Below, one piece after another: positions 1-64,000 of a stretch of DNA of 64,000 bases. The notes beneath the pieces were generated by a model. That model did not search any database, had not been told where the DNA came from, and worked only from the letters and a program-made list of their open reading frames with translations. The translations under genes and the position numbers were made by a program. This DNA comes from Myxococcales bacterium (GTDB lineage: Bacteria > Myxococcota_A > UBA9042 > JABWCM01 > BTVJ01), in assembly GCA_045863395.1 (NCBI GenBank), contig BTVJ01000004.1:96001-160000 (forward strand), written 5' to 3'. Position 1 is the first letter of the stretch, and each line of letters opens with the position of its first letter.

Positions 1-1
1 C

Positions 2-649
2 TTCGGCCATGAGGAGGCGTCCTTCCTGCGCTTCCTGGACTTCCTCGCCGCCTCCTTCGAGCGAGTGGTGGTCCTCGGCGACGCCCTGGAGCTGCTGCAC
101 GGCCCTCGCCCCGGCGCCTACCGCGCCCAGGTGGAGGCGATCCGCGCCGCCCGACCGCGCCTCTTCCAGCGCCTGATGTCGCCGCCGTTCACCTACGTGC
201 ACGGCAACCACGACCTGGCGGCAGGGCGCCTGCTGAGCGCGCCCTCCGAGCTGGTCATCGAGGCCGGGGACGCCCGGGTGCTCCTGCTTCATGGCCACCA
301 AGGAGACTTCATCGTCAGGCACGCCTACCCGGTGGCCGCCTTCCTGAGCTGGGTCGGCGGCATGGTGGAGCGGGTCGTCGGGCCGCGCCTCGCCCGGTGG
401 CTCGACGACGTGGACCACCTGGTCACGAGCCCGAAGCGCACCGCGGACTGCCCCTTCCAGCAGTGGGCGGTCGCCCAGGCGCACCGTCACGCGGCCGACG
501 TGGTGGTCACGGGCCACACCCACGTGCCCGTCGTCGCGGAGCACGGCGACCGCGTCTTCATGAACAGCGGCACCTGCTCCCGCGGGCGCTTCGACTTCCT
601 GGCCATCGACACGGCGACCGGCACGTTCCAGCACCACGAGCGCTGGTAG
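2..649 (+). CDS. Calcineurin-like metallophosphoesterase (LpxH/UDP-2,3-diacylglucosamine hydrolase-like), 5' truncated by the window edge
   Basis: The frame is open from base 2. It carries the metallophosphoesterase motifs VLGDALE, YVHGNHD, LLHGHQGD and VVTGHTH. Confidence 0.8.
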   Translation, partial: FGHEEASFLRFLDFLAASFERVVVLGDALELLHGPRPGAYRAQVEAIRAARPRLFQRLMSPPFTYVHGNHDLAAGRLLSAPSELVIEAGDARVLLLHGHQGDFIVRHAYPVAAFLSWVGGMVERVVGPRLARWLDDVDHLVTSPKRTADCPFQQWAVAQAHRHAADVVVTGHTHVPVVAEHGDRVFMNSGTCSRGRFDFLAIDTATGTFQHHERW

Positions 650-783
650 CGCCTGGGCCCCCGTCCCCACCCGCGCGTTGCCTCGCCATCCGTGGAATAC
701 GCCATGGACCCGCGGTAGGAGCCCCCATCTGAGCCCCGCCGGGGCGATTGACAGCAGGACCTGGGTCGGCCAGCATCGCGGGC

Positions 784-1608
784 ATGGTTGCACTCCTCCC
801 CGACTCCAGCCGCATCCGCACGCGACTCGCGGCCCAGTCTCTCGATGACGTCCTGGCGGCTGCCGCGACCGTGATCGCGCCCACGGACCCTGCGCGCGCG
901 GCAGCCGTGCTCGGCGCGCTGCGCTCCAGCACCGCCGCGCACGGCTTGGGGCTTGGCGAAGGTGTAGCGGCCCCGCACGCAGAGGTCGCGGGGCTCGACC
1001 AGGCGGTGTGCGCGCTGATCGTGACGACGAGACCGCTGGACGTGGGCGCACCGGACGCGGAGCCCGCCGACCTGTTCTTCGTCGTCGTGGCGCCGCCAGA
1101 CGATCCGGGCGGGCACCTCCATGCCCTCGCACGGGTCGCCCGCCTCGCCACGAGGCCCCTCCTGCGCAGAGGCTTGCGCCAGGCTGCGACGGCGGAGGAG
1201 GCCCAGGCCCTCATCGATGCCGCGGAGGCACGTGAGGGCCGGGGGACGGCCCCGCAGCTCGCAGCCGCTGGCGACGCCCTGGCCGTGCTGACGGTCGTCG
1301 GCGAGCGCATGACCGACCGCCTTATGGTGACGCTGGTCGAGGCGGGCTTTGGCGACGCGACGGTGCTGGAGGCCCAGAGCGCGGAGGAGGCCGTCACCCA
1401 GGAGGTGCCCCTCTTCTCAAGCCTCAGGGACTTGTTCGCTGACCCGGGCGGGCGTCGCGTCGTGCTCCTGGAGGTCTCGCGCGACCGGGTCGCCGCCTTG
1501 AAGGCAGCCGTCCTCTCGTTACGGTCACCCGATGCGCGGGAGTCGGCGCGCATGTCGCTGATCCCCCTCCTCGAGGTCGTGACGGCGCCGGCCAGCGACC
1601 TGTCATGA
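784..1608 (+). CDS. PTS EIIA(Ntr/Fru)-like domain fused to a C-terminal PII-like domain
   Basis: GLGEGVAAPHA (phospho-His motif), DLFFVVVAP and HLHALARVARL match EIIA. The C-terminal GFGDATVLE...VPLFSSLRDLF resembles PII-like proteins. It overlaps the next gene by ATGA. Confidence 0.7.
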   Translation: MVALLPDSSRIRTRLAAQSLDDVLAAAATVIAPTDPARAAAVLGALRSSTAAHGLGLGEGVAAPHAEVAGLDQAVCALIVTTRPLDVGAPDAEPADLFFVVVAPPDDPGGHLHALARVARLATRPLLRRGLRQAATAEEAQALIDAAEAREGRGTAPQLAAAGDALAVLTVVGERMTDRLMVTLVEAGFGDATVLEAQSAEEAVTQEVPLFSSLRDLFADPGGRRVVLLEVSRDRVAALKAAVLSLRSPDARESARMSLIPLLEVVTAPASDLS

Positions 1609-2819
1609 GCGCCGGTGGCATCCTTGCCGTCCTGATCGCCCTGGTCGCCATCACGATGTGGCGGCCCCTCCGCGCAGTCCGCGCGGCGCTGGATGTGTCC
1701 CATCTGCTTGCCACCGGGCACGCCTTCCTGGTGCTCGGGGTGCTCCTGGGCCTCACCATGGACCACCCCACGGAGCGGGCCCTGACGTCGGAGTTGACTC
1801 CGCTCGTCTCCTTCGTCACGGGCTGGATCGGCTTCTCGGTCGGCGTCGGCTTCGAGCTGAAGGCGCTCCGGCGGATGCCCGGTCGCCTCCTCGCCGTAGC
1901 GTGGACACCGGCCGTGGCGGCCACCGCCGTGGTCGGAGTGAGCGCGTGGCCCATGCTCCGGGCCGCGGGCGCAACGCTGGCGGAGTCGACGGGCGCGGCG
2001 CTCGTCGTAGGTCTCGCCGCCGCCAACAGCGCCCCCACTCTGGCCGCCATGCTTCGCCGGCGACGAGCCGGGCGCCTCGCAGACGTGCGCCCGACCCTCC
2101 GAATGGTCGAGCTGTCGGCCACACTGGACGACGCCCTGGTCGTGCTGCTGACGCTCGTTGCCTTTGCGCTGCTGCGCCCACCCCAGGAGGGCACTGGCCC
2201 GCTGGAGATCATCGGGCTCAGCCTCGGCGCGGGCGTCGTGCTCGGGGTGAGCGCCATGCTCCTGCTGCGGGGCCGCGCCTCCGACGACGAGCGCCTGCTG
2301 CTGGGCTTTGCCGTCCTGACCCTGGCTGCGGGTGTCGCAGCGTGGCTTCGAGTGTCTCCCACCGCGCTGGCCGCGACCGCCGGCTTCGTCCTGGTGAACG
2401 CTGCGGGCGAACGGGCCGCATCCCTGGTGGCGGTCATCCGAAAGGCGGAGCGCCCCGCGCTGGTCGTCCTGATGACCGTCATCGGGGTCCATACGGCGCA
2501 CGCAGCAAGCTGGCTGGCCCTGAGCATCCTGGGACTGATGACCATCGGGCGCGGAGCGGCCAAGCTGGCCAGCGGTCGCGCGCTCCTTCGGATACAGGTC
2601 CCCGTCGGCGGCCCGCTCGCCCGGAGCTGGGCCCTCGGCCTCGCGCCGCAGGGAGCGCTCGGCCTCCTCGTCGCGCTCACGCTGTTTCACGTGTGGCCGA
2701 GCGAGCTGGCGCGCGCCGTCCTGGGCGCAGTCGCCGTGGCGAGCCTGCTCAACGAGGCCGCCGCTCCTGCGCTTCTGGCACGCGCGGTCCGCACGGCGAG
2801 ACGCGAGGCGCCCGCATGA
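1605..2819 (+). CDS. Cation:proton antiporter (CPA2-like), subunit 1
   Basis: About 12 hydrophobic segments, with GFSVGVGFEL, ATLDD and GLAPQGALG motifs. ATGA-coupled on both sides. Confidence 0.7.
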   Translation: MSAGGILAVLIALVAITMWRPLRAVRAALDVSHLLATGHAFLVLGVLLGLTMDHPTERALTSELTPLVSFVTGWIGFSVGVGFELKALRRMPGRLLAVAWTPAVAATAVVGVSAWPMLRAAGATLAESTGAALVVGLAAANSAPTLAAMLRRRRAGRLADVRPTLRMVELSATLDDALVVLLTLVAFALLRPPQEGTGPLEIIGLSLGAGVVLGVSAMLLLRGRASDDERLLLGFAVLTLAAGVAAWLRVSPTALAATAGFVLVNAAGERAASLVAVIRKAERPALVVLMTVIGVHTAHAASWLALSILGLMTIGRGAAKLASGRALLRIQVPVGGPLARSWALGLAPQGALGLLVALTLFHVWPSELARAVLGAVAVASLLNEAAAPALLARAVRTARREAPA

Positions 2820-4168
2820 TCGTCGAGCGGCTGTTGGGCCGCATCGTCCCCCTGCTCCTGTGCACTGGCCTGGTGGTGTTGCTGCGCTTCGGCGACGTGA
2901 CGGCGCCCGTGTCGGGGGCACAGGGGGCGCCGATGGCCATCGGGTACCTGCTGCTCGCCGCCTACCTCGGTGGCAAGTCCGCCAAGGCGCTGGGGCTCCC
3001 GCGCATCACGGGCTATCTGATCGTCGGCGTCCTGGTGGGTCCCTACGCGTCGGGCCTGCTCCAGCGGGACGTCCTGGCCGCTGCCCGCGTCGTCGAGGGC
3101 ATCGCCGTCGCGCTGATCGCGCTGGCGGCAGGGGGCGAGCTCCGCATCGCCTGGGTGCGGCAGCACGCGCGCCGCGTCGCGGTGCTCGTTGCGCTGGCCT
3201 TGGCGACCGTGTGGATCGGGGTCGTGGCGCTGCTGCTCCTGGGACGCTCCTGGTTCCCGTTCCTGGACGGGGCGTCAGCCGTGGAGGCGGTCGCCATCGC
3301 CGTCGTGTTCGGAGCCATCGCGGTCTCGTGCTCGCCCATGGTCACGCTGGCCGTGCTCAACGAGAACCGGGCGGACGGTCCACTGTCCCGCACGACCTTG
3401 GGCGTCGTCATCCTGATGGACATCGCGGTGATCGTGCTCTTCGCCGCGTCGCTGGCCGCCGCGCGGAGCATACTCGGCGGCGAGCAGGGAGGCGCCTCCC
3501 TGGCGACGGTGCTCGCCCGAGAGCTCGGCGGGTCCATCGTCGCGGGCTTCGTCGTGGGCGTCGGAGTCATCCTGTTCCTGCGCACCATTGGCCGTGACGT
3601 GGCGGTCTTCGTGCTCGGGCTGTGCTACGGCATCTCCCAGGTCTCCGATGCCCTGCACTTGGAGCCGCTGCTGGTGGCGCTGGCCGCCGGCTTCGTCGTC
3701 GAGAACTTCTCCGGGGGCCTTGGCCACCGGCTCATTGAAGGCGTCGAGCGCATGGCGCTGCCCATCTTCGCGCTGTTCTTCGCCGTGGCCGGCGCGAAGG
3801 TCGACCTGGGCGCTCTGGCGACCGTCGGCCCGCTCGCCGTGATGGTCGCCGTGGTCCGAGCCGTCCTCATGCGCGCCGGGACGCGCCTCGGGGCGCGGCT
3901 CTCGGGCGCCGACCCGGTCGTCGCCAGGGATCTGTGGCTCGGGCTGATCAGCCAGGCCGGGGTATCCCTGGCGCTTGCGGCCACAGTTGCCCGCGCGTTC
4001 CCCGAGTGGGGCGGCTCTCTCCAGGCCATGGTGCTCGCGATGATCGCCGTGCACGAGCTGGTCGGCCCGGTGGTGTTCCAGCGCGCTCTGGCTCGCTCGG
4101 GAGAGATCGGGCGCGCTTCACACGGCTCCGCCGCCCCCCCCGCCCCTAGAGCGACCCACGCAGCCTGA
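2816..4168 (+). CDS. Cation:proton antiporter (CPA2/Na+/H+ exchanger family), subunit 2
   Basis: The ATG at 2816 overlaps the upstream TGA. Motifs LGLPRITGYLIVGVLVGP, AGGEL, SPMVTLAV, VILMD, FFAVAG and LGLISQAGV. Confidence 0.85.
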   Translation: MIVERLLGRIVPLLLCTGLVVLLRFGDVTAPVSGAQGAPMAIGYLLLAAYLGGKSAKALGLPRITGYLIVGVLVGPYASGLLQRDVLAAARVVEGIAVALIALAAGGELRIAWVRQHARRVAVLVALALATVWIGVVALLLLGRSWFPFLDGASAVEAVAIAVVFGAIAVSCSPMVTLAVLNENRADGPLSRTTLGVVILMDIAVIVLFAASLAAARSILGGEQGGASLATVLARELGGSIVAGFVVGVGVILFLRTIGRDVAVFVLGLCYGISQVSDALHLEPLLVALAAGFVVENFSGGLGHRLIEGVERMALPIFALFFAVAGAKVDLGALATVGPLAVMVAVVRAVLMRAGTRLGARLSGADPVVARDLWLGLISQAGVSLALAATVARAFPEWGGSLQAMVLAMIAVHELVGPVVFQRALARSGEIGRASHGSAAPPAPRATHAA

Positions 4169-4251
4169 GTGCGACCAAGCGTGAGTCTGCGCTTGCTTCG
4201 AGCGACCGGCTGGGACTACGATGCTCCCAACGACAACCTCAGGAGCCCGCC

Positions 4252-6807
4252 ATGCAAGCGCTTCGCTCGCTCGCGCTCGGGATCTGCGTCTGCGCCATCT
4301 GGGGAACCGGCGCGCAGGCCGCCGATCTCTCCCGCAGCCTCGGCGTCCAGGGCCGCCTCGACACCGCCTCGGGCGCGCCCGCCTCCGGCACCTTCGACCT
4401 GACCGCGCGCCTCTTCACCGCGCCGACGGGCGGTACCAAGGTCTACGAGGAGGCGATGACCGGCGTCGTGGTCGCCGGGGGCCTCTTCGACCGGGAGCTG
4501 GGGCCCATCCCGCCTGGCGTGTTGGAGGGCGCCTCCGAGCTCTGGCTGGAGCTCCAGGTGGGCACCGACACCCTGCCCCGCCGCCCCCTGCGTGCGGTGG
4601 CCTACGCGCTGGTCGCCCAGCAGGCCAACGCGGCCCTGGTCGCCGCGGACCTCGCGTGCAGCGGCTGCGTCGAGCCGTCGGAGGTGTCGTTCCCTTACGC
4701 CGCGGCAGCCTCCAAGGGCGGGGCCGCGACGGACCTGGACTGTACCGGGTGCGTCGGCGCAAGCGAGATCGGCGCCGCCTCCATCGGGGCCACGCACATC
4801 CAGGCGGGCTCCGTCACGGCGGACAAGGCGGCCTTCCCCTGGGCAGCGGCGGCGGCGGCGGGCGGCCCGGCGACGGATCTCGCCTGCACGGGCTGCGTCA
4901 GCTCCACCGAGCTGGCCGCCAGCCTCGCGCTGTCGGGCAACGTGACCGTGGGCGGAACGCTCGCCGTCTGTACGGCGGGAGCCCCGGGCTGCTCCGTCGG
5001 CATCAAGGACACGGCGCTGACGGCGGCGGGCGATGGGTGGCTGACGGCCCGGACGCCGGCGGGTGTGCGCGTGCGCAATGCGGGCGACACGGAGTACCGC
5101 CCGCTCCTCTTCGGCGGGGGCACGGCGGTCGGCAACCTCGAGGTGACGGGGGACCTGGCCGTCGCCTCGGCGTCCGTCGCAGGCAGCCTCCAGGTCGGCG
5201 GCGACGCGGGGGCGTGTACGGGCTCGCGGGCAGGCACCGTACGCTGGTCCGGCTCGGCCCTGGAGGTGTGCGACGGCGCCGAGTGGATCGCCACCGTGGG
5301 CGCAGGCAGCGGCGGCTCAATCCAGGTGGGCAACGACACGGGCGCCTGCACCCCGTCCAAGGGCGGCACGCTGCGCTGGACCGGCTCCGTCATCGAGGTG
5401 TGCGACGGCGCCTCCTGGAAGGCGATCTACGACCCTCCAAGAGACGGCAAGAGCAAGCTCCAGGCGGCGCCGAGCTGCGTGGACATCCTGGAGACCGGGT
5501 ACTCCACCGGCAGCGGCGTCTACTGGGTGGACTTCAACGGCGGCTCGACGGACGACGCCATCCAGGTCTACTGCGACATGATCACGGACGGCGGCGGCTG
5601 GACGCGGGTGCTCTGGGCCGGGGCGGACAAGGCGATCTGCGCCATCGACGACGACCTCCCCGGAAACAACAGCAACCTGATCAGCGCCTCGGGGCCCTCC
5701 TTCGGGCTGCCGTGGGAGACGGTGGACCTGCTCTTCCCCAACGGCTTCGGCGGCTACGGCGAGCTCATGGGCAAGCTCGCGTCCAACGGGGACTGGGTCA
5801 TCCTGCGCAGCGACTCGGCGTCCTGGAACTGCTTCGCCAAGGGCGACTGCTTCAACTACAACCAGGCGCAGCGCAACGTGGAGTACAAGGTGAAGGGCGG
5901 CAACTGGGAGCCGGCGGCCAACTGCTGCTGTGGCCCGAGCTCCTACTGCAGCTCCCCGTCCAGCATGATCCTGGGCATCGGCGCATACCACACGGGCAAC
6001 GGCACGGTGCGAAGCAACGCGAGCTGCACCCAGACCTACATGGGCTTCTACTCGGGGGGCCAGGGACCCGCCCCCAACCAGGGGCAGTGGAGCATCCAGG
6101 GCACCGCCTACGTGCGCACCCGCAAGCCGGTCACCTCGCCCCTCAACGGCCAGTCCAAGGGCCAGCCGGGCAAGTCCTGCAAGGCGCTGCTCGCCAACGG
6201 CTTCTCCGTGGGCAGCGGGCTCTACTGGATCGACCCCAACGGCGGCGCCACCACCGACGCCTTCAAGGTCTACTGCGACATGACGACGGACGGCGGCGGC
6301 TGGACCCGCGTCCTGTGGGCGGCGGCCGACGTCGCCATCTGCGCGGTGGACGGCGGCCTCCCCGGCGGGACCGCGAACGTCGCCTACGCGAAGGGAGTGT
6401 CCGCGGGCCTGCCCGCCACGACGGTCAACCTCCTGTTCGACAACGGCTTCGCGGGCAACGGGGAGCTGATGGGCGTCCTCGCCAACGGCCAGCGCGCCGC
6501 GTTCCGCAGCTCCACGGCGAGCTACGCGTGCTTCGCGACGGGCGGCTGCTTCAACTACGCGCAGGTCGCCAACAACGTCCAGTATCGGCTCAACGGCGGG
6601 AGCTGGCTCAACGCCGCCGACTGCTGCTGCGGACCGAGCTCCTACTGCAGCACCCCGTCGAGCCTGATCATCGGCATCGGGTCGTATCACACGGGGAACG
6701 GCGTCACCCGCAACAACGCGAGCTGCACGCAGACCTACATGGGGTTCTACTCGGGTGGCCAGGGGAGCAGCCAGTGGGACCAGACCGGGACGGCGTGGGT
6801 GCGGTAG
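4252..6807 (+). CDS. Secreted fibre-like protein with two fibrinogen-related (YCDMTTDGGGWT) domains
   Basis: AGGAG RBS and a signal peptide (AQA). Three DLxCxGCV repeats, two CTxSxxGTxRWxGSxxEVCDGxxW repeats, then a duplicated domain with SC..L...SGxYWxD...YCDM(I/T)TDGGGWT. Confidence 0.75.
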   Translation: MQALRSLALGICVCAIWGTGAQAADLSRSLGVQGRLDTASGAPASGTFDLTARLFTAPTGGTKVYEEAMTGVVVAGGLFDRELGPIPPGVLEGASELWLELQVGTDTLPRRPLRAVAYALVAQQANAALVAADLACSGCVEPSEVSFPYAAAASKGGAATDLDCTGCVGASEIGAASIGATHIQAGSVTADKAAFPWAAAAAAGGPATDLACTGCVSSTELAASLALSGNVTVGGTLAVCTAGAPGCSVGIKDTALTAAGDGWLTARTPAGVRVRNAGDTEYRPLLFGGGTAVGNLEVTGDLAVASASVAGSLQVGGDAGACTGSRAGTVRWSGSALEVCDGAEWIATVGAGSGGSIQVGNDTGACTPSKGGTLRWTGSVIEVCDGASWKAIYDPPRDGKSKLQAAPSCVDILETGYSTGSGVYWVDFNGGSTDDAIQVYCDMITDGGGWTRVLWAGADKAICAIDDDLPGNNSNLISASGPSFGLPWETVDLLFPNGFGGYGELMGKLASNGDWVILRSDSASWNCFAKGDCFNYNQAQRNVEYKVKGGNWEPAANCCCGPSSYCSSPSSMILGIGAYHTGNGTVRSNASCTQTYMGFYSGGQGPAPNQGQWSIQGTAYVRTRKPVTSPLNGQSKGQPGKSCKALLANGFSVGSGLYWIDPNGGATTDAFKVYCDMTTDGGGWTRVLWAAADVAICAVDGGLPGGTANVAYAKGVSAGLPATTVNLLFDNGFAGNGELMGVLANGQRAAFRSSTASYACFATGGCFNYAQVANNVQYRLNGGSWLNAADCCCGPSSYCSTPSSLIIGIGSYHTGNGVTRNNASCTQTYMGFYSGGQGSSQWDQTGTAWVR

Positions 6808-6808
6808 G

Positions 6809-6866
6809 GGCGGAGGAGGCGGAGGGGCCGGAGGGGGCGGAGGAGGCGGAGGAGGCGGAGGAGGCG
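6809..6866. repeat. 9-bp tandem repeat (GGCGGAGGA-like, 6 full copies plus a partial one) between convergent genes
   Basis: Reads GGCGGAGGA GGCGGAGGG GCCGGAGGG GGCGGAGGA GGCGGAGGA GGCGGAGGA GGCG. Confidence 0.85.
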
Positions 6867-6883
6867 CTCCGGCTCCTGACCGT

Positions 6884-8767
6884 TCAGGGCAGCCACGGCC
6901 CCGGGTCGCACACGCCGCCTGGGGGCCCCGGGGGGTCGTAGGGCAACAGGTCCGGGGCGGGGATGAGCTTGCCGGCCACGTCGTCGATGCGGAACATCTT
7001 GGCGTCCGGCCCCACGCCGAGCTGGAGCTCCTCGAAGGCGGTCACCCAGAAGTAGCCGGTGAAGGCGGGGGTGGTCGCGCTCTTGTACTCCAGCGTCACG
7101 GTCTTGCGCCCGCCGGGCCCGGTGCCGCAGGTGATGCAGTACTTGGCGAAGGGGTCGCCGATGACCGGGCCGTCCCACCAGATGTCCTTGGCGTAGTCGG
7201 CGACGATGCGCACGAGCAGGGCACCGGGAGGGGTCGGCGTCTTGTCCACGATCTTCGTGTCCGGCGGCACCACCAGGACGAGCCGATCCGTGCCCGGGTC
7301 GCCCCAGACGGCCTCGCCGGAGCCTCCACCGCCGAAGAAGTTGGGCCCGAGGAACGCGATGGACTCCTTGCCCTCGTCCACATACCAGACCGCCGTGTCG
7401 TCGCCCATGCCGCCAAAGACCCTGAAGTCACGCATGTTCCCGCGCAGCACCACCAGGTCGTCGCCGTCGGTCGGGTCCAGCACGTCCGTCTTGCCGCCGT
7501 CCCCGTTGCCCGCGTCGATGGCCGCGCCGCCCATGTCCAGCGCGAAGATCCAGTCGGACCCGGGCCCCGTGTGGATGGTCGCCTGCTTGAACTGGTAGCC
7601 AGGCCCTGCGTCGGGGATGCACCCACCGATGACCAGGTCGTTGTCCCACTTCGAGCCCGACAGGCTGGAGCCCGTGCGGAAGTCCAGGGACCAGGACCCG
7701 TCGAAGATCAGCACGTCCGGCCCATCGCCCAGGTTGCCCGACGTGAAGCTGTGGAGCAGGCCCGAGGGCCCGAGATCCAGGACGTCGATGCCCGGGGAGC
7801 CCTCGAAGTAGGCCGCTGGCCCCGCGTAGTCGATGGCGTCCGGGTCGTTGCCCAGCAGGCGCCAGCCGTAGTGGTTTCCCTCGTCGTCGACCAGCATCTC
7901 GAACTTCCCGATGTTGCCGGCGAAGTTCTTCCAGTTGGCCATGTCGTCGTTGGCGTCGTTCCAGTCCCACTTGCCGGGCGGCAGGATGGGCGAGACCTCG
8001 CCCGTCCAGGTCTTGTGGCCGTCGAAGTACTCGTCGTCGAACAGCCCCGCCATCGGGAAGTCGGACTGCGTGGGCTCGAAGCTGCCGTCCCAGGAGTAGG
8101 GGTACTTCAGCGGAGGGCCGGCGTCGGCGCCCGGAGAGCCAGCGTCGGCGGCCGGACCCGCGTCGGGAGAGGGCGCGTCGACGGATCCGCCGGCGTCGAG
8201 GGGCCCCGTGTCCGGGGGAGCGAGCACGTCAGGGTCCGCGGGGCCAGCGTCGGCCGATGCATCGTCGAGGTCCACGTCCGACGGGGAGGCGTCGGAGGGG
8301 CCGGCATCGGAGGGACCGGCGTCCGTGGGACCGGGGTCCGTGGATCCGGCGTCCCACGGCGCGGCGCCGTCAGCGCCCGCACCGCCGATGGCGTCCTCCC
8401 AGGTGTCCTCCCCCGGTGAGGCGTCCGACGCAGCGCCGTCCTCCGACGCGCCACCCGCTGCGGCGTCGCTCACCTCGGCTTCCGCCCCGTGATCGCGCTC
8501 TGCCGCAGCCCCGGCATCCACCACGCCCCCATCGAGGTCCCGCGGAGGGAGCTGCGCGTCCAGCACCGACCCGCCACGGGAGCCGCCGTGCCCATCCGGA
8601 GGGGAGCCCAGCGCTGCGTCGTCGTCCACACCCGCCACATCCGGCGCCCCGGGCTCCGTCAGCCCCGCGTCAATGGCCACGGCCCCCACGGGCTCGGGCT
8701 GGTCTCCCGAGACGTCACAGCCACCCGACACCAGCAGGATCGACAGAGCGAGAAGAACGGCGCGCAT
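6884..8767 (-). CDS. Lipoprotein with a long DAG/Pro-rich linker and a Gly/Asp-rich (RTX-like) C-terminal domain; function unknown
   Basis: Lipobox-like LLVSGGC, a low-complexity DAG linker, and degenerate GxGxDxhxh repeats (GDGPDVLIF, GPGSDWIF, GMGDDTAV). Confidence 0.65.
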   Translation of the reverse strand: MRAVLLALSILLVSGGCDVSGDQPEPVGAVAIDAGLTEPGAPDVAGVDDDAALGSPPDGHGGSRGGSVLDAQLPPRDLDGGVVDAGAAAERDHGAEAEVSDAAAGGASEDGAASDASPGEDTWEDAIGGAGADGAAPWDAGSTDPGPTDAGPSDAGPSDASPSDVDLDDASADAGPADPDVLAPPDTGPLDAGGSVDAPSPDAGPAADAGSPGADAGPPLKYPYSWDGSFEPTQSDFPMAGLFDDEYFDGHKTWTGEVSPILPPGKWDWNDANDDMANWKNFAGNIGKFEMLVDDEGNHYGWRLLGNDPDAIDYAGPAAYFEGSPGIDVLDLGPSGLLHSFTSGNLGDGPDVLIFDGSWSLDFRTGSSLSGSKWDNDLVIGGCIPDAGPGYQFKQATIHTGPGSDWIFALDMGGAAIDAGNGDGGKTDVLDPTDGDDLVVLRGNMRDFRVFGGMGDDTAVWYVDEGKESIAFLGPNFFGGGGSGEAVWGDPGTDRLVLVVPPDTKIVDKTPTPPGALLVRIVADYAKDIWWDGPVIGDPFAKYCITCGTGPGGRKTVTLEYKSATTPAFTGYFWVTAFEELQLGVGPDAKMFRIDDVAGKLIPAPDLLPYDPPGPPGGVCDPGPWLP

Positions 8768-8867
8768 GGCTCAACCTCTCGGCGGTCTGGTGAATGGCGC
8801 GAAGACTGTCCTCGCGAGCATATACCGACGCACCGTGAAGGGAAGGCTCACGCTGAAGATTGGCAGC

Positions 8868-11324
8868 CTACCTCAGCTCGTTGGTCCACACGCAGCGGTA
8901 GGGGTACTGGTAGGAGGTGCTGTTGATCTTGTACGCCCACGTCGAGTAGGTCGAGTACTGCCCCGTGAAGCTCGTGTCCACGCCGCTCCACTTGATGATG
9001 CCCGACAGGAACTGGGTGTCGTTGTACCCCTCCTGGTCGCTGGACCAGATCCAACTGTTGGACCCGTTGGGCAGGCCTTCGCGGATCAACTCCGTCAGGT
9101 CCCGCTCCGACGCCAGGTGGCCAGAGAGGTCATTGCAGGCCTTCACTGCCAGGTGGAAGCGCGTCGCTGCGCGGTCCGTGCTGTCCATCCACATCTTGAC
9201 CTTGCCGCCGCCCTTGGTGGACAGGAAGCAGCCCCCGTTGCACGCCGACGGCCCCGCGTAGGCTTGGTCCACCGGGTAGTAGACGCAGCGGTAGGGCCGC
9301 CCGCTCTCCGTGCGGTAGGACCACGTCGCGTAGGTCGAGTAGTAGTCGCTGAAGCTCTTGTCCGTCCCCGACCACTTGCTGATGCCCACCAGGAACTGGG
9401 TTCCGTTCCAGCCTTGCTGGTCGCTGGTCCAGAGCCAGTTGTTGGAGCCGTTCGGGAGGCCCTCGGAGATCAGCTCGTGGAGGTCGCGGGACGTGGGCAG
9501 GTGGCCGCCGCCGTTCCAGCAGGTGCTGGTCGCCGCCTGGAGGGTCGCGCTCGCCAGGTCCGTGGTCGTGGACTTGAGCTTCGTGGTCGGGGTCACCCAC
9601 TCGTTGGTGATGGTGTTGGGGTGCGTCCCCGCGTCGTAGTTGACGCCGACGCACCGGAAGCGCGCCTCGTAGCCCGTCGCCTTGTAGGCCCACGTGGCAT
9701 AGGCGGAGTAGCTGTCGTCGAAGCCGGTGTTCACCCCGCTCCAGCGCACGACGCCCGTGAGGAAATTGGTGCCGTTGTAGCCCTGGCCGTCGCTGGTCCA
9801 GAGCCAGTCGTTCGACCCGTTGGGCAGCCCACGCATGATCTCCTCGGAGAGGTCCCGCTCCCACGCCAGGTGCGCGCGGTAGAAGGCACACTCGCGGACG
9901 GCCACGTTGTACGAGGTCGGGGGGCGGTCCCACAGGTCCACGTTGTAGCGGTCCCCCTCCCGCTTCGCCAACCAGCAGGGGTTGCCCGCCGGCCCGTGGC
10001 AGTTCTTGCCGGTGAAGCTCGTCGGGGCCGCCGGCGGGAAGATGCACCGGTATGCGCGCACCGTGCTGTCCGCCGAATAGGAGATGTCCCCGTTGTCGAG
10101 GCGCCCGACGATGTGTGCGCCCGCGTACTCCTCGATGATCCCCCAGAGCCAGGCCGACGTGTAGGCGGTCCCCACCTCGGCGGTGCCGGTGTAGCTGACC
10201 CGCGACAGCTCCGTGGCGGTCGGCAGCCTGCCCCCGGCCGCCTCGCACGTCGCCTTGGCGTTGGCCCAGGTGGCGGTCGGCCGCTCGTGCCCGTCCCAGG
10301 TGGCGCCCCACGAGTCGACCAGGGAGTAGCCGAGCCCCTGCGTGGTGCCGCCCGAGGCGACGACGACGCAGGCGAACGCGCTCCCGTCCCACTGGAGGGC
10401 CTTGCCCGGACCGACGCAGGACGGCGGAGTCGGCAGCCCCGCTCCCGACACACACACCCACGCGCTGCCGTTCCACTGCGGCGACTGCCCGGACGAGCAG
10501 CTCAAGGCCCCGAGCGCGTCCTTGTCGGGGCAGTTGCCCGCCGCCGTGCAGACGGTGCTGCCGCCGGCGCTCAGCGTCCCCGTGACGGTCACGTTGCCAG
10601 TGATGGTTCCCCCGGTCTTGCCGTTCACCGTGTTCAGGGCCGGCCCCACGGCCGCGACGGCCTCGGCGTCCGTGTAGCGGTCGTGGTGCAGCGGGTTGCC
10701 CGCCCCCTTCGCTCCCATCGCCGCGACCGCCTCCGCGTTGGTGTACCGGTCGTGGTGCAGCGGGTTGCCGGCGGCCTTGGCGCCCATGGCGGCGACGGCC
10801 TCCGCGTTGGTGTAGCGCGTGTGGTGGGCGCTGGCGTCGGCCGCGTGGGCGTCCAGCTCCGCCTGGGTGGCCGGGTCGAAGGCGAGCTCGCCGATGGCCA
10901 CGCACCCGCTGCACGCGAGATCCCCGGCCTGGTCCGCGCTGACCGCAGAGCGCGCCCGGAACGCGAAGGCGACGGTCCGGAGCGCCGATCGCGGCAGCTC
11001 GGGCTCACCCGCGACGGACACTCCGACCCACACGTCCCCGTTGTCGCGGAACAGCGTGGCGGGGATGGGCGTGCCCTGCCCGAGCACCACGTCGAGCACC
11101 CCGCCCGAGACCTGCACCGCAGGCATGGTCTCGGTCCAGAGCACGGTGGAGCTCGACTGGGACGGGTAGAGCTTGATGGTCAGGGAGTACGTCCCGTTGA
11201 GGGGCGCCCCCCCCGCGGTCTGGAGCGCCGCCTGCAGGGCGACCGTGCTCGGCACGTCCGCGGCCCGGGCAGGTGACAAGAGAACGGAGAACGACAGGAA
11301 CGCGGTGGCGATGGCCTTGCGCAC
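8868..11324 (-). CDS. Secreted fibre-like protein with four C-type-lectin/DUF1566-like repeats
   Basis: Signal peptide (ARA). The N-terminus is homologous to the 4252 and 23239 genes. It has a 3x HH-containing repeat and four A..xC...G.HL....L...GLPNGSN.W.W.SD...YRCV units. Confidence 0.7.
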   Translation of the reverse strand: MRKAIATAFLSFSVLLSPARAADVPSTVALQAALQTAGGAPLNGTYSLTIKLYPSQSSSTVLWTETMPAVQVSGGVLDVVLGQGTPIPATLFRDNGDVWVGVSVAGEPELPRSALRTVAFAFRARSAVSADQAGDLACSGCVAIGELAFDPATQAELDAHAADASAHHTRYTNAEAVAAMGAKAAGNPLHHDRYTNAEAVAAMGAKGAGNPLHHDRYTDAEAVAAVGPALNTVNGKTGGTITGNVTVTGTLSAGGSTVCTAAGNCPDKDALGALSCSSGQSPQWNGSAWVCVSGAGLPTPPSCVGPGKALQWDGSAFACVVVASGGTTQGLGYSLVDSWGATWDGHERPTATWANAKATCEAAGGRLPTATELSRVSYTGTAEVGTAYTSAWLWGIIEEYAGAHIVGRLDNGDISYSADSTVRAYRCIFPPAAPTSFTGKNCHGPAGNPCWLAKREGDRYNVDLWDRPPTSYNVAVRECAFYRAHLAWERDLSEEIMRGLPNGSNDWLWTSDGQGYNGTNFLTGVVRWSGVNTGFDDSYSAYATWAYKATGYEARFRCVGVNYDAGTHPNTITNEWVTPTTKLKSTTTDLASATLQAATSTCWNGGGHLPTSRDLHELISEGLPNGSNNWLWTSDQQGWNGTQFLVGISKWSGTDKSFSDYYSTYATWSYRTESGRPYRCVYYPVDQAYAGPSACNGGCFLSTKGGGKVKMWMDSTDRAATRFHLAVKACNDLSGHLASERDLTELIREGLPNGSNSWIWSSDQEGYNDTQFLSGIIKWSGVDTSFTGQYSTYSTWAYKINSTSYQYPYRCVWTNELR
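10650..10826 (-). repeat. Coding tandem repeat, 69-bp (23-aa) period, about 2.6 copies
   Basis: HH(T/D)RYT(N/D)AEAVAA(M/V)G...; GTGGTG recurs at 10683, 10752 and 10821. Confidence 0.85.
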
Positions 11325-11378
11325 GACGGTACCTCCACGAGGGGTGCCGCTTCAACCTACGGGGGTCGCGAGCCGATT

Positions 11379-12584
11379 TCAACTCGCCGGCGGCGGAGTC
11401 GCTGCCACGTCGGCGAGACAGGCCAGAATCGCCGCAGCGAGGGACACGTAGTCGGCAGGCTCGTTGTAGAGCTGCGCCGAGAGGCGCACCAGGCGCGCTG
11501 GCGGAGCTGGCCAGCAGGAGACGGGGATCTCGATGGAGAAGCGGTCCAGGAGGGCGTCCTGAAGCGGATCCGTGCGAAAGGGAGAGCGAGGCGCGGTGGA
11601 ATCGCCAGGAGGCAGCAGAATCGAGGCCATGGAGCCGATCATCCCGTCGGGGCACGGGAGCGGAACACTCAGCGCGACGGCCACTACACGCCGCGCCTCC
11701 AGGGCCAGGGAGCGGTTGCGCTCGAGGAGGGAGGCGAGCCCCCCTGGGAGGGCCCCACGCAGGAAGGCGATGGCCGCAGGCACGGAGAGCATCGCCGTCG
11801 GATCCGCCGTCCCGGTCCAGTCGGCCTCGACGCGGAACCGGGACCGCCCCTCCAGGGGCGCATTGGCCCCGTGGCTGATGGAGAGGGGCCGGACCCCAGC
11901 CTGGCGGTCGCGCCGGACGTGCAGGAAGGCGGCCCCCTTCGGGGCGCACACCCACTTGTGGAGGTTTCCCGTGTAGTACGCGGCCCCGATGGACTGGAGA
12001 TCCAGTGGGACCATCCCCGGGGCGTGGGCCCCATCGACGAGCACGTCGATGCCCCGGTCCGCAGCCGCCCGGACGATGCCCTCGATGGGGAGCACGAGAG
12101 CCGTGGGGCTGGTCACGTGATCCACGAGCACGAGGCGCGTGCGGTCCGTGAGCGCCGCCTCGATTGCGGAGGCCGCCTCGTCCGGCCCCCCAAGGGGGAA
12201 CGGCACGCGCGCGACCACGACCCGAGCTCCGGCCGCGGCAGCGACCACCTCCAGGGCGTTGCGGCAGGCGTTGTACTCGTGGTCCGTAGTGACGAGCTCG
12301 TCGCCGGGCCGCAGATGCAGCGAGCGGAGCACCGTATTGACCCCGGCGGTGGCGTTGGGCACGAAGGCCAGGTCGTCCGGGTCCGCCCCGACGAGGTCCC
12401 CGAGGGTCGCGCGCGCCTCGTCGGCCAGGCGCGGCAGCTCCCGCATGAAGAAGCGCACCGGCTCCCGCTCCATGCGGCTGCGCAGCTCGGCCTGCGCGTC
12501 GAGCACGGCGCGGGGGCACGCGCCGAAGGAGCCGTGGTTCAGGTAGGTGATGTGCGGGTCCAGGGTCCAGAGGTCTCTCATCAT
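11379..12584 (-). CDS. PLP-dependent class V aminotransferase (isopenicillin N epimerase / Egt2-like C-S lyase family)
   Basis: YLNHGSFGACP, VPNATAGVN, VDHVTSPT, VDGAHAPG and GNLHKWVCAPKG (PLP Lys). ATG at 12584. Confidence 0.88.
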   Translation of the reverse strand: MMRDLWTLDPHITYLNHGSFGACPRAVLDAQAELRSRMEREPVRFFMRELPRLADEARATLGDLVGADPDDLAFVPNATAGVNTVLRSLHLRPGDELVTTDHEYNACRNALEVVAAAAGARVVVARVPFPLGGPDEAASAIEAALTDRTRLVLVDHVTSPTALVLPIEGIVRAAADRGIDVLVDGAHAPGMVPLDLQSIGAAYYTGNLHKWVCAPKGAAFLHVRRDRQAGVRPLSISHGANAPLEGRSRFRVEADWTGTADPTAMLSVPAAIAFLRGALPGGLASLLERNRSLALEARRVVAVALSVPLPCPDGMIGSMASILLPPGDSTAPRSPFRTDPLQDALLDRFSIEIPVSCWPAPPARLVRLSAQLYNEPADYVSLAAAILACLADVAATPPPAS

Positions 12585-12719
12585 GGGGCGCGATTGTACT
12601 CGCCCATGCCGCCCCGTCGAGGGCCCCGATCGGGCAGCGCCGTTCCGGAGGGCTCGACAGCCGCGGGGTGCTGCTGCATCCTCTGGCGCGGGGTACGTCA
12701 TGACTACACGGAGGGCTTC

Positions 12720-13862
12720 ATGAACGCGAGCAGATGGGTCGGGGCCTTGACGCTGGCCGCGCTGATCGGCGCCGGCTGCGAGACCGAGGAGACCGGGGGC
12801 ACGAGCGACGCCGGGAGCGGCGCCGTGGACACGGGCAGCGGGGCGACCAGCGACGCGGCCGGCGACGCGGCGGCGGACTCGGGCGGCACCCCCGGGGCGG
12901 ACACGGTGGGCTCGACCGACGTGGGGCTCACGGACACGCTGGGCGACGGGACCGCGGCCGGCCCGGACAAGAAGACCGCGCTGCTCTCCATCGCCACCAT
13001 CATCGCGCCGGACCTGCCCATCCAGTTCATCTCCGTGTCCACGTACACGCCCAACGCAGACCCGACGACGGGGGGCACCATCCACTTCGAGCTCCAGCCG
13101 CTCCAGACGGCGCCGGGCAAGGCCACGCGCGAGCCCGTGGGGGACGTCATCGAGGCGGACGGCACCGTGGACGGAAAGGGGGGCCTCATCCTGGACGTGG
13201 GGACCCAGCAGGTGGTCGGCGACGCCAACCCGGTCAGCGGCAGCGACATCGAGGCGACCCTCAAGCTCATCGGCCGCGTCGTGTCGCCTGATCTGTCGTG
13301 TGGCACCATCCAGGGCAGCGTCACAAAGCCCTTCGAGGCGCCGCTCGCCGGCTCCACCTGGGCCGCGATCACCATCACCGACACCACCCCGGCGAACCTG
13401 CCGGACCCCGTCGGCAAGTGCCCCGGCGACGGGCCAGACACGGACGCCGTCTCCCACGACGTCGCCTCCCACGACGTGGTGGGGCACGACGTGGCCCCCC
13501 ACGAGGCGGGCACGTGGGACGCAGGCGCCTTCGATGCCGGCGCGCCAGTGACCTTCGAGGCCGTCTGGGCGATCCTGGAGAGCTACTCCTGCACCAATGG
13601 GTACTGCCACGGCAGCGGCGCCGGCTACCTCCAGATGTCGTCACAGGAGGGCGCCTACGCGGCCCTCTACGCCGTCGACTCCTTCTGCGACGGGACGAAG
13701 CTGGTCGACCCTGGCAACGCGGCGGCCAGCCTCCTGTACTTGAAGGTCGTCCCCGGGAAGCCCTCCCCCTGCGGCGCCAAGATGCCCAAGGACGCCGGCG
13801 AGATGGACGCGGACGACGCCCTGGTGATCCGCAAGTGGATCGAGGCCGGCGCGATGCCGTGA
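12720..13862 (+). CDS. Lipoprotein with a C-terminal c-type cytochrome-like domain (CX4CH)
   Basis: GGAGGG RBS, lipobox IGAGC, acidic linker, then CTNGYCH...VDPGNAAASLLY...MP...IRKWIEAGA, which resembles planctomycete-type cytochrome c. Confidence 0.65.
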   Translation: MNASRWVGALTLAALIGAGCETEETGGTSDAGSGAVDTGSGATSDAAGDAAADSGGTPGADTVGSTDVGLTDTLGDGTAAGPDKKTALLSIATIIAPDLPIQFISVSTYTPNADPTTGGTIHFELQPLQTAPGKATREPVGDVIEADGTVDGKGGLILDVGTQQVVGDANPVSGSDIEATLKLIGRVVSPDLSCGTIQGSVTKPFEAPLAGSTWAAITITDTTPANLPDPVGKCPGDGPDTDAVSHDVASHDVVGHDVAPHEAGTWDAGAFDAGAPVTFEAVWAILESYSCTNGYCHGSGAGYLQMSSQEGAYAALYAVDSFCDGTKLVDPGNAAASLLYLKVVPGKPSPCGAKMPKDAGEMDADDALVIRKWIEAGAMP

Positions 13863-13881
13863 GTGGCGTCCCTGCGGCGCG

Positions 13882-15177
<1,296 letters not shown>

Positions 15178-15197
15178 CCTTGTCACCTCCCTGCGCG

Positions 15198-15222
15198 ATG
15201 TCCATGGCGCGCCTCTGGACAT
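15198..15222. promoter_or_regulatory. Inverted repeat ATGTCCA-N11-TGGACAT, candidate operator in the divergent promoter
   Basis: Perfect 7-bp arms between the divergent oxidoreductase gene and the cytochrome operon. Confidence 0.45.
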
Positions 15223-15362
15223 GGAGGCACAAAGGTGTAGCATCGAGCCAACGTCGCCGCCAGACCGAGGTGGTGGGCGGCGACGCCTCGAGGGACCCGA
15301 CGGGAGACCCCGCCTCGCCCCTCCGACGGCCCCGGAGGCCGCAGGAACCGAGGAGCGGTACC

Positions 15363-17150
15363 GTGACGCGACGCGTTGCGTGGGCAGTCGCCCTTGCTTG
15401 GGCCTTCGCGAGTCCGGCCCGCGCGGACTGGGTCAGCCCCGGCCCGCTCGCGAGCGCCCACGCCGACCTCGACCAGAGCGACCGCTGCGACAAGTGCCAC
15501 GACCCGGGAGCCGGAGTCAGCGCGCGGCGCTGCGTCGCGTGCCACGAGCACGCCGCCGGCCCGCCTGCCGCGCGCGAGACCTGGCACTTCCGGGAGCAGG
15601 TCAAGGGCTCGGGCAAGGCCTGCGCAGACTGCCACCGCGACCACAAGGGCCGCACCTACCCGCTGATCCGGTGGACGCCCCCCGCGGACTTCGATCACAA
15701 GACGACGGGCTTCGTGCTGGACGGCGCCCACCGGGGCCTCGACTGCGGCGCCTGCCACAGCCGCCAGCCCCGCTACCTGGGCCTGAAGCCGGCGTGCGTG
15801 TCCTGCCACAAGGACCCCCACGGCGGACAGCTCGGCGCCTGCACCGGCTGTCACACGACCGCGTCCTTCCTGCCGCCGGCCTTCGACCACGCCAAGGCCC
15901 GGTTCCCCCTGGAGGGGCGCCACACGTCCATCGCGTGCGCCTCCTGCCACCGGGCGCGACCGGACGGCAAGCCCCACTACAAGCCCATCGCCCACGGCCG
16001 CTGCGCCGACTGCCACAAGGACCCGCACCAGGGGCGGACCTTCCTGTCGGACTGCTCGTCCTGCCACGAGGTCGGGGGCTGGCAGAAGACCCGCGGCCTG
16101 CCCCCGGCCCACGAGCCCTCCGGGTGGCCGCTGGTCGGCAAGCACGCGCCCGTCGCCTGCGCGGACTGCCACGGCACGGACCTCGGGCGCCGCGTGGAGA
16201 CCGCGTGCGCGAGCTGCCACGCGGACCCGCACGCGGGGCGCTTCGGCGGCGACTGCGCCCGGTGCCACGACGAGCGCGGGTGGAAGCAGCAGAAGCCCGG
16301 CAGCTTCGATCACGGGCTGACCCGCTTCCCTCTGCGGGGGCGGCACGCGGGCGTCAAGTGCGCGAAGTGCCACGCGCCGAAGGGGGGGACGCCGGTCTAC
16401 AAGGGCATCCCCTTCGGGCGCTGCGAGGACTGCCACGCGGACCCGCACCGCATGACCTTCGCGTCCGCGGCGACGTGCGCCTCGTGCCACGACGAGCAGG
16501 GGTTCTCTCCGGCGACGTTTGGACTCGTGGAGCACGAGCGTGCCCGGTGGCCTCTGACCGGCTCGCACCGCGCGGCGCGGTGCGAGGCGTGCCACAAGCG
16601 GGAGCCCGGCGGGATCCCGCAGCTCGCGGTGGCGGACACCCGCTGCGTCGCCTGCCACAAGTCCCCCCATGGCGAGCAGTTCGTGAAGACGATCACCGAG
16701 CGCGGCTGCGAGGCTTGCCACTCGACGCGCGGCTTCCGGGCGAGCGCCTTCGACCACGAGGCGACCCGCTTCCCCCTGCGAGGCGCCCACGCCAACGCGG
16801 CCTGCGCGTCGTGCCACCGGGGCAACCCGATTCAATACGAGGGGCTGCCGCTGTCGTGCGAGGGCTGCCACGTCGACGTGCACAGAGGACAGTTTCGCAC
16901 GACGGCGCGGGCGCGGCCCTGCACGGACTGCCATGGGAGCGACTCGTTCCGCATCCCGATCCTGGAGGGCGAGGCCGCCGACTGGCACCTCCGGGTGACC
17001 GGCTCGCCGCTGGACGGTGCGCACGAGAAGGTGGCGTGCGCCAGGTGCCACCCCACGGTGGAGCTGGGGGCAGAGGTGGTCCACTGGCGGCTCGGACCCA
17101 AGGGGTGCGCGGACTGCCACCAGAACCCCCACGCGCGAGGTGACCGATGA
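15363..17150 (+). CDS. Exported multiheme c-type cytochrome, 23 CxxCH
   Basis: GAGGAG RBS with GTG start, signal peptide (ARA), 23 CxxCH motifs counted, repeating FDHxxxxFPLxGxH units. Confidence 0.92.
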   Translation: MTRRVAWAVALAWAFASPARADWVSPGPLASAHADLDQSDRCDKCHDPGAGVSARRCVACHEHAAGPPAARETWHFREQVKGSGKACADCHRDHKGRTYPLIRWTPPADFDHKTTGFVLDGAHRGLDCGACHSRQPRYLGLKPACVSCHKDPHGGQLGACTGCHTTASFLPPAFDHAKARFPLEGRHTSIACASCHRARPDGKPHYKPIAHGRCADCHKDPHQGRTFLSDCSSCHEVGGWQKTRGLPPAHEPSGWPLVGKHAPVACADCHGTDLGRRVETACASCHADPHAGRFGGDCARCHDERGWKQQKPGSFDHGLTRFPLRGRHAGVKCAKCHAPKGGTPVYKGIPFGRCEDCHADPHRMTFASAATCASCHDEQGFSPATFGLVEHERARWPLTGSHRAARCEACHKREPGGIPQLAVADTRCVACHKSPHGEQFVKTITERGCEACHSTRGFRASAFDHEATRFPLRGAHANAACASCHRGNPIQYEGLPLSCEGCHVDVHRGQFRTTARARPCTDCHGSDSFRIPILEGEAADWHLRVTGSPLDGAHEKVACARCHPTVELGAEVVHWRLGPKGCADCHQNPHARGDR

Positions 17151-18133
17151 GGTGGGCGGTCCTCGTCCTGCTGGTGGTGAGCGCGCAGGCCGACGCAGCG
17201 CACCCCACCGACGACTGTGTGCGGTGCCACACCGCGGAGTCGTGGAAGGCGCTGCCCGAGCGGGTGGACTTCGACCACGCCTCGACGGGCTTCCCGCTGG
17301 TGGGGCTCCACGCGGGGGCGCGCTGTGTGGCGTGTCACGGGGCAGGCCTGAGCGCGACGGACCAGACCCCCACGGCGTGCGTCCGCTGCCACGAGGACCG
17401 GCACCAGGGGACCCTCGGGCGCGACTGCGAGCGGTGCCACGCGCCGACCGGGTGGCGCATCCCCACGGCGGTGCTCGACCACCGCGCCACCCGGTTCCCC
17501 CTGGCCGGAGCGCACATCGCCGCGGACTGTTCGGCGTGCCACCGCCGCGCCCGGGAGGGGGTGTGGGCCGGCGCCCCGACCCAGTGCTTCGCCTGCCACG
17601 CCGGCGACTGGCGCCGCCAGGACGTCCACCCGAACCACGCGAAGGCCAGCTTCTCCACGAGCTGCGACCTGTGCCACACCCAGTACACCTGGGCCATGCC
17701 GCGGCTGCGCCACGAGCTGTTCTACCCGCTGAGCGGCGCCCACGCGGTCGCGACCTGCACGGGCTGCCACAAGGGGGAGCGGTACGGGGGCACACCGACG
17801 GCCTGCGTGGGCTGCCACCGCCAGGACTACGACGCCGCGGCGGACCCGCCCCACGCCGCGACCCGGATGCCGCTCGACTGCGCGCGCTGCCACACGCCGG
17901 TCTCATGGGGCGCGCTGGCGGGTGGATGGCACGAGCCCTCGTTCCCCATCAGCAGGGGGAAGCACTCCGGGTTCTCGTGCGCCCAGTGCCACACGCGGCC
18001 CGGGAGCTGGCTCGACTTCTCCTGCATGGCCTGTCACCAGAAGGGCCCGACAGGAGGAGAGCACGGCGGCGTCGGTGGATATGTGTACGAGAACCACGCC
18101 TGCTGGGCGTGCCACCCGCGGGGAGACGACTGA
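17147..18133 (+). CDS. Exported multiheme c-type cytochrome, 13 CxxCH
   Basis: ATGA overlap, signal peptide, 13 CxxCH motifs, FPLxGxH repeats. Confidence 0.92.
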   Translation: MRWAVLVLLVVSAQADAAHPTDDCVRCHTAESWKALPERVDFDHASTGFPLVGLHAGARCVACHGAGLSATDQTPTACVRCHEDRHQGTLGRDCERCHAPTGWRIPTAVLDHRATRFPLAGAHIAADCSACHRRAREGVWAGAPTQCFACHAGDWRRQDVHPNHAKASFSTSCDLCHTQYTWAMPRLRHELFYPLSGAHAVATCTGCHKGERYGGTPTACVGCHRQDYDAAADPPHAATRMPLDCARCHTPVSWGALAGGWHEPSFPISRGKHSGFSCAQCHTRPGSWLDFSCMACHQKGPTGGEHGGVGGYVYENHACWACHPRGDD

Positions 18134-18147
18134 TCATGGAGGGCCCG

Positions 18148-20106
18148 ATGGCGCGCTGGTTGGTCCTGCTCCCGCTGCTCGCTGCGTGCGGATCCACGCC
18201 CTCCCCCGAGCACCACGCCTTCGCCGTGATGACGGACTGCGCGTCCTGCCACCTGGACCGCTGGAAGGCGTCCGAGCAGCCTCCCCACTCGGCGCTGGAC
18301 CTCCCCAAGGCGTGCGGGGACTGCCACACCACGGCCGGGTGGCCCGGAGCGAGCTTCGACATCCACGACCAGTTCTTCGTGCTGGACGGGCGGCACACGT
18401 CCCTGGACTGCAAGGACTGCCACGTGGGCGGCCAGTACACGGGCACCGCGGCGGAGTGCTTCGCGTGCCACGCGGCGGCCTACGAGGGCGCGGACGCTCA
18501 CCAGGACCGCGGCTACCCCCACGGGTGCGGCCGCTGCCACAAGACGAGCGGCTGGGAGCCCCCGACCTGGAAGGGCCACGGCTGGCCCCTGACGGGCAAG
18601 CACGCCAAGACGAAGTGCTCCGCCTGCCACGCGAACGAGGTCTGGGAGGGGACGCCGAGCACGTGCGCCGGCTGCCACCTGCCCGACTATCAGGGGGCGG
18701 CCGACCCGGACCATGTGGCCGCGAGCTTCCCTCAGACCTGCGAGGTGTGCCACGGGACGAGCGCCTGGGAGCCCGCCACGTACTCGGGGCACGACGACGT
18801 CTGGCCGCTCTTGGGCAAGCACCAGACGGCGCCGTGCGCCTCTTGCCACACGGGGGGCGTGTACTCCGGCACCCCGCGGGAGTGCAAGGGCTGCCACCTG
18901 CCCGACTACCAGGGAGCCAAAGACCCGGACCACGTGACGGCGGGCTACCCCACGTCCTGCGAGGTCTGCCACACGCCGGCGGCGTGGAAGCCCGCGAGCT
19001 TCGACGGACACGACACCTACTGGCCCCTGACGGGCAAGCACGAGGCCACGGTGTGTGGGTCCTGCCACGTGGGCGGCGTCTACGCCGGGACCCCGCGGGA
19101 GTGCAAGGGCTGCCACCTGCCGGACTACTCAGGCGCCAACGACCCGGACCACGTGGCCGCGGCCTTCCCCCAGACCTGTGACATCTGCCACTCGACGGCG
19201 GCCTGGGAGCCCGCCAGCTTCGCGGGCCACGACGCCTACTGGGCGCTGACCGGAAAGCACAAGGCCACGGAGTGTGGGTCGTGTCACGTGGGGGGCGTGT
19301 ACGCCGGCACCCCGCGGGAGTGCAAGGGCTGCCACCTGCCCGACTACTCAGCCGCCAAGGACCCGGACCACGTGGCCACAGGCTTCCCCCAGACGTGCGA
19401 CACCTGCCACTCCACGGCCGCGTGGGAGCCCGCGAGCTACGAGGGCCACGACGCCTACTGGGCCCTGACGGGCAAGCACAAGACCACGGCCTGTGGGTCC
19501 TGCCATGTGGGCGGCGTCTACGCCGGCACTCCGAAGCAGTGCGAGGGCTGCCACCTGCCGGACTACCAGGGGGCGGCGGACCCGGACCACGTGGCCTCGA
19601 GCTTCCCCAAGACCTGCGACACCTGCCACACCACCGCGGCCTGGGAGCCGGCGGCTTTTGGGGACCACGACGCCTTCTGGCCGTTGACCGGCAAGCACCA
19701 GACCACCTCGTGCGCGTCCTGCCACGCGGGGGGCGTCTACGCCGGCACCCCCAAGCAGTGCCAGGGCTGCCACACGCCCGACTGGACCGCCGCGGCCGAC
19801 CCGAGCCACAGCAAGCTCGCGCTTCCCAAGACCTGCGAGACGTGCCACACGACCAGCGGTTGGGCGACGACGAAGTTCCCCGGGCATGACACGCTGTTCC
19901 CGATCACGAGCGGCAAGCACAGTTTCTCGTGCGCGAGCTGCCACAAGGGAGCCACCTGGAGCGTGTTCACCTGCGTCGGCTGCCACGCCCTGTCCCAGAT
20001 GAACGCGAAGCACCTCGGGGAGGTCGGCAACTACCAGGCCACGCTCAACGCCGCGCCGACCGTCGACCACGGGTGCCTGAAGTGCCACCCGAAGGGAGAT
20101 GACTGA
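18148..20106 (+). CDS. Lipoprotein multiheme c-type cytochrome, 26 CxxCH, built from tandem tri-heme modules
   Basis: GGAGGG RBS, lipobox LAAC, 26 CxxCH motifs, 73-aa repeat. Confidence 0.92.
   Translation: MARWLVLLPLLAACGSTPSPEHHAFAVMTDCASCHLDRWKASEQPPHSALDLPKACGDCHTTAGWPGASFDIHDQFFVLDGRHTSLDCKDCHVGGQYTGTAAECFACHAAAYEGADAHQDRGYPHGCGRCHKTSGWEPPTWKGHGWPLTGKHAKTKCSACHANEVWEGTPSTCAGCHLPDYQGAADPDHVAASFPQTCEVCHGTSAWEPATYSGHDDVWPLLGKHQTAPCASCHTGGVYSGTPRECKGCHLPDYQGAKDPDHVTAGYPTSCEVCHTPAAWKPASFDGHDTYWPLTGKHEATVCGSCHVGGVYAGTPRECKGCHLPDYSGANDPDHVAAAFPQTCDICHSTAAWEPASFAGHDAYWALTGKHKATECGSCHVGGVYAGTPRECKGCHLPDYSAAKDPDHVATGFPQTCDTCHSTAAWEPASYEGHDAYWALTGKHKTTACGSCHVGGVYAGTPKQCEGCHLPDYQGAADPDHVASSFPKTCDTCHTTAAWEPAAFGDHDAFWPLTGKHQTTSCASCHAGGVYAGTPKQCQGCHTPDWTAAADPSHSKLALPKTCETCHTTSGWATTKFPGHDTLFPITSGKHSFSCASCHKGATWSVFTCVGCHALSQMNAKHLGEVGNYQATLNAAPTVDHGCLKCHPKGDD
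18580..19900 (+). repeat. Coding tandem repeat, 219-bp (73-aa) period, about 6 copies
   Basis: The unit W(P/A)LTGKH....CxSCHxGGVYAGTPxxCxGCHLPDY..A.DPDHV...FPxTCxxCH...WEPA...GHD recurs. Shadow ORFs start at 19055, 19274 and 19493, a spacing of 219. Confidence 0.9.
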
Positions 20107-21729
20107 ATGGCCCGGCTGCTCGCAGGGATCGCGCTCGTGCTGCTCGCGCAGAGCGCGTGGGCCGGTGAGATCACCGGCGTCCGGCGCGGGGTGGTGTACG
20201 TGTCGCTGGGCTCCGCGGACGGGGTCTCGGAGGGGACGCGCCTCGCCGCTGCGGGCGCGGTGCTGGAGGCCACGGAGGTCGGCGAGCGCCAGTGCGCGAC
20301 CAAGGTGGTCGAGGGGGCGACGCCGCCCGTCGGCGCGGTGGTGGACGCCCCGCAGCAGGCCCAGCCCGAGACCGGTCGCAAGCCGCCGCGTGTGCTGCCG
20401 GCGCCGGAGCGGCTCGCAGAGCGCGCCGGGGACGACCTGGTCCGGGACCTGGGCGCCCTGCCCCGCCCCAAGGTGGTACACGCGGTCGGGGAGAGACCGG
20501 CCCGCGAGACGACGATCCACGGCGACGTGCAGGTGAGCTGGGTGGGGCTCTTCGACACGGACCCACAGCAGCGCCAGGACCTGGGCCTGCACGCGGTGCG
20601 GGTGCGAAGTCGCTTGACGGCGGGCGACATGGGCGGCCTGCCCCTGTCGTGGGCGCACGACGTGGGCTTCCGCGGCGACTTCGGCCCCAACCTGGGGGGG
20701 AGGGGCGGCGCCGACTCCCGGCCGTGGGTCGAGGCGCGGCGGGCAGCGCTGACCTGGGCGCCGGCCGGTGCCACCGTGAGTGGTGGCCGCCTGCTCATGC
20801 CGCTGCCCGTGCAAGGGGGGATCCTCGACGGCGCGTCCGTGGAGGCCGACCTCGGCAGCGTCCGCCTCGGCGCCTACGGTGGCCTGAGCCCGGACCTCAT
20901 GGACCTCGCCCCCGCCGCCGACGTGGGACGCTTCGGCGTGAGCGCGGACTGGCTCGGGGACCTGGACGCCGTGGACGTGCAGGTGAGCGCGGCCGTCGGG
21001 GGCTCCACGTGGCAGGGTGAGCTGGACCGGACGGCGCTGTCCCTCTCGACGGGCGTGTTCGCCGGACCGCTGCTGACCGTCCTCGGGGACGTGACCCTGG
21101 ACGCCTGGACCCAACACAACCCCGCGGACCGCCCCCCCGTCGACCTGACCGAGGCGTTCGTCGTCGTGCAGAGCCGCCCCCTGGACTGGCTCACCCTGGA
21201 CGCCCACTACGCCTTCAGCCGCGAGGCGCTCACCCGCGAGCTGGCCGCCCGGTGGCCGGAGCTGCTGGAGACTCCGGCGATGGAGCCCTCCCACGTCGCG
21301 TGGCTCCAGGCGACGGTCCGCCCGCTGCCATGGCTGTCGGTGGGCCAGGCAGGAGGAGCCGGCTTCGGCGCGGAGTGGGCGGAGGGCTGGTGGCTCCGGA
21401 GCCGCCTCGATCTGCTCCGGCTCCCAGTCACGGGCACGGACCTCCACGTCGGGTACTCCTGGCAGCAGACGGTGGCGACCCGCGTCCAGGTCGCCAGCCT
21501 GCGCATCGGGCAGCCCCTGACCGACGAGGTGCAGCTCACGGCGGGCTACGCCTTCGTCACGAGCCAGCTCCGGCGCCTGGACGAGCGCTACGACCAGCAC
21601 GAGGTGGAGGCGGGCGTCTCCGCCTGGCTCCCCTTTGGCCTCACGGCGGACGTGTCGGGGACTGTGCTGCTGGACGAGGCGCTTGGCCCGGTCATCGTCG
21701 CAGCGGTGCATGGCGGGTGGAGGTTCTAG
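20107..21729 (+). CDS. Probable outer-membrane beta-barrel (porin partner of the multiheme cytochromes)
   Basis: Signal peptide (AWA), many alternating amphipathic strands, aromatic C-terminus GGWRF. Starts immediately after the cytochrome stop codon. Confidence 0.7.
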   Translation: MARLLAGIALVLLAQSAWAGEITGVRRGVVYVSLGSADGVSEGTRLAAAGAVLEATEVGERQCATKVVEGATPPVGAVVDAPQQAQPETGRKPPRVLPAPERLAERAGDDLVRDLGALPRPKVVHAVGERPARETTIHGDVQVSWVGLFDTDPQQRQDLGLHAVRVRSRLTAGDMGGLPLSWAHDVGFRGDFGPNLGGRGGADSRPWVEARRAALTWAPAGATVSGGRLLMPLPVQGGILDGASVEADLGSVRLGAYGGLSPDLMDLAPAADVGRFGVSADWLGDLDAVDVQVSAAVGGSTWQGELDRTALSLSTGVFAGPLLTVLGDVTLDAWTQHNPADRPPVDLTEAFVVVQSRPLDWLTLDAHYAFSREALTRELAARWPELLETPAMEPSHVAWLQATVRPLPWLSVGQAGGAGFGAEWAEGWWLRSRLDLLRLPVTGTDLHVGYSWQQTVATRVQVASLRIGQPLTDEVQLTAGYAFVTSQLRRLDERYDQHEVEAGVSAWLPFGLTADVSGTVLLDEALGPVIVAAVHGGWRF

Positions 21730-21731
21730 GC

Positions 21732-22643
21732 GTGGCTCACAAGGGCGCAGACGTCCCAACACGGCGCCTGGGCGCAGGCCGCAAGCTCTTCGTGGCGGCG
21801 CTGCTGCTGGTCGGCGCGGGCACGGCCGCGGTGCTTGCCGAGCGCGGCTGGGACTACTACGGCATGAACGCCTGGGAGCGGGCGGAGCGCCCCGACCTGG
21901 CAACGCTCGGGTCGAGCGGCGCCGCGGGCCTGGCCTACGGCATCGCCGGAACGGCGCTGATCCTCGTCAACCTCACCTACCTGCTCCGGCGCCACGTCCC
22001 GTTCATGCGGCAGGCGGGCAGCCTGCGCACCTGGATGGAGCTCCACGTGCTGACCGGCCTGCTCGGCCCCCTGCTGGTGCTCTTCCACTCGGCCTTCGAG
22101 CTGCGGACGGAGCTCGCCACCGGCGCCCTCAGCGCGCTCGGCGTCCTGGTGGTCACGGGCATCGTGGGCCGCTACATCTACGCCCAGGTCCCGCGAACCG
22201 TGTCAGGCGCCGAGGCGGGCCCCCAGGCGCTGTCCGTCCGAGCGGACCAGGCGGAGGCAGCCCTGGCGCGGGCGCTGGGCCCCGGCTCCCCCCACCTGGA
22301 CGCAATCCGTGCGCTCGCGGGCCGCGAGAACCCCGTGCCCCGGAGCCGCCTCCTGTGCCTCCTCATGCTCCCCGTGATCTCCGCCCGGACGCTGGGCGTG
22401 CGCCTCGCCATCCGGTCGCTGGGGCGGCGCATCGCGCGAGACTGCGAGAGCGGGGTCGACACGGGCGCCGTGCTCGCGGACCTGGAGGACGTGGTCCTCA
22501 TCCGCCAGCGCCTCCAGGCCCTGGAGACCTTCCGCGAGCTGATGCGCTGGTGGCGCGGCCTCCACCGGGCCTTCGCGATCCTCATGTTCGCCGCCGCTCT
22601 GGTTCACATCGCCGTGGTGACGGCGCTCGGCTACGGGCTGTAG
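21732..22643 (+). CDS. Inner-membrane protein with 4 intramembrane His (ferric-reductase/cytochrome b-like)
   Basis: TM helices with WMELHVLTG..LVLFHS and WWRGLH..AALVHI, plus GIVGRYIY. GTG start at 21732. Confidence 0.7.
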   Translation: MAHKGADVPTRRLGAGRKLFVAALLLVGAGTAAVLAERGWDYYGMNAWERAERPDLATLGSSGAAGLAYGIAGTALILVNLTYLLRRHVPFMRQAGSLRTWMELHVLTGLLGPLLVLFHSAFELRTELATGALSALGVLVVTGIVGRYIYAQVPRTVSGAEAGPQALSVRADQAEAALARALGPGSPHLDAIRALAGRENPVPRSRLLCLLMLPVISARTLGVRLAIRSLGRRIARDCESGVDTGAVLADLEDVVLIRQRLQALETFRELMRWWRGLHRAFAILMFAAALVHIAVVTALGYGL

Positions 22644-22652
22644 GGAGGCACC

Positions 22653-22907
22653 ATGCGCACGCTGTCGATGCTCTCGGTGCTCGCCGCCCTGCTGGCGGGG
22701 TGCGAAGACGACCAGCGCTTCTCCCCGCCCGGGCTCCCCGGCGCCTGCAATCCTGAACAACGAGCCTGCTACGACCACCCCCAGGACGGTCGCCCCATCC
22801 TGCTGCGCTGCAACGACGGGTCGGTCAAGGGGGCCGTGTGGGTCGTGGACCGGGTCTGCGCGGAGGGCGAGGTGTGCGAGCAGGCCGCCTGCGCCCCGGT
22901 GGGGTGA
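22653..22907 (+). CDS. Small Cys-rich lipoprotein
   Basis: GGAGG RBS, lipobox LAGC, six further Cys. Confidence 0.7.
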   Translation: MRTLSMLSVLAALLAGCEDDQRFSPPGLPGACNPEQRACYDHPQDGRPILLRCNDGSVKGAVWVVDRVCAEGEVCEQAACAPVG

Positions 22908-23238
22908 CGTGTCACGAATCGAGGAGCGCGTAGACCGGACGCTCGGGGGGCAGGGAGACCGTGTGGCAGGCGTCCGATGCTCCTGAGGCATCGCGGCGCC
23001 ACGGGGGCCCGCGCACGCCATCGCAGGTGCCGTTGGGACCGAGGCTGATCCGAACCACGACGCCCTCCGCCTCGTGGTGGAGCCGACAGGGTCGCCGCAG
23101 CCTTGCCCCTCCCCGAACGGGACCGCGATCTCTGCTCGGCGCGCAGACGCTGCGCCCCAGGACGACCAGCCTCCGTGACGCCGTGCGCCCCGACGCTGCG
23201 CCGGGAGGGTCGCCTCAGGGGCGCTCCGCAACCGGCCC

Positions 23239-25101
23239 CTACCGCCCCACGACCAGGTGCAGGTTCGCGGCTGACCCGCTCTGGTTCTCGATCTCCACCG
23301 TATTGATCGTCTTGCGCACCCGCAGGTCCTTCGGCGGGTCGTTGCCCCACAGCTCGATCTCGTTGGCGCCGTTGTTCACCGTCGACCAGACGCTCAACAC
23401 CGTGATGGTCACCTGGTTGGTCACCACGGGGGCCAGGTCATACAGGTTGGTCCCCTGGCTGTTTGCCAGCGTGACCGTCTGGATGCTCCCGTCCGAGAAG
23501 TTGAGCCGGATGTCCTTGTTCCACTCGCAGGAGCAGCCGCGCTGCTTGTAGCCGATCTTGCGGAGCTGGTAGTTCTTGTCGAGCTTGATGGTCAGCCACG
23601 AACCCACTCCCTGGCCGTTGGTCGCCCAGGCATCGGTCGCGCCGTCGTTGTAGGCGCCGTCCACGGCGTTGCTGCACCCGTAGGAGCCGTTGATCCCCGC
23701 GCCCTGGTAGGCCGACGACTGGCCGATGCAGGTGCCACCCTTGGCCGCGGACGCCACGTTCATCAACTCGGAGCCCGCGGTGTCTGAGCCGGTGATCGCG
23801 TCCCACTTGCCGTCGGCCGCCTGCACCCACGCCGAGACGAGGACGTCGAGGGTCCCGAGCCCGTGGGTCAGCACCAGGCTCTGCCCGCTGGCCACCGACG
23901 TCGGGCCCGCGGTCAGCAGGCTCGTCGAGGTAGTGGGGCCCACGTCCTTCCACCCCCCCGCGCCGTAGGTCTGGAGCGTGTCCGTCGTCGTGTTGTAGAC
24001 CAGGAGCCCTGCCGTCGGGCCGGCGATGGAGTTGCGCTGGGCCGTCGTCACGCGCGGCGGAAGGAGCCCCCGCGTCACGGACCGCACCTCCAGCAGGGCC
24101 GCCGCGTGGGGCGTCGTCCCGGACCCGTCGTTGACCAGGAGGCCCGCCCCACCCGGGCCGATCAGAGCGCCCGCCGCCGTGAGCTGCCCCACGCTGGCCG
24201 CGCCGGACACGGCCAGGTCGCCGCCCGAGACCGTGAAGGTGCCGTAGGAGGTGCCGCCGCCGAGCTGGAGCGGGCGCCAGGCGTCGTTGTTGGGGCTCCG
24301 GATCCGCAGCCCGCTCGCCGCCTGGGCGTTGAGCCAGCCGTCACCGTGGTCGGCGAGCGCCGCGTCCCGCACGAAGACCGCGCAGCCCGGCGCGCCGCTG
24401 GTGCATGCGTAGACGGCGCCGGCCGCGGAGAGCTGGCCCGTCGCGAGGGCCGACGCCAGGTCGCTGCTGCCGACGCAGCCCGTACAGGCCACGTCCACGG
24501 CAGGCCCGCCCGCGGTGACCGCACCCGCGTATGCGAAGCCGACCTTGGCGGTGGTCACCGCGCCGTCTTGAAGGTGCCCTGTCGCGACGGCGCCCCCCGC
24601 GAGGTCCGTCGACGACACGCACCCGGAGCAGTCCAGGTCCAGGGCGGCACCCCCCTTGCTCGCCGCCGCAGCCCAGGGGAAGTTGACGTGCGCAGAGGTC
24701 ACGCACCCTGAGCAGGAGAGGTCGAGGGCGACCAGCGCCCGCCTCGCGAGCAGGGCCGTCGCCACTGGCCGCATGGGCCGCCGGGGGAGCGGCTCCCCGG
24801 CCACCACGGTCTCCAGCCAGAGCACGCCCCCCTCGACGACCCCCTCGGGCACTGGCCCCAGCTCCACGTCGAAGAGCCCCGCCACGACGCTGACGCCGGG
24901 GACGGTCTGGGCGTAGAGGGGAGCCCCCCCGGTCTCCGCCCCGAACAGGCGGATCTCCATGTCGAAGTCACCGTTGGCCGGCGTCCCCCCGGACGTCATC
25001 ACGCTGCCCTGGACGCCCAGCACGCGCGTCGGGTCGACCTGCGCATGGGAGACGCTCGCCATGGCCAGCAGGATCACAGGGACCAGGAACCGGACGGTCA
25101 T
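23239..25101 (-). CDS. Secreted fibre-like protein with a C-terminal discoidin/F5-8 type C-like domain
   Basis: GAGGAG RBS and signal peptide. About 300 aa are clearly paralogous to the 4252 gene. RGLLPPRVTTAQR...GLLVYNTT fibre-type motif. The C-terminus reads NAVDG...W...WLTIKLDKNY...EIELWG. Confidence 0.75.
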   Translation of the reverse strand: MTVRFLVPVILLAMASVSHAQVDPTRVLGVQGSVMTSGGTPANGDFDMEIRLFGAETGGAPLYAQTVPGVSVVAGLFDVELGPVPEGVVEGGVLWLETVVAGEPLPRRPMRPVATALLARRALVALDLSCSGCVTSAHVNFPWAAAASKGGAALDLDCSGCVSSTDLAGGAVATGHLQDGAVTTAKVGFAYAGAVTAGGPAVDVACTGCVGSSDLASALATGQLSAAGAVYACTSGAPGCAVFVRDAALADHGDGWLNAQAASGLRIRSPNNDAWRPLQLGGGTSYGTFTVSGGDLAVSGAASVGQLTAAGALIGPGGAGLLVNDGSGTTPHAAALLEVRSVTRGLLPPRVTTAQRNSIAGPTAGLLVYNTTTDTLQTYGAGGWKDVGPTTSTSLLTAGPTSVASGQSLVLTHGLGTLDVLVSAWVQAADGKWDAITGSDTAGSELMNVASAAKGGTCIGQSSAYQGAGINGSYGCSNAVDGAYNDGATDAWATNGQGVGSWLTIKLDKNYQLRKIGYKQRGCSCEWNKDIRLNFSDGSIQTVTLANSQGTNLYDLAPVVTNQVTITVLSVWSTVNNGANEIELWGNDPPKDLRVRKTINTVEIENQSGSAANLHLVVGR

Positions 25102-25181
25102 GGCACATCTCCTCGCGTCCACGGTACGCCGCGGCGCAGCGCGCGGCGGCGTATGGGAGCGGTTCAGGTTCGAGGGGAGGC

Positions 25182-25190
25182 ATCATACCA
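25182..25190 (-). promoter_or_regulatory. Candidate extended -10 element (TGGTATGAT)
   Basis: TGnTATGAT on the minus strand about 80 nt upstream of the 25101 start. Confidence 0.35.
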
Positions 25191-25229
25191 CAGCCCGAGA
25201 CGCGGGGCCCACATGCGACGGCGGGAGAT

Positions 25230-25481
25230 CTACTTGGGCTGGGTCGTCGGCGTGCCGCCCGCCGGCTTGATGCCGCCGGGGGAGGTCGGGGTGCCCTTGA
25301 CGCCCCCGCCACCACCCTTCGTCGGGGGATCCGCACAGTAGAACGTGCCGCCGGCCGCCTCGTAGCGACAGACCTGGCCCTCTGGGCACTTGGGCTTGCA
25401 GTCTGCGCGAGCGATGCTGGCCGTCGCGACAAGGGTGGAGGCAACGAGGAGGCTCATGGCGAAACGGTTGAACATTCTCAC
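25230..25481 (-). CDS. Small secreted peptide with a 4-Cys core and a Gly/Pro/Lys-rich tail
   Basis: GGAGG 8 nt upstream of the GTG, signal peptide ending ARA, mature DCKPKCPEGQVC...FYC. A TTGACT-17-CATCGT element lies upstream. Confidence 0.65.
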   Translation of the reverse strand: MRMFNRFAMSLLVASTLVATASIARADCKPKCPEGQVCRYEAAGGTFYCADPPTKGGGGGVKGTPTSPGGIKPAGGTPTTQPK

Positions 25482-25680
25482 GGGTGGATCCTCCGAATCA
25501 GTGGTGCTGCCTGGTGAAACACCAATCGCCCGGGTGCTGCGCGCTGTGCGCCGCCTGGGCTCCTTCGCTCGTGGCAGCCTGGTTGACCGCCTGCTCTGTG
25601 AAGTGGTTGGACGATGCGCCGGATCGCACGAGGAGTCAAGCCACCTCTCTGCGTCGGTCCAACGAACGGGCCCGTCGGTG

Positions 25681-28600
25681 TCAAGAGCGGGCGTCCGAGG
25701 CCGGCGTCGTGTCCGTCGCGCGAACCTCGACCGCCCGCAGGGCGCCCCGCGCCCGCTCGACGATGAGGTAGAGGCAGGGCACCACCACCAGCGTGACCAG
25801 AGTGGAGGTGAGCAGGCCGCCGACCACCACGCGCGCCAGGGGGGCCTGGACCTCGCTGCCCTCGCCGGTGCCCGCGGCGAGGGGGAGCATCGCCAGCACG
25901 GTCGTCAGCGTGGTCATGAGGATGGGGCGCAGCCTCCGGGCCGTCGCCTCCTGCAGCGCCTCCACCAGCGGGCGGCCGTGGGCGCGGCGTGAGAGGTTCA
26001 CCGTGTCGACGAGCACGATGGCGTTGTTCACGACGACCCCCACGAGCACGATGGCGCCGAGGAAGGAGTTCATGTTGAAGGTGGTGTCGGTCACCACCAG
26101 CGTGACCACGACCCCGATGAACGCGAATGGCACGGCCGCCATGATGATCAGCGGGTGAAGCAGGGATTCGAACTGCACCGCCATCACGGTGTAGACCAGG
26201 AACAGGGCGAGCAGGATGCCGATGAGGAGCGTCAGGAAGGTCTCCTCCTGCTCCTCGTGCTCGCCGGCGATGCTCATGGTGAAGTCGTCAGGAACGGCGA
26301 CGCCCTCCAGGGCGCGGGCCAGGTCTGCCACGATGGCGCCCAGGGAGCGGTCGCCCACGGCCCCGAGGACGCGGACGATGCGCTCCTGGTTCTCACGCTC
26401 GATGGCATTGGGGGCGCTGCGCGGGACGGAGTCTGCGACGCTCTGGAGCGGTGTCGTCCCCCCGCCCGGCAGGTGCACGGGCAGCTGCCCGAGCTGCTCC
26501 ACGTCCCAGCGGTCCTCTGCGCGGAGCTGCACGCGCACGTCGAACTCGTCGCCCTGCTCCCGGAAGCGCGTGACCACCCGCCCGAGCACGTAGGTCTCCA
26601 GGGTCTCGGCGATGTCCGCGCGAAGCAGCCCCAGGTCCCCTGCCCTGGTCGCGTCCACGCGCACGGCGCGCTCCTCCAGCGAATTCTCCTTGTCCACGTA
26701 GGCGTTGCTCACCCCGGGGACGGACTCCATGAGCGCAATCACCCGCGCGGCCAGCCCCTCCGCCGTCTCCCGGTCGTGCCCCCGGATGTCGACGGCCAGC
26801 CGCTCGTCCTGGCCGCCGCGCATGATCCGCATGAGGATGTTGACGTTGCCCTGGCGCACTCGGATGTCGGCGCCGGGCATCCTGGCCAGCTCCTTGCGGA
26901 GCGCTGCCATGATCTCGTTGACTCCCCTCGCCCGCTGTGTGACGGGCACCAGGTTGATCTCCAGCTCGCCGACGTTGCTCCCCTCGGTGCGCCACCAGTT
27001 CTCGGGACCCGCTGACGTCATGATGCTCGCTACCTCGTGCTCCTCCATGACCGCCCGGGCGCGCCTCTCCAGCTCCAGCATCCAGGGGCCGGTGTGCTCG
27101 ATGGGGGTGCCCACGGGGAACTCGATGTCCGCGTCGATCTGCCCCTCGTCCGTGTCGGGCATGAGCTCATAGCCGATCAGCGGCACGAGCCTGGTGCTCG
27201 CGACCAGGAGCAGCGTGGCGAGGGCCAGTACGAACCACGGGGCACGCAGCGCGGCGCGGACGGTTGCCTGATATCCGCGATCCACCGCACCCAGAGCGGC
27301 GCCGATGCCGTTTGCGACCCAGGCGAGGGGCCCTCGCGGCGCCCCGACGGCGCCGATGAGCTTCGCGGAGACGCTCGGGACCAGGGTCACGGCGATCACG
27401 AGGGAGCAGAGCAGCGCGAAGGTGACCACCGCGGCCATCTCGCCGAAGAAGACGCTCGCGAAGCCGCCCATGAACACGACCGGGGCGAACACCACCATGG
27501 TCGTGAGAGTGCCGGCCACCACGGCGGACACGACCTCCTGGGCCCCCTCGATGGCGGCGCGCAGGATCGGGAGCCCCTCCTCTCGCTTGCGGTAGATGTT
27601 CTCAAGGATCACGATGCCGTTGTCGACCAGCATCCCGATCCCCAGCGCCAGCCCACCGAAGGAGATGACATTGAGCGTGAACCCGGAGAAGTACATGAGC
27701 CCCAGCGCGGCGAGCACGCTCAGGGGGATGGCGATGGCGATGACGAAGGTGGCGCGCACGTTCCGCAGGAAGACGAGCAGCACGAGCACCGCCAGCCCGG
27801 CGCCGGCGAGGGCCGAGGTCTGCACGTTGGACACGGATCGCCGGATGAAGTCGGACGAGTCGACGAGCATGGTCAGCAGGACCCGTCCGGCATACTCCCG
27901 GTTGATGCGCTCCATCTCCGCGCGCACCCGCGCCGCCACCTCCACGGTGTTTGCCCCGGACTGCTTGGAGATGGACAGGGCGATGCCCGGCTTGCCGTCG
28001 ACCCACTGCTCGGCGTTCTGCTCCTTGAACCCGTCCGTGACCGTCGCGACATCGTGAAGGTAGATGGGGCCCTTCTCCCGAATCGCGACCAGGGTGCCGG
28101 CGATCTCCTCCACCGACTCCCACTGCCCCACCGACCGCACCAACAACTGCCGCCCCGCAGACCGCATGTCTCCGGCCGAGACGTTGCGGTTCTCTCGGGT
28201 CAGGGCCGCCGAAATCTCCCGGGCCGAGACGTCGAGGGCGATCATCTGGGCGGCGTCCAGCTCCACACGAATCTCGCGGACACGCCCGCCCTGAACGCTC
28301 ACGCTCGCGACTCCCGGGACCCGCTCCAGGCGCCTGGACAGGGTCTCGTCCGCCAGGTAGCGGAGCCGCCGCGGGTCTCCCCCTCCGCTGACCCCGATCT
28401 CGGCGATGGGCACCGACGACAGATCGAACTTGAACACCACCGGCCGCTCGGCCTGGTCCGGCAAGGTGCTGCCGAGGCGGTCCATGTAGGCGCGCACGTC
28501 GTTCACCGCGTTGTCCAGATTGGTCCCCCACCCGAACTGCACCTGGATGCGGCTGATGCCCTCCGCCGAGGTCGACTCGATGGACTCGATGCCCTCGATG

Positions 28601-28818
28601 GTGGAGATCACCTGCTCGATGGGGCGCGTGATCAGCGTCTCGATCTCTTCGGGGCCGACCCCCTCGTAGGTGGTCACGATGGAGATTCGCGGGAAGTCCA
28701 CCGCGGGCAGCAGGTCCACGGCGAGCTGACGGGCGGCGACCAGGCCGACCACCAGAACGGCCAGCGCGATCATGGCGACGCCGATGGGGCGGCGGACGCT
28801 GGTCTCGACGACGCTCAC
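25681..28818 (-). CDS. RND efflux transporter permease (AcrB/MdtC-like)
   Basis: RRPIGV N-terminus, GVGPEEIETLITRPIE, GMLVDNGIVILENI, VQFESLLHP, RLRPILMTTLTT. The GTG overlaps the upstream stop. Confidence 0.95.
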   Translation of the reverse strand: MSVVETSVRRPIGVAMIALAVLVVGLVAARQLAVDLLPAVDFPRISIVTTYEGVGPEEIETLITRPIEQVISTIEGIESIESTSAEGISRIQVQFGWGTNLDNAVNDVRAYMDRLGSTLPDQAERPVVFKFDLSSVPIAEIGVSGGGDPRRLRYLADETLSRRLERVPGVASVSVQGGRVREIRVELDAAQMIALDVSAREISAALTRENRNVSAGDMRSAGRQLLVRSVGQWESVEEIAGTLVAIREKGPIYLHDVATVTDGFKEQNAEQWVDGKPGIALSISKQSGANTVEVAARVRAEMERINREYAGRVLLTMLVDSSDFIRRSVSNVQTSALAGAGLAVLVLLVFLRNVRATFVIAIAIPLSVLAALGLMYFSGFTLNVISFGGLALGIGMLVDNGIVILENIYRKREEGLPILRAAIEGAQEVVSAVVAGTLTTMVVFAPVVFMGGFASVFFGEMAAVVTFALLCSLVIAVTLVPSVSAKLIGAVGAPRGPLAWVANGIGAALGAVDRGYQATVRAALRAPWFVLALATLLLVASTRLVPLIGYELMPDTDEGQIDADIEFPVGTPIEHTGPWMLELERRARAVMEEHEVASIMTSAGPENWWRTEGSNVGELEINLVPVTQRARGVNEIMAALRKELARMPGADIRVRQGNVNILMRIMRGGQDERLAVDIRGHDRETAEGLAARVIALMESVPGVSNAYVDKENSLEERAVRVDATRAGDLGLLRADIAETLETYVLGRVVTRFREQGDEFDVRVQLRAEDRWDVEQLGQLPVHLPGGGTTPLQSVADSVPRSAPNAIERENQERIVRVLGAVGDRSLGAIVADLARALEGVAVPDDFTMSIAGEHEEQEETFLTLLIGILLALFLVYTVMAVQFESLLHPLIIMAAVPFAFIGVVVTLVVTDTTFNMNSFLGAIVLVGVVVNNAIVLVDTVNLSRRAHGRPLVEALQEATARRLRPILMTTLTTVLAMLPLAAGTGEGSEVQAPLARVVVGGLLTSTLVTLVVVPCLYLIVERARGALRAVEVRATDTTPASDARS

Positions 28819-29990
28819 CCCCCGCCCTCGACCACGCGGACCTTTGCCCCATCCGAGAGGTTGCCCTGGCCGCGGACGATGACCTGAGCACCCTCCGCGA
28901 GCTCCCCGGAGACGGCGACCCTCTTGCCCTCGCGGCCATCCACGGCGACGGGCGTCCACCGGGCGCCCCCGTCCACCACGGCAAAGACACCTCGCTCGGG
29001 CTGTCCCGCGTCGTCCAGGCGCTCCACGAGGGCCTCGGCGGGGACGGTCAGGGCACCGGCCACCGTCCGCGTCGGGGAGACCACCTCGGCGGACATGCCA
29101 GGCAGCCACCCCTCCGGCGGGTCGACCACGTCGGCCTCCACCACCACGGTGCGGCGCTGGCGGGTCACCTCCCCTCCGATGCCGCGCACGGCCGCGGCGA
29201 CCTCCAGTGGCCCGGTCGCAGGCGACCGCACCACCACCGCGGCACCTCCGAGCAGCGCCACGTCGCGCTCGGGGACCTCGAACCGGACCCGCAGGGGCCG
29301 CTGCGCGACGAGGCGCACGATGGGCGTGCCGACATGGGCGTAGGCGCCCGCATCCAGATGGCGCACGCTCACGACACCGCCGAAGGGCGCCACCACCATC
29401 GCGTCCTCGATGCGCTGGGTGAGCATGGCGACACGCGCGCTCGCCTGGTCTCGCTGGGCATCGGCGGCGTCCCCGTCCGTCGCCAGCCCGTCCACTCGGG
29501 CCTTGAGCGTGTCCACCTGCTGGCGGCTGACGAGCTGGTCATCGACCAGGGCCTCCGTCCGCTCCAGCTCGCGCTTCGCCGCCGCCAGCTCCGTCCTGGC
29601 CCGGCGGCCTGCCGCCTTGGCCGCCCGCACCGCTGCCCTGGCCTCGGCGAGCTGGAGCTTCAGGTCCGTGACGTCCACCTGAGCGATCTTCGCACCCGCC
29701 TCCACGTGATCGCCGACCCGAGGCTCCACGGAGAGCAGCCGCCCGGCGACCCGCGCCGCCACGTCCGCAGCCTCCGTGGCGAGCTCCGCCGGGTAGGTGG
29801 CCCGCTCGGTGACGGTGCCCACGGTCACCGGAGCCACCTCCACGGACGCCACGCGCTCGGAGACGGGCTTGCGCTCGGCCTCCGGCTCCTCCTCGGGGAG
29901 GGTCAGGAGCAGGATCGCCACCCCGGCCGCAAGCACCACCACCACCCCCGCGCGCACCCACGGCCCCCACCGCCTCGGTCGCGCGCTCAT
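28815..29990 (-). CDS. RND efflux periplasmic adaptor (membrane fusion protein)
   Basis: N-terminal TM helix, VAARVAGRL..VGDHVEAG lipoyl half, coiled coil, VVAPFGGVV, WLPGMSA. Confidence 0.92.
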   Translation of the reverse strand: MSARPRRWGPWVRAGVVVVLAAGVAILLLTLPEEEPEAERKPVSERVASVEVAPVTVGTVTERATYPAELATEAADVAARVAGRLLSVEPRVGDHVEAGAKIAQVDVTDLKLQLAEARAAVRAAKAAGRRARTELAAAKRELERTEALVDDQLVSRQQVDTLKARVDGLATDGDAADAQRDQASARVAMLTQRIEDAMVVAPFGGVVSVRHLDAGAYAHVGTPIVRLVAQRPLRVRFEVPERDVALLGGAAVVVRSPATGPLEVAAAVRGIGGEVTRQRRTVVVEADVVDPPEGWLPGMSAEVVSPTRTVAGALTVPAEALVERLDDAGQPERGVFAVVDGGARWTPVAVDGREGKRVAVSGELAEGAQVIVRGQGNLSDGAKVRVVEGGG

Positions 29991-31249
29991 GGCAGCGCCA
30001 CCCCGAGCTCTCCGCGAGCGTGGATCAGGCGCCACCTGGCGAGCTCCAGGTCGTGGGCGAGGGTCGCGGCGCGCTCGTCCGCCGCGGAGAGCTGCGCCTC
30101 GGCGTCCAGCACGTCGAGCACGGTCGCCAGGCCCGCGTCCAGGCGGCGCCCCACGTCCTCCCGCACCTGCCGAGCGGTCTCCAGGGACCACCGCGCGGTC
30201 GCAAGCTGCCGCTCGTGCTGCTCGACCCGGATCTCGGACGCCCGCACCTCGGCCCCCGCGCGGGCCTCCAGCCCCGCCAGCTCGGCCCGGTGCAGATCCA
30301 CCGTGGCGTCAGCGAGGTCCAGCAGACCGTAGCGCTCCCCTCCGTCGTAGAGAGCCCACCGCGCCTGGAGCTCGAGGCGCCACGTGAGGCCGTCCGGGTT
30401 CGTGAAGGACTCCTGCGCCTGCGCGAAGGTCGCTTGGAGCTCCACGTCGGGCAGGAAGCGCAGCCACGTGAAGGTCTCTGCGAGGCCGTCGCGCTCGTCG
30501 AGCAGCACCCGGACCGCGCGCACGTCGCCGCGGAGCATCTCCGGGGCCCCAGACGCCACGGCGGGGGCGGTCCCGGCGCCAGCGAGCCGCAGACCGGGGC
30601 CCCGCACGTCGAGGACCGCGGCCAGCGCCACGAGGGTCGCCGCCTCGTCGGCGGCAGCGGCGTCCAGCTCCATGGAGGCAGTCGCCAGCGACAGGGCCGC
30701 CCGCTGCGCCTCCGAGCGATCCGTCAGGTCACTCCTCAGCCGCGCCTCGGCCGCGCGCTGGAAGGCTCCCCGCCGCTCGACGGCCGCCTCGGCCGCCGCC
30801 CGCCGCGCGCCAGCACGCTGGGCACCGATGAACAGCTCCACGACGCCGAAGGCCACGGCCTCCGTGTCATAGGTCGCGGCCTCGCGGCTGGCGTCGAGCT
30901 CCACCCCCGCCACGAGCCACTCCCCGAGGGCGCCCGGCCGGAACAGCCCGACCTGCAGCCCCCCCACGAGCGACAGCTCGTCCTGCCGGGCGACGACGCG
31001 GCCCGCGGCTTCCACCTTCTGCTCGTTGTGAAGCCAGGTACCGGTGACCGCGAGGGTGGGCAACACCCGCGCGAGGGCCACGCGGACTGCGGCGGACTGC
31101 TGCCCGAGCCGCGCCTGCAGGGCCCGCACGTCGGGGTTGAGGCGCCGGGCGCGCTCGACTGCCTGCGGGAGCGTCAGCGTCACCGCCTCCTGGGCGCGCA
31201 CGGGCGCTACGACTCCCAGGACCATCCACACTGCGAACAGGACACGCAC
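29987..31249 (-). CDS. TolC-family outer membrane efflux protein
   Basis: Signal peptide (VRA), LTLPQAVERA..NP, ALYDGG, AGLATVLDVLDAEAQL. GTG start after GGAG. Confidence 0.88.
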   Translation of the reverse strand: MRVLFAVWMVLGVVAPVRAQEAVTLTLPQAVERARRLNPDVRALQARLGQQSAAVRVALARVLPTLAVTGTWLHNEQKVEAAGRVVARQDELSLVGGLQVGLFRPGALGEWLVAGVELDASREAATYDTEAVAFGVVELFIGAQRAGARRAAAEAAVERRGAFQRAAEARLRSDLTDRSEAQRAALSLATASMELDAAAADEAATLVALAAVLDVRGPGLRLAGAGTAPAVASGAPEMLRGDVRAVRVLLDERDGLAETFTWLRFLPDVELQATFAQAQESFTNPDGLTWRLELQARWALYDGGERYGLLDLADATVDLHRAELAGLEARAGAEVRASEIRVEQHERQLATARWSLETARQVREDVGRRLDAGLATVLDVLDAEAQLSAADERAATLAHDLELARWRLIHARGELGVALP

Positions 31250-31279
31250 CCTGGCACTCCTCTTGGCCCCGTCACGACA

Positions 31280-31302
31280 CGGGCGGGCATCATACCCGCC
31301 CG
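31280..31302. promoter_or_regulatory. 8-bp inverted repeat enclosing a TATGAT -10-like hexamer, candidate operator of the efflux operon
   Basis: CGGGCGGG-CATCATA-CCCGCCCG. The minus strand reads TATGAT in the loop, about 40 nt upstream of the TolC start. Confidence 0.4.
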
Positions 31303-31374
31303 AGACGCTCGGGTGGACCCAATTCAGCACGCGCTGGGTCTCCGGGATTCCTTCGCAGTCCCCCCAGGGACTCG

Positions 31375-31390
31375 TGGCACAGGTCACGCT
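31375..31390 (+). promoter_or_regulatory. Candidate sigma54 promoter for the Ig-repeat gene
   Basis: TGGCACAGGTCACGCT: perfect TGGCAC box with GG-N10-GC spacing; the -12 box is imperfect. Confidence 0.4.
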
Positions 31391-31394
31391 CCGC

Positions 31395-31410
31395 CGTGAT
31401 CCAGATCACA
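31395..31410. promoter_or_regulatory. CRP/FNR-family binding-site candidate
   Basis: CGTGA-TCCAGA-TCACA versus the CRP consensus TGTGA-N6-TCACA. The inner palindrome is GTGAT-N4-ATCAC. Confidence 0.55.
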
Positions 31411-31552
31411 CCGCGGCGGACACCCCTCCCTACCCTTGAGACTGGGCGCGAACTTCCCGAGTCCCTCCGCGCGCCGGGCGACGCGGGAGGGCACCGGGGC
31501 CGGAGGCTCCGCCGGGAGGCCGCGCAACACCTCATCGCGCGGAGGTTCGGTC

Positions 31553-34500
31553 ATGGTCATGAGGTTGGTAGCTGTGGCCGCGGCGCTCGCCGCGGCGCTC
31601 GGGTTGGCGAGGTGCGCGGAGGACACGTCCGAGACGCGCTCGCTGGCAGAGGTGCGCGTACTGCTCTCGTCGACGGACCTGCGGGCCGGAGACTCGCTCC
31701 AGGCCACGGTCCTCGCGGAGTACGACGACGCCACGCTCCGGGACGTGACGTTCCAGGTGACGTGGGCCTCGTCCAACGCGGCGGTCCTCGACGTGAGCCA
31801 GACGGGGCTCGTGCACGCCAAGGCGCCAGGCACCGCGAAGGTGGTGGCGACCTACGCGGGGATGAGCGGAGAGCTCTCCGTCGCTGTGACCGCCAAGGCC
31901 CTGTCGCTTGTGTTCATCGTGCCCGACGGCATGGAGCTGCGGCCCGGTGCGAGCCAGCAGTTCACGGCCATCGGCAGCTACGACGACGGGTCGTCCTCGG
32001 ACATCACGGCGCTGGCGACGTGGACCTCGTCCAACGAGACCATCGCGTCCGTGGACGCAGGCCTCGCCATCGCAAAGAGCGCGGGGCCGGCGAGCATCAC
32101 GGCGGAGCTGGACGGCGTCACGTCCGAGCCCGTCACGCTGACGGTCCTCGGCGTCACCCTGGTCGGCATCCAGCTCGACCCCACGACGGGCACGCTGAAC
32201 GCCGGCAGCGGCGAGACGCTCGAGATCGACGCCATCGGCATCTTCGACGACGGGACCCAGGCGGACATCTCCAAGGTCGTCGTGTGGGAGTCGAGCGACC
32301 CGGCCATCGCCGCCGTCGACACCAACGGCATCGTGACGCCGGGTACGGTGGCAGGGACGGCCGAGATCACCGCGGCCGTGGGGACCGTCGAGTCGTTCCC
32401 GGCGGTGATCGTGGTCCTCGCCTCGAATGAGGTGAAGACCGTGACCGTGGAGCCGGTGCTCGCCGCCTTCCCGGCGGGGTTCACGCAGGACCTGACCGCG
32501 ACGGTGACGTTCGCAGACGGCCGCACGGAGAACTTCACCACGAAGGCCAACTGGAGCAGCACGGACGAGACCATCGCGACGGTGGACTCCCACGGGCGGG
32601 TCACGGGCCACATGAAGGGGCACGTGATCATCAAGGCAGAGGTCTCCGGTGTGTTCGGTGGCGCCCTGCTGAGCGTGACCGACGCCACGATCACCGGCAT
32701 CACCCTCGACCCGCCCGCGGCGAGCCTGCCGGTCGGCACGACCATGGCCTTCAAGGCGACGGGCTTCTTCTCCGACGGCTCCATGTCCGACGTCACGTCG
32801 CGGGTGACGTGGACGTCCACGGACCCCGCCATCCTGACGGTGGACGGGGGGATCGCCACCGCGCTCGCCATCGGCGAGGCAACCATCGAGGCGGCCCTCG
32901 AGGATGTCGCGGCGACGGCGGACGTGGCCGTGGTGGAGGCCGTCTTCGACCACATCGCCATCACGCCGCCTGCCCCGACCCTGCCCGTCGGCCTGACAGT
33001 GCGCTTCCAGGCGACCGGGGTCCTGACCAACGGCACGACCATGGACCTGACGGAGAGCCCGAAGCTCTTCTGGACGAGCAGCGCCCCGGACATCGCGATG
33101 GTCTCCAACGCCGCGGGCGAGCAAGGCACGGCGACGGCGTTCGCGGTGGGCGGCGCCCTCATCGGGGCGACCTTCTCGGACGCAGGCTTCACCATGGAGG
33201 CGGACCCCGTCTTGCTGAGCGTGATCAACGCCGAGCTGCAGGGCATCCAGGTCACCCCGACCAGCCCGACCCTGCCGGCCGGCTTCGAGCTGCGCTTCCA
33301 CGCGACGGGGCTCTACTCGGACGGCAGCCTGCACGACCTGTCCCACGACGCGGTGTGGACGAGCAGCGCGCCCGGCGTCGCCACCGTGTCCAACGCGGCA
33401 GACCTGGAGGGCACCGTCTCGACGCTCCTGCCGGGCAGCGCCACAATCCGCGCGACCTTCGGCGCCCACTTCGGCGAGAGCCTGCTCACGGTGAGCAACG
33501 CCAAGCTGGTGTCGATCAGCGTGGCGCCGCCGGCGGCCTCGGTGGAGGTGGGCGCCACCTTCCAGCTCTCGGCCACGGGCAACTTCAACGACGGCACGAC
33601 CATGGACCTCACCAAGACCGCGGTGTGGTCGGTGGCTCCGGCGGACCTGGGGCGCGGCGTGACCGTCTCCAACGAGGTGGACCGCGAGGGCCTCGTCACC
33701 GTGTCGCCGCTGGCGACCCCGAGCCTGCTCCCGGTGACCATCTATGCGACCCACGGCACCGTGGCGGGCACGTCGGCCATCACCATCGTCAGCCCGACGG
33801 CGCTGACGGCGATCCTCGTGACGGTCGACCCCATGGTGATCCCCGTCGGCTACACGGGCAAGGCCACGGCGACCGGCCTGTACTCGGACGGCGTCCACGC
33901 GCCCGTCGCCAAGGACATCACGGCGCTGGTGACGTGGTCACCCTCCATCAGCGGCGTCGCGACGGTGTCCAACGGCTCCAGCGACAAGGGCACCGTCAAG
34001 GGCATCGGGCCCGGCACCGTCCTGATCAACGCGTGCCTGGGCGCCGTGTGCGCCAACGACCCGGGCGGCACGGGGGCGGCGGCCATCGTGACCGTCACCG
34101 CCTGCCCGTTCGTCGGCGTGAACCTGTCGCCAGCCGGGGCCCTCGCCCTGCCGAAGGGCATGGCCCGCCAGTTCAACGCGATGGCGATGTACGACGCGGC
34201 CTGCGGCGCCCCGCTGCCCGGCTACGACGTCACGGAGCTGTCGCTCTGGATCTCCTCGAACCCGGCGGTCGCCACGGTGAGCAACGCGGCGGGCACCCGC
34301 GGCCTGGTGACGGCGTCGGCCAACCCGCCGGCCGTGACCGTCCAGATCTCTGCCCACTTCGGGCCACTGATGGGCGCCAAGACGCTGACGATCATCGACG
34401 CCTGCGTGGCGGAGCTGACCGTGACGCCCGAGACCCTGTCGCTGCCCGTGGGCGTGCGCATGCCGTTCACGGCGACTGCGAAGATGACCGACGGCTCGAC

Positions 34501-37500
34501 CATCGACTACACCCAGATGGCCGTGTGGCAGGTCACGGGCGCGCTCGGCCTCGTCAAGCCCGGCGTCATCCAGACCTTCCCGGGGCAGCTCGGGACCGTC
34601 AAGGCGACGGCGGCGCCGACCCTGTCCTGCGCGTCCTTCAGCGACACGTCCACGGTCACGATCAACGACGCCGTGCTGACCAAGGTCGCCATCACGCCGG
34701 CGTCCGTCACGCTGCCCATCAACACGGCCATCAGCCTCAAGGCCAACGGCCTGTTCAGCGACGGGACCACGTTCGAGCTCACGGACATGGCGACCTGGAC
34801 GTCGTCCAACCCGGCCGTAGCCACGGCACAGCAGGGCGGGTACGTGATCGGCAAGGCCTCGGGCACGGCCGTCATCCTCGCCACCTGGTTCACGGTCAGC
34901 GGCGTCGCCAACATCAACGTGGAGGGCTTCGTCCTGTCCGGCCTGGTCGTCCAGCAGGGCGTGGACGCGGCGTGCGGCGACTTCGACGGCGCGGGCTTCG
35001 CCAGCGGCGTCCGCTTCCCGCTGCGGGCCATCGCCCACTACTCGGATGGCGGCAGCGAGGACGTCACCGGCGCCGTCGCCTGGTCCAGCGACAAGCCCGC
35101 CTTCGCGACGGTGGACGCGACGGGCATGGTCGAGACCAAGGCGGTCGGCACGGCGCTGATCAAGGCCACCCAGGGCGGCATCAGCGGGACGTTCCCCGTG
35201 AAGGTCCTGGACACGGATCTCGCGTCCATCGAGATCCAGCCCGGCAACGGGTTCATCATGCCGATCAACGCGACCCTGCCCTTCCGCGCCTTCGGTCACT
35301 ACGAGGCGCTCATCGGCGGGATCCTGCGCGCCGACACGTGCGAGATCACGACCATGGCCTCGTGGCTGGCCGCGCCGGACGACAGCATCGACATCACGGC
35401 GTTCGGGCTGGCCACGACCACGGCCACCCCGACGGAGACCGCCATCGTCACGGCGACCAAGGACGGCGTGGTGGCGGAGGTCCACGGCGAGGTGCGCGGC
35501 GCCTGCGTCGAGCACATCCGCCTGAAGCCAGAGGCGGGCACGACCATGCTCGGCGTCATGATGCAGTTCGAGGCGGAGGCCGTGCTCTCCGACGGCGCCT
35601 CCTACGTGATCACCGACTCTGCGACGTGGTCGACGTCGAACCCAGCCGTCGCGCAGGTCGCCGAGGGGACCATCGTGCCCATCACCCAGGGCGTCGTGAC
35701 CGTGTCCGCGACCTTCAACGCGGGCGCGGCGGCCTGCCCGCAGGTACCCGCGACGCAGACCGCGTCGGCGACCCTGACCGTGCTGCCGGCGGCGCTCGTG
35801 TCCATCCAGATCGCCTGCCCCGGCGCGGCCAACCTGTGGCCCGCCCCTGGCGGCCTGGCTCCGGGACTCCCGCCCGGGCTCGCCACGCACTGCACGGCGC
35901 TGGGCCTCTACTCCGACGGCACCACCGCCAACGTCACCGCCTCGGCGACCTGGACCAGCAGCGCACCGAACGTGGCGACCGTCAGCAACGCGGCCGGCTC
36001 GAAGGGGCGCGTCCTGACGCTGGGCGCGGGCATGGCGGGCATCGGCGCGGCGCTGCAGGGCGTCACCGGCTCGTGGTCGCTGCAGGTCGTCGGCGCGACG
36101 GTGGACGCGGTGACGGTCACCGGCCTGCCCACGCTCCCCGCGGGCTTCTCGCACCCGTTCACGGCGATGGCGGCCTACACCCTCGGGCCCGTCACGCACC
36201 ACTACGACGTCACGGCCATCGCGGCCTGGGCGTCGAGCGACACGAGCAAGGCGACCGTCAGTGACAACCCGGCCACCCGCGGGCTCGTGACCGCGCTCGC
36301 ACCCACCACGGGGCCCATCGCCATCACGGCGACGCACATGGGCAAGGTGGGGGCGCAGACGCTCCAGGTCCTCGCCGTGACGATGACGGCCATCGACGTG
36401 GGGCCGTCGCCCCTCGCGCTCGCCGTCGGGCAGGAGAAGCAGCTCACGGCGACCGCCTTCACCAAGGACTCGCAGGGCGGCACGCACTCCAAGGACGTGA
36501 CCACGCAGGTCTCCTGGAGCACGACGGACCCGGCGGTGGCCTCTGTGACCAACACGGGCAAGGTGACCGCGCTCGGCCTGGGCGCAGTCGCGATCATCGC
36601 GCAGATCGGCCCCGTGAGCGGGAGCGCGTCCATCGCGGTGGAGCCGCGCTGCATCGCCTCGCTGACCATGGCGCCGGCGGCGACGACCGTGCCCGCGGGC
36701 GTCCCGCTGACCTTCGCGGTGACGGCGCACTACACGAGCGGGCCGACGCAGGACGTGACCGGCGACGTGACCTTCGTGAGCACCGACCCGGCGCGCATCC
36801 CGAACCCGGACTACGCGGGCTGGACCTTCGCCCACCCCGGCGCTGCGCCTGGGATGGTGGCGGTCTACGCGCACCTCGACGGGGGCGGCTGCTCCGGGGC
36901 GCTCCAGGCCGCGGCCGCCGTCGCCATCAACGGCGCGACGCTCCTCGACATCGCGGTGCAGAGCGACCAGATGCAGGTTCCGGTGGGCCTGTCCACGCAG
37001 TTCCACGCCATCGGCTCCTACAGCGACGGAACGAGCTACGACATCACGCGGACCATCGACTCGTGGATGACGGGCAAGGCCTCCGTGGCGGTCGTCTCGA
37101 ACGCCGGCGCGCTGAAGGGCCGCGTGACCGGTGTGGGGCTCGGCACCACGCCCATCGTCGCGACGCAGGGCAACATCTCCGGCGCGAACGAGGTCACGGT
37201 GACCTCGGCGACCCTGACGTCCGTCTCCGTGGCGGGCCTCGACACGGCAGGCGCGTGCCACCCGAAGTACGGCGCGGCCTCGTGGATCAAGGCCGGCTTC
37301 GCCCATCCGGCGGGTGGCCTCACCACGTGGGCGCGAGCCCTCGGCCACTACAGCAACGGCCTCGCCTACGACATCACCGACTCGGTGACCTGGTCGTCCT
37401 CGAACCCGGCGCGGGCGGCCATCGCCACCGGCAACGGGAGCTCGGGTCGCATCACGACGGGCGGCCAGGCGGGCAACGTGACCCTGACCGCGGAGACGCC

Positions 37501-38092
37501 GAGCGGCTTTGTGGGGAGCATCCTCTTCACGGTCAAGCCCGGCCTCCTCGATCAGCTCGTGATCAACCCGGCCGGCGCCGACCCGCTCGTGCTGCCGCTC
37601 GGCTTCGGCACACAGCTCGAGGTGGTAGGCCGCTTCTCGGGCGCCTGGCACTGCGCCACGGAGGACGCGCAGTACGCCTCGGCCGACACGGCGGTCGCGA
37701 CGGTGACCGACACCGGCTGGGTGGACTCGCGCGGCCTCGGGTTTGCGATGCTGACCGCGACCCTCGGGGTCGTGAACGACACGATCCTCGTCAAGGTCAA
37801 CGACGCCACGCTGGCGCTCATGGAGACAATCCCGGCGGACGTGTCGCTCTTCGTCAACGACACGGCCCAGCTCCAGGCGCTGGCGCACTTCAGCGACGGC
37901 ACGATCAACGACGTGACCTTAAGCCCGAAGACCACGTGGTTCACGAGCAACGAGGCGGTCGCGAGCCTCACCCACGCCAAGGGCGGCGTCCTCGCCGTGG
38001 CGCCCGGTGTGGCCTTCATCGACGCCTGCATCCAGGGTGTCTGCGCCGCTGACTCCGTCCTCACCACCAAGGTGACGGTGATGGCGCCGTAG
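31553..38092 (+). CDS. Giant lipoprotein of tandem bacterial Ig-like (Big_2) domains, adhesin-like
   Basis: GGAGG RBS, signal peptide ending LARC, about 20 or more roughly 90-aa repeats of the form ATG.YSDG...DVT..VTWSSSNP.VATVS. 2179 aa. Confidence 0.88.
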   Translation: MVMRLVAVAAALAAALGLARCAEDTSETRSLAEVRVLLSSTDLRAGDSLQATVLAEYDDATLRDVTFQVTWASSNAAVLDVSQTGLVHAKAPGTAKVVATYAGMSGELSVAVTAKALSLVFIVPDGMELRPGASQQFTAIGSYDDGSSSDITALATWTSSNETIASVDAGLAIAKSAGPASITAELDGVTSEPVTLTVLGVTLVGIQLDPTTGTLNAGSGETLEIDAIGIFDDGTQADISKVVVWESSDPAIAAVDTNGIVTPGTVAGTAEITAAVGTVESFPAVIVVLASNEVKTVTVEPVLAAFPAGFTQDLTATVTFADGRTENFTTKANWSSTDETIATVDSHGRVTGHMKGHVIIKAEVSGVFGGALLSVTDATITGITLDPPAASLPVGTTMAFKATGFFSDGSMSDVTSRVTWTSTDPAILTVDGGIATALAIGEATIEAALEDVAATADVAVVEAVFDHIAITPPAPTLPVGLTVRFQATGVLTNGTTMDLTESPKLFWTSSAPDIAMVSNAAGEQGTATAFAVGGALIGATFSDAGFTMEADPVLLSVINAELQGIQVTPTSPTLPAGFELRFHATGLYSDGSLHDLSHDAVWTSSAPGVATVSNAADLEGTVSTLLPGSATIRATFGAHFGESLLTVSNAKLVSISVAPPAASVEVGATFQLSATGNFNDGTTMDLTKTAVWSVAPADLGRGVTVSNEVDREGLVTVSPLATPSLLPVTIYATHGTVAGTSAITIVSPTALTAILVTVDPMVIPVGYTGKATATGLYSDGVHAPVAKDITALVTWSPSISGVATVSNGSSDKGTVKGIGPGTVLINACLGAVCANDPGGTGAAAIVTVTACPFVGVNLSPAGALALPKGMARQFNAMAMYDAACGAPLPGYDVTELSLWISSNPAVATVSNAAGTRGLVTASANPPAVTVQISAHFGPLMGAKTLTIIDACVAELTVTPETLSLPVGVRMPFTATAKMTDGSTIDYTQMAVWQVTGALGLVKPGVIQTFPGQLGTVKATAAPTLSCASFSDTSTVTINDAVLTKVAITPASVTLPINTAISLKANGLFSDGTTFELTDMATWTSSNPAVATAQQGGYVIGKASGTAVILATWFTVSGVANINVEGFVLSGLVVQQGVDAACGDFDGAGFASGVRFPLRAIAHYSDGGSEDVTGAVAWSSDKPAFATVDATGMVETKAVGTALIKATQGGISGTFPVKVLDTDLASIEIQPGNGFIMPINATLPFRAFGHYEALIGGILRADTCEITTMASWLAAPDDSIDITAFGLATTTATPTETAIVTATKDGVVAEVHGEVRGACVEHIRLKPEAGTTMLGVMMQFEAEAVLSDGASYVITDSATWSTSNPAVAQVAEGTIVPITQGVVTVSATFNAGAAACPQVPATQTASATLTVLPAALVSIQIACPGAANLWPAPGGLAPGLPPGLATHCTALGLYSDGTTANVTASATWTSSAPNVATVSNAAGSKGRVLTLGAGMAGIGAALQGVTGSWSLQVVGATVDAVTVTGLPTLPAGFSHPFTAMAAYTLGPVTHHYDVTAIAAWASSDTSKATVSDNPATRGLVTALAPTTGPIAITATHMGKVGAQTLQVLAVTMTAIDVGPSPLALAVGQEKQLTATAFTKDSQGGTHSKDVTTQVSWSTTDPAVASVTNTGKVTALGLGAVAIIAQIGPVSGSASIAVEPRCIASLTMAPAATTVPAGVPLTFAVTAHYTSGPTQDVTGDVTFVSTDPARIPNPDYAGWTFAHPGAAPGMVAVYAHLDGGGCSGALQAAAAVAINGATLLDIAVQSDQMQVPVGLSTQFHAIGSYSDGTSYDITRTIDSWMTGKASVAVVSNAGALKGRVTGVGLGTTPIVATQGNISGANEVTVTSATLTSVSVAGLDTAGACHPKYGAASWIKAGFAHPAGGLTTWARALGHYSNGLAYDITDSVTWSSSNPARAAIATGNGSSGRITTGGQAGNVTLTAETPSGFVGSILFTVKPGLLDQLVINPAGADPLVLPLGFGTQLEVVGRFSGAWHCATEDAQYASADTAVATVTDTGWVDSRGLGFAMLTATLGVVNDTILVKVNDATLALMETIPADVSLFVNDTAQLQALAHFSDGTINDVTLSPKTTWFTSNEAVASLTHAKGGVLAVAPGVAFIDACIQGVCAADSVLTTKVTVMAP

Positions 38093-38406
38093 CTCCAGCC
38101 GCAGGGGTAATCGGCCTCCGCCTCTGGGCACCCAGGGGCGCGCGACGCGGCGAAGCCCCCCCATCCAACCGTTCGTACGGTATCCACACCGCTGCCTCGG
38201 CCAAGGGCTCGGGCTCGACAGATGCCCCTGGGTATGTCGGTCTGCCTCCCCGCGTGCAACCACCCCGGAGCGATTCACGAGAGCGCCTCTCCAGCCGACC
38301 ACGCCCTCCCCCTTCCGTCAACCGCCACCATCGACGGCCAACCATCCATGAGCACCGCAGACGGAACGGTCCAAAGGAGCCTCAAGAACCGTAGAGGCGT
38401 TTCCCC

Positions 38407-38436
38407 TTGACACGTCGCATACCACGAGTCGATTAT
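38407..38436 (+). promoter_or_regulatory. Candidate sigma70 promoter of the 38.5-46.1 kb operon
   Basis: TTGACA-N18-GATTAT, followed by the AAGGAGGT Shine-Dalgarno and ATG at 38502. Confidence 0.5.
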
Positions 38437-38501
38437 CGCTCGCGTGCCACACGAACCGAGCGCCCTCCGCTCGGTCCCAGTTGGGAAGGAGGTAGACCAA
38501 G

Positions 38502-39172
38502 ATGAGCTTGCCGCCCCGCAACACACACACACACACACACACTCTCTCTCTCTCTCTCTCGTGTTCTTCGCGCTGCTGCAGTCTGGCCTCATTGATCACC
38601 GGAATGCGACCTGTGACCCGAAGGCACCTTCCAAGGAACCACTCCTTCTGCTGGACGTAGTGGTGGACGCCAGCAAGAAGACCGATGACTACCTTGTGCT
38701 TTCCGTCGATGGCACGAATGTTCCTCCTCCGTTCGTCCTGGTACGCGAAGAGCTCTGGCTCTCTGTAATCGGCACCGCACCCTTCCTTGCCTGGGCTCGC
38801 TCACACACATCCCGCCCGGGAGACCCAGAACCAGGCACGACAGTCCACCAGTGGCCTCACTCGATCACGGTGCCTCAGGTGTTCTCTCCAGGCTACGACG
38901 CTACCGTCATTGTCCTTGCCAGGCGGCCAGGAGGGGAACTGCTGAACCTTGTGATCGAGCTCCCCGCGTCGATGCTCACTCTCATTCCGGCGCCCGAGAA
39001 GAAGCAGCTCAAGTCAACGACCGCGAAAGGAGCGTTGTTCGACCTCTATGCGGCAAAGGTCGCTGCCTTCGACGAGCTGCTCCTTGACTTGACCGAAGAG
39101 CTGGACGCGTTGCCGGAGGCAGAGAGGGCAGAACTGTACGGGGTCCTCAACGCGACAGCGCTGGGCCAGTAG
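38502..39172 (+). CDS. Hypothetical protein, apparently frameshifted at the microsatellite (the long frame opens at GTG 38444; the best start ATG 38502 is out of frame)
   Basis: Strong SD plus ATG 38502 gives a short ORF ending at a TAG near 38660. The downstream frame runs to 39172 and is coupled to the next gene (TAGGAGG). Confidence 0.55.
38521..38560. repeat. Compound dinucleotide microsatellite (AC)11(TC)9
   Basis: Read directly: 38521-38542 (AC)11, 38543-38560 (TC)9. Confidence 0.97.
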
Positions 39173-39184
39173 GAGGCGGAACCG

Positions 39185-42148
39185 ATGAACTCAAGAATAA
39201 TGCTCGCGGCCTTGCTCACCCTCTCTTCCACCTCCGTGCTCGCGGCGACATCCGCGGATGGCCGCATCTTCCACGTCACCGACCCCGGGAACATCTACTA
39301 CAAGTATGTGACGATACCGCAGACCGGTGTCTGGCGGTTCCGGACTTATCTTGGGAGCGAGGGGCTCGATACGGTCATTCACGTGTGGGACCTGGGGCTC
39401 GACCAGCACGCGAGGTCCAACGATGATGCCGGCTTCGGTACCTGTAACGACCTCAAGCCGACCCATGAGAAGACATCCTGCCTCGATCTACAATTGACCG
39501 CTGGGCAACAGGTCATCGTTTTCGTCCGCAGATACAACAACCAGAGTTCCGGTACGTGCCTCTTCCGGGTGTCCTCTGTCGGCTATGGTCAACTCGTGGA
39601 CGACGTCATCTCGCCTGCAGGTGATGTCACCTACCGGTGGGGCACTGGGGCGGTTGTTTCCTGGGACGCTAACGAGACGATTCAGACCGCCTATGCGCCG
39701 GTCCGCCAGGTGACCGTCGGGACCCCCTGGAGCAACGGACTTCTGACGCCGACTGTGCTCGTGCTGGCTGGAGCCGAGCGCCTGTACCGCTACACCCGAA
39801 CAGACGACTTTGGTTTTGGGGCAGGCACGAGCCAGGGAGGCCCATCGATTTGGGGACAGCCAGGCATTCTGCTACCGGAGTCCTCGGCTTCGATAACCCC
39901 TTACCCCAACACGACGGCTCCATATCACTACGTCGTGGGCGGAGACCCCTACGCGTGGAACAACCCTACGCTCTATGGAGACGGACGGCTTACGTTCTAT
40001 CGCAACGATGCGACAGTGCCCGGCCATGACCCCGACGATGACAACCTCGGTGATGCCCTCGAAGATGCGCTGGGAACCTGCAAGCGAGCGCAGGCCTGCC
40101 CTGGCCGAGACCCGAGGGACTCGGACGAGGACGGACTGCGCGACGACTGGGAGACCATCGGCGGCTGCACGTTCAATGGCTGTGACCCGCAGTCAGAGAA
40201 CGCCATCAACCTGGCCTACTACGGCGCCAGCCCGATGAGAAAGAACCTGCTCGTTCAGGTCGATTGGATCTCGCATCCCAGCGAACCTGTCGACAAGTGG
40301 GGGCTTCTCGCCGGCGGGCTGAGCGAGATCGTAGAGGCGTTCGCCTCGGAACAGACCAGCGTGGAGGTACCGAAGGAAGCAATTCGCGTCTTCTTCGACT
40401 TTGGCCAGCTCCCCGCCGGGGGAGCCGGTGGCAACGAGGTCGTCTACTCCGACCATGTCGCCGTTTCCAACAAGCGCCCGGCCTGCGGAGATTACTTGAC
40501 GTGCAGCCTCGGCTCCTCCTGCCCCAGCTTGACCGTTGGGGGAGCAACGTACTTGCAGTCGTGCAGCACCTATGGACCTCCTGGGGAGGCTCGCTGCATT
40601 CCAAGCTGCAGCGGCGGCCAGTGCCCACCCGAGCTGGTGTGCACACCCGGAAAGTGTTTGCCGAAGCCGGAGCTTCCATGCGCATCGACCAGCGACTGTA
40701 TGATCGACGGGCGAGACGAGTGTGTCTTTGACGGCGTGTCGAGCGACCGCCTCTGTCGTAGTGAGTTCTGCCGGGCTCCGTGGGCACCGTGCGTCGCTGA
40801 GCAGGCTGACCCGGCTTGCTTTGGCCCGTGGCCGTCATGCGCGCCCGATGTGCCCGGAGCGTGTGAGGCAGCCGGCAAATACTGCGTCGCGGATCCACAC
40901 AACGGCGCAGGGGCACACGTGTGCGTGCCCACGGACTGCAAGGCTCCATGCATGCGCCATCAGTCCATCCACGAGCCGTTCAACTTCCAACGGATGCTGC
41001 GAGGATCGCCGGGCAGCGCATGGTCACTCATGCCGCTGAACAGACGAGGGCTGTTCACGGAGGTCTGGCTGGGCCGGGGACTCCAGGCGTCTGAGGGACA
41101 CGAGAGTTCGGTGCTGGGCACCACCAATTTCCGGACGTGCACGTGGCCTTCCAGCGGGCAGGACTGCATGACCGTGTGGCCCGGTTTCATCGAGTTGGGC
41201 TCGGAGGAGAAGGGCGTTCCGTTCAGCCAGGAAGTACCGCCTGGTACTCCGGTCGATTGGACGAGTACGGTGTTTCACGAGCTCGGGCACATACTGGGGC
41301 TCCAGGACGGCGTGGTCGAGTTCGTGAGCGGAGCCGAATGCCACTGGGATACTGACTGCGCATGGCCTCAACGCTGCGTGGGGTCGCAGTGCGCCCACTC
41401 TACATGGCAGAATGTCCCAAACCACGTGAGCAGCATGAACTACTACTTTCTCCACCGGGTCGACGCCGTTGGGCACATCGACTTCTCCAGCGGGGTGCGC
41501 CCGCGGGTCGAGCCGTTCACGGTGGTGGCGTCCTCGTGTGAAGATCCCGCCTGCCCAGACTATGGCGACCCCGGCTGCCCCCTGCCACCCGGCCGCAATC
41601 CGCCGGGAGGAAAGTGCTGCCTGGTGGACGGCGATTGGCCGACTGCGCCGCACTACTGCGTGGGTCCAGGACTGAGGGAGGACGTAGGAATCGGGAACCT
41701 CTACGACCGGCGAGGAAACGACTACCTGGCCAATCGGCTATTCCAGTTGGGTGAGATGAAGTGCATGACCAACGAAGTCGGGCATGCGCAGGGTATCGGA
41801 CCGGCGCCCGTGCGACTCCTCGAGCAGGATCCTGGGATCGACTGGAACAAGAATGGAGTCGAAGACCCGACCCAGGTGGGCGGGTTCGTGCGCGAGCCTG
41901 GACACTGCTACGGTGGACAGAATGTGCACGAGTATGTGGACGTGAACGAATGGGACATCGCCTGGGGGGGGGGCTTCGATCACATCGGCGTTCGGGAGGT
42001 GCCGGCGCTGGCCGTGGTTGGGACACCGCTGTGCAGCGCCATCGAGGCGGTGGAGTGTCCACCGGGGTTTGAGTGCAAGCACGGCGAGTGCCTGCCGGCG
42101 CTGGCTCCGGAGGCGGTGCGATTCTCGTACCAGTGCGCTGCGGAATGA
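39185..42148 (+). CDS. Secreted Cys-rich zinc metalloprotease (metzincin-like) with PPC-like and Ca-binding segments
   Basis: Signal peptide, DTVIHVWD..NDD (PPC-like), DSDEDGLRDDWE, GASPMRKNLLVQVDW, VFHELGHILGLQDG, Met-turn-like SSMNY. Confidence 0.72.
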   Translation: MNSRIMLAALLTLSSTSVLAATSADGRIFHVTDPGNIYYKYVTIPQTGVWRFRTYLGSEGLDTVIHVWDLGLDQHARSNDDAGFGTCNDLKPTHEKTSCLDLQLTAGQQVIVFVRRYNNQSSGTCLFRVSSVGYGQLVDDVISPAGDVTYRWGTGAVVSWDANETIQTAYAPVRQVTVGTPWSNGLLTPTVLVLAGAERLYRYTRTDDFGFGAGTSQGGPSIWGQPGILLPESSASITPYPNTTAPYHYVVGGDPYAWNNPTLYGDGRLTFYRNDATVPGHDPDDDNLGDALEDALGTCKRAQACPGRDPRDSDEDGLRDDWETIGGCTFNGCDPQSENAINLAYYGASPMRKNLLVQVDWISHPSEPVDKWGLLAGGLSEIVEAFASEQTSVEVPKEAIRVFFDFGQLPAGGAGGNEVVYSDHVAVSNKRPACGDYLTCSLGSSCPSLTVGGATYLQSCSTYGPPGEARCIPSCSGGQCPPELVCTPGKCLPKPELPCASTSDCMIDGRDECVFDGVSSDRLCRSEFCRAPWAPCVAEQADPACFGPWPSCAPDVPGACEAAGKYCVADPHNGAGAHVCVPTDCKAPCMRHQSIHEPFNFQRMLRGSPGSAWSLMPLNRRGLFTEVWLGRGLQASEGHESSVLGTTNFRTCTWPSSGQDCMTVWPGFIELGSEEKGVPFSQEVPPGTPVDWTSTVFHELGHILGLQDGVVEFVSGAECHWDTDCAWPQRCVGSQCAHSTWQNVPNHVSSMNYYFLHRVDAVGHIDFSSGVRPRVEPFTVVASSCEDPACPDYGDPGCPLPPGRNPPGGKCCLVDGDWPTAPHYCVGPGLREDVGIGNLYDRRGNDYLANRLFQLGEMKCMTNEVGHAQGIGPAPVRLLEQDPGIDWNKNGVEDPTQVGGFVREPGHCYGGQNVHEYVDVNEWDIAWGGGFDHIGVREVPALAVVGTPLCSAIEAVECPPGFECKHGECLPALAPEAVRFSYQCAAE
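41964..41973. repeat. G10 homopolymer inside the metalloprotease gene
   Basis: CCT GGGGGGGGGG CTT, currently in frame (WGGG). Confidence 0.9.
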
Positions 42149-43449
42149 GGAGCGTCCGGCGACGTCAGTTGCGTTGTTTGCCCCTGGCGTGGCTCGCTGC
42201 GTGTGCGAGCCCCACGGGGACGGCGCCGGCGCCCGTGGAGTCTGCCTCGCAAACGAGCTATGGAGCAGGGCAGGAGGTCGTGGTCGAAGCGGCCCTCCAG
42301 GCGAGCGCCGAGTGCGACTACCGGGACGTTCCCTTCAGATGGCGCAAGCTCGATGTCGAAGGAGCCCCCCCCACCCACCGCGAGGGGGCGGCGCTCGGGT
42401 TCGACGCGGTCCGTGATCGGGTCCTCGTGTTTGGTGGATACGAATACCCGGCACCCCCAGGCTGCCCCTACCGGCAGGACACCTGGGAGCTGAGATTCTG
42501 GCCAGTGCCCGCATGGACCAAGATCGACGGTGGGTCGGTGATTCCTCGCGCTCGATCCTACGGCTCCGGCGACTTCGACCCGGCGACCGACTCCCTCCTC
42601 GTCTTTGGGGGTGCGAACTGGTGCACGGGAGCGTTCGACATCAACAACCCCTCCGACTACGGCGTCAACGACACCTGGCGCCTCGACGCGAGCTCCCTGA
42701 CGTGGTCGAGGGTCCACCCCGCGGGCGAGCTCCCGTGGACTCGCTGGGGAGCGCAGGCTGTGTTGGTGCCTGAGACGCATTCGCTCGTCGTGCAGGGAGG
42801 CTACAACTTCAACGTCGACTTCGTGGGAGATACGTGGGAGCTCGGGCCGAGCGGCTCCGGGTCCGGTTGGGCTCGTGTGGCCGGGCACGAGGAAGGACCG
42901 GGGGAGAGGGCCAACGCCCTCCACTGGTACGACCCGGAGCGCGCGATGATGGTGGTCGCGGGCGGAGCCCGGTGTTTCGGGAGCTGCCCGACCATACACT
43001 ATCGCGACACCTACGGCCTCACCGGGCTTGGGCGGGGCGGACCGAAGACGTGGTACGAGCTGCACCTGACGAGCAACATCCCTCACCGCTTTTCGGGGGG
43101 GCGCTGTGCCTTCGACCCGGTGGCGCACCGGGCCACCTGCTCGCGGGGGCGGTACTACCCGGGTCCGCCGAGTGAGGACGCGGTCGGCGTCGAGAGCTAC
43201 GACACCTGGACATTCACCTTCGAGGGCCCGCGTTCGGGGCGCTTCGAGATCGTCGATACCGGGGGGACCTGGCCCAAGGGGCGCAACGCCGACCTGATGT
43301 ACGACCCGAAGCGTGATCGCTTCATCGCCTTCGGAGGGGCCGTCGGGACGGGGTCTGCTGGGAACTTCACGACGACCAACGAGGTATGGGTGCTCGAGCG
43401 CGATTGGACCCGCGCCCCGTGCACACCGCCTCCGGTACACAGACCGTAG
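42145..43449 (+). CDS. Kelch-repeat beta-propeller lipoprotein
   Basis: ATGA overlap, lipobox LAAC, repeated P..R.....FD...D..LVFGG...DTW motifs. Confidence 0.82.
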   Translation: MRSVRRRQLRCLPLAWLAACASPTGTAPAPVESASQTSYGAGQEVVVEAALQASAECDYRDVPFRWRKLDVEGAPPTHREGAALGFDAVRDRVLVFGGYEYPAPPGCPYRQDTWELRFWPVPAWTKIDGGSVIPRARSYGSGDFDPATDSLLVFGGANWCTGAFDINNPSDYGVNDTWRLDASSLTWSRVHPAGELPWTRWGAQAVLVPETHSLVVQGGYNFNVDFVGDTWELGPSGSGSGWARVAGHEEGPGERANALHWYDPERAMMVVAGGARCFGSCPTIHYRDTYGLTGLGRGGPKTWYELHLTSNIPHRFSGGRCAFDPVAHRATCSRGRYYPGPPSEDAVGVESYDTWTFTFEGPRSGRFEIVDTGGTWPKGRNADLMYDPKRDRFIAFGGAVGTGSAGNFTTTNEVWVLERDWTRAPCTPPPVHRP

Positions 43450-43461
43450 GAGGTGTCTTCC

Positions 43462-46092
43462 ATGAGCGTGCGCACCGCCGCTTCGGTCGCCGCCGCCCTC
43501 TCGTGGTGTATGGCCGCGGGTCCCAGGCCAGTCGTCGCCACCGCGGGCCCGTGCGTCGTAGGCCTGCCCCTGAACGCTGGCTGCGGCTCGGTCGCACCGG
43601 CGGGCTGCTGCGCGGGCGGCAACGTCCTGTGGTGCGCCCCCGACGGGGTGACACTCTGTGCCCTGGAGTGCGTCGGCGCTGGCACATGCGGATTCGCTGT
43701 CACCCACGAGATATACGACTGCGGAACGGCGGGTCTGGCCGACCCCACGGGCACGCTCCCCATGCAGTGCGATTGGGCGTGTGCGCCGGACTGCACGGGG
43801 AGGCAGTGCGGCCCCGACGGCTGCCTGGGGAGCTGTGGAGACTGTCCACAGGACACCCCGCTGTGCGCGTCCGGTGGCCAGTGCGTCTCCTGTCTTCCTG
43901 ACTGCGACGGCAAGACGTGTGGGCTCGACGGCTGCGGCGGGCTGTGTGGCGTGTGTCCAGTCGGCCTGGACTGCGACCCGAATGGCCACTGTTGCACACC
44001 GGACTGCACAGGGGCGGAGTGCGGGTCGGACGGCTGCGGGGGCACGTGCGGCGCCTGTGGATGGCCGATGCACTGCAGCCCGGGCCGCACGTGCGAGGAG
44101 TGCGGGTGCAGCGGCAGGGTCTGCGGCAACGATGGCTGCGGCGCGAGCTGCGGCACATGCCCCGCCGGACAGGGCTGCACGCCGGACGGGACGTGTGCGC
44201 CCGCTCCCGCCGGCTGCTCCCCAGGGGAACTCGGCTGCAGCGGCTGCGCCTGCGGCACGTGCGTCTGCGCAGGCGACCCCTGGTGTTGCTCCGTTGCATG
44301 GGACTCGCTGTGCGCGGTGGCGTGCGCGAGGTGCGAGGGCTGCGGGGATCTCTGCGTCCCAGACTGCCAGGGAAGGGTGTGCGGGGACACAGACGGCTGC
44401 GGTGGCTCCTGCGGCACGTGCCCGCAGGGGATGCGCTGCGCCGGATTCGGGAAGAAGTGTCTCCCCTGCGGCTGCACCGCCAAGGAGTGCGGAGACGACG
44501 GCTGTGGCACAAGCTGCGGGAGCTGCCCCCCAGGAGAGGTCTGTGCGAAGGGCTCGTGCGTTCCCCTCGGCTGCGGAGTGACCGCGTCGCCCGGGTGTGC
44601 CGGGTGCGCGTGCGAGGAGTGCGTTTGCAGCATCGACCCGGCCTGCTGCACGGTGGCATGGGACGCGACCTGCGCCACCGCCTGCCGCTACGAGTGCCAG
44701 GGCTGCCCCTGCATCCCCGACTGCGATAGCCGCGAGTGTGGGTGGGTCGGCTGCGGCTACAAGAAGTTCACGTGCGGGAGCTGTCCCGCGGGCGCCGTCT
44801 GCACGTTGGACGGCCTCTGCTGCAAGCCGAGCTGCAAGGGCAAGGAGTGCGGGAGCGACGGCTGCGGCGGGCTCTGTGGTGAGTGCTCGACGGGCCAGGT
44901 GTGCCACGCCGGCAAGTGCACCTGTGTGCCGGTGTGCGAGGGGAAGGCGTGCGGGCCAGATGGCTGCGGAGGCTCCTGCGGAGACTGCCCGGGGAGCACC
45001 GCGTGCAGGGGCGGGAGCTGCGAGCCCGACTATCCGGCCGCGTGCCTGGGGTCGAAGGTCCCCAGCGCAGATGCGTGCCCGGTGGGACTCGGCTTCGAGG
45101 GCTGCTGCGACGACCAGGGCCGTGTCGTGTGGTGCGAGGGCGGTGCGTTGCACTGCCTCGCCTGCGCCTCGAAGGACGGCTGCGGCTGGAGGACGCAGAA
45201 GCCGAGCGGTGAGGCCGCGGCGTGGTACGACTGTGGCGGCTCAGGCGCAGACCCTGCGGGGACGTTCGCGCTCCTGTGCGGCGCGCTCTGCGTCCCGGCC
45301 TGCACAGGTCACGAGTGCGGTCCCGACGGCTGTGGCGGGACGTGCGGCTCCGGGTGCGGACCGGACGTCCCGTGCGTCGATGGCCACTGCTCCCCGGTCA
45401 GTCCGGACGCCGTCGGCGGCGACGGAGGCGCGGAAGACACGTGGCTGAGCGACGGGAGCGTGGGCGACGGCGGCAGCCTGGACGACGGTGGCAGCCTGCA
45501 TGACGGTGGTGCCGAGGACGTTGCCAGCGACGTGGCCCCGGCGCCCGACGAGGGCTCGACGGACGAGGCGTCACCGGACGACGGGACGACGCGACCGAGG
45601 GACGCGGTCGAGGCCAGGGGCGGTGACGGAGGTGCGGCCTCAGACTCCTGGACCAGATTGACCGGTGATGGCTCCGGGGGAGGACGCGGGACGCACGACA
45701 GCGCCGGGGGCCGAATTGGGGCTGACGCTCTCCCCGATGACGCTCTCGCGCGCGGCAGGCCCGAGCCTCGCCCTGGCGTCGATGCTCGAACGTCGGACGC
45801 GGCCGAGGCAACGCCCGACACAGGCTCCACCTGCGGCGAATCGCGGGGCGGCTGCAGAGACGGCGTGCTTGGTGGCGGAGCCGGACCGGGCCCCGGCGAG
45901 GGCTGCGGGGGATGCGCCGCGTCTGGAGGCGCACCAGGGGGCGCACAGGCAGGTGCCCTGGTCGCCTTCGTGGCTCTCCTGACATGGAGTCACCGGCTGG
46001 GCTCCCGTTCGGCACCACAGACCAGGCAGACCTGGCGCCTCCGACCGCGGGTGCGCTTGTACGCGCCAACTTGGCCGTCGACCCGAGCTTGA
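43462..46092 (+). CDS. Cys-rich repeat surface protein with a MYXO-CTERM-like tail
   Basis: AGGAGG RBS, many CxPDCxGxxCGxDGCGGxCGxC repeats, acidic linker, GCGGCAAS...ALVAFVALLTW followed by a basic tail. Confidence 0.78.
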   Translation: MSVRTAASVAAALSWCMAAGPRPVVATAGPCVVGLPLNAGCGSVAPAGCCAGGNVLWCAPDGVTLCALECVGAGTCGFAVTHEIYDCGTAGLADPTGTLPMQCDWACAPDCTGRQCGPDGCLGSCGDCPQDTPLCASGGQCVSCLPDCDGKTCGLDGCGGLCGVCPVGLDCDPNGHCCTPDCTGAECGSDGCGGTCGACGWPMHCSPGRTCEECGCSGRVCGNDGCGASCGTCPAGQGCTPDGTCAPAPAGCSPGELGCSGCACGTCVCAGDPWCCSVAWDSLCAVACARCEGCGDLCVPDCQGRVCGDTDGCGGSCGTCPQGMRCAGFGKKCLPCGCTAKECGDDGCGTSCGSCPPGEVCAKGSCVPLGCGVTASPGCAGCACEECVCSIDPACCTVAWDATCATACRYECQGCPCIPDCDSRECGWVGCGYKKFTCGSCPAGAVCTLDGLCCKPSCKGKECGSDGCGGLCGECSTGQVCHAGKCTCVPVCEGKACGPDGCGGSCGDCPGSTACRGGSCEPDYPAACLGSKVPSADACPVGLGFEGCCDDQGRVVWCEGGALHCLACASKDGCGWRTQKPSGEAAAWYDCGGSGADPAGTFALLCGALCVPACTGHECGPDGCGGTCGSGCGPDVPCVDGHCSPVSPDAVGGDGGAEDTWLSDGSVGDGGSLDDGGSLHDGGAEDVASDVAPAPDEGSTDEASPDDGTTRPRDAVEARGGDGGAASDSWTRLTGDGSGGGRGTHDSAGGRIGADALPDDALARGRPEPRPGVDARTSDAAEATPDTGSTCGESRGGCRDGVLGGGAGPGPGEGCGGCAASGGAPGGAQAGALVAFVALLTWSHRLGSRSAPQTRQTWRLRPRVRLYAPTWPSTRA

Positions 46093-46282
46093 CCCACTGC
46101 CTGCTCGAGCAGCTCCGCTACGACCAGCCCCAGGCTGCCACGGAGAGCGATCCTGGAAGTCCGTGAGGCTGTCCAAGGAGGCTGGGCGGGCTGAATGGCC
46201 CCTGGCCGCTGGCTCAAGCTTGCGCGCGGGCGCACGGCCGGCGATGCTGCCACCCTCTAGCGGTTCGCGGACAGGAGCAGGC

Positions 46283-47422
46283 GTGCTGGAGGTCGAGCAC
46301 ATCGACGGAATGGGGAGGGTGGACGCAGCCGCCTGGGACGCGCTGGTCGGACCGGACGACCCGTTCACGGAGCACGCCTTCCTGCGCACGCTGGAGGACA
46401 GCGGCAGCGTGGGGCCTGGCACGGGGTGGACCCCGCGCCACGTGCTCGTCCGGCGGGACGGGCGCCTCGTAGGCGCCACCCCCGCCTACGTCAAGGACCA
46501 CAGCTACGGCGAGTACATCTTCGACTGGGGGTGGGCGGAGGCGGCGCATCGGGCGGGGCTCCGGTACTACCCCAAGGTGGTCTGTGCCGTGCCGCACACG
46601 CCGGCCGGAGGCAGCCGGCTCCTCCTGGCGCCGGGCGTGGGGCCCGAGCTGGTGGACGCGCTGCACGGTGGCCTGCAGGCCCTGGCGGACGCGGCACGGG
46701 CGTCTTCGCTGCACGTCCTGTTCTCGACCGAGGCCGAGCGCGACGCGCTGGTCGCCCGCGGCATGCTCCCGCGGCTGACCTACCAGTTCCACTGGGAGGA
46801 CCGCGGCTTCGGCGACTTCGAGGGCTTCCTGGGCGCCATGCGTTCGCCGGCGCGCAAGCAGGTCCGCCGCGAGCGCCGGGAGGCGGCGGCCCACGGGCTC
46901 CGCATCGAGGCCCTGCGAGGCGACGCGCTGACCCCAGCGGCCTGGGACGCGGCGCGGCGCTTCTACCGGGCGACCGCCGCGCGCAAGGGCGCATACCCCT
47001 ACCTGACCGACGCCTTCTTCGAGCTGGCGGCGACCACGCTGAGGCACAGGGCGCTGATCTTCCTGGCCCTGCGGGGGCACCAGCCCGTCGCCGGGACCCT
47101 GTCCTTCCAGAAGGGGCGCCACCTCTACGGGCGCTACTGGGGCTGCGTCGACGCCTTCGAGCTGCTGCACTTCGAGGTGTGCTACTACGCCCCCATCGAG
47201 CTGTGCCTGCGCGAGGGGTGGACCCGGTTCGAGGCCGGCGCCCAGGGGGAGCACAAGCTGAAGCGTGGGTTTCTGCCGTCTCCGACCTTCAGCGCGCACT
47301 GGATCCGCCACCCAGCGCTGGCCCGCGCCGTCGGCGAGTGGCTCCCGCACGAGGCGGCCGCCGTGGAGCAGGAGATGCGCATCCTCGCCGAGGAGGGTCC
47401 GTATCGCCGCGACGGGTGCTGA
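46283..47422 (+). CDS. FemAB-like GNAT-fold protein (DUF482 family)
   Basis: FLRTLEDSGSVG..TGWTPRH, KDHSYGEYIFDWGWA, YYPK, LYGRYWG, LHFEVCYY, FEAGAQGEHKLKRGF. Confidence 0.92.
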   Translation: MLEVEHIDGMGRVDAAAWDALVGPDDPFTEHAFLRTLEDSGSVGPGTGWTPRHVLVRRDGRLVGATPAYVKDHSYGEYIFDWGWAEAAHRAGLRYYPKVVCAVPHTPAGGSRLLLAPGVGPELVDALHGGLQALADAARASSLHVLFSTEAERDALVARGMLPRLTYQFHWEDRGFGDFEGFLGAMRSPARKQVRRERREAAAHGLRIEALRGDALTPAAWDAARRFYRATAARKGAYPYLTDAFFELAATTLRHRALIFLALRGHQPVAGTLSFQKGRHLYGRYWGCVDAFELLHFEVCYYAPIELCLREGWTRFEAGAQGEHKLKRGFLPSPTFSAHWIRHPALARAVGEWLPHEAAAVEQEMRILAEEGPYRRDGC

Positions 47423-47440
47423 CCAGCGCTCGCTCGGCGC

Positions 47441-48190
47441 TCACATCCCGGTAAACTCCTTGATCTCGTCCATCAGCACATCCAGGTCGGGGACGATGGC
47501 GGCACGCCCGCGCACCGTGACGACCCCGTCGCTGGCGAGCTGGTGCAGCGCACGCGAGACCGTCTCGCGGCGGGCGCGGAGCAGCGCCGCGAGGTCCGCT
47601 CGGCTGACCGGCAGCGTGATCACGAGCCGGCCGTCCGAGTCGACGGAGCCGTGGTGGTCTCGCAACGAGAGGAGCAGCGCAGCCACGCGGGCGCGCACCG
47701 GCATGACGGCCTGTCGGAGCAGCTCGCCCTCTGCGCACTCCAGTTCGCCGCCGACGCGGCGCAGCACGTCGATGAGCACGTCGCGGCTCTGCTCGGTCAC
47801 ACGATCCATGGTGTCACCGTTGATGAAGCAGGCGCGGCTCTCGCAGAGGGCACAGGCCGTCGTCCAGGCCGGCGTCCCGCAGAAGTACTCGGCGTGGCCC
47901 AGCAGGCAGCCGGGGCCAGCCAGGGCGACGATGATGCCGTTTCCGCTGGCGTCCTCCTTGCGAAGCGCCACGGTCCCCGACTGGACGCAGAACAGGCCGA
48001 GCGGACGCGTGTCCTCGTGGAAGACCACCTGCCCGGGGCCGTAGAGCCGCACCTCCTTGCCGTCGCTCAAGATGTGGAGGACGTCCTCCGGCAGCGACGC
48101 CCAGGCCGACGAGGCGCGAGCCCGACACCCGTGACAGCTCCGCGTTCTAGCGTTCGACTCCGCCCCCACATGCTCGGCTTCGTGCCCCAT
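47441..48190 (-). CDS. Crp/Fnr-family transcriptional regulator
   Basis: cNMP-binding fold (GQVVFHED..GLFCVQSGTV), RARVAALLL, HTH SRADLAALLRARRETVSRAL, N-terminal CHGC. Confidence 0.9.
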   Translation of the reverse strand: MGHEAEHVGAESNARTRSCHGCRARASSAWASLPEDVLHILSDGKEVRLYGPGQVVFHEDTRPLGLFCVQSGTVALRKEDASGNGIIVALAGPGCLLGHAEYFCGTPAWTTACALCESRACFINGDTMDRVTEQSRDVLIDVLRRVGGELECAEGELLRQAVMPVRARVAALLLSLRDHHGSVDSDGRLVITLPVSRADLAALLRARRETVSRALHQLASDGVVTVRGRAAIVPDLDVLMDEIKEFTGM

Positions 48191-48320
48191 GGTCCGCGCC
48201 AACCCCCCATGTCGGCCAATCGCCCCCGCAGACGCAGTCCAAGATGATCAGCATGGGCCGCACCGCAACCCCTGGCCCGTACACAGTGGTCCTCGCCCGG
48301 GCGCAGCCACGGACAGGCCC

Positions 48321-49175
48321 CTACTCGCACATGCAGTTGTCGCCCACGCACACTCCGCCCGCGCTGCCCTTGGCCTTGCAGCCCGCGTCGCAGTCTCCCT
48401 CGTCGCACTCGTACCCGCCCTTGGACGGGCAGTGGAAGGAGGCCTCCACTTGAAGCAGCGTACACGCAGTAGCTGAATACGCATCGACGGGGGTCCACAT
48501 GACGTCGGCGGTCACGGCGCACGTCCCCAGCACCACCGAGCACCCACCGTGGACGAGGCGCAGGGCGGCGACCGACGGCGTGCCCTCGTTGGTGAAGCGG
48601 AGCAGCAGGGACCGGATGCGCCAGCCCGTGCCATAGGGGTCATCCTGGCTGGCGGACGCGATCACGTCCAGGTCGGGGTGGATCTTCGCCAGGCCGTCGA
48701 CCACTTCGTCGGCGAGGCTGACCTCGTCCCAGCTCGTCCCCTGGACGCTGCCTGAGATGATCATCAGGCCGGTGTGGCGCGTGTCGTCCGAGACCCACTG
48801 CCAGATCCAGTCGGACGGGATCGCCTGCCACGAGGGCGTATAGATCACGCAGCCCGACTCACCGAGCATGGACATGGCCCAGCCGCCCGGGACGGTCAGA
48901 GAGGACACCTGCGGGCAGGCCGCGGCGACCTGGAGCATCCACGCGGCGAGGGCGTCACCGTCCGTGAACGCCGGCGGCGGCCCGACGACCGGTCCGGCAT
49001 CGCCAGCGATGCCCGTGTCTGAGCCGGCCCCACCCCCGGCGCCCGCGTCCACGCCGGCGGCCCCCCCGTCCACCCCGCCCCCGTTCCCCCCTGGAGGATC
49101 GAAGATTCCTCCGTCGTCCTGCGGCGCCTCACACGACAGCGCCGCCGCCAAGGCGAGCACCATCCAGCGCTTCAT
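48321..49175 (-). CDS. Lipoprotein with a C-terminal defensin-like (CS-alpha-beta) Cys motif
   Basis: GAGGAGG RBS, lipobox ALSC, tail CDEGDCDAGC...GGVC....CMC. Confidence 0.7.
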   Translation of the reverse strand: MKRWMVLALAAALSCEAPQDDGGIFDPPGGNGGGVDGGAAGVDAGAGGGAGSDTGIAGDAGPVVGPPPAFTDGDALAAWMLQVAAACPQVSSLTVPGGWAMSMLGESGCVIYTPSWQAIPSDWIWQWVSDDTRHTGLMIISGSVQGTSWDEVSLADEVVDGLAKIHPDLDVIASASQDDPYGTGWRIRSLLLRFTNEGTPSVAALRLVHGGCSVVLGTCAVTADVMWTPVDAYSATACTLLQVEASFHCPSKGGYECDEGDCDAGCKAKGSAGGVCVGDNCMCE

Positions 49176-49287
49176 GTCACAGCCTCCTCGCGGCGCACGG
49201 CCGCAGCCCACCCCGATCACGGTAGGCAGGGTGCGGTGTCGTGTCGCGGGATGAAGGGGGACGGGGCCCGACGCGTGGGATGGCGGA

Positions 49288-50355
49288 CTACTCGCTCGGC
49301 AGCCCCGCCAGGAGCGCCTCGACCTCGGCCAGCTTCGCGATGACGGGCTCGCGCTCCGCGTACGCCAGCGACCGCTTGTAGGCGTCGGCCGCCTTGCCGA
49401 GAGGCTCGCGCTTGTACTTGGGGAGGTTGCTCTCGCAGCCGAGGCGGTGCGCCTCGCCGATGTTGTACCACACCTGCGCCAGGAACCTGGCGTCGGTGGA
49501 GTGCTTGACCGCCTTGTCGAAGTCCTCCAGGGCCGCGATGTAGTCGATGGAGCTGGACGACGTCTTGCGCCGCTCCAGGTAGAGCTGGAGGGTGGCGTAG
49601 CCGCGGCCCGACCAGGCCTCGGCCGCCTCCGGCGCGAAGGCGAGGGCCTGCGTGAAGGCCGTCCAGGCGTCGCTGGGCCGGCTCTTCGTCAGCTTCCGTC
49701 CGAGCTCCACCCACGGGGACGCCAGCTTCTGCGGCGAGTCGCCCTCTGCGCCCGCGCACCGCGCGACGTCCGCGAAGGGGCGCGTGCCAGACTCGTCGTA
49801 GGTGCGGTAGGTGAACTCGGTGTCCGTCAGCTCCCACTCCGGCGCGTCGGGCCCGGCGCTGTGCGGCAGGGTGTAGGCGGCCTGGACGACCACGCGACCC
49901 GTCCGCCCGTCGATCAACCACTGGGTGTAGTCGGACTCGGGGTGGGCCGGGAGGCCCGGCTCCTCGTCGCCCTCCTCGATGATGTCCTGCGTGCCCATGG
50001 ACACGACCACCCAGGGCCCCCTGGCGGAGCTCATGACCCAGTGGTTGAGCCGGGTCCTGGCATCCTTGGACAGTCGGTCGGGGAATCGGATCACGCCCTT
50101 CTGCCCCTTGACGAAGAGATCGTCGCCGCGGGGTGTGGAGACGAGCCTCGCTGCCTCGCTACCAAACGGGTCGGCGTCGCCCTCCGGGGCCGCGACGCCG
50201 GCCGCCTTGGCGGCCTCCGCCCAGGTCCCGTGGACGGCGCCCTTGATGGCGGCCCAGGTGACGTTGCTCTCCTGGATGAGGCAGGTCTCGTCCGCCGGAG
50301 CAGCGACGGCGGATCCGGCGAGGAGGGTGACGAAGACAACGGCTGTTCGGCGCAT
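49288..50355 (-). CDS. Secreted TPR-containing protein
   Basis: Signal peptide (AVA), and TPR-like AFTQALAFAPEAAEAWSGRG, ALEDFDKAV, WYNIGEAH, AADAYKRSL. Confidence 0.7.
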   Translation of the reverse strand: MRRTAVVFVTLLAGSAVAAPADETCLIQESNVTWAAIKGAVHGTWAEAAKAAGVAAPEGDADPFGSEAARLVSTPRGDDLFVKGQKGVIRFPDRLSKDARTRLNHWVMSSARGPWVVVSMGTQDIIEEGDEEPGLPAHPESDYTQWLIDGRTGRVVVQAAYTLPHSAGPDAPEWELTDTEFTYRTYDESGTRPFADVARCAGAEGDSPQKLASPWVELGRKLTKSRPSDAWTAFTQALAFAPEAAEAWSGRGYATLQLYLERRKTSSSSIDYIAALEDFDKAVKHSTDARFLAQVWYNIGEAHRLGCESNLPKYKREPLGKAADAYKRSLAYAEREPVIAKLAEVEALLAGLPSE

Positions 50356-50588
50356 GGGGCAGATCCTCGTTGGGGTGCGATGAGCGAGGATGACACAGCA
50401 GGAGGAGGCTCATGTCAACCGGACCGAAGGATCGAGGAAGGATCGAGAGTGGACCCGGGGACCCGCGCCCGCCGCGACCCGGGACGCGAACACACGTTCG
50501 CGGCAGCGCGACGCACGGATCGCGGCCCGCCTCCCCCAGCGGAGCCGGATCCCCAGCCTGCGTCATGCGTTGCACCGAGGGCGCGCCC

Positions 50589-50604
50589 GGGCATGGACCT
50601 TGCT
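50589..50604 (+). promoter_or_regulatory. Candidate sigma54 promoter
   Basis: GGGCATGGACCTTGCT: GG-N10-GC with a TTGCT -12 box, 30 nt upstream of ATG 50635. Confidence 0.55.
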
Positions 50605-50634
50605 TTGCCACGGCGCACGCAACGGAGGCACCCC

Positions 50635-51282
50635 ATGCGAACCGCCCTCATCCTCGCGCTGCTCCTCGCCCCGACAGTCGCCGCCGCCGACACCAGCGAC
50701 GGCGAGCACTTCGAGGTAACCCTCGGCTTCATGGTCGGCCAGCGGGCCTACGACAAGCTCCCCTTCGGCCACACGGATGGCCCATCCGACCTCCTGGGCG
50801 GGCGGCTCCCCGGGGTCGTCACCGCCGGGGCATCCCTCGACGACGTGCTGGTCTACGGCCTGCACTGGGACCTGCGCCTCGTGGTCAGCCACATCCGCAT
50901 GACCCTGGGCTTCGACCTGCCCTTCCCGGACCCCGACGCCTACGCGACGACCCGCACGCACACCATCGGCGGCGTCGACCGGGACGTCGCGGTCCTCGAC
51001 GTGGCCCCCTACGAGCTGCGCTTCGGCCTCGGCGGAGAGATCCCCGCCGGCATCGTCGTGCCCTTCATCGATCTGATCGGCGCCGTCCACTGGGTGGACC
51101 TGGAGCTGGCCAGCGGCGCGGACACCATCCGCTACGACGCGACCCGCTTCGGGTTCTCGGTCCGCGGCGGCGCCCGCCTCTACGTGGACGAGCCGGTCTT
51201 CATCGAGGTGGCGGGTGAGGCCGGCATCGTCGGAGACACCATCTGGAGCGCTACCCTCGCGGTCGGCTTCTCGACTGACTGA
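50635..51282 (+). CDS. Small outer-membrane beta-barrel-like protein
   Basis: GGAGG RBS, signal peptide, about 8 amphipathic strands (LRFGLGGE, FGFSVRGGARLY, WSATLAVGF). Confidence 0.65.
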   Translation: MRTALILALLLAPTVAAADTSDGEHFEVTLGFMVGQRAYDKLPFGHTDGPSDLLGGRLPGVVTAGASLDDVLVYGLHWDLRLVVSHIRMTLGFDLPFPDPDAYATTRTHTIGGVDRDVAVLDVAPYELRFGLGGEIPAGIVVPFIDLIGAVHWVDLELASGADTIRYDATRFGFSVRGGARLYVDEPVFIEVAGEAGIVGDTIWSATLAVGFSTD

Positions 51283-51303
51283 GCTTCGTTCGCCCCAAGA
51301 TGA

Positions 51304-53283
51304 CTACTGGCAGGCGTCCCCGACCCCGTCCTTGTTGACGTCCTTCTGCGACGGATTGTGGATGAGCGGGCAGTTGTCGATGACGTCCGGCACACCGTCC
51401 TCGTCGTTGTCGTTGGCGCAGGCGTCCCCCACGCCGTCGAAGTTCGTGTCCTTCTGGTCCGGGTTGGGGATGAACGGGCAGTTGTCCTTGCCATTCGGGG
51501 CCCCGTCGCCGTCGTAGTCGTTCTCGCAGGCATCTCCGTGGCCGTCGCCATCGGTGTCGGTCTGGTCCGGGTCGGGCACGAGGGGGCACAGGTCCACGCC
51601 ATTTCCCACCCCGTCGCCGTCGAAGTCTCCCTCGCAGGCGTCTCCCTGGCCATTCTGGTTGGAGTCCTTCTGCGTCGGGTTCGCGACGATGAAGCAGTTG
51701 TCGCAGAAGTCTCCCCACCCGTCGCCATCCACGTCGTGCTGAGACGGGTTCGAGTTGTACGGACAGTTGTCCAGAGAGTCCACGACCCCGTCTCCGTCCC
51801 AGTCGGAGCAGACGTCTCCGGTGCCGTCCAGGTTGAAGTCCGCCTGGTTCGGGTTGTGGACCCCCGGGCAGTTGTCGACCACGTCCGGCACTCCATCTCC
51901 GTCGTAGTCCGACTCGCAAGCGTCTCCGACCTTGTTGCCGTTCTTGTCTGCCTGATCCGGGTTGTAGAGCCAGTAGCAGTTGTCGATCTTGTCCGGGACG
52001 CCGTCTCCGTCGATGTCGTTCTCGCACGCATCCCCATCCCCGTCGCCGTCCGTGTCTTTCTGGTCCGGGTTGTGCACGAGCAGGCAGTTGTCGAGGAAGT
52101 TCGGGACCCCGTCCCCGTCGAAGTCTCCCTGGCAGGCGTCTCCCTGGCCGTCCTTGTTGCTGTCCTTCTGGTTCGGGTTCGCGACGAGCAGGCAGTTGTC
52201 GCACAGGTCTCCGTGGCCGTCTCCGTCCTTGTCCGCCTGCGACGGGTTGTTATAGGCCGGGCAGTTGTCCACCGCGTCCTTCACCCCGTCGCCGTCCCAG
52301 TCCGAGCAGGCGTCGCCCACGCCGTCCTTGTTCCAGTCTGCCTGCGCGGGATCGTAGACGGAGGGGCACGTGTCGATCTGGTCCGGGACCCCGTCCTGGT
52401 CCGAGTCCACGTCGCAGGAGTCTCCAAGGCCGTCTCCGTCCGTGTCTGCCTGATCCGGGTTCGGGATTCCCGGGCAGTTGTCGACTGGGTTCGGGACGCC
52501 GTCGCCGTCGAAGTCGTTCTCGCAGGCGTCTCCCTGGCCGTCTCCGTCGGAGTCTGTCTGGTCCGGGTTGGCCACGGCCGGGCAGTTGTCCTCGCCGTCC
52601 TCCACGCCGTCGCCGTCCACGTCCTCCTCACAGGCGTCGCCCCGCCCGTCGCCGTCGCCGTCCGTCTGATCCGCGTTCGCCACCAGGTGGCAGTTGTCGC
52701 AGAAGTCGCCGATCCCGTCGCCGTCCACGTCGCTCTGCCCGGGATTGTGGAGCTGCGGGCAGTTGTCGTCCGCATCCGGCACGCCGTCGCCGTCCTGATC
52801 GCCCGGCGCCGCATCGTAGACCGAGGTGGTGTCGGGCTGTCCCGCATCGGGAGAGGCGTCGCCTCCAGCGTCCGGGGACCCTCCGTCCGGCCCGTCACCA
52901 CCGCCGTCTCCCCCGACATCGCTGGCGCCGCCGGCGTCGCCACCACCGGCATCGCCGGGCCCCCCTCCGTCGCCGGCGCTGGCCGCGCCGTCCCCTCCCG
53001 GCGCATCGCCCGCCGGACCCACCGCGTCGCCTTCCTCGCCCCGCGTCCCCGCGTCCAGCGGGTCGAGGCCGAGCGGGACGCACTCCTTCAGGGCAGGGTC
53101 ACACCAGGTGCCACCGGGGCAGTCGAGGTGGTCCTGGCACGGGCCCCCGGCCGCGGTGACGCACTCCCCGTGGTAGCACACCTGCCCGCCCTCGCACTCG
53201 TCGTGGCTCGCACAGGCAGGCGCCGTGCCGTCGTCCGCACAGCCTACGAGGGCGACTGCGATCAAGAGGAGAGTGCGCATCAT
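51304..53283 (-). CDS. Lipoprotein with 15 thrombospondin type-3 (Ca-binding) repeats
   Basis: Lipobox LVGC, small Cys-rich domain, G/D linker, 15 DxDGDGxxDxxDNCPxxxNPxQxD units. Confidence 0.9.
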   Translation of the reverse strand: MMRTLLLIAVALVGCADDGTAPACASHDECEGGQVCYHGECVTAAGGPCQDHLDCPGGTWCDPALKECVPLGLDPLDAGTRGEEGDAVGPAGDAPGGDGAASAGDGGGPGDAGGGDAGGASDVGGDGGGDGPDGGSPDAGGDASPDAGQPDTTSVYDAAPGDQDGDGVPDADDNCPQLHNPGQSDVDGDGIGDFCDNCHLVANADQTDGDGDGRGDACEEDVDGDGVEDGEDNCPAVANPDQTDSDGDGQGDACENDFDGDGVPNPVDNCPGIPNPDQADTDGDGLGDSCDVDSDQDGVPDQIDTCPSVYDPAQADWNKDGVGDACSDWDGDGVKDAVDNCPAYNNPSQADKDGDGHGDLCDNCLLVANPNQKDSNKDGQGDACQGDFDGDGVPNFLDNCLLVHNPDQKDTDGDGDGDACENDIDGDGVPDKIDNCYWLYNPDQADKNGNKVGDACESDYDGDGVPDVVDNCPGVHNPNQADFNLDGTGDVCSDWDGDGVVDSLDNCPYNSNPSQHDVDGDGWGDFCDNCFIVANPTQKDSNQNGQGDACEGDFDGDGVGNGVDLCPLVPDPDQTDTDGDGHGDACENDYDGDGAPNGKDNCPFIPNPDQKDTNFDGVGDACANDNDEDGVPDVIDNCPLIHNPSQKDVNKDGVGDACQ

Positions 53284-53379
53284 GGGAGACCTCCGGGCGC
53301 CTCCACGGGCGCGCGGCCAGTCTAGCGCCAAGACACGCCGGAGGTCGAGCACGGGTCGCAGCGCCGACTGATCGATTTC

Positions 53380-53408
53380 TTGACCCACAAGTCAGCATAT
53401 CGTAGAAG
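53380..53408 (+). promoter_or_regulatory. Candidate sigma70 promoter
   Basis: TTGACC-N17-TAGAAG upstream of the 53571 gene. Confidence 0.3.
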
Positions 53409-53570
53409 CCCGGTCGGTGGAGGGAGCGCCCCGGGTCTTGGCGGAACCAGCAGTCGTCACATCCGGAGCCTCCAGTCGGGCGCCTCGTCAGGTGCTCCAC
53501 TCTCCGGTCGGGTCGCGGAGCGGCCGGCGGAGACGTCACGGCCCGCTCCGCAGCGCGAAGGGAGACAGTC

Positions 53571-55580
53571 ATGCGACAGATGTGGAGATGGACGCTGGTC
53601 CTCGCCCTCACCGGGGCACCGCTCGTGGGGTGCGACTCGGAGAGCGGAGCCGGGGACGCCGCGGGCGGGCAGCAAGGCTCGGATACGCAGACCCAGGGCG
53701 GGGACACGGGCGGAACGGGCAACGACGACACCGGCGGAGCGAGCGACGGCCCCTTCTCGGTGACGGGCTTCAACGCCGCCGCCGTCACGTCCGGCGGCAC
53801 CTACACGCAGATCAATCTGGACGGAATCCCGCCGTACAGCATGGCGAACGCCGACTTCACGGTCACCAACGTCTCAGACGCTCCCGTCACCATCCAGGAC
53901 GTGGCCCTGACCCCCGTGGCCCCCACCGAGTCCATCGAGTGGACGGTCAACGAGCCGGGGTCGGTGAGCCTGAAGCCCATGCCCGTCACCGACCGCACCC
54001 TGGCCGCGGGCGAGGCGCTGTCCTTCGGGCTCTACTTCATGCCGCTGGCCTCGGGGCCCCGCAACGTGCAGGTGACCATCAACTACGGCGCGGGCCAGGC
54101 CTTCACGTGGACCGTCGAGGCCCGCGGGCGTGACAACGCCACGCTGAGCCCGGTGGTGTCGAGCGGCCTGGAGCGCCTCTTCGGGCGGTCCAACGTCGAG
54201 AAGTCCAACAGCGTGCAGCCCGGCGGGCTCGCCGCGGACCCCGCCGGCAACGTGTACTTCAACGTCAACGCCAACCAGTGGGACGACAAGTTCAACCTGA
54301 ACCTCGTCCTGGCCCGCGTGAGCGCCAACGGCACCCTGGACTGGGTCCGCGAGCTGCAAGAGGACTACATCCAGGAGTGCCGCGACATCGGCGACAACGG
54401 CGAGGTGGGCGGCGGCCAGAGCTCCATCGGGGTCTCCGACGGCGACGTGTTCCTCGCGGCGCAGCGCGCCCTGTCGGCCACGGCCGCCTTCCAGGCGCTC
54501 GCCATGCGGGTCGACGGCGCGACGGGCGCCCTGGAGTGGGCGACGGCCCTGACCACCAGCGCGGACCCGAGCCCGCCGACCGCCGCCAAGGTCCTGCGGG
54601 GCCAGTCCATCGACGCGTCCCTGCCGGACCGGGTCCTCGTCGCGGGCCAGGTCGCCGACAGCGCGGGCGCCTTCCTCGCGGCGCTCGACAAGACCGACGG
54701 CTCCATCCTCTGGGCGCGCACCTTCACGGTGGGCGGCGTGCACCGGATCATGTCCCTGTCCGTGGACGGCGGCTCTGCGTACCTGGGCGGCATCGCGAGC
54801 AACGCGCCGCTCCTCGCCCGCATCGACGGGGTGGGCGGCGACGCGCCGACCCTCGCCTGGGCCCGGAGCTACGGGCCGAGCTTCGCCAACGTGCACGCGC
54901 TCACCCCACACGGCGACGGCCTGCTGGTCGCCATCGACGTCCGGGGCGCGCAGACCATGTTCCTGGGCGCGCGGGTCGCCAAGGCGGACGGCGCGGTGGT
55001 CTGGTCCAAGGTGTGGGACCCGAACAACGCCGGCGACAACAACAACACCCTGACGGTGGCCGTCCACGGCGGGCGCGCGGTCTTCGCGGGCCGAATCGCC
55101 TTCACCCCCTTCGACACCCAGGGCGGCGAGGGCTTCCTGCTGGCCCTCGACCCCATGACCGGCGCCTATGGCTGGGGCACCTTCCACTACGGCGGCAAGG
55201 GCGCCGAGGAGATGGTCTTCGACCACATCACCGGCCTGGTCTCTACGAGCCAGGGGCTGTGGGCGCTGCACCAGCAGACCCCCGGCAGCAAGAACCAGCA
55301 CCACTTCTGGGGCCGCTGGTATCAGGCCAACGACGACACGCTGGAGCTCCCCGGGGGCGACGGCAGCGGGCGCCTGGCCGACGGCAACCTGAGCGCCAAG
55401 GCGTCCGCGGCGGCGGACCTCACCGACCTCGTGGACATCACCGCCCACGCCGTGGAGAACGCCGATCAGGTGTGGTCGGACCAGACCACCACGGTGGATC
55501 TGCTGGAGCCCGTGCAGGCGGAGCGGGACGGCTACCAGACGGGCACGCACGCCCTGCTCCAGCGCCTGGTGATCAAGTAG
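53571..55580 (+). CDS. Lipoprotein with an Ig-like domain and a probable beta-propeller
   Basis: Lipobox LVGC, FTVTNVSDAPVTI Ig-like segment, repeated DGxxGxxxWxR blades. Confidence 0.7.
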   Translation: MRQMWRWTLVLALTGAPLVGCDSESGAGDAAGGQQGSDTQTQGGDTGGTGNDDTGGASDGPFSVTGFNAAAVTSGGTYTQINLDGIPPYSMANADFTVTNVSDAPVTIQDVALTPVAPTESIEWTVNEPGSVSLKPMPVTDRTLAAGEALSFGLYFMPLASGPRNVQVTINYGAGQAFTWTVEARGRDNATLSPVVSSGLERLFGRSNVEKSNSVQPGGLAADPAGNVYFNVNANQWDDKFNLNLVLARVSANGTLDWVRELQEDYIQECRDIGDNGEVGGGQSSIGVSDGDVFLAAQRALSATAAFQALAMRVDGATGALEWATALTTSADPSPPTAAKVLRGQSIDASLPDRVLVAGQVADSAGAFLAALDKTDGSILWARTFTVGGVHRIMSLSVDGGSAYLGGIASNAPLLARIDGVGGDAPTLAWARSYGPSFANVHALTPHGDGLLVAIDVRGAQTMFLGARVAKADGAVVWSKVWDPNNAGDNNNTLTVAVHGGRAVFAGRIAFTPFDTQGGEGFLLALDPMTGAYGWGTFHYGGKGAEEMVFDHITGLVSTSQGLWALHQQTPGSKNQHHFWGRWYQANDDTLELPGGDGSGRLADGNLSAKASAAADLTDLVDITAHAVENADQVWSDQTTTVDLLEPVQAERDGYQTGTHALLQRLVIK

Positions 55581-55630
55581 AGCGCCCTCGCTGCCTTGAT
55601 CCACGCCCCTCCTGCGCGTAGAACGCGCCC

Positions 55631-56497
55631 ATGGACCTGAGCCCCACCCCGCTGCCCGCCCTGCGCCACCTGGTCGACGAGACCGAGGCGTTCCTCATTG
55701 ACTGCGACGGCGTCCTCTGGAACGCCGGGAGCCTGATCCCCGGAGCGGCCGAGGCCCTGCTCGCCTTGCGCCTGCGGGGCAAGCGCCTCTTCTACGTGAC
55801 CAACAACAGCAGCAAGTCGCGCCAGACCATGGTGGAGCGCCTCGCCGCCATGGGGGTGCCGGCGCGCCAGGACGAGATCTACACGTCGGCGTGGCTCGCC
55901 GCGCGCATCGCTGCCCAGCGGGGCGTCCGCAAGGCCTACGTCATGGGCGGCGAGGGCATCGTCGTGGAGCTCGCTGCCCGCGGCATCGCCAGCGCGGGGG
56001 GCCCTGACGAGCCCATGGAGGCCGTGACCCAGGCGGACTTCGCGGCGCTCCCCGTGGACCCGGACATCGGCGCGGTCATCGTGGGCTGGGACGTGCGGCT
56101 GTCGTACGGCAAGCTGTGCCGCGCAGCGCTCCACCTGCAGGTGGTCCCGGGGTGCCTGTTCATCGCGACCAACCGGGACGCCGCAATCCTGTCCGGGGGG
56201 CGCCTGATGCCCGGCGGCGGCTCCATGGTCGCCGCGGTGGAGGCGGCGACGGGGATCCGGCCCCTCCTCGCGGGGAAGCCAGGCACCGAGGTCGTCGACT
56301 GCGTGGTCGCCGACCACGGCCTGGACCGCGGGCGCCTGTGCATGATCGGTGACCGCATGGACACGGACATGGCGCTGGCAGCCGCCGCGGGGATCGCCTC
56401 GCTGCTCGTCCTCACGGGGATCACCAGCGTCGCCGACACGCCCCCGCCTGGGGTCGCCCCGACGGCGGTCGCGCCGAGCATCGCGGCGCTGGCCTGA
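55631..56497 (+). CDS. HAD-IIA phosphatase (phosphoglycolate/4-nitrophenyl phosphatase type)
   Basis: FLIDCDGVLW, VTNNS, FIATNRD, GKP, MIGDRMDTD, LVLTGIT. Confidence 0.92.
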   Translation: MDLSPTPLPALRHLVDETEAFLIDCDGVLWNAGSLIPGAAEALLALRLRGKRLFYVTNNSSKSRQTMVERLAAMGVPARQDEIYTSAWLAARIAAQRGVRKAYVMGGEGIVVELAARGIASAGGPDEPMEAVTQADFAALPVDPDIGAVIVGWDVRLSYGKLCRAALHLQVVPGCLFIATNRDAAILSGGRLMPGGGSMVAAVEAATGIRPLLAGKPGTEVVDCVVADHGLDRGRLCMIGDRMDTDMALAAAAGIASLLVLTGITSVADTPPPGVAPTAVAPSIAALA

Positions 56498-57082
56498 TCA
56501 CTCGGTCTCGTTGTCCACGAAGAAGGCCGCCGAGCCGTACATGGCGCACTCGGCGTTGTTGGCCTGCGGGTCCCCGAAGCCCAGGCGCTGGAAGGTGGAC
56601 TGGTTGCCGTCGCAGTCCAGGTCCCCGTAGGCTGACGCCGTGAAGGTCGCCGCGCTGAGGGTCCCGTCACTGTCGAAGGCGTAGACGAAGTAGTGCTCGT
56701 CGTTCATCTGGAAGGACAGCCCCGACCAGGTCGGCACGTCGGTCCAGACATACGGGTCCGCGTCGCACCGGTCGTCGTTGTTGGCGTCCGGCCCCCCGAA
56801 CACCTTGCAGCAGGTCGCGTTGATGGGCGTGACGCCCTGCGGGGCCGGGAACTGGCATGGCGCCTTCTCGCCCGTGTTGTGCAGGTGGGCCGCAGTGTAG
56901 TAGTGGGCCGCACCCTTGTAGATCTTGTCCAGCTCGTCGATGGCCTCGGCGGTCTTGGCCCTCCGCATGTACTTGATGAAGGCGGGGACGGCCACCACCG
57001 CCAGGATCGCCAGGATGGCGACCACGATCATCAGCTCGATCAGCGTGAATCCCCTCTGCTCCCGACGCGCCCGCAACCACAT
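56498..57082 (-). CDS. pilA: Type IVa pilin (PilA-like)
   Basis: Prepilin leader ...EQRG|FTLIELMIVVAILAILA, with deltaproteobacterial FIKYMRRAKTAEA and FTASAYGDLDCDG. Confidence 0.85.
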   Translation of the reverse strand: MWLRARREQRGFTLIELMIVVAILAILAVVAVPAFIKYMRRAKTAEAIDELDKIYKGAAHYYTAAHLHNTGEKAPCQFPAPQGVTPINATCCKVFGGPDANNDDRCDADPYVWTDVPTWSGLSFQMNDEHYFVYAFDSDGTLSAATFTASAYGDLDCDGNQSTFQRLGFGDPQANNAECAMYGSAAFFVDNETE

Positions 57083-57117
57083 GAGACTCCCTCCGCGTGA
57101 AGACGCCAGGGCGCCGG

Positions 57118-57133
57118 TGCATGTTTCGGGCCA
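57118..57133 (-). promoter_or_regulatory. Candidate sigma54 promoter of the pilin gene
   Basis: Minus strand TGGCCCGAAACATGCA (GG-N10-GC), about 35 nt upstream of the ATG. Sigma54 control of pilA is established in Myxococcus and Pseudomonas. Confidence 0.6.
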
Positions 57134-57343
57134 CGGGGAGACGACCACGCCGCTGCGAGGCGCAGCGCCGCCTGGGCCCCGCGGCCTCGCGGTCAGCTTC
57201 GCTTCCTGGTGTCCCTGGGTGACGCTCTGCGTCACTTCCTCCGCAAGGATTGCGTATCCGCCGCCTCCCCAGGGTCATTGACCGGCCGGCTCGGGCGGGC
57301 GCACAATGCGCGCCGGTGAGGTCCATCGAGGAGGTCTGCCACC

Positions 57344-59824
57344 ATGTGCTCACGACTCGTGCGCTCCCTGCTGCCGTTCATCGCGCTGCTCGCCCTGACG
57401 GCGACGGCCACTGCCAAGCCCGACCTGGTGGTCACGGGCATCGTGCTCGACCCGGCGTCCCCGAAGTACGGTGACGGCAAGCTCACGGCGACCATCAAGA
57501 ACCAGGGCCCGGACGGCACCGGCCTCTTCGTGAACATCAACATCATCATGTACTTGGACGGCAAGCAGTGTGACACCGGGCTGATCGTCGGGGGCCTCGG
57601 CGCGGGCAAGACGGCCAACGAGGACTCCACGAGCTGCAACCCGACGACCCCGGGGCCGCACAAGATCACGTTCGTCGTCGACACGGACAAGGACGTGGAC
57701 GAGTCCAACGAGTCCAACAACAGCCTGGACAAGACCTTCACGTGGAGCGGTCCCGATCTGGTGATCACCGGCATCACCCTGGACCCGGCCTCCCCCAAGT
57801 TCGGTGAGGGCAAGCTCCAGGCGACCATCAAGAACCAGGGGCCCTACGGGACGGACACGTTCCTGAATATCGACGTCGACATGTACCTCGACGGCAAGAA
57901 GTGCGACACGGGGCTGGTCATCGCCGGCCTGGGCGCCGGAAAGACCGCCACCGAGGACTCCACGAGCTGCAACCCCGCGACGCCGGGTCCCCACACGGTC
58001 AAGTTCGTGGTGGACAGCACCGGGGAGGTTCCAGAGACCGACGAGACGAACAACACGTTCGAGAAGACCTTCACCTGGACCGCGCCGGATCTGGTCGTGA
58101 CGGACATCGTGGTCGACAACCTCAAGCCCAAGCCGGGCCAGAACGTCAAGTGGACGGCGACCTTCAAGAACCAGGGCACGGTGGGCACGGGCCAGGTGGT
58201 GCTCAACCTGACCTACCACCTGGACGGCGCCGCGGAGCCCTGCGACGACGGGTGGCTGATGTTCGGCCTCGGGGCCGGCTCGACGGCGACGGACGACTCT
58301 ACGAAGTGCACCCCGAAGACCCCCGGCGTCCACACCATGACGGTGAAGATCGACACCGACAAGGACGTGGTCGAGACCGACGAGGGCAACAACGAGCTGA
58401 CCAAGAGCTTCGACTTCGCCATCTGCGGCGACTTCGAGCTGTGCAACGGCATCGACGACAACTGCGACGGGCAGACCGACGAGGGCTTCGGCACGATGGG
58501 CGATGCGTGTGACGGCGACGACCTGGACAAGTGCAAGGACGGCGTCCTGTCCTGCGCGGCCGACGGGAAGTCCACGGTCTGCTCGGACGACCTCGAGAGC
58601 AACTCGGAGCTGTGCAACGACAAGGACGACGACTGCGACGGGCAGACCGACGAGGGCTTCCCGGGCCTGGGCGAGACGTGCGAGGTGACCGGGTGCGCCA
58701 CGCCGGGCATCCGCAAGTGCAAGCCCGACGGGTCCGGGGTCTTCTGCGAGAAGGGCACGTCGCTGCCCGAGAGCTGCAACGGCAAGGACGACGACTGCGA
58801 CGGCCAGACCGACGAGGGATACTCCATCGTCGGGACGCCTTGCGCCGTGGGTGTGGGCGCCTGCCGCCGTACCGGCGTCCACATCTGCGCGGGCGGAGGC
58901 GTCGAGTGCGACGCCACGCCGGGAGCACCGGCCGCCGAGGAGGCATGCGGCGACGGCCTCGACGACGACTGCGACGGCCTGGCCGACGAGGGCTGCTCAT
59001 GCGAGCCCGGCACGTTCATCCCCTGCGGGTCCGACGTGGGCACGTGCAAGTCCGGGAGCCTGCCGTGCACCGCGTCGGGGACCTACTCCAAGGCGTGCCT
59101 GAACGCCGTCGGGCCCAAGAGCGAGAGCTGCAACGGGCTCGATGACGACTGCAACGGGAGCATCGACGAGGAGTGCCCGTGCAGCGAGGGCGAGACGCAG
59201 GCGTGCGATCAGGGGGCGGGCGCGTGCGCCAGCGGGACCCAGCGGTGCATCGACGGTGCGTGGGGCCCCTGCGAGCTGCCCTCGCTGGCCATGGACACCA
59301 CGTGTGACGGGGTGGACGACGACTGCGACGGAGTGACGGACCCGCTGTGCGGCTGCATCCCGGGCGACGGGGTGGCCTGCGACGTTGCGCCCGACGACTG
59401 CGCCGACTACGAGCGCACCTGCGGTAACGACGGCGCGTGGGGGCCCTGCGAGGCCATCCCGGGCACCGAGGTCTTCGGGTGCAACCCGGTCGGTGGCGGC
59501 GGTGGCGGTGGCGGTGGCGGTGGCGGTGGCGGCGGCGGCGGTGGCGGTGGCGGTGGCGGCGGTGGCGGCGGTGGCTGGGCGGACGCCGGCCCGGTCGGAT
59601 CGGACGCTGGGCAGGACCCGGGCGGCCCGGGAGGCGACGACGACGCCTACCTCGGCAGCGGCGGAGGCGGCTTCGTCCCGCCGGACGCGGTGGAAGGCAC
59701 GAGCGGAGCCGCGGGGACTGCGGGGGACGGCGGCTGCAGCCACCGGGGCGGCCCGGGCGCTCCGACCCTGCTCGCGCTGGCGCTGATCGCCCTCGCACTC
59801 ACGGCCCGACGTCGAAGCGCCTGA
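57344..59824 (+). CDS. Surface protein: 3 CARDB domains, Cys-rich CNGxDDDCDG repeats, poly-Gly linker, MYXO-CTERM-like anchor
   Basis: PDLVVT...TIKNQG...VxESNExNN three times, ELCNGIDDNCDGQTDE repeats, tail GGCS...LLALALIALALTARRR. Confidence 0.88.
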   Translation: MCSRLVRSLLPFIALLALTATATAKPDLVVTGIVLDPASPKYGDGKLTATIKNQGPDGTGLFVNINIIMYLDGKQCDTGLIVGGLGAGKTANEDSTSCNPTTPGPHKITFVVDTDKDVDESNESNNSLDKTFTWSGPDLVITGITLDPASPKFGEGKLQATIKNQGPYGTDTFLNIDVDMYLDGKKCDTGLVIAGLGAGKTATEDSTSCNPATPGPHTVKFVVDSTGEVPETDETNNTFEKTFTWTAPDLVVTDIVVDNLKPKPGQNVKWTATFKNQGTVGTGQVVLNLTYHLDGAAEPCDDGWLMFGLGAGSTATDDSTKCTPKTPGVHTMTVKIDTDKDVVETDEGNNELTKSFDFAICGDFELCNGIDDNCDGQTDEGFGTMGDACDGDDLDKCKDGVLSCAADGKSTVCSDDLESNSELCNDKDDDCDGQTDEGFPGLGETCEVTGCATPGIRKCKPDGSGVFCEKGTSLPESCNGKDDDCDGQTDEGYSIVGTPCAVGVGACRRTGVHICAGGGVECDATPGAPAAEEACGDGLDDDCDGLADEGCSCEPGTFIPCGSDVGTCKSGSLPCTASGTYSKACLNAVGPKSESCNGLDDDCNGSIDEECPCSEGETQACDQGAGACASGTQRCIDGAWGPCELPSLAMDTTCDGVDDDCDGVTDPLCGCIPGDGVACDVAPDDCADYERTCGNDGAWGPCEAIPGTEVFGCNPVGGGGGGGGGGGGGGGGGGGGGGGGGGGGWADAGPVGSDAGQDPGGPGGDDDAYLGSGGGGFVPPDAVEGTSGAAGTAGDGGCSHRGGPGAPTLLALALIALALTARRRSA
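59492..59575 (+). repeat. (GGY)28 trinucleotide repeat encoding poly-Gly
   Basis: 84 bp of GGT/GGC codons. Confidence 0.95.
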
Positions 59825-59920
59825 CCGCCCAACGACTTCGGCACTTTTGTGTTGCCACGGACCCTCCCCCTCCCTACCATCGCTCCCGACTCGACACCAA
59901 CCCGCCAGGAGGGACCTGTC

Positions 59921-61330
59921 ATGATGCGCCTCGTAGGCACCAGCCTCGCCGTCGCCCTGGTGATGGGCCTGGCGGCCGTGGCAAACGCCGCTCCCCTGAC
60001 GTTCACCAAGTCCGACCTGCAAGCCAGCCTGTCCGGCAAGTCCATCAAGGCCAAGAAGGCGCTCTCTGCCAACGTCGAGGTGCAGATCGAGAGCCCGACG
60101 TCTGCCCTGCTCCGCGTCACGAACACGAGCCCCGCCGGCGGGGGTGAGGCGAGGCTCCGGCGCTTCGGCTTCCAGCTCAAGGACGGTCCCCAGGCCAAGT
60201 GCCTCTCCTTGGAGGCACCCGGCACCGGCTTCAAGCTCAAGAAGGTGGCCCGCCCCTTCTGCTTCTGGGCCTCCTGGGGCATGACGTGCTGGGACGACAC
60301 CAAGGAGCCGAAGAAGGTCCCCTGGAAGCAGGCGTGGAAGGAGTCGTTGTTCTCGTACAACGTCCACGTGAAGTCTCCAGTCAAGAAGCACGGCATCGCG
60401 GAGGGCGCGTCGGCGCTCGTGCGCATCAAGGTGGCGCCCTCCTGTGCCGGGTCCTTCAAGTTCACGAAGGACTCGTTCCTGCTCGCCCCCCACGCGAAGT
60501 CCGTGGGGCAGAGCGGCAACTGGGCGGCCAAGTTCAAGATCTTCAACGGAAAGAAGAAGGACCGGGGCTGCGCCGTCGGCGTCGCGGGCGTGCCGGCGCC
60601 ACCTCCCCCGCCTCCGCCCCCCGCCTGCGACCCGGAGTTCACCTGGGGAGACCTCGTCGCCACGACGGCGGATCTGACGGGCCAGGCGAGCGCATTCCTC
60701 CCCGTCGACACGCGGGCCGGCAGCGCCCAGGTCATGGTCAACGGCGGTGTCGGGTTCGGGGGACCTTGGACTGACGCGCCATACGAGGCAATCACGGCGA
60801 CCTTGCGCAACGGAGCGGGCGTCATCGTGGAGCAGCTCCAGGCAAACCGCCGCTGGCCGCCTCCGCTGGACGCAGACGGGTGCAATCCGACGCGCGACTA
60901 TCCCGAGTGCTGGAGCTGGTGGGACGCAGCGGTGGACGGTCTGCTGGCCCTCGCGCTCCCCACCTGGAGCGACGGCTCCAACGCTGGGTTCGACGACGGC
61001 CCCCTCCGCCCGACCGTGACGGCCCAGATCCTGAGCGAGGACGTGGGCGAGCCGGACGACAACGCCCACCAGACCGTGGTGGTGCAGTGGCACGCGCCGC
61101 TGGGGCTCGAGAACGCCCAGCTCCTGCTCCGCGCCAGGTACGATGCGTCCCTCGACGGCAGCTTCAACGACGAGCCCTTCGTCACGCTGCTGTCACTCAA
61201 CATCGGCGCCGAGGACGTGTTCTCGCCGGACCTGCTCGTGGAGATCAGCGAGGACCTGACCACCCTGACGGCGACGTTCAGCGTGCAAGCGGGCCTCGAG
61301 GCGGTCTGCCGGGACTACGAGGGCCTCTGA
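59921..61330 (+). CDS. Secreted two-domain hypothetical protein (basic N-domain, poly-Pro hinge, acidic C-domain)
   Basis: AGGAGG RBS, signal peptide (ANA), PAPPPPPPPPA hinge. Confidence 0.65.
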   Translation: MMRLVGTSLAVALVMGLAAVANAAPLTFTKSDLQASLSGKSIKAKKALSANVEVQIESPTSALLRVTNTSPAGGGEARLRRFGFQLKDGPQAKCLSLEAPGTGFKLKKVARPFCFWASWGMTCWDDTKEPKKVPWKQAWKESLFSYNVHVKSPVKKHGIAEGASALVRIKVAPSCAGSFKFTKDSFLLAPHAKSVGQSGNWAAKFKIFNGKKKDRGCAVGVAGVPAPPPPPPPPACDPEFTWGDLVATTADLTGQASAFLPVDTRAGSAQVMVNGGVGFGGPWTDAPYEAITATLRNGAGVIVEQLQANRRWPPPLDADGCNPTRDYPECWSWWDAAVDGLLALALPTWSDGSNAGFDDGPLRPTVTAQILSEDVGEPDDNAHQTVVVQWHAPLGLENAQLLLRARYDASLDGSFNDEPFVTLLSLNIGAEDVFSPDLLVEISEDLTTLTATFSVQAGLEAVCRDYEGL

Positions 61331-61362
61331 GCCGAGCGCCACCTCCGCACCCGCCCGTTCCC

Positions 61363-62169
61363 CTACTTCCCCAGAACACGCCCCCGCAGGTACTCGGCGG
61401 CCGTCTCGTCCAGCAGCCCGCACTTGCGGATGGCCGTGTAGCTGACCCGCACCTCGGCCTTGGCGCCCATGCGGGACGGGAGCGCGCCCTGGGCGTGGGA
61501 CAGCACGCAGGAGGCGGCAGCGGTGACGGCCCCGATGCGCGTGAAGGGCACGGCGTGGAAGGTGATTCGCACCGCGCAGCCTCCCGTGGCGCAGCCGGTG
61601 GCCTGGTGCGTGACCCGGTCGGCCGCCGACGCCCCGTAGCAGCCGTCCGTGCAGGGGGCGACCGCCATCGTCCCGGGCCAGTCGGGGACGTAGGCGCAGG
61701 TGGCCTCGCCCTCGGCGCACAGGGCGCCGCTGAGGGTCCCGAGGCCCGGGACGCTCGCCGTGGAGCCCTCCTCGATGACCGGCTCCACGTCCGCCTCCGA
61801 CAGATCGATGAAGCTCGTTCCCTGCGCCGTGGCCTCGTCGACGAGGAGCAGGTCGACCACGTCCCCCGACGGGCCGTCCGCGAGGGTCTGACCCTGCTGC
61901 AGTGCCCGCACGGCGGCGCGGAACAGGAGGGCGTCGGCGGGCGCGAGGGCGCGGACCTCGTCGAACACGGCCGCGGCCTCCTCCTGGTCCGACACCTGGA
62001 TGAGGTAGCGCCAGGCGAGCTCGTCGAGGGCGGCGACGGGCTGGGTGTGCGCAGCGGTCGGCTCCACGCCCGCGGCGGCCAGGAGCTTGTTGCTGTCGAG
62101 GGTCAGCTCCCCGCAGGCAGCGAGCGCCGAGAGTGAGAGGGCAGAGGCGAGCAGCGCGTGGTGTCTCAT
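61363..62169 (-). CDS. Hypothetical lipoprotein with a Cys-containing C-terminal domain
   Basis: AGGAG RBS, lipobox LAAC. Confidence 0.65.
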   Translation of the reverse strand: MRHHALLASALSLSALAACGELTLDSNKLLAAAGVEPTAAHTQPVAALDELAWRYLIQVSDQEEAAAVFDEVRALAPADALLFRAAVRALQQGQTLADGPSGDVVDLLLVDEATAQGTSFIDLSEADVEPVIEEGSTASVPGLGTLSGALCAEGEATCAYVPDWPGTMAVAPCTDGCYGASAADRVTHQATGCATGGCAVRITFHAVPFTRIGAVTAAASCVLSHAQGALPSRMGAKAEVRVSYTAIRKCGLLDETAAEYLRGRVLGK

Positions 62170-62238
62170 GGGCTCCTGCCGTTGTGTGGGAACGGGGCGG
62201 TCAACCAGACCATCCGTTGTCCCTGACGGCAGGGTTGA

Positions 62239-63042
62239 TCACTTCTTTCTGAGGCGATCCAAAGCGTCTCTGGCGTAGACGCGCACGTCCTCGTGCTCGT
62301 GGCCTTCCAGGCGGCGCAGCGCGTCGCCTGCCTTCGGGTCGCCGACGCGGCCCAGCGCGTAGGCGATGGCTCCGAGCACCGGGGGCTCCTTCTCGCTTGC
62401 GGCGGCCCGCAGGAGCCCGTCGACGCACGAGGGGTCCGCCAGCTCGCCCAATGCGGTGGCCGCGCGCACCCGCACGGGGACGTTCAGATCCTGCTCCACG
62501 CGCTCCACGAGCGGGCCCGTGGCGCGGCGATCTCCGACCGAGCCCAGCGCCTCGGCCGCGTAGCCGCGCACCTCGTCGTCCTTGTCGCGGAGCGCAGCCA
62601 CCAGGGGCTCCACGCTCGCCGGGTCGCGCACGCGGCCGAGCGCGACCACCGCCGCAAAGCGGACGTTCAGGTCCACGTCGGAGAGGGCCTTCAGGAGCGC
62701 CGGCGTCGCCTCGCGGGAGCCCGCCGCGCCGAGCGCGAAGGCTGCGGCGGCGCGCACGCGGACCTTCGGGTCGCCCAAGAGCCCGGCGACGCGCTCCCGC
62801 GCCGCATCGACCGGCACCTCGCTCAGGACGCCGAGGGCCCAGAAGCGCGTCAGCTCATCGGGTGCGTCGAGGGCGGCGGAGAGCCCCGGCCAGACCCCCG
62901 GGCCCAGCGCGATGAGGGCGCGGGCGGCCTCGCAGGTCTCCAGGCTCTCGCAGGACGCGAGGCCGCGGATCAGCGTGGCGGTGTCGGGAGGGTCGGCGAG
63001 GGCGGGGGTGGCCAGCAGGAGCACGAGCAGCGCGGTCTTCAT
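62239..63042 (-). CDS. HEAT/PBS-lyase repeat protein with a signal peptide
   Basis: MKTALLVLLLATPALA, then repeated L.D....VRxxAAxALG units. Confidence 0.85.
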   Translation of the reverse strand: MKTALLVLLLATPALADPPDTATLIRGLASCESLETCEAARALIALGPGVWPGLSAALDAPDELTRFWALGVLSEVPVDAARERVAGLLGDPKVRVRAAAAFALGAAGSREATPALLKALSDVDLNVRFAAVVALGRVRDPASVEPLVAALRDKDDEVRGYAAEALGSVGDRRATGPLVERVEQDLNVPVRVRAATALGELADPSCVDGLLRAAASEKEPPVLGAIAYALGRVGDPKAGDALRRLEGHEHEDVRVYARDALDRLRKK

Positions 63043-63190
63043 GGCCGCCAGCATGGCACAGGGGCGCGCCGTTGGCCAGGGTCCCGGAGTGCAGTGTTGG
63101 AGGGGCGCCTGCCCGCTACTGCGGACCCGATGGTCAGAACTGGCGTCGGGACGCCGTCGGCGGTATTCACACGGGAGCGAGGTGGCGCCC

Positions 63191-64000
63191 ATGTGGACCG
63201 CGGTCCTGGACGAGCTGCACGAGAGCATGACCTTCTGGGTCGCGGGCGCCCTCCTGCTCACCGCCCTCGTGGTGCTGCGGCTCGCCCCCGCGGACCGCAA
63301 GCGCCTGCGGACCATGGCAGCCCTGCTCGGGCTGCACCTGGTGCTCGCCCTCACGGCAGCGGGACTCCGGGAGGTCGGAGCGAGAGCCTACACGACGGTC
63401 CACGCCATCTCGGTGCTCACGCTGGTGGCTGCGGCCGTCGGGATGGGGGTGACGCTCGTCTTCTCGGCGCTGCTGCCGCGCCTCGGGCTTCGGCTGCCGC
63501 GCATCATCCAGGACCTGACCGGCGCAGTGGGGATGATCGTCGCGACGGTGGCCCTGGCGTCGGCGGCGGGCGTGAACCTGTCGGGGCTCATCGCCACGTC
63601 AGCGGTCCTGACGGCGGTGATCGGCCTCGCGTTCCAGGACACCCTCGGCAACGTCATGGGGGGCCTGGTGCTCCAGACCGAGGGGACGCTGCGGGTGGGC
63701 GACTGGATCCGCTTCGACGACGTGGTGGGGCGCATCGTGGACGTGCGGTGGCGGTACACGGCCATCGAGACGCGCAACTGGGAGACCCTGGTCATCCCCA
63801 ACGGCACCCTCGTCAAGAACAAGGTCATGGTGCTCGGGCGGCGCACGGGGATGCCCACGCTGTGGCGCCGCTGGGTGTGGTTCAACGTGGACTTCCGGTT
63901 CCCGCCCCAGGAGGTCATCGACGCGGTCAACGCGGCGCTGGTCGCGGCCCCCATCCCCCGGGTGGCCACGGAGCCGGCGCCCCACGCGCTGTGCATGGAC
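63191..64000 (+). CDS. Small-conductance mechanosensitive channel (MscS family), 3' truncated by the window edge
   Basis: Translated by hand from ATG 63191: ATSAVLTAVIGLAFQDTLGNVMGG...LRVGDWI...DVRWRYTAIETRN..TLVIPN. It is absent from the ORF track because there is no stop codon in the window. Confidence 0.9.
   Translation, partial: MWTAVLDELHESMTFWVAGALLLTALVVLRLAPADRKRLRTMAALLGLHLVLALTAAGLREVGARAYTTVHAISVLTLVAAAVGMGVTLVFSALLPRLGLRLPRIIQDLTGAVGMIVATVALASAAGVNLSGLIATSAVLTAVIGLAFQDTLGNVMGGLVLQTEGTLRVGDWIRFDDVVGRIVDVRWRYTAIETRNWETLVIPNGTLVKNKVMVLGRRTGMPTLWRRWVWFNVDFRFPPQEVIDAVNAALVAAPIPRVATEPAPHALCMD

Follow-up and report, generated by a model that had tools for sequence, protein, structure and literature searches.

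A compound dinucleotide repeat as a probable slipped-strand switch on a predicted secreted peptidase operon of a Myxococcales bacterium

The first gene of a four-gene operon in a Myxococcales bacterium carries a compound dinucleotide repeat within its signal-peptide codons, and is out of frame as assembled. We propose that this tract is a slipped-strand contingency switch acting, in a fraction of cells, on the leader gene and probably also on the coupled gene for a putative metzincin-type peptidase; judged from sequence, the probability of this reading is about 0.78. Comparison supports it well, since paralogous cassettes stand in both phases, long repeats elsewhere in the genome are enriched at similar places, relatives carry repeats at the same end of their genes, and a homologue begins like the frame read from the proposed start codon. 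The original prediction of slipped-strand phase variation in an OFF state is supported by the frame of the gene and by paralogues and relatives that carry other repeats, in both phases; its "two-dial" form is not.

Coordinates refer to the window, that is, the whole stretch of 64,000 nucleotides that was analysed (contig BTVJ01000004.1, positions 96,001 to 160,000). The features of the operon are as follows.

38407..38436, forward strand: predicted sigma-70-like promoter, TTGACA-18-GATTAT (1 found, 0.1 expected in shuffles)
38444..38446, forward strand: GTG in frame with the long open reading frame, a possible leaderless start (no Shine-Dalgarno sequence)
38486..38493, forward strand: near-perfect Shine-Dalgarno sequence, AAGGAGGT, 8 nt 5' of the ATG
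38502..38660, forward strand: frame of the ATG as assembled, an out-of-frame peptide of 52 aa
38521..38560, forward strand: (AC)11(TC)9 within signal-peptide codons, the candidate slipped-strand switch (Tandem Repeats Finder, frame and chance computations)
38561..39172, forward strand: main part of the leader gene (203 codons), for an exported protein outside any named family, with a predicted beta-sandwich and C-terminal helical hairpin
39185..42148, forward strand: secreted 987-aa metzincin-type peptidase-like protein, Shine-Dalgarno sequence overlapping the leader stop codon
42145..43449, forward strand: kelch beta-propeller lipoprotein-like gene, ATG overlapping the peptidase stop (ATGA)
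43462..46092, forward strand: Cys-rich exported protein with a MYXO-CTERM-like tail, Shine-Dalgarno sequence overlapping the stop of the preceding gene

The repeat is a perfect array of 40 bases, with (AC)11 at 38521-38542 and (TC)9 at 38543-38560, and begins 19 nt 3' of the Shine-Dalgarno-backed ATG 38502. Sequence and frame checks agree on this position and on the out-of-frame state, as originally described. The stop expected near 38660 and the hydrophobic stretch expected right after the tract were both found, and the promoter together with three tightly linked genes downstream bears out the placement of the gene as first of its operon; the spacer between Shine-Dalgarno sequence and ATG, given as 7 nt, is actually 8 nt, a one-base slip. 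The long frame is open from GTG 38444 to 39172. When lengths were computed from -3 to +3 dinucleotide units, the ATG joined this frame at -1 or +2 units, exactly the changes foreseen, and not at -3, -2, 0, +1 or +3. The tract is a 5' coding, non-triplet repeat whose length sets the frame. Both of its parts have 2-base units, so that the summed length alone sets the frame, and every related locus seen uses a single simple repeat; the idea of two dials is therefore unsupported. At most, and this is speculation, the AC/TC split could change the length and hydrophobicity of the signal peptide.

For a genome of 8.77 Mb and 70.9% GC, a dinucleotide model gives chance expectations of 4e-7 for (AC)11 and 6e-4 for (TC)9, and the tract is the window's only such dinucleotide array among 80 Tandem Repeats Finder rows. 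The mutS and mutL frames are intact, which indicates that mutability is local and not genome-wide. The repeat is far above chance length and locally confined, as distinct from a mutator state. Counted against the switch reading, the signal peptide of the window leader gene is without a clear cleavage site. No terminator-like site was found in 38050-39300, and a hairpin at 38455-38475 was non-significant (z -0.99).

The four genes are coupled through overlapping stops, Shine-Dalgarno sequences and starts, and form a low-GC island (GC3 of 0.72-0.83, versus 0.92-0.97 in the flanking genes). The leader protein gave no Pfam or NCBIfam match and no usable match in the ESM Atlas. A model from 7 sequences (pLDDT 70.6) consists of a beta-sandwich and a helical hairpin; in fold searches the best structural Z was 6.0, with Ig/FN3-like sandwiches tied and no family-level match. 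A protein search with the leader alone returned only itself, and 0 of 40 relatives matched; a leader profile found nothing in 106 genomes of the class and matched 2 of 400 in the phylum. Four of nine profile matches were left out of alignment A2: P0005, P0008 and P0009, which are long repeat proteins and apparently spurious, and P0004, which looks chimeric. The conserved leader C-termini, LGG or KEVTP, are encoded by codons that also spell the Shine-Dalgarno sequence of the peptidase (window 39172, C67, C120, C40, L184, L185, L183); part of the conservation of the leader protein may therefore be at the RNA level.

The 987-aa protein carries the zinc motif HExxHxxGxx(H/D) as HELGHILGLQD at residues 698-708, with Asp and not His as third ligand, and also has TSP3-like Asp repeats and a Cys-rich insert. 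HExxH is found in 18 of 18 further family members, 16 ending in H and two with a later D. Alignment A4 displays a near-invariant Met behind the zinc motif, aligned with the serralysin Met of the Met-turn. The window protein alone matched no Pfam family; Pfam M12-type models matched weakly in 12 of 26 members, and a profile of these 26 members matched serralysin (E 3.5e-9), myroilysin, reprolysins and matrixins. We read the second gene as encoding a putative metzincin-type peptidase.

Other repeat-rich or exported proteins were noted in the window. A 2218-aa lipoprotein-like protein with many Big_2 Ig domains lies directly upstream of the island (31436-38092, forward strand). Five 219-base tandem repeats at 18670-19783, with the consensus CHLPDY and CDICH, are like those of a multiheme or Cys-His repeat protein, and 108-base tandem repeats at 51310-52731 on the minus strand resemble thrombospondin type 3 (Asp-rich) repeats.

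Two further copies of the cassette exist in the genome, one on contig C67 and one on contigs C115 and C120; a TIGR03901 match lies behind the kelch gene of the latter (C120:6715-6801). Both leaders have Shine-Dalgarno-backed ATG starts and clear signal peptides, with the tract behind the signal peptide: G11, out of frame, in C67 and G15, in frame, in C115. The two leaders share 86% DNA identity with a dN/dS of 0.19, indicating that the out-of-frame C67 leader is not an old pseudogene. Purifying selection on out-of-frame gene bodies is seen both here and in a pair of cassettes of a related genome, G326 (dN/dS 0.44). The C67 and C115 leaders could be strains rather than copies, given 3.5% contamination; the tract differs either way. 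Two more distant cassettes, C26 and C40, are built alike, with a small repeat-bearing leader coupled to a large gene for an HExxH protein.

The assembly (186 contigs, 97% complete, 3.5% contamination) holds 18 MYXO-CTERM matches, which fit the Myxococcota label. It contains 20 dinucleotide runs of at least 6 units; seven have at least 9 units and make up six tracts, all of which adjoin a start codon (on its 3' side) or an export signal (on its 5' side). Homopolymers and octamers are similarly placed at the 5' ends of genes for exported proteins, and HExxH proteins are also among the targets. The tracts are listed by contig.

C4, dinucleotide tract of the window: out of frame
C165, (TC)17: in frame, PPC-domain lipoprotein
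C31, (GA)16: in frame
C166, (TC)15: out of frame
C10/C121, dinucleotide tract at a pair of contig ends: looks like one gene broken in the tract, S8 peptidase (C121)
C1, C15 run: out of frame
C128, C15 run: out of frame, S8 peptidase
C95, C12 run: out of frame
C26, C10 and G16 runs: out of frame
C48, (8-mer)6: out of frame
C40, C14 run: in frame
C93/C112 and C186: broken in 8-mer tracts, M4 peptidase (C112)

A combined test for Shine-Dalgarno sequence, start, long frame and hydrophobic stretch was passed by 9 of 14 interior long non-triplet repeats, as compared with 185 of 4000 random places. The criteria of this test were fixed after the cases had been seen; one positive, C38, is probably false, and C128, C166 and C26:4854 fail yet fit by eye. 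Perfect 7-, 8- and 10-base repeats outside the exported-protein pattern lie at C38:28300-28334 (before an HTH-like gene), C45:426-473 (after a stop codon) and C41:1-120 (at a contig end). A second repeat-gated exported family, which resembles two fused genes, was found at C31:80562-82817, C1:308949-311165, C48:2481-4799 and C20:953-3439. Its layout comprises an N-terminal domain, a MYXO-CTERM-like anchor, a second signal-like stretch and an HExxH domain; all four copies have a 5' repeat, each with a different unit, that of C20 being a degenerate 8-mer.

In related genomes, with its own genome counted, the peptidase profile found a match in 56 of 401 from the phylum and in 32 of 107 from the class. 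Among the returned loci, 21 in which the match starts near the N-terminus, from 21 genomes, were inspected. A non-triplet repeat lies at the 5' end of the peptidase or leader in 11 of them (as we read them, 5 in frame and 6 out), the units being G11, G10, C11, C12, C15, three 5-mers, two 7-mers and one 8-mer; no such repeat occurs over 48 kb covering the gene bodies and the DNA downstream of them. Two loci had helped to build the profile, and without them the count is 10 of 19. Controls gave 1 of 30 for TolB (a T9 run) and 61 of 3000 for random windows. Kin are not independent; therefore, we place no weight on a P value for this excess. In a second, more distant sample of 30 loci, which included many weak matches, a script found repeats in 8 of 25 complete 5' ends; by eye, 5 of 25 were convincing and one more was truncated in its tract.

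Two same-genus orthologues, about 69% identical, share one 5-base unit, present 11 times and in frame in one, 8 times and out of frame in the other, and in another genus three genomes carry three different 7-mers. The two cassettes of G326 have G11 and G8, the cassette of G165 is repeat-free and in frame, and G089 contains an out-of-frame family member with (TC)14. Across the family, units of 1, 2, 5, 7 and 8 bases are seen. The (TC)9 run is present in 10 of 106 genomes of class relatives, with the layout of Shine-Dalgarno sequence, ATG, repeat and signal in 2 of 11 inspected loci. The only shared upstream motif was a set of sigma-70-like boxes, in 7 of 14 loci. Two loci stand apart: L190 (G004:C35) has an out-of-frame (TC)10 tract in the signal peptide of another target, a 553-aa leucine-rich repeat-like surface protein, and in the first 40 bases of L241 (G028:C267) a C13 run directly behind TTGACA, like a promoter-spacer switch, lies upstream of a peptidase-family member.

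These repeats might be unselected expansions in dispensable, recently acquired genes, whose signal-peptide codons would tolerate them until a frameshift begins pseudogenisation. The low-GC character of the operon agrees with such an origin, as do second lesions in related genes with short or degenerate repeats (C109, C9, C23), which decay would give, and structural reasons for the tolerance of repeats at protein termini are put forward in the available sections of PMC3315296. However, the tracts are perfect, come in many different units and recur at the same place in this family but not in TolB; one 5-base unit has been kept across about 30% DNA divergence; most out-of-frame genes have long intact bodies, with a dN/dS of about 0.2; and non-triplet units predominate although triplets would be better tolerated. 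We therefore consider unselected expansion unlikely. In the S8 peptidase gene at C109:10760-10950 (minus strand), (TCTCT)3 stands behind the ATG, with one in-frame TAG after the signal peptide and the remaining frame intact.

The switch reading places the start at ATG 38502. This codon is favoured because the N-terminus of the homologue P0003 (41% identical), MLAPPPR right before the hydrophobic stretch, resembles the ATG frame, MSLPPR before the tract. The start of P0003 was set by a gene caller, and no alignment was obtained when the 52-aa ATG peptide was compared with P0003 by pairwise BLAST. No restart backed by a Shine-Dalgarno sequence exists among the 11 internal start codons of the leader, and the database copy of the window leader protein begins at an internal GTG.

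Alternatively, a leaderless transcript could be translated from GTG 38444, in which case the gene would be in frame as assembled, with the tract still coding. This codon is kept as a minor rival since its distance of 7 nt from the -10 box upstream would suit the beginning of a leaderless transcript, and since it is in frame to 39172; the paralogues C67 and C115 likewise have a start codon 7 nt behind weaker -10 candidates. Its N-terminus is acidic, however, unlike a signal-peptide n-region, the near-perfect Shine-Dalgarno sequence directs to ATG 38502 whereas none stands at the GTG, the first residues of P0003 match the ATG frame, and in the paralogues the upstream frame stops 5' of the tract. 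GTG 38444 is thus less likely than ATG 38502 as start, and exclusive leaderless translation is very unlikely. If both starts were in use, three states would result: the GTG form at 40 nt, the ATG form at 38 or 44 nt, and none at 36 or 42 nt.

The stretch was also sought in public sequencing runs. It occurs in runs from sludge, wastewater, bioreactors and aquatic sites; at least half of its words are present in 14 of 24 rows, and RNA runs contain 0.45 and 0.22 of them, by word content only. Contigs were compared at the tract for 4 of the 24 listed runs. Contig X1, at depth 20 and possibly from the source sample, spans the tract at the assembled length. In X4, two records end within the tract, and their unseen ends sum to a 30-base overlap at the assembled length; this fits a graph branch, but also low-complexity words that occur in other DNA as well. 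Two further studies are represented by X6 and X7, which carry contigs near-identical to the stretch, with gaps at low depth. Both display an Asn-to-Lys change in the leader body (window 39151), and X6 also differs upstream of the leader gene, by an inserted base and a single change (window 38155, 38417). A metagenome scan with the leader profile confirmed 0 of 160 candidates, and one with a 23-base flank gave a single match, due to chance, in an ATP-synthase gamma gene.

Repeats are error-prone and the assembly is broken in three other such tracts (C10/C121, C93/C112, C186), but it is highly improbable that the frameshift is a consensus error in a population fixed in frame, as the independently built depth-20 contig, even if it may come from the source sample, has the identical tract length, out-of-frame states are common over many genomes and unit types, and such an error would alter the state of the gene and not the presence of the repeat.

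In the proposed switch, replication slippage would add or drop 2-base units in either half of the tract, and one length in three would restore the frame of ATG 38502. Out of frame, translation would end at 38660 and the next 524 nt would go untranslated; expression of the downstream genes would then fall through lost translational coupling or Rho polarity. The compound form would most simply reflect two adjacent expansions, adding no second output. The genome would hold at least a dozen such switches, this tract among them, mostly on predicted secreted peptidases (S8, M4, HExxH) or their leaders, and the outcome would be a mixed population with different enzyme sets. An effect on the peptidase is suggested by the overlapping junctions and by the presence of rho in the genome. 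Composition and folding lend it little support: the C/G ratio of the untranslated stretch is 1.10, and predicted mRNA folding leaves the downstream starts no more occluded (unpaired 0.31-0.52) than the first-gene starts (0.37-0.69).

The tract had been called very unusual for a high-GC environmental bacterium. This can be upheld for its compound nature; the layout of Shine-Dalgarno sequence, ATG and (TC)9 occurs at at least 119 places in the genome collection, many of them in environmental MAGs. Among 80 loci examined, the tract is followed by a frame of at least 140 codons in 30 (against 11 in an opposite-strand control), 25 of these 30 being out of frame and 5 in frame; 36 have no long frame, 7 are too short and 7 have no open start. 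H. pylori loci were recovered as positive controls, L075 out of frame and L090 in frame, and MAGs named Planctomycetota, Myxococcales, Polyangiaceae, Bryobacterales and others are included, so the layout is not confined to pathogens. Several loci are on eukaryote-like contigs or non-coding, and we therefore claim no prevalence. Eight loci (L060, L064, L071, L078, L088, L095, L109, L131) from Solirubrobacterales or Solirubrobacteraceae MAGs share a conserved element in which a short frame starting MRQ precedes a TC repeat of 21-23 bases and no long frame follows; this is probably a conserved non-coding or leader element.

Long simple repeats have been tied to host-dependent bacteria (PMC4060949, available sections, citing Mrazek 2007), and the N-terminal bias of repeats is reported mainly for pathogens in the accessible portion of PMC3315296. 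The reason why environmental bacteria have repeat switches is named an open question in the accessible text of PMC5909438. The term phase variation requires reversibility and a rate above about 1 in 100,000 (PMC11868660, section 6), and out-of-frame states can leak with Mycoplasma mod repeats, according to the available part of 10.64898/2026.04.01.715767. In the available text of a myxobacterial genomics review (PMC8538405), phase variation appears only in a reference, and the open-access literature searched yielded no account of such repeat switches, whether in Myxococcota generally or on the secreted peptidases of this phylum.

The mechanism is already known, while the target family and lineage were not found described in that literature. 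What deserves attention is that different repeats have been gained again and again across one family, and not the compound tract. A wider proposal, which we offer tentatively and hold to be somewhat short of an even chance, is that free-living Myxococcota bear phylum-wide contingency switches on secreted peptidases. One unnamed metzincin family would repeatedly gain 5' frameshifting repeats, often in a coupled leader that gates the operon, and the production of costly extracellular or prey-attacking enzymes would be shared out at random among clonal cells. Repeated gain in one family, in large GC-rich genomes of free-living bacteria, offers a clear target (exported peptidases) and a control, so that bet-hedging of public-good enzymes can be tested, together with its possible drivers (phage, protists, prey or cost). 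The family is under-annotated, because gene callers shorten these genes and assemblies break in the tracts.

Known systems share parts of this arrangement. The predicted enzymes have in common with metzincins (serralysin, myroilysin, reprolysin-like M12) the motif HExxHxxGxxH/D and a near-invariant Met; they differ from the named ones in domain order and in a Sec-type signal, their activity being a prediction, and a repeat switch on metzincin-type genes was not found in the literature searched. In H. pylori, oipA (hopH) and related outer-membrane-protein genes have a CT repeat in signal-peptide codons (PMC10564699, available sections). As there, a TC/CT dinucleotide repeat lies in the 5' signal-peptide region, its number sets the frame, and the product is exported. 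Unlike that case, the host here is free-living, with a genome of 8.8 Mb, 71% GC and intact mismatch-repair genes, and the target is not an adhesin but the leader gene of a secreted peptidase operon, with a compound AC+TC tract and a switch deduced from DNA. The poly-G tracts in the signal-peptide region of Neisseria pilC1/pilC2 (PMC13190605, accessible text) likewise involve paralogous exported-protein genes, each with a 5' frameshifting tract, comparable to the G11 and G15 paralogues. In contrast to pilC, the paralogues here differ in unit (dinucleotide, G/C runs, 5-, 7- and 8-mers), and no host immune system acts as selective agent. Finally, the SSR-bearing Type III mod genes of environmental bacteria, as presented in parts of PMC5909438, share with this family the occurrence of repeat switches outside pathogens and the repeated, independent gain of different units; mod genes switch a cytoplasmic methyltransferase, whereas the targets here would be exported peptidases and their leader genes.
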